In this document: in pieces, positions 1-30,621 of the stretch
Position numbering within the stretch: the first letter of the stretch is position 1
How the letters are laid out: each line of letters starts with the position of its first letter
Assembly: GCA_031835245.2 (NCBI GenBank)
Contig: JAVKOQ020000067.1
Location: 186,001-216,621 of the forward strand
Reading direction: 5' to 3'
Origin: Balamuthia mandrillaris
Taxonomy: Eukaryota
DNA: 30,621 nt
Program-made: the position numbers and the translations under genes
Notes under the pieces: model-generated
Database searches by the model: none
What the model was told of the DNA's origin: nothing
What the model saw: the letters and a program-made list of their open reading frames with translations, nothing else

Positions 1-1139
1 GACCATACCATCCACTGAAACCAGGTTAAGGCCCATTTGCAAAAGTACGTTTTGCATGGCGTAGTCAGTGGTCATGCAACCAACCTTGGCCTCTCCCCAT
101 CCGTTTTTGGAGAGCTGCGTTCCCATTCGCTTCCTGTTGACTTCAGCCAAGTTGTCAGGGGTGATCCATCCACCTTCGTCATCGTTATCAGCGTCGGCAC
201 TACTACCTTCTTGGCTGTCGCGGTAGTCGACAGGTGGAGTAGCTTTGTCGCCGGAAGAAATGGTGGAAGAGGGAGTGGAATTGGAACTAGCAGGCTTGTC
301 TTCGGTGGGTGTCTGTTCTTCTGTCTTTGTTTCTGCTACTGTGCTGGAGTCTGATGTTTTTTCTTTGGGCTCTTCTTCCTTTATCTTCTCTGCTTCCGTT
401 TCTTGATCTGTGTTGCTTTGTGTGGTAGCGGCGGTTTGGGTGGTGGATTGTTGCTTGACTGGTTGTTGGCGTTCTGGAGCAGGTTTGGCAGGTCCATTGG
501 CAATGTCTGCCCAAGACCGTGTTGGGAGCACTTTGGCTGGTTGGGGGTGCGGTTGCTTTTCCTGTTCCGTTTTTGGGACCACTTCAGTTTCCTCTCCCTC
601 TTCTTTCTGCTGCGTCCTCTCTTCCGACAAGCCATCAACAGGCGTGGCGGAGTTGTGAGTCGTTGTGTTTGCTTGTTGTGGCGCGGCGGAGGAGCGGTTA
701 GGCGTGCGTTTGGCCATGCTGGCTGGAATTGTGCGCAGATGGTCGACAGTTCCTTTGACTTCTCGTTCCAACATGTAGGTTAGCGCTAAGACCTTCAAAT
801 CTACCGCAGAGAGACTGGCATAGTCCCCTGTCTTCTTCGCAAAGCTTACCACTGAAAACGACAAAATAACAGTTAATCTTTCACTTTGGGAACAAAAGTG
901 GTGCCAAAGACCTTTGCCAAACAAGACGTACCTGCCCTAAGGTCCTCCTTGGTTGGGTCCAACACTTGGATGTCCACAGGAAGCAGCTGCAACAAGCCGC
1001 GCGCCTGTTTGTCTCGCACCTCCGTCAGGACCTCTCTCACCGTGGCTATTTTTTTGGAAAACTGTTCCAACCTTACGCCCTTGATGAATGCTGCGGTGTC
1101 AACCACCAGCCATGATGCCTCCTCTGTGTGCTTGCTCAT
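1..1139 (-). CDS. NOB1: 20S pre-rRNA D-site endonuclease NOB1 (PIN domain), 3' part runs off the window
   Basis: Exon 1 (1139-932) gives MSKHTEEASWLVVDTAAFIKG. A GT..AG intron occupies 931-852. Exon 2 gives FAKKTGDYASLSAVDLKVLALTYMLE, then DDDEGGWITPDNL and VACMTTDYAMQNVLLQMGLNLVS, all hallmark NOB1 motifs. Confidence 0.95.
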
Positions 1140-1380
1140 TGTGGCAGCAACTTAAGGATGTGTGTGCTTCTGTGTCGGTGTGTGGGTCGAAAAGGGGGGC
1201 AGTGGCACCAACTTTCCTCTTTCTTTCCTCTTCTCTTTTCCTTCTTATTTCGCAAAATTCGTTTACGCACACACCCCGGGTTCGACTCCAAAGGGCAACA
1301 AGATTTGTAGTCAATTTCTTTATTTGATTTTTTGTATTGTATTGTATTGTGACCTTTGTTTGCCTCATCCCGCTCCCACC

Positions 1381-2351
1381 CTAGTTTTGTTCTGGTACGT
1401 ACGTGAACCCTTCAAACATGGGCGTGGACGTTGTCTCCTCATTATATACAGGAGGAACGTGGAATGACTCCATACAAATCATCCCCGACGGGCCGTCTTT
1501 AATAAGAGGCTTGAAAGGAGCGGGCATGGCCTTCGCTGTAAGCAACTGCCACGCCGCCTCATCCGCAAAGCCATGCTCCTTGAAAAAGGGGTGATTTCTC
1601 CAGTCGTCTATACTCCTTTTTGTGGGATCTTTGTTGACGAGCCGCTCCACCAGCTCGCGAAAACTTGATGGGATGCTTTGCTGGACAGTTAAAAAAAATT
1701 AGCAGTTTGATTTAATGCTCATAGTTGTGCTCTCTCCAGCTCACGTGTACAAACCTTGCAGCAGGTGGACTTGTCAGGCCATGAGACAGTGTTCATCATA
1801 ATTGCCTTATACATGGTTGCCACGTTTTCGCTATAAAAGGGTGGCAGCCCGAAAATCATCTCATAAGCCAAACAGCCTAACATCCACAAGCAATGAGGCA
1901 TGGCTGGTGGAAACTGACCAGATGCACCCGTCAACACCTCCGGTGGGAGGTACTCGGGAGAGGCTACAAAGCAGTGGGCGCTCCGGGTGGTGGTCAGATT
2001 CTGCCAACCGCCACTGCAATCTACTCTGAGGTAGCCATCACTATCCAACAAGATGTGCTCTGGCATCAATGAGGGTAGAAAAGGTTGGCCTGTCTGTTCT
2101 GCCCACTCCAAAACTAACCACACTTGTGCAAGATAAAAAGCCGTTCGATGGAAGCCGAATGTTTTATCCTGTTGTAGGCGATAGAACAGCTCTCCACCGT
2201 TCACATGTTCAAAAAGAGAAAAGGCGCTATACTTGGTTTGGTGGGTGTTACATAGTTCTAACACCTCACTGTTGTGTGATAAAAGAAAAGTTTAAAGGTT
2301 TGTTAATAACAGACTTGAGAAAGAAAAACACAAAAGAAGCAAAAGAAAGCA

Positions 2352-2403
<52 letters not shown>

Positions 2404-3035
2404 AATGGTAACCTGGGCAGCAGCCACGGGTGGATGACCCGAATAACTTGACTTGGGACGCAGCATTGCTTGCTCAGGCTAGAAATAGCCTGTTTGTAAG
2501 CAATTACCTCATCTAAAGAATAAAAGTGCCATCTTTTCATCACATAATAACCGTCTTCATTTGTTTTTCCTCGTCTTGCCTTCCTTTGGTCCTGCTTCCA
2601 TCGCACCAATTTGCTCGTATGGTTATTGCCCTTGTCTATAACGCGCAATTGTTCAAACTCTTCAACATTTGGGCACATTGCCTCTACAATGCAGAACACT
2701 CTCCAGCTATCATACAAATACGTAGACGAAGCTGAAGGTGAAGGTGGGAAGGAGGAGGAGGAGGAGGAAGTAGAAGAACAAGAGGAAGAAATCAAGGGTT
2801 CCATAAACTTGAAATAGGAAGGGGGGAAGAGAAACGAGGCAGCACGCCGCCACAAGAGGCGATCGCGAAGGGGGTGGTCAATGAAGTGTCGCCACGCGTA
2901 GCAGGTCAACCTTGCGGCACAAAGAGCAGAAGCATCCCTGGATACCTCTATCATGATTGCTTCTATCAGCTCACACGGCAGCCAACCAAATAGGCCACGT
3001 TGGAGCTCTTCCGCCACAGGGTCCTCTGCGGCCAT
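1381..3035 (-). CDS. F-box domain fused to an AGC-family (pseudo)kinase
   Basis: Exons are about 3035-2413, 2268-1755 and 1680-1381. The N-terminus has an F-box (LPCELIEAIMIEV..LCAARLTCYAWRHF). The kinase part has EHVNGGELFYRL, PEYLPPEVL and YEMIFGLPPFY, and ends in the AGC hydrophobic motif FEGFTYV. HRD and DFG are degenerate. Confidence 0.85.
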
Positions 3036-3232
3036 GGGTTGCCCGTTGGCGTAGTGTCTGCGCTCTTGCTTTTGTCTTTTCGCTTATCGATGCTGTTGCT
3101 TTCAGTAAAGACGAAAAATTATTTGGCGACCACCGTCGATCGGTTTGCCAAACTTGTCTGATTAATTGGCCCGGTCAAACCGAAGTTTGTGGTGTGTGTA
3201 AAAAATAGCGAGAGCCACGCGGGGGAGAAGCA

Positions 3233-5738
3233 ATGAGGCTTTGGGCTGGTTCTGTGGTTGCGCTATGTACGCTTGTGGTGGGACTTTTGGCGATGGGTCA
3301 CGATGCACGCCAACCGCTGGCTTCAGCTCCCTCAGGAGGTGACAGTTCGCTTTATCCGACCTCTCTGTCTTTCGGCAACGTCACCTTTCACTCTTCGTGC
3401 GGTTGTGCTGCCTCCGCTTCCTGCCTCCAATCACCCTTTGAGGCTCAAGTCAACTCCGCACTCGCTGCTCTTCACTCTTTTTGGTATCCGGAGGTACGTT
3501 GTGTGCTGGTTGTACCGTAGCTCATTTTTTTTGTTGGACTTGCTGTTTATATGGCTTTGTTACTTTTGCACAACTTCAGGCGCGGGCGCGGTTTGAACAT
3601 CTAACCGAACTTGCTCCAGACTGCACCATTGCATGGTGGGGTAAAGCCATGACTTTCTACACCCCGCTTTGGAGGTACGTCTCTGCTGCCGTATAGCACG
3701 TGTTATGTTGCTAGGCGTTACCCGACATCTGACAACAACGGCATGCCGTTCTCTTGATGTCCCGTCATTCCTAAAAGCCCTCCAGGTGCTAGAGATACAG
3801 AAGAAGCTTTGCAGGCGTTAGCGGAAGGAGAAAAAACTTTTAAGCTACCCAATGTGCGTGCCGTGGAACGGCGGCTGGTGGAAACGTTGGCAACGTTCTT
3901 CCGAGACAAGGCAAATCTTGCCAAGCGCGTACAAAACTATGCAACCAACATGGCGCAATTATGGCACGAGTTTTCTCAGGAGAAGGAAGTCATGGCCTTT
4001 TATGGTCTTTCATTACTGGCAAACGCCGAAGTGATGATTGAAGAACACTATGCCGGTCTTTCCCGCTCTCCTTCTCACTCTTCAGTCATTGTAGTGAAAG
4101 ACAGAGACGCTGCCACGAACGCCATTCAGAACTTGCCATGGTTCAAGGCTTTGAAGCGGGCAGGGAAGCTGTGTGAGCTGTTGCTATCAGATAATGCTGC
4201 CCATCCCGGAGGGCTTCACTACCTATTGCACAGCTATGATCTTCCGCAGTTAGCCTCCCTGGCACTTCCCTACGCTGAGGTTTACTCGGTAATTGCACCG
4301 AGAGTGCCTCATGCACTTCACATGCCTGCTCATATTTACCTTAGGTGCGCATCTTTTTTTCTTTATATGTATATTTGAATTTTCCTAACATCTCTTTATC
4401 GTTCTCTCTCCTATCACCAAAGGTTGGGTATGTGGGACAAAGCCATTCAGCAAGACACTAAGGCCATGATTGTCTCTGAAGATTTTATGAACGTATATTA
4501 CTCTGAGGCAAAGCATCTCTCCCGCCCAATGTATGACGAGTACCTTCACTCTTGCGACTATGCCATTTACGCCCACTTACAACAAGCCCAAGACCGTAAA
4601 GCGTTCGCCTTGGCTCAACAAGTAGCCACTATGACAGATTTACTTCCCGGTCTTACCATGGGGAGCATCTACAGCATCATTGCCAGCACATCCCGCTTTC
4701 TGCTCGAAACTCATCGGTGGGAAGAAGGGGCCAACTACCGGTTGACTCCACTTTTGTCTGGCGCGCTTCTCTCGTCAGACGGAACACCACTAGAGCCACC
4801 ACCTTTCGGCTATTGGCCCTTCATAATGGTTCATTACATTCGCTTGGTTTCTTTGGCCCACCTCCCTCAACCACCATTGGATAAAATGCGGGTTGAATAT
4901 GAAACTATGCTTCGTTATTATGCGGAACGAGAGTTTGTTTGGACAGGAGAAGACACTGCAGAGCTTGGTGTCCTTTGGGTATGATCTCTTGCCTCTCTCT
5001 CTCTCTCTCTCTCTCTCGGTTATTTTGCCCGCTTCTCTCCTTTACTGATGCTGTTTGCAGCGAATAGCAACACAAACACAGGTTGATGTGGCTAAGGCAT
5101 ACATCTTGGAGGCTGAGGGACATATTAATGAAGCTATCAAGATCTTGGCAGAAGCAGCGGATACGGAAGATGCTTTTCCCAAACCTAGCGTTAAACCTTC
5201 GGTACGTTTCAACCTAAGATTACCTTTGCTCGGTGATCTAACTGGTCTCAAACAGGTGGTATATCCGGCAAGAGAACAGCTCGCAGATATGTTGCTGAAA
5301 TACAAACGGTGTGAAGCTGCGCGGAACAACTACAAACTCTTGTTGGAGCTACAACCAAATCGCTACAACGCAATCTTTGGGATGGCTCAGGCTGCCGAGC
5401 AGTGCAATGAACCACAAACAGCGGTTCGACATTTTACAACGTTTACTACTCAGGTCAGAGGATGCGATCTGGACGCTATCCACGAGTTACGCTCTGGTTA
5501 TGTGGAAGATAGCTATCTTTTCTGCCGAGACGGTAGTAAAGACAGTCGGCCTCATCATCTGCAACAGGCACTCGACTTTCTTCACAAGGAGCTGCTTACA
5601 AGCCACGCACGGAGGCTGCATGTCGAGGGATTTGTAGTTTTGCAAATGTGGGCATTGCTGGGCATTTTGATATTGGCTGCATTAATGGGCTCTTTTGCCC
5701 CTAGCCCAGTGGCTGTACTCCGCAAGAAGCAGCAGTGA
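3233..5738 (+). CDS. Secreted or membrane-anchored TPR-repeat protein with conserved His motifs
   Basis: Five exons (3233-3493, 3580-3674, 3778-4344, 4423-4978, 5061-5738) join in frame through GT..AG introns. It has an N-terminal signal peptide, the motifs LHSFWYPEA, CTIAWWGKAM, HPGGLHYLLHSYD and PHALHMPAHIYLRLG, a TPR-like LQPNRYNAIFGMAQAA, and a C-terminal hydrophobic helix. Confidence 0.85.
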
Positions 5739-5844
5739 ATGTGCTGGCTGTAATTTTGACTATCAAATACTAATTTCGTGTTTTTATATTATATAATGCA
5801 CGAAGAAAGCGAAAAAGAAGGAAGATAGGAAAAACTGGAAAAGG

Positions 5845-7062
5845 ATGCTACGGCCAGCAACTACAGCATCTGTATTCAGAAATCCGAGAGCAAGTTGCCT
5901 TGGCGTTCTTTCGCAAAAGGCCACTTCACCAGAGTTCATGCTCGGCCACAGGTTCTACGTAACACAGCAAAGACCTCCTGTGGTGGACCTCAGCCCACTG
6001 CAAGGACTAGCTGAAGAGAGCAGACGAAACGAGGTTGCCAGAGAGATGTACGATGCCTGTAGCACTTGGGGTGCCTTTTACGTGACTGGACATGGTGTTT
6101 CTACAGACCTGCAAGCACAACTGGTTCATGCCGCTCAACGGTTCTTTGCTCTTCCCTTGGAAGAACGCATGGCTCTGCACGTCAAGAACGGAGGGTTGGC
6201 ATGGCGCGGATACATGCCGATGGGAGGGGAAGGAACCCATGGCCAAGTGGACGTGAAAGACGGCCTTTATCTAGGGCCAGAGCATGGGCTTGACCACCAC
6301 CGAGTGAAAGCAAAGACTCCCTTGTATGGTCCCAACCAAATCCCAGACGTGCAGCTGCCAGAACTTCGACCCACCGTGCAGGCCTACTTGGACGAGATGA
6401 AGCGTGTAGGAGATCTTATCATGCAAGCCGTATCTCTTTCTCTGGGTTTGAACGTGGACTACATGCACCAGCACTTCACTTCTGATCCTATTCTACTGTT
6501 CCGCATGTTCTGCTATCCGTCAGTAGCCAAGCAAATGGAGGAAGCCAAGAAGCAAGAGGGCGATGATACAACTCCTTGGGGCATTGGAGAGCATTCAGAC
6601 TATGGTTTGTTGACCATCCTAAAACAACAATCAGCAGGCCTACAGTTTCATTCTGATGAGCATGGCTGGGTTGACGTTCCACCCATTGACAACACCTTTG
6701 TATGCAACGTGGGAGACCTGTTAGACCGCATTACTGATGGCCGTTTTAAAAGCCCTAAGCATCGTGTCAGGAACATAGCAAACCACGATAGGCTTGCGTT
6801 CCCCTTGTTTTATGATCCAAGTTGGGACGCAGAAATGAAGCCTTTGCCTCTGGACCACCTTCCTGCTGTTGATGAAAACAACAAATCAAGAGCAGAAACC
6901 AGATGGGAAAGGAGTGCTTATCGCTCCCTTTCGGGTCCTTATTGCAATTATCTTGCCAAAAAGGTTAGCAAGATTTTCCTTGCCCTTCCTCCTTCTGTAG
7001 CCAACTTTGAGCCTGCACGTGGCCCTTCCACACGATTCAACATTTCTATTCATGGTTCTTGA
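5845..7062 (+). CDS. Isopenicillin-N-synthase-family 2-oxoglutarate/Fe(II) dioxygenase
   Basis: Single 405-aa ORF. It has a DIOX_N-like start (PVVDLSPL..ACSTWGAFYVTGHGV), the iron ligands HSD (GEHSDYGLLTIL) and H (SPKHRV), NVGDLLDRITDG, and the 2OG-binding Arg in DRLAFPLF. Confidence 0.93.
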   Translation: MLRPATTASVFRNPRASCLGVLSQKATSPEFMLGHRFYVTQQRPPVVDLSPLQGLAEESRRNEVAREMYDACSTWGAFYVTGHGVSTDLQAQLVHAAQRFFALPLEERMALHVKNGGLAWRGYMPMGGEGTHGQVDVKDGLYLGPEHGLDHHRVKAKTPLYGPNQIPDVQLPELRPTVQAYLDEMKRVGDLIMQAVSLSLGLNVDYMHQHFTSDPILLFRMFCYPSVAKQMEEAKKQEGDDTTPWGIGEHSDYGLLTILKQQSAGLQFHSDEHGWVDVPPIDNTFVCNVGDLLDRITDGRFKSPKHRVRNIANHDRLAFPLFYDPSWDAEMKPLPLDHLPAVDENNKSRAETRWERSAYRSLSGPYCNYLAKKVSKIFLALPPSVANFEPARGPSTRFNISIHGS

Positions 7063-7097
7063 ATGTCTGTGAATTCAATATTTAGTCTTTCAATTAC

Positions 7098-7176
7098 TCT
7101 CTCTTTCTCTTTCTCTTTCTCTTTCTCTTTCTCTTTCTCTTTCTCTTTCTCTTTCTCTTTCTCTTTCTCTTTCTCT

Positions 7177-7215
<39 letters not shown>
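7098..7215. repeat. (TTCTCT)n then (CT)n microsatellite
   Basis: Directly visible tandem repeat. Confidence 0.95.
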
Positions 7216-7221
<6 letters not shown>

Positions 7222-7279
7222 GCTTCAATAATAACAATAAATGCTAGCTCTGCTGTAACCTGTGTAACAACTTTCTTCT

Positions 7280-8035
7280 GATTATTATCTCGCTTAACCT
7301 TTTCTCCCGCTTTAGTTGCGCAGTCCCAGTCGTTAAGAAATACCTGAGAGGTGTAAATACAATGGTGATGACAAGACACAAACATAAGGGAAAGTGTAGT
7401 TGAACAACTCGGGTTAGCTAGCCACACGGCAAGGAGGAAGAGAACAGAAGAAGAGAGAATGAGGACAACATTACCATTCCAGTGTCTAGATGTCGAAAGC
7501 ATTTGGATAGACGCAAGTCCCGATGGACCAATCCGTTATTACGGAGGACCTACTCAAGAATATTCACCAGTTGACAGATATCATCCGCCATGGCAAGTGT
7601 TGTCTGACGGGCGTGGCCCAGTCAGTTTGAAAATAAGGTGGTGTACAATAAGAACTAATGTTATGACGAAATGGACAGTGGAAACGCCGAGAAGCAAAGT
7701 ACCCTTCGACAGGACTCAGTAATAGTACAACCAGCTTCTCATCATCGGCAACGAGTTTTGGGACCAAAGGCACCAAGTCTTTGACCTGCTCCAGGCAGCG
7801 TTTTTAATTCTGCAAGTGTTCTATTTTGTCCACTGAGTTGAACTGTTTGAAGACTGTTTGTTATTTGTCAAACTCAGGGATGCCTTTGTACTGGCCACTG
7901 TACACGACAGCAGACCCGCTCATTCATAATGACTGGCTCTTCATCGATGAAGATGTCTTCTGGTAAACCGTGTGCAGCTTTGCTCAGAAGCAGTCCTAGA
8001 AGCCAGGACACTACGGAGGGAGGGTGCAGCTCTCC
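7280..8035 (-). pseudogene. Decayed protein kinase domain (Crinkler/FunK1-like), with stops and frameshifts
   Basis: Manual translation gives SGSAVVYSGQYKG..VFKQF..QN*KRCLEQV..VPKLV..LLLSPV, then GLVHRDLRLS (HRD at 7525-7517), an intron, and VFLNDWDCA at the DFG-equivalent position. Confidence 0.7.
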
Positions 8036-8065
8036 TCATTCAAAAGTATTGTGTCCTTTCTTTCT

Positions 8066-8111
<46 letters not shown>

Positions 8112-8187
8112 CTATCTCTCTTTTCTCTCCCTCTCGTCTCCCTCTGAACAACGAAAGAGAAGGGGAGAAAGAGGAAGCATTTCGAAG

Positions 8188-9360
8188 TTAAGCCAAGTCC
8201 GTTTTGCTGCCTCTTCTCCTTGGCGGCACTCTGCGTGGCCTCTCCATAAAGGAGGATCGGGAAGCGATGTTAGCAAAGCAGGGATGCAAAGCCTCCGGCA
8301 AAGTCTCTCTGCTGATGAACACAAGTGCATGCTTTTCAGGGTTCAACAACGAAGGAAGGGTGCTGTGGCGAGACGGTGCGGATCTTGAACTCAGAAATTC
8401 CAAGGCAAGTGCATCCGGCGCCTTTTGAGCAAGCTGCTTGAACATTTTTGCAACATCAGATGGTGGTATGGAGCGTTGCAAAGCGTGCCCCAACTGGCTA
8501 CCCTTGCTCTGCATGACATATTTTCCCTCCATAAAAATGGCGTAAGGGAACTCATCAAAGTGGAGGATCAATGCGGCACGTCCTTCATAGGGGGCAAAAG
8601 AGGTCTGTGCTCGGGCCAGCAGTGGGAGCAGAGTGGAGAGGTTCATGTCCTCGATGGGCGTTGACGGCGGTCCGTAAGTTGTCAAAAGTGTGCTAGCTAG
8701 CATGCGATCAGCTGTGTCGGTGTCATACGGGTCGATCGTTCTCCAACCCTCAACTGCATTAACAACAGCGTAGTTAATGCAATCTAGATGTCGGGGGTTC
8801 TCAGCAATGAAAGCGGGGTCAGTCAGCATCCTACGAAAGAGCTCATATCCCAGGCGAGATTTTCCACAACCACTCGCACCGTCGATGAAGATACAACGCA
8901 TCCACTTTGGTGTCAAACAACCAGCTTCATTTGCTCGTATAAACCCTGTCAGCTCCATATAAGCCGGTTCGAAGATTGGCGGCGGTGTGTACATTACTGT
9001 TTCACCTGGAATCTTCAAAATAGTGGAGTGAGATCAAAGTTGAAATAGGTTGTAAGTTCTGTGGAAGTTACCTCTGTGTTGCCAGAAAACAATCCGTGGA
9101 CAGGAGGGTTGGTTTCTTTGCGGAAAGAAAAGGCATTTAAGGTTGGTGTATGTGAGTTCAACCATTGGAGGTCGTTAAAGAGAGCTATTGCTTTGCTGGC
9201 TTCCAGAATCAAGCTCTTAAGTTGTTCTTCGGTGTAGCGTGCAGCAGAGACTCCAGGAAGACCCTCAAATAACTTTGCGTATTCAGCATAAGGACTAGCT
9301 CTTAGCCACTCTTGCAGCTCGTTTGCTGTCCACTTTTCCAAAGGAACTTTGCCTTCAGAA
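8188..9360 (-). pseudogene. Crinkler-like SAM header plus P-loop NTPase, frameshifted at about 9016
   Basis: SAM-like LEKWTANELQEWL..YAKLFEGLPG..YTEEQL, Walker A IFIDGASGCGKSR and Walker B LILHFDEF. The two ORFs abut with a 1-nt frame change. Confidence 0.65.
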
Positions 9361-9932
9361 GACCAAAAAGTGAACAAAGTGAAGAAGTGAAAGAAAGAAT
9401 AGTTTTCAGGTTGGGAGAAAAAACCTTGAGTCGGTGGAGTGCCTGCTTTTGTGCTCGTAGAAAATCCGTTGCACCCTCGCGGCGAGGAAGTGACAGGGAG
9501 CAATAGAAACACACTGTTTGTAGGGGCTGAAAATCTGATAGTTTGTGCCGAGTGCCATGTTGCCCAGAGATTGAACGAAGCACAACGAGATAGCGCAACC
9601 CTTGAGGGATCACAGAAGGCAAGGAGAGAACCGGCGACCGTCCGCCGTTTCTGTTGCATCCAACTTGCTGTTTCCAACAAGCTGCTCGTTTGTTGCTCAG
9701 GAGGGTAAATATGTGGCTCCTCAATAGTTACGTATGTCGTGAAAGTGCTGAGGAGGTGCACAAACTGAGAAGTGTTTTATTCAAGTGCAGCTTTTGTGCT
9801 CTCAGACTCTGCAGAGGACCGCTAGCGGGACAACCGAAAGAGAAGGTAACAAATGGAGATGAAAGTGACGGCCACGATGCAGAGCTGAAAGATGGGATGC
9901 ATGGCTCTTTTGATGCTTGTCCAGGTAAGCGT

Positions 9933-9972
<40 letters not shown>

Positions 9973-10085
9973 CTCTTGCTCCGCTCTCGCCTTTTGTTGC
10001 TGACGCGACTCTTGCTTTCTTTTCTTGAAGGCCTTACTTTGTTTTCTTTTTCGATTTCGCTTCTCCAATGTTGCTGGACACTGGT

Positions 10086-11125
10086 CATTACCTTTAATCC
10101 AAGTTCTCCAAACACGGTTGCAGTTGTGCTCCCCCTTCCTCCAAGGTTTCTTCCGGCAACTGGAGAACAACCTTCAGATTGTCAACCTGAATCCCAACTT
10201 GTGGAACATGGCCCTCGCGAAGTACACACAAGGGTCTAAGACCGCTTCCAGCTGGGTGCAGAACAACATAGTTATACCTCGCTTGCCATGGCATCAGGCC
10301 AGAGACGTCTACGCCACCCACTTCGGCAGCGCGGAACTTCAAACCCCTCTCCATGACGAACTCACTCCTTCATCTCTCCAGCAGCAGCGGAAAAATACCT
10401 CCACCCAGCATCCTGTGAACGCCATCACACCGTCATCTCCCACATCGACGACATGGAGATAGGCGACAGGTCCACCACTCGCGTTACCCGCCGTGCAGCA
10501 CACGTCCGCCTCGACTGTGGCTCCCGTAAGCTACATCACCACTTCTTCATCATGCCGCTTCAAGGTGAGCATGAGATCCTATTCGAAAGAGACATCATGC
10601 GACGCATTAGCGTTGGTCTTTTCGGCCTTCCTGTGCGTTATCCTCTCCCTAGCGAACGAGAAGAGTTCAAGGAAGACGACTCCAACATGTCTGACAAAGA
10701 TCAGTGTGTTGAGCTTCCTCCTCCTCCCGACACTGCTCGAAAAATTGCTGAAGGCATCCGCGACGCGCTCCAACGCAACCAGCAAGTGCCTCATGGCCCC
10801 AGCAGTTCCCTTCCTGAGAGTGTCATCTACCTCAACACCGGCGATGCCAAACCTGTTTTTCGTAAGCAGTACACCATTCCTCAAATGTATCACAACGCGG
10901 TTTTCAGGCAACTCACCGAGTGGCTCCGACACGGCGTCCTTGCGCTATCCTCACTCGACTGCCAGTGGAATTCTCCCATCCTTCCAGTCCCCAAAAAGGA
11001 TGAACACGGAAAATGGTCGAAAGTCAGGATCTGTATTGACCCTGGCGGCATTAACCCTCTCCTCGCTGACGACGAGTACCCGCTCGAGGACACCAAAGTC
11101 CTCATCGAACGAGCTCTAGGCCGCC
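10086..11125 (+). mobile_element. Truncated Ty3/Gypsy remnant (gag fragment, protease C-terminus, RT N-terminus)
   Basis: Gag-like SWVQNNIV..LPWHQARDVYATHFGS, protease-end HEILFERDIM, and RT start KPVFRKQYTIP..WNSPILPVPKK..KVRICIDPGGIN..DEYPL. It breaks off at about 11125. No LTRs seen. Confidence 0.85.
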
Positions 11126-11184
11126 TTTTATTTTATTTTTTATCTTAGAAAAAGGAAAAAAAGAGTTTTTTGTTCTTGTAACCT

Positions 11185-11187
11185 TTC

Positions 11188-11286
<99 letters not shown>

Positions 11287-11355
11287 CCTCCCTTCTCTAT
11301 CCCTATGTCTCGTGTTCTCCGTTACTATTGCTCACTCACTCACTCGCTCTCTCTC

Positions 11356-11399
<44 letters not shown>
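11185..11399. repeat. (CT)n and (CTTT)n microsatellite cluster
   Basis: Directly visible tandem repeats. Confidence 0.95.
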
Positions 11400-11403
<4 letters not shown>

Positions 11404-11460
11404 CCCGTAAGAAGAAATAAAAACAAAACTACAAGCAACCGTAACTAGTATTACTAGTAT

Positions 11461-12307
11461 TCAACAACCACAGATTCCTCCTCCTCCACCGTCACAGCTC
11501 AAAACGACAGAACAACCGCTGTAGGCAGCGACTGATGAACCGCCATCGCTTGACGATGAACTGGTGCTGTCACTCGTTTCGTTGTACGAAGCGCTCACTC
11601 TACGGAGCCAGTCGATGAGAGAGCACAGCACAAGCACCAGACCCAGGTGCTCTCCTCGCTTGGCGAACACCTCGTACGTTCTTCTCCCGGTGAAGGAGCT
11701 GCATTTCTTCAGGATGAGCCTAGCCACTTTGTTGCCCGTCCTCTTGAAGAAAAAGGTTTGGCTGTAGCATGAAACCTTTTCCACATGCGTGATGCCATCT
11801 TTGAAGTCCTCCGCGAGCTCAACTTGTACATTGTAGGCTAAGGGGGAATAGCGGCTTGCTCTCTTTGCCTTTTTGTTTTATCAAAACGTTAACAACAACA
11901 CCCTCAAAGCACAACGGCAGAGCCTAAAAACCTTGATGGTGGCACAGCACAGGCCGTTCTTTTTCCCAGCCGTTACCTTCCATTCGAATGAGGTCTTTGC
12001 TTTGTTGCCCTTTGCATAGAGCAGGCATTGCTTCCCTCTGGTGGCTGCCAACAGCTGAAAGTCCGGGGTCGAGCCCAGAAAGCTGTGGGCCTTGATGGTG
12101 CAGAGTTTGGTATCGCCACAGTAGACAACTTTGGAGGTATGGAAAGGGTTTTTATCCCTGAAACACAAACCCTTTTGTTAGTTTAAAAAGAAGCAGAAGA
12201 AACATCAAACGACGAAAAAAAACAAAAGCGTACTTGAGACAAAGCGTTATAGCCTCAGCAGGTTTGAAGCCCAGCCCTTTTGTTGTGGTGAACCCTTCAA
12301 TGTCCAT
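11461..12307 (-). CDS. LURP-one/tubby C-terminal (scramblase-like) domain protein
   Basis: Three exons (12307-12234, 12157-11932, 11868-11461) splice in frame. Beta-rich body, then RTYEVFAKRGEHLGLVLVLCSLIDWL (terminal hydrophobic helix) and a low-complexity SSSSDGGSS..GGGGICGC tail. The family call is by pattern only. Confidence 0.65.
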
Positions 12308-12814
12308 AGCTATAAGGATGTATGTTGTTTTATTATTATTATTATTATTTTTTTCGTTTTGAATGTTTCTTTTTCAAGTTGCCAACAAAAAAGTAAGAAA
12401 AGTCAGCAAACCGACTTTGAATATCAGGTGGGAAGGTAGATGTGATAGGAATAAGCACAGTAACCAACTGCTTCAAGGCATTTCCTGGAATTTCTCAAAA
12501 GATGTTGGTGTTGAAGTTCGTTCTCCTCGTTCCTCCTCGTTCCTCCTCGTTCTTTATGAGAGTCCGAGATAATGTGAGCCCACAGGAGTAGACAAAACCA
12601 TGATTACACATCACGCTTTTCCCCTTTGTCTCTGTGGGAAAAGTACATGGCTCCGCAATACTTATGTCTACCCTGCGGCAGGAATAATAATAAACCACCA
12701 ATCAAATATCAAAAAATGTAACTTTTTGGATGATCGGGATCTGATTTTGATATAACCAATCACGATTCAGACATATTTTCAAATGTCCAATCAAAAATCA
12801 TAAAAGGCCAGCTG

Positions 12815-13133
12815 TTGATCAAAAGATGCAGAAGAGAAAGGAAGAGCGGCAAGAAGAAGACTGCAGACCAAGATGAAAAGGTCCTAGCGGATCGAGCGAA
12901 AGGCGTGTTGATGGGACTTTGTGCTGGTGACCGAAATGGTGGACCCGTTCGTACGTTTTTCCTAAAAACTTTTTTGTCGCTGAGGATACTCATCAACTGC
13001 TTGTTGGTGTTTCGTGTGGGTGCAGGGATGGCTGTTCGTCTGGCAGAAAGCTTGATTGAGAAGCAAACCTATGACAGAGAGGACGTAATACGGCGTTATC
13101 ATGCATGGTACAAAGGCCCTCCCTATGATACCG
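12815..13133 (+). pseudogene. N-terminal fragment of an ADP-ribosylglycohydrolase-family gene
   Basis: DRAKGVLMGLCAGDRNGGPV, intron 12951-13025, then RMAVRLAESLIEKQTYDREDVIRRYHAWY. After the next intron the sequence switches to antisense ankyrin DNA. The 5' start is uncertain. Confidence 0.7.
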
Positions 13134-13201
13134 GTACCTCCACCCACAATAAAAGTATAGTTCGTTGTTATTTTTTTTTAATCCATCAGCATCAAAAACA
13201 G

Positions 13202-13629
13202 ACGCCCCCGTGGAGGTCATCATCCTCCTCCTTGCTCATGACCCACTCGATGACTTCAGGGCGGCCCGCCTTGGCTGCCACCACGTGCACGTCTTCTGGC
13301 AATGAAACGCGTCCATCGTTGTAAACATACTCCAGCATCGCCAGGTTCCCTCATTCAATGAGTCATACATAAACCTCATCGTCGTACCTGCAGCCTCGTT
13401 CGATGGCCCATTCCAGCACCGTGTAATGGCCCCTCTTGGCCGCCTTGGCACACGTCCTCTCGTCCCAATAGCATTTGTGCACAGTGCGGGCGGCGATGAG
13501 CCCCATGAGATCTCCCTCGCCTGCGAGATCGGTGCAGACCGACCACGTCTTGTACCGCCATGCTTTGGGTCCAATGAGTCCAGCCAGCCAGGAGAGCATA
13601 GCAGGGGTGTCAGCAGCTTTTTTCACCAC
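13202..13629 (-). pseudogene. Ankyrin-repeat gene fragment with in-frame stops
   Basis: CYWDERTCAKAAKRGHYTVLEWAIERGCRYD, followed in the same frame by *LIE*GNLAMLEYV and VVAAKAGRPEVIEWVM. Confidence 0.8.
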
Positions 13630-14539
13630 TCTTCTGACGTTGTGGTTCTCAACTAACCAACCAATGAACCTACAGGAAGGGAATCATTGATGAGAGCTCA
13701 AACCACCAGGAAAAGAGAGAGAGGAAAAGATGAAATGTTGACTTTCATGATGACATGAGAGCCATAATGACTAGTATCAGGACAGACGTGCAAGCAGGCT
13801 TGAAACCTGCTTACTTCTCTACTTGTTCTCTTGTTTCTTTTTTTTGGACCACCAATGAATTAACCAACCAACTAACCAGCTTAGGTTAGGGTTCTATGCT
13901 TGATTTTGACCTAAGAATCAGCTTTTAAAATATAATAACCTCTAAATGCTTAGAATGCATCAGAAGTTTTATATGGAATTTTTGCACGTAAAAATTGACT
14001 TAGTGAAATTTTTAAAATGCTGCTTTTCACACACAGCAAACACAGAAAGCAGGAAGACTATTGGAGGGTTTAGGGCAGCAGTTCATTCAACAGCTGCGTG
14101 TGCAAATGAAAGCAGGTCATGTAATAGGTATTTCCTGTAGCTGGCCATTAAGGGAACCAGCACAAGTATTTTGCCACTTTGGAGAAGGGGGGGAAGGAGT
14201 GGTGGTACGGTAATGAATTTGACAAATGTCTGGAGCAGAGAAAGCTATTCAAAAAAGTTTTTTCTACTACAACAAGTACAACAACAATAACAAGAGTGGT
14301 GTTTTCTCCATCAATCAGGAATCATTCCTTGGCCTTCCTCTATGACGTTTTTTTTGTCTCTTTGGCAACACAGGTAAAAGTTCTCAAGAATTTTTGTAAA
14401 AGTTTCAAAGGTTAGTGAAGGTTTCAACAGGAATTTTTACCATTCCTGAAATTTTTCCTTGGTGAAAAAAGAAGAGAGATAGGAAGTAACAGCTAGCTGA
14501 TGATGGTGGTCGCCCAGAAGGAAAGGGTTTAAAGTAAAT

Positions 14540-16619
14540 TTATTTTGTGATGGAAACATGTTTTTACTGTCATCTTTTCCTCCTTGCGAGGTGTCTGGGC
14601 TGTCTCTGAGAAACAACTGGCACGGCAGAAGTTGAGTTTGCTGTGGAAGTAGTTGTTGCAGCAACTTGGGGGGGAGAAGAAGCAGTGTGGGTAGCTTGAA
14701 GAAGAGGCAGAGAAAGAGGAGGAGATGGGTTGGTAGATGCTGAAGAATGAGAAGAAGCTTGAAAAGAAGAGGAAGAGGAGGAGATGAATGGGGAGACAGA
14801 AGGAGAGATAGAGTTGAAGACAGAAGAGGAGATGGAGATGGTGGAGGAAGTTTTCCTTGCCTACTGTGCTGGCTTAGGTGGTACAATTAGTTCCTCATTC
14901 TGGTACCAAGGGTTGGGCTGCTGTGTCCTCTTGCTTCCTAGTGGAGCCGGGTGAAAGTGATTACTTACATCTCCTTTCCATGGTGATAGTGGGCTCATGC
15001 CATAATGGCCTTGCATCTTCTTTTTTACATAGGTTGTAGAGGCAGGGCTAGTGGACGGCTTGTGCTTACATGCAGCTTTGTTGCTGATGAGTGGTTTTGC
15101 CTTGTTGTTCTTTCTGGGAGCCTTGACACCTGTTGCTGGAGGGACTTTCTTTTTGCCAGTTGTGGTTTTGGGCTTGCAGTTGTGTGGTTTGGCTGACGGA
15201 GGTTGCTTTGGTCAGCTGTTTTCCAAATTTGCAGAAATAGCTTTGCTGAGCTCTTGCTGCTTGGAGGGTTTCTTCTTCTGTCCAGTTGGGAGCGCAAAAT
15301 GTTTCTCTGTGTTTCTTGGTCTACCTTGAGAAACTCTACAAGAGTTCCATTCCTCATCTAGTCACCTTTCCTCTTTATTGGAAAAGTTCAGCATAGGTTG
15401 TTTTATTACTTGACTCCATTCAGGATCCTCCTTTTCACTATCATCCACCTCAGCTTCACCATCATGAGCCTTCTCCTCCTCCTTTGCCTCCTCCTCTGCC
15501 TCCTCCTTTTCCTTCTTCTCCTCCTCCTTTTCCTCTTCTTCCTCCTCCTCTTTCTCCTCATCTTTATCTGCGTCTGCTGCTTTTGCCTCATCTGTGTGAT
15601 GATGATCATCATCAGTGCCCTCCTCCTTGTCATCATTGCTGGTGGTGTTCTCATAGACATGGCTACTGTCATCACTGGAAGTGTTGGTAGGGTTAGAATT
15701 ACTGTCATTGCTGGGATTGCTTTCAACTGTGGGAATGTGAACAGAAGCAGGATGTGGATGGTCAAAAGGACAGCTTTCTGGTGGGAACTCCCTTTAAAAG
15801 TGGTAGCTCAAAAATGTGCTTACACCATTTGCCAGTGCAACAGTAGAAGTTGCAGCTACAGTGCCAAGGGTCAAAACACACATAGTATTCACCAAAGGAG
15901 AAGTGACAGTTGGTTATCAGAGAGAAGTAGCCTTCCTGCACCAGTTTCCAGCCCTTTGCCTGCCTTATCCAGAGTGTGTGGATACTCCTGGAAGGTCTAG
16001 GTTTCTTTTTGGCTGCCAATCTCTGCTGAAACGCCAGATCATGCGATGCAAGGGTCCTTTCTTCCAAGGTAACCAGCATAGTTTCTGGTGCTTTGGCCTT
16101 TTTTTGATGAAAGTCCAGCTGCATTACCTTCTTTCAAAACAACAAAGTATTGTCTTTGTAATGCAAGGTTTTTTGCCTCTATTGTTTTTAAACATGAAAC
16201 TCACACAAAAGAAAAGAAAAACCTGCATCCACTGCAGCCTTTCAGATTGTCCTATCCTTGTCCATCATTATAATGGAGTGGTTTATGCAGTTGCTGCTGC
16301 ATGCAAAAGTATCCCTCTTGGAGGCTACACTGAGGCAAAGCTACAAAGGGGAACATAGTATCTCAATACAACACTTGTTGCAGTCTCTCTTGGTGGCCTA
16401 ACGGCTGCTCCCCTTGTTAACCTCACTGCTTCCTCCTTTCATATATGATGATGTCCTGGATCTTGGAGACAGATGGCAGCAGTTCTTTTGGGATGGCAGC
16501 AGGCAAGCTAAACATTGCCCTAGCTTTCAACTGGCACCTTGCAGAGGATGCAGTGATTAGGCCTTCTGCACTGGTTTCCAATCCATCCTGTGAAAGAATC
16601 TCCTTCTTAAGAAAAGCAG
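14540..16619 (-). pseudogene. Mutator-like (MULE) transposase with SWIM zinc finger, decayed, continuing at 21320-21362 beyond the LTR element
   Basis: IIMMDKDRTI*KAAVDA (about 16275-16225), intron, then VMQLDFHQKKA at the MULE D...(C)xxH position. SWIM finger YYVCFDPWHCSCNFYCCTGKWCKHIF at about 15890-15810, followed by a long acidic then basic/Ser-rich tail with stops. Confidence 0.65.
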
Positions 16620-16752
16620 TGTTATACCACTCCCCCATAATACCTATCCCTCCTTGTATATATATCCCTTTCTTTCATGTTATTAAAGGTCTTTTTCCCT
16701 ATGCCCATTGAGTTGGTGTCAGTTAGGTTGTTCCCCTACCGGCCTTATCATA
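16620..16752 (+). repeat. 5' LTR (133 bp)
   Basis: TGTTATA...TATCATA. It matches 21181-21319 with about 9 substitutions and one 6-bp indel by manual alignment, and contains TATATATA and ATTAAA. Confidence 0.95.
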
Positions 16753-16946
16753 CTTGGCAACATCCTGCCCCTACCCATCCTAAACTTGCGGATAAAGATG
16801 ATGGTCCTGGCTCTGGGTCCAGCTCTTTGTTGTTGAGTGAAGAGGAGGAAGAAAAGGAAAAGGAGAAGAGAGAACCTGCACTCAACCTTACAGCACACCA
16901 TCAAGATTTATGATGACATATTGCCAAACATAGCACTGGTGACAGC

Positions 16947-19900
16947 TTGGGTGATATTCGGCTGATGCAGAGTCTGCTTACCACAGAAATGCTGCTGACT
17001 TTCCATGGCAAGCCAAATGAGGACCCAAACATCTTTTTGACCTTGTTTGACTGCTATGCAACTGCTGCTGGCTGGAGTCATCAGGACTATATCCTTCACT
17101 TTGAAGGACAACTTCATGACAACACTGATGTTGTTTACCACTTTCTCAAGCAAGAATGAATGAAAGGTGGAGTCCTACTAACCCCCACGGAGGTGAAAAC
17201 ACAGCTCCTCAACTGCTTCCAGCATCATGACCGAGTGACTGCTAAGATCATGAAGCTTGGTAACCTCTGAATGAATGTTGATGAGTCTGTAGACACCTGG
17301 AACTTGCAAGTGCATACAGCACTGTGAGAGGCTTTCCTCACAGATTTCAGCGAGACTCAGGTCTTGGAGAAGTTCATCACAGGCACTGTTCCAGACCTGA
17401 AGGAGAAATTCCTTCAGCAGGAAGACATCGCTAATATGGCTGATGCCCTGAACCTTGCTAGAGACTGGGAAGGACGCAAACATGCAAAAAGGAGCTTGGA
17501 CCATTGGTCAAAGAGCTCAAGGCAGGAGAAGAAGGACACTTTTGGCAGTGCTTTGCAGGACACAAAGGGCAAGTCTGGAAGCCAAAGCCAGGTGCTGGCC
17601 AGAAGGACAGTGCTGGTGGAAGGACAGGATTGATGAATATTGTCATCAAGAATGCGTGTTGTCTGCCGAGGATGACATTGAAGATCTCTGGAGGACAGTT
17701 GAGGCCATGCTGGACTCCTGTGCCACTGATAGCTTTGTTCAAGAAACACTTCTACCCAAAGAAGTAAGAATGAGTAGCCTATATAATGGAGATATGTGGA
17801 GAAGTGCCACTGGCCATGAAGTGAAGCCGAAGGGTTATGTCACTCTTTGTTTTTGGATGCCTACTCATGAGAATGTCAAGGTAACTGTTGCTGTCTTGGC
17901 AGAGGATGATCCGATGCCTCATGATTTTCTCATTGGCTGGGACATTTTGGAAGCACGATGACACTGGTTGCTTCTCACTGAGAGCAAACCTGTGGAAGGT
18001 TTGTCTTGCAACTCTGATGATAACCAAGTGTGCACCTCAGTCACAAAGGAGACCCAAGACATTGTGGATGTTATCTACCTGGTGGAGCTTCCCACTGAGG
18101 AAGAGGTAATGACAGGCCTGAAAAAGCTTGTGAACAACATGGACCTGGATATCGAGCAGAAAGCACGGCTTCTAGAGCTGGCCCTTGAATTCAAGGACAT
18201 CTTCTGCTACAAGCTTCCTGAGCCAGGAAGTGTTAAACTTCCACCCCACAAGATAGTCCTAATAGATTATACCCCCATCCGTGTGAAGCCTCACAAGGTC
18301 AGCACCAAGGTTCAGGAGACCATCGACACTGCCATGGATGACATGCTACTCATGGGCATCATTCACAAATCTGTCAGCAAATGGGCACTCCCAGTAATCA
18401 TCATCATCAAGAAGGACAGAAAACCAAGTTTCTGTATTGATTACAGAGAGCTAAACAAACAGACAGTGAAGGACTCTTATCCTATGCAAAACATTGAGGA
18501 TGGACTGAATTGCCTCCATGGCTCCAAGTTCTGGTCCAAGTTTGACCTAGCATGTGGTTATTGGCACTTCCTAATGGAGGAGTGTACTGCAAATATGTGT
18601 GCCTTCATTACTAAAATCCGGCCAGTTTGAGCCTGTGGTTATGCCCTTTGGACCTACCAATGCTCTGGCTATGTTCCAATGAGGAATGGACGAGATCTTT
18701 GGCGAATTCAAGTGGAAGTTTTCTTGGTGTCACATTGATGACCTCATTGTTTTTTCCAAGACATTTGAGGACCACCTTGTTCACTTATGCAAGGTCTTTG
18801 AGTGTCTCCATGAGTATCAACTCTACATGAAAGTCAACAAATGCACCTTTGTAAAGGAGATGATGGAGTACCTTGGACACATGGTGTCTAGTGACAGAAT
18901 TAGTCCCATGCAGAGCAAGGTCAAGGTGGTGCAAGATTGCCCTCGCCCTACCACCAGGAAGCAACTACAAAGCTTCCTTGGACTTGCAAACTACTATCAC
19001 AAGTTCATCCATCATCTTGCCAAGATGGTGAAGCCCCTCACTGACCTCATGAGCCCCAAAACAAAGTTCGTGTGAAGCAACGAGCAGGAACAGGCTTTCC
19101 AAGGGATAAAGGAGGCTCTTATCAGTTCTCCTGTCCTTGCCTATCCTGATGCTGAAAAAGACTTTCGGATCTGCTGTGATGCCAGCAATTATGCCATCAG
19201 AGGAACTTTGGAGCAGAAAGGAGAGCCCACATTGTAGCCTACAGTAGCAAGAAGCTTTCCAGTCTGCAGCTCAACTGGAGCGCTACAGAAAAGGAGGCTT
19301 ACACCATTGTCTTCTTCTTGTAGCATTGGAGATATTACTATTCTTCAGCAGCTAGAATGTGTTGTTACAGACCACTTGGTGCTGCAATGGCTGTTCTCCC
19401 AGAAAAACCCTTCTGGCAAGTTGGTGAGGTGGATTGCCAAGCTGCAGGAATTCGGCCACATCCAAGTTACCCACTGACCAGGGAAAGAACATTCAAATGC
19501 CAATAGTCTCAGCTGTGAACCATTCGCTCTTGGTGCAGTCAACACTGTTACTTGTCCAAAGAACCATAAACAGGTTACTTTTGCAGATGGAGGGGAAGGC
19601 AGCCAGTCAGATGATGAAGACAACCGTGGGATACAGTCACAAGAGAATGGCTCCCTGCAGGTTTTACCGGATATGGAGTTGGATCCCAACTCATGGCTTG
19701 AGCTGCTGTGTATCAACAATGAATTTTCATGGATTGTTGAAGCCATTGAAGGCAATGAGGAGGCATATCAACATAAGACACCCCGTCAGTTGGTGCTTAT
19801 GGAGCAGTGCTTCCTCCAAGATGGATATCATTTATGCATGATTTGGCCTGATAAAGCCAAGGTCAAACAAGCTACTGTCCAACAAATCATGCCCAAGGAG

Positions 19901-21130
19901 CTTAAGAACAAGATACTTCATCAGTTTCATGATGTTCCTACGAGTGGGCATTTCGGCCTTACAAAGATGTACTCCCGCCTCATCATGTAGTACTGGTGGC
20001 CTAGTATTCACAAAAATGTGGAACATTGGGTCAAGGGCTGTGTGGAATGCCAGGAGGCGAAGGCTCTGTGGAAGAAAGCTGATGAGCCATTGGGTCACAT
20101 CATTGCAAATGAGCCAGGTGAGTTGGTCTGCATGGACCTGATTGGTGAGTTGCCCTTGATGGCTGAAAAGTACTGATATGCCTTGGTCACCATTGACGCC
20201 TTTATGTGTTGGCTGAACATTCGTCCATTGAAGATGAAACAAGCAAAGGAAATGGCGAAGGCCTTACTTGAGATCTTCACAAGCACAGACCTCTTGAAGG
20301 AGCTTCTGTCTGATCAAGGAAGAGAGTTTGTTAACAAACTCAACAATGAGCTTTTGACTCTTCTGGGCATCAAGTGTAAATATGCCATGGCAGAGCATCT
20401 CCAAGGAAATGGCATGATTGAATAATACAACTGCACCCTTAAGGAGCAGCTCTGCAAATTCATGGATGGCAGGCAACAAGCCTGGAGTGCGTACCTTCCA
20501 ATGCTACTTTATTCTTATCACCATGCGCTGCTGCCAGGACGACGATTTACCCCTTATGAGCTAATGTTTGGAAGGAAGTCCAAAGGTACTGGTTTGGTGG
20601 ACACTACTCATCTGTCCGACAATTTGTGGGTGAGGCAACTGCAGGAGACACAGCATGAACTTGCAGAAGAAGCCTGTGGAGTAGACAACATTCAAAAGAA
20701 GAAGATGAAGAAACGGCATGGCAAGCCGAAGGATGAGTTTAAGGTTGGCAACCTGGTTCTCATTCACTCCAAAGCCACATCAGTAGGTGAGTCAAGGAAA
20801 CTTCAACATAGTTGGAAAGGAGGACCTTACAAGATTATTGAAATTTGTTCTCCACAGACAATCAAGGTGCAGAATACTGCTGGTCCTGAAACAGTTAAAG
20901 TGGTAAACCTCAACTGCATCAAACAATTCATCCCACGTAACGACAAAGATAGAGAGCTTGCTGATGATGAATATGAGGTTGAGAAAGTTTTAGATCACTG
21001 CTACACCAGTCAAGGACTTGAATATAGGTTGAAGTGGAAAGGTTTCTCCAACCACAACTCTTGGGAGCCTGAATGTAATGTTATCAACGCCCCAGACCTG
21101 GTCCAGGCATATTGGAGAGCGGTATCATGA
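16947..21130 (+). pseudogene. gag-pol polyprotein with many stops and frameshifts
   Basis: Gag FHGKPNEDPNIFL; protease MLDSCATDSF; RT FCIDYRELN, KFDLACGYWH and CHIDDLIVFS; RNase H CDASNYAI; integrase HDVPTSGHFG..CVECQ, LSDQGREF and WKGGPYKI; chromodomain YEVEKVLDH..EYRLKWKGF..NSWEPE. The start is approximate. Confidence 0.93.
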
Positions 21131-21180
21131 TTATCAGCCTGACAGTCAATCACAGATGACTTTGGCCTGGGAGGGGGAAG

Positions 21181-21319
21181 TGTTATACCACTCTCCCATA
21201 ATACCTATCCCTATCTCTCCTTGTATATATATCTCTTTCTTTCATTTTATTAAAGGTCTTTTTCCCTACGCCCATCAAGTTGGTGTCCGTTAGGTTGTTC
21301 CCCTACCAGCCTTATCACA
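21181..21319 (+). repeat. 3' LTR (139 bp)
   Basis: TGTTATA...TATCACA, directly after the polypurine tract and directly before the GCAG duplication. Confidence 0.95.
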
Positions 21320-21506
21320 GCAGGAACAGGCAACACATCATGGTAGAGGATGAAACATTCTCTAAGGGTTAGGGGCGGGTACTCAGAACCTACGGCATTC
21401 AACTCCCCATGGTCCATTCTATAAAACTCTAAGTCTATAAGTCTAACGGATAAAGTGGGTCAAAGTAGCAATTTTTTCAATTTTTGTATAGGAATGACTA
21501 TATAAT

Positions 21507-22690
21507 CTAACAAGATATAATCATAATATCATCATCATCATCATCATCATTCTCCTCTGTCTCTTCCTCTTCATCCAAGATGGATATAACTGTAGTGGTA
21601 GTAGAAGTAGGAGATGATGATGGGGAGGAAGTGTTGTCATTATCATCATCATCCGATTTGTCAAAGTCCTCATCGTGGGCCACCAAGTATTTGGCCTTCA
21701 AAGCGTCCAGATTGTTGGAGAATTCTGTGAGGAGATTGCGCCATTTATCATAGCAATCATTGTTGGTTCGATGTTGGGTAGGCAAGTGTTTGGCAATCTC
21801 CAACCAAGACCATTCATCACGCAAGCGCCAAGTGACAAGTCTACGGATTTCTGGTGCCTGCCAAGTGATTCGTTGCTGATGGCCATTCTTCTGATATTTG
21901 AGTCGACTGGATAACAATTGTTGTTGCTGAAGTGCTCTGCGAAGTCGTTGTCGTCGTGGTGTTTGTTTTTTTGAGTCAGGACTCTTGTCATCATCATCAT
22001 CAAGAGAAGCAAGGAAGGAGGATGATGGCTCTTGACGAGGGGTGAGGAATGCTTTGTGAATGGGTGATCCGTTGACCAACTTGGGAAGTATAAGAGCTAC
22101 AAACTCATCCACCAGCTCATTCAAGCCACTGAAAAAGCTTTGTAGAATGCCAGAGATGTGTTGACAGCACAGCTGGCGATGAATATTGGGCCAACGAAGA
22201 GGAGATTTGTTTTTGGCCTCATAGGTGGCTGCAGCTTCAGCTAGCACATCCTTATCAAACTCATCTGGATGATTTTCTACCCAAGCAGTACAACATTCAA
22301 GCCATAAGGAGCGATAAAATCGTATTTGTTGATCTTTGGTTGGCAAATCTGTTCGTTTCATGAACCACCTAAAGAAGCAGTGTAAACGAAGAAAGAGAAA
22401 GCGAGAAAGAAAGAAAGAACAAGAGAAAGAGAAAGAGAAAGAGAAAGCGAGAGAAAGAAAAAGGGAAAGAAAGAAAAAGGGAAAAGAGACAAAAAACAAA
22501 GTGTGAGTGAATGTCAAAAGAAGAACAAATGAACCAAGACCAATCATAACAATTATTGTTTAGACTATGAATGTTGCTGCTGCCACAATAAACCTGTGCG
22601 TTCTAGCTGAGCGCTAGGTCTAAGGGTGCATTTTTGAATGCAAGCAAGCAAGCAAACAAACAAGCCATGACTGACTGGATAGATAAATAA

Positions 22691-22746
<56 letters not shown>

Positions 22747-23731
22747 TGGTGATGGTGGTGGATACTATGCAAACAAAACAAACAAACAACACACAAACAA
22801 ACCGTTGGCGAACAGCATGAATAAAACTCTGATAGTTGGTATCTGCAGACCAGTTGGATTGTTGCAAAGCATCTGGGGATAGATTGTGAAATGCTTCTTT
22901 GGTAACTAGCTCTGGAGCAATAACTGTATGCATGCAAGGAAGTGAGGATGAAAAGAACCAAAAAGAGAGCAAGTCAGTCCATCAAGTGGTAGTGGTGATG
23001 GTGGTGGTGATGGTGGTAGTGGTTTATTGACGCTGGTCAGGCAGCCAGCCCAGCCAAAGAAAAAACAAAAGAAAAAACAAAAATCAGATGAGCAGTAATG
23101 AACCGCAATGTCAAGGAGGATGATAATCAGCAGTGGTAGTTGTAACAGAGGATGAAGAAGAAGAAGAAGAAGAAGAAGAAGAAGAAGAATGAGGATGAGT
23201 GGTGGTAACATTGCTGACCAAGTGATTGGCCATAATAGCACGTTTTAATGTATCCTTGATGTAGACTTGCTGGGATCTACCACGAGGTACCCAACCTGCG
23301 ATAAGGGCAGTAGTATCCAGTACATTGTTCTGACTGTGACCTTCCTGCAGTCCCTCCAAGATCAAGGCAGTGCAAAGGAAGCCAGCACGCAAGGAGTGAA
23401 AGGAAAACAATCCTTCAGGATAACCAGCCTGAACAGCCCGATCTTGCAACTTGGCATTTAAAGTATCGCGTGACCATCCCCATAATGATGTTTGTTTTTG
23501 TGCATCTGTTAAGCACCAGTTGTGAAACTCGCGCAAATCCAAACCATGCTTGCATAACAGATGCTTGTTTAACCAGTAAATAAAATCTCCAAGACAAATG
23601 CTTGGTGTTGATGTTGTTGATGTGGCGGTGGCGGTGGTGGCAGCAGCAGCAGCAGAGGTCGTAGCAGTGACGATGCTAAGTGGTGATGATGATGATGATG
23701 GTGATGGTGAAGAAGATGATCCTCGTGATGA

Positions 23732-23765
<34 letters not shown>

Positions 23766-25815
23766 GGTGTTAAATAACCTTCAAATGTAACGACATGATT
23801 CCAATGATTTGGTATTCCTTTGGTGACTTGTTGGCGCAACGAAAGGAAATAAAGAGGAGGAGCAGAAAATGCATCCTCTTGGTGATGGCAGCTGAGGTTG
23901 CCATTGTTGTTGTTGTTGTTGTTGGAAGAGGAGGATGAAAGTTTAGGTCGAAATGCCACAATATCACCCAAATGAATGTTTGCAGCTGTAATGGCTCTGG
24001 CACCAGTACAAACACTGTGTAACCAACAACTGGCTTCACCAGCTTTGCTCACCAGTCCATCTGGAGTGGATGCGATGATATGTAAGACATCATCTAACAA
24101 ACATGCGTCTTTGCACAATTGTTTGCTAGAACAGGAGGGTTTGGCTCTTTTGCAATGCTGAATGGCCTGTTTGACTTGATCTTTGATGGCATCCATTTGG
24201 TTTTTTAGCAACAACAAGTAAGCATGGTCTGAGGTTGCCGTCAATGCTGTAGTGCGTCCTGTCGCTCCTGTTGTGGCTACTCGAGTGACACCATCACCAA
24301 GAATGGTTCTGGATAAAGGAGAAGGAGGAGGAGAAGTGGTAGGTGATGATGATGCTGGAGACAAAGAGATCATGGAGGAAACAGAGGAGGAGGAGGAGGA
24401 GGAGGAGGAAGAGGAGAAGGAGGAGGATGCAGAAAGGGAGTCAAGCTGTTGTTGGATACTTTCATCATGCAAATGATAAAGACTGGCAATCATGACATCA
24501 CACACAGAGCTCAAGGCATAACCCACATCCAAAATCAACCATTGAACAAAGGCTCCTACATTATGATGTTGGAGATTCAAAGGAAGAGCTGGCAAACATT
24601 TATGATGCGCACAATGTGCTTCCCAGATGGTCAAAGTCCAGGCATGTTTATGTTGGGTAGAAGGGCTTCATCGACTCATCACTGTCGTCAACTCTGTCCA
24701 TTGCTCTTCTGTCAAATGGTTCATCAATGTGATAGCACGAGAAAGACGTCTTCCTGCACCATCACCACCACCATTACTACTACTGCTGTCATGTGTAGTA
24801 TCATCATCAGTATCATCCTTTGTTCTAGCTCTATTTTGTTGTTTCTCTATTTTTCTCTTTTTTCCTTGTTTTTCTTCTTTTTGTTCTTCTTCATCTTCTT
24901 CTTCGTCTTCAGTTAACAACAACAAATCTATCAATGTTGGTGGAGTTGTTGTTTTGCTTGTTGCATCTATATCTGTTTCTACTCCTCCTCTTCTTCCTCT
25001 TAATGAGGATGATGATGATGATGATGATGATGATAAATTACTGTCATCACCGCTATCCATAACATCACCATCATTGTTCTCAAAGACAAAGGACTCTGAA
25101 TTTGAAGAAGAAGAAGAAGAAGAAAAAGCAGAAGAAGAAGAAAAAGAAGAAAAAGAAAAAGAAGAAGAAGAAGAAGAAGAAGAAGAACACAAAGAAGAAG
25201 AAGAAGAAGAAGAAGATGAAGAAGATGAAGAAGAAGAAGAAAAAGGAGGAGAAGAAGGGAGAAAAGAAGAAGAAGAAGGAGGAGGAGAAGAAGGAGAACA
25301 AGAAGAAGAAGAAGAAGAAGAAAAAGCAGAAGAAGAAGAAAAAGAAGAAGAAGAAGAGGTCGTCCTTTCTAATGATTGTTGTTGTAGTTGTTGTTGTTGT
25401 TGTAGTTGTTGTGGTTGTGATTGAGTAAATGATGAAGTGGGAGTAATGGTGGTAGTAGTGGATGAAAAGGGTGATGCAGAAAATGGAGGAGGTGAAAAGA
25501 GCTCTGCAGGATTATCAACAACAATAACAGGAGCAGAAGCAACAACAGTAGCTGGTGGTGGTGTTTTTAACAAATAATGATCCAAAAACTGCTTGCGAAC
25601 AAATGACTGAGTGTTGAGAGCCTGATAGGGAGCAAAGTGATGATTGAAAGATGTTGCTGATGAGGATGAGGATGATGATATTGAGACAATCGTTACTTCA
25701 TCATCCTCTTCTGTTGCTGCTGCTGTTGCTATTGCTACCTCTTTGTTGTTGTTGTTGTTGTTGTTATTTAGTGATGATGGTTGGTCAAAGACAGCAGGAA
25801 TAGATATATTATCTT
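21507..25815 (-). pseudogene. Tyrosine recombinase with C-terminal telobox-like Myb domain (copy 1), in-frame TGA at 24670-24668
   Basis: Catalytic set R (TGARAI), K (VTKG), HxxR (FSFHSLRAGF), W (IAGW) and Y (QQVYIK). Later exons are 22923-22803 and 22368-21507. Myb domain TWQAPEIRRL..WLEIAKHL..RTNNDCYDKWRNL at about 21866-21729. The 5' end and the splice donor near 23110 are unresolved. Confidence 0.88.
22679..22746. repeat. (GATA)n microsatellite in an intron of YR copy 1
   Basis: Directly visible tandem repeat. Confidence 0.95.
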
Positions 25816-26006
25816 CTGTTTGTTGTTGTTGTTAAACAAGCAAATTGTAGACACAAACACAAACACAAACAACAAATGTTGGAAACAAAAGAAACAAGAA
25901 GTTAGTAGGTCTAGTCTGGATGAATGAAGATATAGATAATAATAAATAATGAGAACTATTTGGAGACTTGTTTTTGTTTTTCCTCTCCTTTCCATTCTTT
26001 ATCATT

Positions 26007-26042
<36 letters not shown>

Positions 26043-26442
26043 TTTTTCTTTCTTTCTTTCTTTTTTTCTTTCTTTCTTTCCTTTTTACATCTGGCAGTAG
26101 CAGGAGGTTCATTTTTATAATTGCCTTTTCATTCTTTGTTTGTTTACATTTCTTGTTGTCTTTCTATTAGTATTATTATTTGCAACAATACTACTGTTTT
26201 TGCTTGTTTGTCATGTCACTCACTCCCTTATTCACCATGCTATGCTTAACAACTCTTACCATCACCATCACTGCCACCACCACCATCACTGTTCTACCAT
26301 CCATCCATCTATCCATCCATCCATCCATCCATCCATCCATTGTTTAACCAGTATTATTACCACCGATCAACCAACCAATCAACTAACTCAAGCTTTCTCT
26401 CAAACAACCAAACTAATATAACGAAAAAGAGGAAGAGATCAC

Positions 26443-26857
26443 CTGCCTGAGTTATGGTGTTGTGAACGAGTTGTGGCTCCTTTTCTGCTGCTACTGCTAG
26501 ATGAGGCAGCCACGGCAGCAGCAGCTCTTTGCAAAGATGATTTGGCAGCAGCAGTAGCAATAGCCTTTTGAGCAGCAGCTGCAGCCTTGCGCGTAGATTT
26601 GCTGCTAGGGCTCTTAGTAGCACTTGTGTTTTCCTCTTCTTTCTGTTTTTCTGCTTCTTTTTCACCAGCTTCTGCTTCTGCTGCTTTTGGTTCTTCTTTT
26701 TCTTTTTCTTCTTTTTTTTCTTTTTCTTTTTTTTCTTCTTCTTCTTCTTCTTCTTCTTTTTGTTCTTGTTCTTCCTGCTCCTCCTCCTCCTCTTCTTCAT
26801 TTTGTGCTGCTGCTGCTGCTGCTTGTTTCTCTGGGCCATTAGCAGGTTTTTTTGATA
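26443..26857 (-). other. Orphan exon encoding an Ala/Glu/Lys-rich low-complexity segment
   Basis: Flanked by a polypyrimidine-TAG acceptor (26860-26858) and a GTGATC donor (26442). Open frame SKKPANGPEKQAAAAAQNEEEE..STRKAAAAAQKAIA..HNSG. Confidence 0.45.
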
Positions 26858-26969
26858 CTAGAACAACAACAACAACAACAAAAATCAGTAAGGCTTGAAT
26901 GAGAAATCACAAAGGCATAACAGTGCAAACAAACTTCAAAAAGATAGCGCTCCGCTGGAGCGCTATAGG

Positions 26970-26987
26970 TTAGGGTTAGGGTTAGGG
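26970..26987 (+). repeat. Interstitial telomere-type repeat (TTAGGG)3
   Basis: Three perfect TTAGGG units preceded by TAGG. Confidence 0.9.
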
Positions 26988-27259
26988 GCGAGTACTCTTA
27001 AACCTAAGCTAGCCTCTCCTTGTAACTTAAAGAAATATCATAAAAAACTAAGTCTAAAATAGATACACTTATATTGTGATGAAATTTTTTTTAATCTTTT
27101 CTAAAGTTGTAAATATCAATAAAAAGGCAGTTTTGTTAAAATATTTTTATAATACTAAGAAAAAAATGTTGAAGATAAAGAAATAACAACAACATAAAAA
27201 AAAACTTAATATCATAAAAACATTTCAACATGAAAATAGAAAATAAAAAACAAACAAAA

Positions 27260-29957
27260 TCAAATATTAAAATGTTGACAAATAGCTTTTTCACTACCAT
27301 ACTTAAGCATTAAGTTTCTCCATTTGTCTTTGCAGTCCACATTTGTCCTGAGTTGCTGAGGTAAAGTTGATGCAATCTCAACCCAAGTAGCTTTTTTATG
27401 AAGACGCAAATGAATCAACTCTTTTGTTTCTTCATCACTCCAAGGTTGATGTTGACGATGATTGGAAGTTTTGATGCGAGTTCTTGGAGTAGAAGTTTGA
27501 AGTTGAAAGGGTCCATTTTTTCATTTTTTGTAAGGTACTTGCTTCAAAGGTGAATGGTTTTGTAGATGAGGTAATGCAGGTTCTATGAATGCTTCCAAAA
27601 GCTCATCTAAAAGTTGAAAGTTGCCTGCCAACAAGCTTGCAATATGTCTTCTTCCAACAATCGTTTTGATGTGATTAAGTGGTGGTGATGCATCTTGAGA
27701 GTTATTTCTTTGCTTGAATGCTTCCATTTCCTGGCTCATCTCTTCTTCAACTTCATCTTCATGATTGTCTATCCATGCATGTAAGCACTTTTGCCATAAA
27801 GACTTGCATAATTTAGCATGATCTGACTTGGATAAATCAGTTCTGCTTTGGAATCTAAAATAAATAAAAATTAATGAATAAAATGAGTGAGTTAAGCACA
27901 AGAAAAATAAACAAAATAAACAAAATAATAATAATAATAAAGTAAAAAATACACCAACCTTTCCATAACTTTGTCATAAAAGGCTTCATAATTAGTTTGT
28001 AAAGACCACTTTGAAGTCAAAGGTTCTTTCAAATTATGAAATACTTCTTTGGTAACTAAAGTTGGATCCATCAAACTGGTTGAAGAGGCTTCACCTAATT
28101 GATTGTATGTGCAAAAGAAAATAAAAAGTAAGATAAGTTTTTCTTTCTTTCTCAAATTAAAAAAAAAAGAAAAAATAAAATACCTGAGGAAGAAACTAAT
28201 CTATTAGCAACCATGGATTTGATAGCAGTGCTTTTCACATAACGTTGTTGAGAACGTCCATAAGGCTGCCAACCAGCAATAAAAGCTGTAGATTCCAGTA
28301 CTGCATTTCTTTGTTGACTGTCATTCAAACCCTGCTTGATCAAAGCAGTGCAAATGAAACCAGCTCTCAAAGAATGGAAAGTAAAGAGGCCTGGAGGATA
28401 GTTGGCTTGGCTAGCACATTTCTTCAGTCTGGCATTCAAAGCATCAGGGCTCAGTCCCCACAAAGAAGTAGCTTGTTGTTGAGGAGAAAGATTCCAAGCA
28501 GAAAACTCTTCTAAGCATAAAGAATGAGTTTCTTGAAGATGAAGATTAAGCCAGTAGATGAAGTCAGCTGTGGGGTTGATGTGAGGAGGAGGATGAAGGT
28601 AGCCTTCCAAAGTAATCATGTGATTCCAATCTCCTGGTTTTCCTTTGGTAACTTGATGAAGAAGTGAAAAGAAGCAGAGACTGTGAGGATCAGAGGGATC
28701 TTGGATGATGAAGTTCTGAAAATGTCCAAGAAGAATGTTGGAAGCTGTGATGGCTCTAGCTCCAGTGCTTACACTATGCAACCAACAACTGGCATCTCTT
28801 GCTTTTTTGCGTTTACCATCCGGAATCATCGTTATGATTTGAATCACATCATCCCTCAAACAAGCATCTCTCATTCTTCCTGATCTTGTACAAGATGGAG
28901 CACGTTGTTTGCACTTCTTTGCTGCCAAATTCACAGTATCTTGTATCTTTTGTGGTACTTGCTCTCCTCCTGTTTCTTCCATATGAATATGATACAAACT
29001 TGCCACAATAACATCTTTTGCTGAAGTCAAAGCATATCCAACAGTCATCACCAACCATTCCACAAATGCTCCAAGATGATGTTTATCTGCATCCAAAGGA
29101 AAAGGTTCAAGTTTCCACTTATCACAAAATGCTGTCCAAATCAATCTGGCCCAGGCATGTTTTCGCAAAGTTGAATCACTCCATCATGAAGAAGTTGCAC
29201 TCAAGTATTCCCATCTTTCTAACATTAAAGAAGGAAGCATACGAATAGCTCGAGACACTCTTGCTGATGGGGTAGTGGTTGGTAATGCTTGTGATGATTG
29301 TTGTTGTGGTTGTACTTTCTCTTTTCTTTTTGTTTTTGTTGGTTCATTTTCTGCTTCACTTTCTGAAGAAGAAGAAGAAGAAGAAGAAGAACAATCTACC
29401 AAATCAATGAAAAGAGTAGAAGTTGTTGTTGGAGTTGTTGAAGTTGTAGTCAAGTCTATTAAAGAAGAAGAAAAAGAAGAAGAAGAAGAAGAAGAAAAAT
29501 AAAAATCATCATTATTGGTCTCTCTTTCCTTCTCTTTTTCTTCTTCATCTGATGTTGCAAAAAAACTATCATTATCTTCTTCAAAATTAAAAGCATCATT
29601 GTCATCATAAAAAATGGGAATGAATGAAGAAGAAGAAGAAGAAGAAGAAGAAGAAGAAGAAAAAAAAGAAGAAGATGATGATGATGATGATTTCAAGGTG
29701 GAAGTTGAAGTTGTAGAAGAAGTAGATGCAGATGATATTATCATTTTTTGTTTTTGTTGAGTGTGAAAGGATCTTTGAAGCAAGATAAAAATGAATAAGA
29801 AATAATAATTCAAAAAAAATTACTTTTAAAATAAATAAACAAACCTTTTACATTTTTTGCTACAAAAAAGTTGATTTGATTGAGGACAAGGAATCAAATT
29901 CAAACAAAGTGAACAATGTACTTTTTTTGAAGTTGAAGGTAGCATTGTTGTTGACAT
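27260..29957 (-). pseudogene. FCS-type zinc finger + tyrosine recombinase + telobox-like Myb (copy 2), with two in-frame TGA codons
   Basis: Exons 29957-29845, 29772-28184, 28094-27959 and 27854-27260 splice in frame. Motifs are CSLC..FCSKKCKRSFH; TGARAI, VTKG, FTFHSLRAGF, IAGW and QQRYVK; and PWSDEETKEL..WVEIASTL..RTNVDCKDKWRNL (27445-27311, absent from the ORF track). TGA codons at 29186-29184 and 27523-27521. Confidence 0.9.
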
Positions 29958-30294
29958 AAAATATTGGTAGAAAATAAAAAAAAAATTCACTTAAAAAGAC
30001 TTTGTAAAAGAAAAAACACAATTAAAAAAATAAGAGGGGAAAAACAAGTGGAAAAAGTGTGAACTGTTTGTGAAAAAATAAAAAAATAAACTTTAATTGT
30101 AAAAAAAATGTTTGAGGAGTTAAATTTTGGATTTTTGTAGACATGTCGACAGAAAATAACCGAAAAACCATAATAGAAAGGCGCTATCGAAGGATGACTA
30201 TTTAAAAGGGCGAAAAAAACATTATATTTTTCGAAAGCTCCAGGGAAAAGAAGGGGAGATTAACCTAGGTCGTTCAATTGATTGATTGGCTTAC

Positions 30295-30385
30295 GTTGTT
30301 ACATATGAACCAATAATTGAAAGCATTTAGTACTGGTGAAAGAACAATGCTGGAAATTGTTGGGACAGGGGCACTGCCTTGCCAT
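30295..30385 (-). pseudogene. Possible first exon with a C2H2-like zinc finger and a premature stop
   Basis: MARQCPCPNNFQHCSFTSTKCFQLLVHM*Q followed by a strong GTAAGC donor at 30294. The frame choice is uncertain. Confidence 0.3.
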
Positions 30386-30621
30386 ATCTTTCCGTTAAGA
30401 CAAAATGGCTGCATGGGCCCACCCGCTTCTCATTCCTGCATTCACTTGAAGAAGGAAATATCCGTTGAAATATTGCATTGAGATTGGGTTCCTTTGGAAA
30501 GGTTTGTTTGGTATAGAGAAGAGTAGTCACTTAGAAGGACAACCTGACTCTGGAGTGATTTTTTTTTGAAATTTTTTTTAAATATAGCAATTTTATCCAA
30601 GTTAAAAAAAAAAACAAATGA

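What the first reader, a model, noticed from the sequence alone, without database searches (positions are those of the whole stretch)
21363..30270. Tyrosine-recombinase transposons fused to a telobox-like Myb domain and ending in TTAGGG repeats
Seen: two diverged spliced genes each have a full YR catalytic set (R-K-HxxR-W-Y), a shared helical middle region and a C-terminal single Myb repeat ending RTNVDCKDKWRNL (copy 2) or RTNNDCYDKWRNL (copy 1). About 120-270 bp past each stop codon lies a conserved end containing GGGTTAGGG, with three TTAGGG units in copy 2. Known: single-Myb telobox proteins (TRF1/TRF2, plant TRFL/SMH with VDLKDKWRN) bind double-stranded TTAGGG-type repeats, and Cryptons are RT-less, intron-containing YR elements. 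I do not know of a Crypton family with this fusion. Inference: the recombinase uses its Myb domain to recognise telomere-type repeats in its own end and/or its targets, which would make this a telomere-repeat-reading DNA transposon. Caveat: trihelix and Reb1-like Myb domains have similar CxDKW/CRDRW helices.
Basis: partly seen in the sequence, partly recalled or inferred. Interest (0 to 1): 0.9.

Follow-up and report, generated by a model that had tools for sequence, protein, structure and literature searches.

The report
Telomere-tipped recombinase-Myb transposons of protists
These are two broken copies of a multicopy jumping-gene family, found in amoebae and other protists, whose DNA-cutting enzyme is fused to a Myb DNA-binding domain and whose end carries a telomere-type repeat, which the protein likely recognises when the element moves.

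Summary
Real, and wider than reported. Both genes encode a Cre/Xer-fold tyrosine recombinase (YR) plus a C-terminal Myb. They belong to two multicopy Balamuthia mandrillaris families. Both window copies carry premature stops, and copy 2 runs past the window edge. The family is large (333 clusters); 83 of 90 full-length relatives keep the Myb. Telomere-type tracts adjoin 23 of 30 related metagenome loci: TTAGGG in standard-code hosts, TTGGGG in one TAA/TAG=Gln (ciliate-like) clade. There, different paralogs form head-to-tail arrays that switch partners exactly at the tract. A GTTR-N7-SWAC core, spaced like a YR crossover site, follows the tract in five lineages, both window ends included. Balamuthia copies are dispersed in non-telomeric DNA and carry the repeat themselves. 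That the Myb reads the repeat is unproven: profile scores favour c-Myb/Reb1 repeats over TRF, and three TTAGGG-associated relatives lack the telobox residues. Verdict: a Crypton-like, reverse-transcriptase-free YR transposon group with telomere-repeat ends, not found in the papers searched. The scan earlier noted YR-Myb fusions and a telomere-embedded Crypton-like element on other DNA (unchecked, kinship untested).

The parts
26966..30621 (-). Element copy 2 (family 2). The 3' terminus is at about 26966; the 5' terminus lies beyond the window.
   Evidence: three other flanks join at 26962-26966, the left flank continues without the element in runs X6 and X7, depth is high to 30621, and contigs run past the edge.
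26966..27007 (+). Terminal site of copy 2: TAGG(TTAGGG)3, the GTTA-N7-GTAC core (26981-26995), then a degenerate inverted arm.
   Evidence: (inverted arm p=0.037).
27260..27854 (-). Copy 2 exon 3: helical middle region, premature TGA at 27523-27521, Myb (27448-27311), stop.
   Evidence: other copies read a sense codon at the TGA.
27959..28094 (-). Copy 2 exon 2, between GT-AG introns 28183-28095 and 27958-27855.
   Evidence: Spliced contig in run X7 (table 8).
28184..29744 (-). Copy 2 exon 1: low-complexity N-terminus, premature TGA at 29186-29184, and the YR core-binding and catalytic domains (R, K, HxxR, W, Y).
   Evidence: fold of the 93%-identical P0001 matches Cre/XerH.
30234..30557 (.). 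Region inside element 2, upstream of the ORF, that carries most of the few RNA reads. It has a terminal stem followed by a T-run; its nature is unknown.
   Evidence: 30 reads, 4 with a back-joint; no Rfam hit; folding z -1.8.
21363..21400 (+). Terminal site of copy 1: TAAGGG TTAGGG and the GTTA-N7-GTAC core (21368-21382).
   Evidence: a depth-824 unitig starts here in run X6; inverted arm not significant.
21507..22370 (-). Copy 1 last exon: middle region, Myb (21869-21732), acidic tail, stop.
22787..22945 (-). Copy 1 short middle exon (borders approximate, inferred).
   Evidence: tblastn.
23192..25831 (-). Copy 1 YR exon with Ser-rich insertions and a premature TGA at 24670-24668; the 5' border is unresolved.
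   Evidence: other copies read a sense codon.
26860..26965 (.). Repeated DNA with a 10-bp-stem hairpin into which copy 2 is inserted. It is possibly the 5' part of element 1 (untested).
   Evidence: high depth; continues with other sequence in X6 and X7.
21324..21362 (-). Piece of a degenerate host-element ORF that copy 1 interrupts; it continues in frame left of the Gypsy element.

Best explanation
The two genes are decayed members of multicopy, reverse-transcriptase-free transposon families that encode one tyrosine recombinase-Myb protein and end in a telomere-type repeat; the recombinase likely excises and re-integrates the element through a circular DNA, at or beside a site built from that repeat, with the Myb predicted to help grip it. 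SHOWN: the YR fold and catalytic residues; the conserved Myb fusion; many dispersed copies; a fixed end with varying flanks; a telomere-type tract followed by a GTTR-N7-SWAC core in five lineages; TTAGGG in Balamuthia, which is its telomere repeat; TTGGGG in a code-6 clade. INFERRED: circular intermediate and crossover chemistry (by analogy with Cryptons); that the core is the crossover site; that code-6 and L002/L004 elements integrate into telomere tracts while Balamuthia families carry the tract and insert at unrelated sites; that the window copies would need intact relatives to move. LEAST SURE (about 50%): that the Myb, rather than the YR core alone, reads the repeat.
For: Fold: AlphaFold model of P0001 matches Cre (Foldseek E 1.4e-5; VIA Z 16.7 over 279 residues, rmsd 18.6 because the two domains sit differently) and XerH (Z 15.5, rmsd 3.0 over 180). 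The 7 invariant columns among 70 relatives are the six catalytic residues plus one Gly. Multicopy: 17 proteins in the 90% cluster; the 15 listed lie on contigs of different lengths, and two are fused by annotation to unrelated host genes. Contig depth is high in X3 and X6 for both families. Junction: 3 other flanks and an element-free flank form; copy 1 interrupts an ORF. Family: 333 clusters at E<=1e-3; Myb in 83 of 90 full-length members among 158 examined, with Pfam agreeing for 11 of 12 and 27 of 35. Ends: tract of 12 nt or more in 23 of 30 loci; 0 of 300 simulations reach the observed run in 6 of 6 tested. Core motif: 29 hits against 4.6 in shuffles, 27 directly after a telomere-type repeat. 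L008, L009 and L011 share a 3.2-kb unit at 99.9% and switch to three different next units at the TTGGGG tract. L002 and L004 end in telomere arrays; L001 is a 3,412-bp unit with overlapping contig ends. No RT in those units or in 15 other ORFs tested. Balamuthia telomeres are TTAGGG (bioRxiv 2025.02.25.640156). Copy 2 keeps 6 of 7 letters of the telobox LKDKWRN, including the K, D and R that contact telomeric DNA.
Against: No excision circle or recombination was shown; the L001 overlap could be a tandem array. The 5' ends of both window elements are unseen, so terminal direct repeats are untested. Myb profile scores favour c-Myb/Reb1. L004, L007 and L027 have TTAGGG tracts, but their Myb helices lack K-D-x-x-R. 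Copy 1 has Y for K. Four accessions end at the same stop before the Myb, so Myb-less copies may have multiplied. The TTAGGG/TTGGGG contrast rests on a single clade (1 change) of unnamed host. The core motif was derived from these same sites, and the inverted arm is significant in only 10 of 23 sites. In Balamuthia the junction lies about 15 bp outside the core, which does not fit the core being the crossover. Seven of 30 loci lack an exact tract: L005, L010, L024, L028 and L029 are truncated or interrupted, L001 is degenerate, L006 has none in view. Gene orientation relative to the tract differs between lineages. Each alternative flank rests on one contig.
Confidence: 0.62

Rival explanations
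1. Same mobile family, but the YR core alone recognises the telomere-like arm. The Myb is a generic accessory domain that binds another subterminal motif (for example CTAAGTCTA) or regulates transcription.
For: The profile prefers c-Myb/Reb1. Helix 3 is variable: 32 of 88 keep K-D-x-x-R, and Cys replaces the telobox Leu in 54 of 88. Three tract-bearing loci lack the residues. CTAAGTCTA occurs at 21429 and 27048 and in contigs just past the window edge. Telomere-targeting YRs exist in TATE and nimaviruses, with no Myb mentioned in the passages read.
Against: The D (65 of 88) and final R (61 of 88) are the commonest residues at those positions. Some members read LKDKWRN exactly (P0005, L006). 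The code-6 clade has both a changed repeat and a changed helix.
Confidence: 0.25
2. The elements are non-autonomous retroelement derivatives (TATE/DIRS-like elements that lost RT, or retrozyme-like units) that spread through RNA, using an RT in trans and their own YR for integration.
For: A hammerhead ribozyme fold follows the stop in code-6 units: 272 of 272 cells paired, with one compensatory pair in the pseudoknot. Tandem telomeric arrays resemble TATE. Four RNA reads show a back-joint in element 2.
Against: Balamuthia genomic copies keep their introns. No RT was found in any unit. No hammerhead was found in standard-code loci or in the window.
Confidence: 0.08
3. The genes are domesticated host genes or segmental duplicates, and the TTAGGG runs are interstitial telomere remnants.
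For: Near-identical stop-bearing copies could be alleles or duplications.
Against: A sharp shared end with different flanks; insertion into an ORF; premature stops; partner switching at the tract; a conserved core next to the tract in five lineages.
Confidence: 0.05

Closest known systems
Crypton DNA transposons, especially CryptonF and CryptonS (PMC3212892, parts 1-2 of 7 read; PMC9977147, passages)
   Same: Single YR ORF without RT, with a C-terminal domain (the DNA-binding GCR1_C in CryptonF); a circle-excision model; YR sites of two inverted arms with a 6-8 bp spacer.
   Different: The C-terminal domain is a Myb. No GCR1_C or DUF3504 Pfam hit in 47 family proteins. The end carries a telomere repeat. 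Hosts include an amoebozoan, an oxymonad and a code-6 protist, none in that paper's host table.
CryptonV (known here only from one sentence in PMC8869645 citing Repbase Reports 2012)
   Same: YR DNA transposon, some families inserting specifically in microsatellites.
   Different: Described from cnidarians.
TATE of Leishmania (PMC6681497, passages)
   Same: YR-encoding; sits in tandem clusters inserted in telomeric hexamers (GGG^TTA).
   Different: TATE is a retrotransposon with RT and RNase H; the word 'myb' does not occur in that paper.
Telomere-inserting endogenous nimaviruses (PMC10871703, passages)
   Same: A YR family linked to insertion in host telomere repeats; concatemers spanning the repeat tract.
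   Different: Large viral genomes (300-360 kb for pemoniviruses); YR with C2H2 and SAM-like domains; here a 3-4 kb single-gene element.
TBE1 (Oxytricha), Tel-1 (Tetrahymena) and Paramecium telomeric Helitrons (one passage of PMC13085455; PMC5405496, passages)
   Same: Ciliate elements bearing or inserting in telomere repeats.
   Different: TBE1 is Tc1/mariner and the Paramecium elements are Helitrons; the Tel-1 coding content was not seen. Paramecium and Tec YRs accompany a DDE transposase, and none was found here.
Telobox Myb proteins TRF1/TRF2, TRB, Entamoeba TRF-like (PMC10887745, PMC8867601, passages)
   Same: Single Myb with a basic N-terminal arm and, in copy 2, KDKWRN with the K, D, R base contacts.
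   Different: Cys for Leu, a variable helix across the family, and whole-domain scores no closer to TRF than to c-Myb or Reb1.

Membership tests
Tyrosine recombinase superfamily | Catalytic R-K-H-x-x-R-(H/W)-Y | tested here: met
   Present in both copies; invariant in 70 of 70 aligned relatives.
Tyrosine recombinase superfamily | Cre/lambda-Int core-binding plus catalytic fold | tested here: met
   (model of P0001, 93% identical to copy 2); relatives L008 and L013 pass the Pfam Phage_integrase cut-off.
Crypton (broad sense) | YR as the only transposase; no RT, no DDE | tested here: met
   Complete units L001 and the code-6 units have one coding ORF; no RT in 15 other ORFs; window ORFs. The 5' parts of the window elements are unseen.
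Crypton (broad sense) | Multicopy, with insertion polymorphism | tested here: met
Crypton (broad sense) | 4-6 bp terminal direct repeats, no TIRs | not testable with these tools
   The 5' ends lie outside the window and no genome is held.
Crypton (broad sense) | Circular excision intermediate | tested here: inconclusive
   L001 has a 155-bp terminal overlap with one mismatch: circle or tandem array.
Crypton (named groups) | YR groups phylogenetically with CryptonF/S/A/I/V | not testable with these tools
   No reference Crypton sequences were obtained; the tree holds family members only and is a quick, unfinished search.
CryptonF | C-terminal GCR1_C domain | tested here: not met
   No such Pfam hit in 12 + 35 proteins; Myb instead.
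CryptonA/I | No C-terminal domain; DUF3504-type YR | tested here: not met
   Middle domain and Myb follow the YR; no DUF3504 hit.
DIRS/TATE/VIPER retrotransposons | Encoded RT and RNase H | tested here: not met
   for fully seen units.
Telobox Myb | Helix-3 motif LKDKWRN with K, D, R contacts | tested here: inconclusive
   Copy 2 CKDKWRN (K, D, R kept); copy 1 CYDKWRN; family 32 of 88.
Telobox Myb | Whole domain closer to TRF/TRB than to c-Myb, Reb1 or trihelix | tested here: inconclusive
   TRF1 first by about 2 bits among single-repeat chains; c-Myb and Reb1 first with the wider profile; trihelix GT-1 low in both.
Telobox Myb | Binds duplex telomeric DNA | not testable with these tools
   Needs EMSA or SELEX.

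The most novel reading that the evidence does not exclude
An undescribed pan-protist superfamily of YR DNA transposons that captured a telomere-reading Myb and built its recombination site from the host telomere repeat. Site and Myb helix change with the host telomere (TTAGGG versus TTGGGG). In some hosts the elements stack head-to-tail inside telomere tracts, in one clade with a hammerhead ribozyme clipping each transcript, and so help build chromosome ends. In Balamuthia they left telomeres but kept the repeat as a portable handle.
Probability: 0.35. Interest if true: 0.88.

Novelty: new variant of a known kind. Interest (0 to 1): 0.72.

Why it matters
Telomere-targeted YRs are known in retroelements and viruses, and target-specific Cryptons in cnidarians. 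A compact single-gene DNA transposon family with a Myb fusion and telomere-repeat ends was not found in the papers searched. It gives a directly testable case of how a site-specific recombinase acquires repeat specificity and tracks the host telomere sequence. It also offers a candidate source of short interstitial TTAGGG runs and telomeric arrays in protists, and possibly a small natural recombinase for repeat-directed integration. For Balamuthia it identifies an unannotated repeat family that corrupts gene models.

Tried and rejected
No whole genome is held, so copies could not be catalogued. A single-sequence fold failed (pLDDT 38.7). Pfam and PDB sequence searches alone miss the YR of the window copies. 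No relatives in viral contigs (0 of 28 pattern hits; end motif 0) or prokaryote genomes (0 of 11); these pattern scans are narrow. A Myb-only search returned only 2 Balamuthia proteins among 14 candidates, so no Myb tree against telobox, trihelix and Reb1 sets was possible. The protein Atlas did not complete. Rfam found no credible RNA in 21000-30621 and only a tRNA in 20 loci; the hammerhead was found by motif and pairing. TGA readthrough was rejected: copy 2's true stop is TGA, and other copies have sense codons at the internal stops. A host-gene reading was rejected. Raw RNA reads (3% and 5% of two runs) showed essentially no coverage of either ORF; this is weak evidence of silence. The 324-nt RNA region has no match in the loci or elsewhere in the window. 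Loci L031-L034 (weak, GC-rich) were left out of counts. Paper searches found no description of a YR-Myb element. Repbase Reports, subscription journals and supplements were not seen, and could hold one.


Full report
OBSERVATION. Six-frame reading shows two minus-strand genes with the YR motifs GAR, TKG, FHSLRAG, AGW and QxxY and a C-terminal Myb. Their YR exons are 43% identical. GGGTTAGGG occurs only at 21366, 26973 and 26979, against 0.07 expected. The two regions past the stops align beyond chance. Copy 2 has exons 29744-28184, 28094-27959 and 27854-27260 (764 codons); a contig of run X7 lacks exactly these introns.

HOST AND COPY NUMBER. The best hit is a Balamuthia mandrillaris protein, 93% identical. 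Its 90% cluster has 17 members; the 15 listed lie on contigs of different lengths. A third family (P0002, 52%) and a family-1 relative (P0186) exist. Public contigs laid on copy 2 show high depth up to 30621, sense codons at both stops in the major unitigs, three other flanks joining at 26962-26966 (one contig each; 8 loose ends not shown), and the left flank running on without the element in two runs. Copy 1 is likewise multicopy, with a sense codon at its stop. It interrupts an ORF that continues in frame on the far side of a Gypsy element. All five Balamuthia flanks seen are non-telomeric, so the repeat travels with the element. Balamuthia telomeres are TTAGGG (bioRxiv 2025.02.25.640156, passages). 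Four accessions stop at the same codon before the Myb; these may be trans-mobilised copies, alleles or duplications.

PROTEIN. An alignment-based model of P0001 (mean pLDDT 72.6) matches Cre, XerH and lambda integrase. A full search gave 333 clusters at E<=1e-3, of which 150 were listed. Of 158 proteins examined, 90 had a complete YR end and at least 170 further residues, and 83 of these carry a Myb by a family-built profile. Pfam agrees for 11 of 12 and for 27 of 35 profile-positive proteins. In 70 aligned members only R, K, H, R, G, W and Y are invariant. Named members come from Balamuthia and Monocercomonoides exilis, which has several copies; the rest are unnamed. No viral or prokaryotic relative was found.

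ENDS IN RELATIVES. A metagenome scan gave 34 loci, 30 of them clear relatives. Ten use the standard code and form seven families. L003 and L027 have (TTAGGG)3 before the gene. L007 has the tract about 240 bp after the stop, oriented as in the window. L002 (same family as L003) and L004 end in telomere arrays. L001 is a 3,412-bp circular or tandem unit with a degenerate site. L006 and L010 show none in the DNA held. Twenty loci belong to a group read with TAA/TAG as Gln (code tested on 14); 18 of the 20 have (TTGGGG)2-8 before the gene. TTGGGG with this code suggests a Tetrahymena-like ciliate (my knowledge; host unnamed). These loci are tandem arrays of paralogs: one 3.2-kb unit is followed by three different units in L008, L009 and L011, switching at the tract, whose length varies from 12 to 47 nt. 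Read inwards, the tract is followed by GTTR, seven bases and SWAC in both window ends, L001, L003, L027 and the code-6 clade: 29 hits against 4.6 in shuffles. The pattern is post hoc and the code-6 loci are redundant. An inverted arm is significant in 10 of 23 sites (L001 was mis-anchored in that test). This geometry fits YR sites of two inverted arms and a 6-8 bp spacer (PMC3212892). The code-6 members form one clade (support 99, quick unfinished tree of 66 rows), so the repeat contrast is a single event.

THE MYB. Copy 2 reads CKDKWRN against the telobox LKDKWRN (PMC10887745) and keeps the Lys, Asp and Arg that contact telomeric DNA in TRF1/2 (PMC8867601; matching the positions rests on my recall of the TRF1 helix). 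Against this, only 32 of 88 family domains keep K-D-x-x-R; L004, L007 and L027 have tracts without it; and the broad profile ranks c-Myb and Reb1 above TRF (one search gives TRF1 a 2-bit lead among single-repeat chains). A second candidate site, CTAAGTCTA, lies near both 3' ends and in contigs just past the window edge. Myb reading of the repeat is therefore about even odds.

MECHANISM. Most likely Crypton-like: YR excision to a circle and re-integration. This has been proposed for Cryptons and is consistent with active CryptonF (PMC3212892; PMC9977147). The terminal site is built from the host telomere repeat. Arrays and telomere-adjacent copies suggest integration into telomere tracts in some hosts; Balamuthia families carry the tract and insert elsewhere. 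Unresolved: the Balamuthia junction lies outside the core, gene orientation relative to the site differs between lineages, and code-6 units carry a hammerhead fold shortly after the stop (272 of 272 cells paired, one compensatory pair; 42 of 500 shuffles reach that covariation, so it is weak alone).

COMPARISON AND NOVELTY. It works like a Crypton but fails the defining C-terminal features of CryptonF and CryptonA/I. Kinship with CryptonV (microsatellite-targeting; one sentence in PMC8869645) is untested. Telomere-inserting YRs are known in TATE and nimaviruses; telomere-bearing ciliate elements use other enzymes. Nine literature searches found no YR-Myb element. Repbase and supplements were not seen. 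Earlier scan notes report YR-Myb fusions and a telomere-embedded Crypton-like element in other genomes, but sequence look-ups found no related window. Verdict: a new variant of a known kind, interest 0.72.

Noticed in passing
window 16620-21319: Decayed chromodomain Gypsy LTR retrotransposon; LTRs about 90% identical, GCAG target duplication, Pfam Chromo E 2e-12.
   Followed up: partly
window 15765-16619 and 21324-21362 (minus strand): Degenerate ORF with a SWIM-like Cys/His motif (MULE-like by recall; no Pfam hit) that hosts both the Gypsy element and copy 1: a nest of elements.
   Followed up: partly
window 30234-30557: The only RNA-covered part of element 2; four reads join its end back to its start; terminal stem followed by a T-run, like a small Pol III or circular RNA.
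   Followed up: partly
L008:1793-1872 and equivalents in the code-6 loci: Type I hammerhead ribozyme fold with a loop-II pseudoknot shortly after each YR-Myb stop; missed by Rfam cut-offs.
   Followed up: partly
window 26943-26966: Perfect 10-bp-stem hairpin at the insertion site of copy 2, inside another repeat.
   Followed up: no
P0128; P0009, P0010, P0050, P0147, P0179: One relative adds a C-terminal chromodomain; five have two Myb repeats.
   Followed up: no
L028:3-596: piggyBac-like transposase fragment (PF13843) replaces the 5' end of the L027-family element.
   Followed up: no
L007:3599-3671; L002:2180-2450: tRNA-Met gene 250 bp beyond the L007 tract; a tRNA-like, structured stretch downstream of the L002 gene.
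   Followed up: no
window 10357-11148: A second retroelement-like pol fragment by eye (protease/RT start); no Pfam hit.
   Followed up: no
P0018, P0025: Balamuthia gene models in which this element is fused by annotation to a Rap1GAP or DEAD-box helicase gene.
   Followed up: no

What the first reader, a model, noticed from the sequence alone, without database searches (positions are those of the whole stretch)
21363..21437. About 75-90 bp terminus conserved between two otherwise diverged YR elements
Copy 1 reads GGGTTAGGGGCGGGTACTCAG-AACCTA (21366-21392) ... ATAAAACTCTAAGTCTA (21421-21437). Copy 2 reads GGGTTAGGGGCGAGTACTCTTAAACCTA (26979-27006) ... ATAAAAAACTAAGTCTA (27040-27056). I see no similarity in the other non-coding DNA of the two copies, so this block looks selected. 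It contains a central palindrome (GAGTACTC in copy 2) flanked by inverted TAGGTT/AACCTA arms, resembling a YR attachment site with inverted binding half-sites.
Basis: partly seen in the sequence, partly recalled or inferred. Interest (0 to 1): 0.72.

Follow-up and report, generated by a model that had tools for sequence, protein, structure and literature searches.

The report
Telomere-tipped recombinase transposons of protists
The conserved block is the end of a many-copy jumping gene in an amoeba, made of a few copies of the host's telomere repeat plus a fixed-spacing motif that recurs in related elements of other protists, and it is likely the site that the element's own DNA-cutting enzyme grips in order to move.

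Summary
The block is the terminus of a multicopy DNA transposon encoding a Cre-like tyrosine recombinase (YR) fused to a Myb domain (best hits Balamuthia mandrillaris). In four sequencing runs depth jumps at 26965/26966 and other copies have unrelated, non-telomeric flanks. The same motif at the same spacing sits at a telomere-type tract beside YR-Myb relatives in 25 of 41 metagenome loci: TTAGGG in three loci, TTGGGG in 22 from a ciliate-code host, where 3.2-kb elements form mixed head-to-tail arrays. The local YR's Myb helix carries the telobox consensus. Best model (inferred): a Crypton-like element whose YR-Myb binds telomere-type repeats at its end and recombines at or in the tract. The other end, circles and binding are unproven; some relatives lack the motif. 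Ten literature searches found no description of the family; Repbase could not be searched. Three look-ups found no earlier scan note on it.

The parts
21365..21393 (+). Element 1 terminus: TAAGGG-TTAGGG then N5-TAC-N4-AACCT; downstream end of the YR-Myb gene of element 1
21420..21440 (+). Second conserved island of copy 1 (ATAAAACTCTAAGTCTA); role unknown, possible accessory site
   Evidence: 17/21, z 5.9
26966..27007 (+). Element 2 terminus: TAGG + (TTAGGG)3 + GCGAG-TAC-TCTTA-AACCT; multicopy boundary at 26965/26966
27039..27059 (+). Second conserved island of copy 2
13882..13915 (+). Third, diverged copy of the end (TAGGTTAGGG-TTCTA-TGC ... ACCTAAG) at the left edge of the transposon cluster; no YR gene directly behind it
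21507..26839 (-). Element 1 YR-Myb gene, several exons (5' extent inferred); catalytic R 23996-24007, K 23816-23824, HxxR 23387-23401, W 23291-23299, Y 23261-23269; Myb helix RTNNDCYDKWR 21738-21770
27260..29813 (-). Element 2 YR-Myb gene, several exons; catalytic R 28755-28766, K 28641-28649, HxxR 28365-28379, W 28269-28277, Y 28239-28247; in-frame TGA at 27521-27523 ahead of the Myb domain (RTNVDCKDKWR 27317-27349)
26885..26965 (.). Upstream region of element 1, itself multicopy, ending in a 9-10 bp hairpin (26944-26966); cut off by the end of element 2 (other copies continue with a different sequence)
30261..30270 (+). Candidate other end of element 2 (TAACCTAGGT: inverted to TAGGTTA, direct repeat TAGGT); unproven
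   Evidence: against:
16620..21319 (+). Decayed Ty3/gypsy chromovirus-type LTR retrotransposon with GCAG target duplication, left neighbour of element 1; not part of the terminus
15762..16619 (-). Broken SWIM-finger, MULE-like transposase remnant between copy 3 and copy 1
   Evidence: CxxH signature

Best explanation
The block is the end of a multicopy DNA transposon that encodes a Cre-like tyrosine recombinase fused to a Myb domain, built from two to three host-type telomere repeats and a fixed-spacing motif, and it likely serves as the recombinase's binding and recombination end. Inferred steps: the Myb domain, whose third helix has the telobox consensus in element 2, likely reads the GGGTTA/GGGTTG half-sites, and the YR core likely sits on the GTT-N9-WAC dyad. 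The element would then excise as a circle and integrate by a crossover at or within the tract. In the amoeba the crossover lies at the tract's outer edge, usually at TAGG, so the tract travels with the element into ordinary DNA, including a host exon. In the TTGGGG host, insertion next to an existing end would build the mixed tandem arrays.
For: Boundary: depth rises at 26966 in 4 of 4 runs; 6 of the 15 loose ends shown lie before 26962-26972, none telomeric, 5 joining just before TAGG. NCBI models P0024 and P0025 read through the end (..APNPNP..); P0024 continues into a Ras-like host exon, so the tract came with the element. 17 near-identical proteins in one cluster plus further subfamilies. 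Cre is the top fold hit (E 1.7e-5). R, K, H, R, Y invariant in every representative that covers them (137/137, 139/139, 136/136, 137/137, 127/127; W 128/129). GTTRGKR-N5-WAC: 35 matches in 27 of 42 sequences vs mean 2.4 (max 5) in shuffles; long form with AACCY 11 vs 0. Tract matches the host telomere where testable: Balamuthia TTAGGG; L002/L003 host has a 118-bp TTAGGG array at a contig end. VxxKDxxR telobox consensus met by element 2, P0007, P0008, P0009. No RT in the 3.2-kb units.
Against: The other end was not established: the sequence that follows element 1's upstream region in other copies is absent from the window, so the TAGGT direct repeat at 30266 is unproven and no empty site was seen. 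No circle was shown (L001 has a 3412-bp period, tandem or circular). Whole-domain scores do not separate telobox from c-Myb (TRF1 26.7 bits vs c-Myb R3 28.7). Only 16 of 86 representatives covering the helix have VxxKDxxR (27 have KDxxR); element 1 and the ciliate-code proteins deviate. L004/L005 have long flanks on both sides but no motif; L007 has a tract with shifted spacing; L010 a single repeat. The tract is downstream of the gene here and in L007 but upstream in L001, L003, L031 and the TTGGGG group. Copy 3 has no YR beside it. Reads like human DNA are dropped by the tool, so copies inside long telomere arrays could be hidden.
Confidence: 0.66

Rival explanations
1. Telomere-repeat targeting: the tract is the target, not part of the element; the YR crosses over just after the last TT(A/G), and the element inserts into telomeric or interstitial telomeric repeats, as TATE and nimaviruses do.
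For: In the TTGGGG host the tract length varies from 2 to 7 repeats among copies of one subfamily, and element-specific bases start 2-3 nt after the last TTG; mixed arrays; L026 ends tract-ATCC-tract; L002 and L004 elements lie 1.2 and 7.7 kb from long TTAGGG arrays.
Against: In the amoeba the multicopy boundary is outside the tract, with unrelated flanks, and one copy puts the tract directly against a host exon. First-in-array TTGGGG copies have AT-rich, non-telomeric DNA beyond the short tract. It may still hold for the ciliate-code lineage.
Confidence: 0.17
2. The tract recruits host telomere-binding proteins or acts as a regulatory signal; the element's Myb binds something else and the true att core is only the few outer bases.
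For: The tract follows the host repeat type even where the element's Myb helix departs from the telobox; element 2's subfamily stops before its Myb.
Against: The non-telomeric WAC at fixed spacing and the inverted AACCY arm are shared across distant hosts, which points to an element-encoded reader.
Confidence: 0.1
3. Telomerase added the repeats at a break or on a linear intermediate (Tel-1/healing type).
For: Exact host repeat; variable length in the TTGGGG host.
Against: The G strand reads inward, opposite to repeats added to a linear element's ends (same argument in PMC13085455); fixed three repeats and one junction across many amoeba copies; variant repeats (TAAGGG, TTAGAG, TTGGGA, TTGGTG) track subfamilies.
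Confidence: 0.05
4. Chance similarity of low-complexity DNA.
For: The window is rich in simple repeats; the islands are short.
Against: 0 of 300 and 0 of 100 shuffles; boundary in four runs; motif in distant hosts.
Confidence: 0.01

Closest known systems
Crypton DNA transposons (CryptonF/S/A/I; CryptonV targets microsatellites)
   Same: YR as sole enzyme, no RT, no long TIRs; a short TAGG core recalls the 4-6 bp terminal direct repeats (CryptonS TATGG) (PMC3212892).
   Different: C-terminal Myb instead of GCR1_C or DUF3504 (no such Pfam hit); telomere-type tract and spaced motif at one end; hosts are an amoebozoan, oxymonads and a ciliate-code protist. No Crypton reference sequence was on hand for a tree.
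TATE of Leishmania (YR retrotransposon)
   Same: YR element in tandem clusters tied to telomeric hexamers (PMC6681497).
   Different: TATE has gag-like and RT/RH ORFs and split direct repeats and inserts into the repeats; these elements lack RT, and in the amoeba the tract moves with the element.
Telomere-inserting nimavirus YRs
   Same: YR linked to telomere motifs; concatemers bridged by repeat tracts (PMC10871703).
   Different: Those are 280-400 kb viruses with arm-binding and C2H2 domains; no relative of this YR was found in viral contigs.
TBE1, Tel-1 and Paramecium Helitrons
   Same: Ciliate mobile elements with telomeric repeats at their ends (PMC13085455).
   Different: TBE1 uses a DDE transposase, Helitrons a HUH nuclease; Tel-1 repeats were proposed to be telomerase-added. 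Tel-1's end sequence could not be compared (paper not read).
TRF1/TRF2 telobox Myb domain
   Same: Single C-terminal Myb with VxxKDxxR in element 2 and close relatives.
   Different: Fused to a recombinase, no TRFH domain; the consensus holds in a minority of the family.

Membership tests
Tyrosine recombinase | Catalytic R-K-HxxR-H/W-Y | tested here: met
Tyrosine recombinase | Cre/XerD fold with core-binding and catalytic domains | tested here: met
   (Cre, E 1.7e-5, TM 0.61 by target)
Crypton | YR without reverse transcriptase | tested here: met
   3.2-kb units hold one YR-Myb ORF; no RT family in the 3' frames scanned
Crypton | Dispersed multicopy with sharp ends | tested here: met
   (one end only)
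Crypton | 4-6 bp direct repeats at both termini | tested here: inconclusive
   TAGG(T) at 26966 and 30266 (chance 0.002 for TAACCTAGG in 792 bp, post hoc), but the expected flank is missing
Crypton | YR falls within a named group (F, S, A, I, V); GCR1_C or DUF3504 domain | tested here: inconclusive
   No GCR1_C or DUF3504 hit in 16 members; no reference Cryptons available for a tree; nearest Atlas cluster is oomycete (lead only)
Crypton | Circular excision intermediate | not testable with these tools
   L001 is periodic but tandem and circle cannot be told apart
DIRS/Ngaro/VIPER/TATE | RT/RNase H and gag-like ORFs | tested here: not met
   the RT in the window belongs to a separate LTR element
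Tec/TBE-type (DDE + YR) | DDE transposase and long TIRs in the same element | tested here: not met
   No DDE ORF in the complete TTGGGG units; the MULE-like remnant lies outside elements 1 and 2
Telobox Myb | VxxKDxxR in helix 3 | tested here: inconclusive
   Met in element 2, P0007-P0010; not in element 1 or ciliate-code members; 16 of 86 overall
Telobox Myb | Specific binding to double-stranded telomeric DNA | not testable with these tools
   needs a binding assay

The most novel reading that the evidence does not exclude
An undescribed, widespread protist superfamily of YR-Myb DNA transposons that use a telomere-reading Myb domain and ends that co-evolve with the host's telomere repeat (TTAGGG in amoebae and others, TTGGGG in a ciliate-code host): a eukaryotic site-specific recombinase addressed by telomeric DNA, able to build telomere-repeat-linked arrays and to seed interstitial telomeric sequences.
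Probability: 0.4. Interest if true: 0.85.

Novelty: new variant of a known kind. Interest (0 to 1): 0.72.

Why it matters
Crypton ends are hard to define and their mechanism is largely modelled by analogy; here a conserved end is visible across distant protists and gives a concrete substrate to test. An element end that switches with the host telomere repeat would be a clear case of transposon-telomere co-evolution and a new source of interstitial telomeric repeats. A recombinase with a telomere-reading domain could also be useful for targeted integration. The family is large (297 clusters at 50% identity with E up to 1e-30) yet annotated only as hypothetical proteins.

Tried and rejected
No whole genome was held, so the genome-wide blastn and logo could not be made. 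Pfam and PDB sequence searches did not recognise the window YRs; only 4 of 16 family members hit Phage_integrase. No relatives in viral contigs (32 pattern matches, 0 confirmed) or prokaryote genomes (14, 0 confirmed); the TTAGGG form of the motif had 0 matches in viral contigs. My first long pattern was too strict (1 of 41 loci) and was corrected. A structured-DNA role for the block: no excess folding (z 1.26, -0.22, 0.23); only the hairpin left of copy 2 folds (z -4.1), and it belongs to element 1. Head-to-tail abutment of elements 1 and 2: rejected, since element 1's upstream region continues differently in other copies. Resemblance of the second island to the 3' end of the TTGGGG elements (ATAAAACT..CTAAATAG): noticed, not tested. 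The tree groups the 7 ciliate-code proteins and the 2 Balamuthia proteins but leaves deep nodes open; no donor or order of events is claimed. L038-L041 are weak, GC-rich matches (E 2e-4 to 9e-4); they are kept in the n of 41. Three look-ups of earlier scan notes gave nothing relevant.

Full report
Observation. The quoted strings are at the stated places. They form two islands, 25/30 and 17/21 identical, each beyond all 300 shuffles; the spacer between them and both 80-bp flanks are at chance. A third, weaker copy lies at 13882. TAGGTT and the GAGTACTC palindrome occur only in copy 2.

Setting. No genome was held. The window is eukaryotic; the best hits of the YR exon are Balamuthia mandrillaris proteins, up to 93% identical over the full query, so the host is inferred to be that amoeba. 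Left to right: host-like genes, copy 3, a broken SWIM/MULE-like gene (the MULE label rests on a CxxH signature named in PMC8869645 and on my recall of the motif), a decayed chromodomain LTR element with a GCAG duplication, copy 1, YR gene 1 (minus strand), copy 2, YR gene 2 (minus strand). Each block lies just downstream of its gene.

The protein. Both genes encode R-K-HxxR-W-Y and a C-terminal Myb; gene 2 has an in-frame stop before its Myb. The model's best fold match is Cre. One cluster holds 17 near-identical B. mandrillaris proteins. A profile finds 297 clusters at E up to 1e-30; among the best 150 the catalytic residues are invariant wherever covered, apart from one W. Named relatives are from Monocercomonoides and Blattamonas. 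None was found in viral contigs or prokaryote genomes.

The boundary. Contigs of four DNA runs laid on 26885-27145 show a depth step at 26965/26966 in all four (8.8 to 423, 193 to 1102, 344 to 2614, 0.9 to 24.6 between adjacent bins). Of 23 loose ends, 15 were shown; six lie before 26962-26972, all non-telomeric and different, five joining just ahead of TAGG. The tool drops human-like records, so copies inside long telomere arrays could be missed. Two NCBI gene models read through the end: P0025 (..RVLAPNPNPK) and P0024 (..RVPAPNPNPNF, then a Ras-like host exon). So in this host the three repeats move with the element, the outer TAG is common but not universal, and the palindrome is not required. 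The DNA left of copy 2 is itself multicopy and continues otherwise in two runs, so element 2's end cuts into element 1's upstream region. That continuation is not in the window, which leaves the candidate other end at 30261-30270 unproven.

What the block is. TTAGGG is the Balamuthia telomere repeat (bioRxiv 10.1101/2025.02.25.640156, passages). Of 41 metagenome loci, 25 have a telomere-type tract followed by GTTRGKR-N5-WAC: L001, L003, L031 with TTAGGG, and 22 of 24 loci with TTGGGG, whose ORFs open only with TAA/TAG read as Gln in the 15 loci checked. The two exceptions in that group begin inside the element. Matches total 35 in 27 of 42 sequences (two of them, L007:876 and window 9410, away from any tract) against 2.4 in shuffles; the long form ending in AACCY occurs 11 times against 0. 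These are about five independent hosts, not 27. The TTGGGG host is inferred to be a ciliate; its telomeres were not seen (C4A2 is the Tetrahymena repeat, PMC5182062 passage). There the 3.2-kb elements form head-to-tail arrays of mixed subfamilies with 2-7 repeats at each junction. Against generality: L004/L005 lack the motif despite long flanks, L007 has shifted spacing, L010 one repeat, L006, L032-L034 and L037 show none but are cut short, and gene orientation relative to the tract differs among hosts.

The Myb domain. The telobox consensus is VxxKDxxR (PMC6175992, passages). Element 2 and its close relatives meet it (VDCKDKWR), and 12 of 19 PDB hits of P0009 are telomere-binding proteins, but profile scores do not separate TRF from c-Myb repeats, and only 16 of 86 representatives meet it. 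Telomere binding is thus a prediction.

Mechanism. Shown: a sharp, selected end, an intact recombinase family, an element-borne tract in the amoeba, and a motif shared across hosts. Inferred: YR-Myb binds tract and dyad, excises a circle and integrates with crossover at or in the tract. The main rival, insertion into telomeric repeats, fits the TTGGGG arrays but not the amoeba; both may hold in different lineages. Telomerase addition is unlikely from strand polarity and fixed length.

Comparison. It works like a Crypton (PMC3212892, parts 1-2 of 7; PMC13465315, part 1 of 9), but membership in a named group is untested. TATE (PMC6681497, passages), nimavirus YRs (PMC10871703, passages), Paramecium Helitrons, TBE1 and Tel-1 (PMC13085455, passages), composite DDE-YR ciliate elements (PMC5405496, passages) and CryptonV (PMC8869645 and PMC5753468, passages) are precedents for parts of it. 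Ten searches (listings and abstract starts) showed no YR-Myb element with telomere-type ends. Repbase, subscription journals and supplements were not seen and could hold it.

Verdict. Real, and more interesting than first read: a new variant of YR DNA transposon with telomere-type ends. Interest 0.72.

Noticed in passing
window 13882-13960: A third copy of the end sits ahead of a SWIM/MULE-like gene rather than a YR; it may be a cargo-carrying or non-autonomous derivative, or a separate remnant.
   Followed up: partly
window 26944-26966: Perfect 9-10 bp hairpin (z -4.1) in element 1's upstream region, ending exactly where element 2 begins; may be an insertion hot spot or a promoter element.
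   Followed up: partly
window 16620-21319: Decayed chromodomain Ty3/gypsy element with 139-bp LTRs (90% alike), GCAG duplication and a tRNA-like primer site.
   Followed up: partly
window 27521-27523: In-frame stop before the Myb domain; five NCBI proteins 97-100% identical end at or near the same place, so a Myb-less subfamily appears to have spread.
   Followed up: partly
window 30146-30480: Degenerate plus-strand reading frames upstream of YR gene 2, possibly a second gene; no Pfam hit.
   Followed up: partly
L001 1-3567: Contig with a 3412-bp period holding one YR-Myb gene and one end motif: a circle or a tandem array.
   Followed up: partly
L026 3202-3244: Contig ends tract-ATCC-tract, which could be a junction into telomeric repeats, a healed break or an assembly artefact.
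   Followed up: no
L008-L030, about 1800-3250 of each unit: The 1.4-kb 3' non-coding region is 75-98% alike among subfamilies whose YR genes are only 63-74% alike, suggesting exchange within arrays.
   Followed up: no
L007 3599-3671: tRNA-Met gene 250 bp outside the element end.
   Followed up: no
proteins P0024, P0031, P0007, P0032: Public gene models fuse this transposon to host genes (Rap GAP, DEAD-box helicase) or to a second subfamily, indicating insertions into genes and nested copies.
   Followed up: partly
window 10453-11148: A second retroelement-like fragment (protease to RT start).
   Followed up: no
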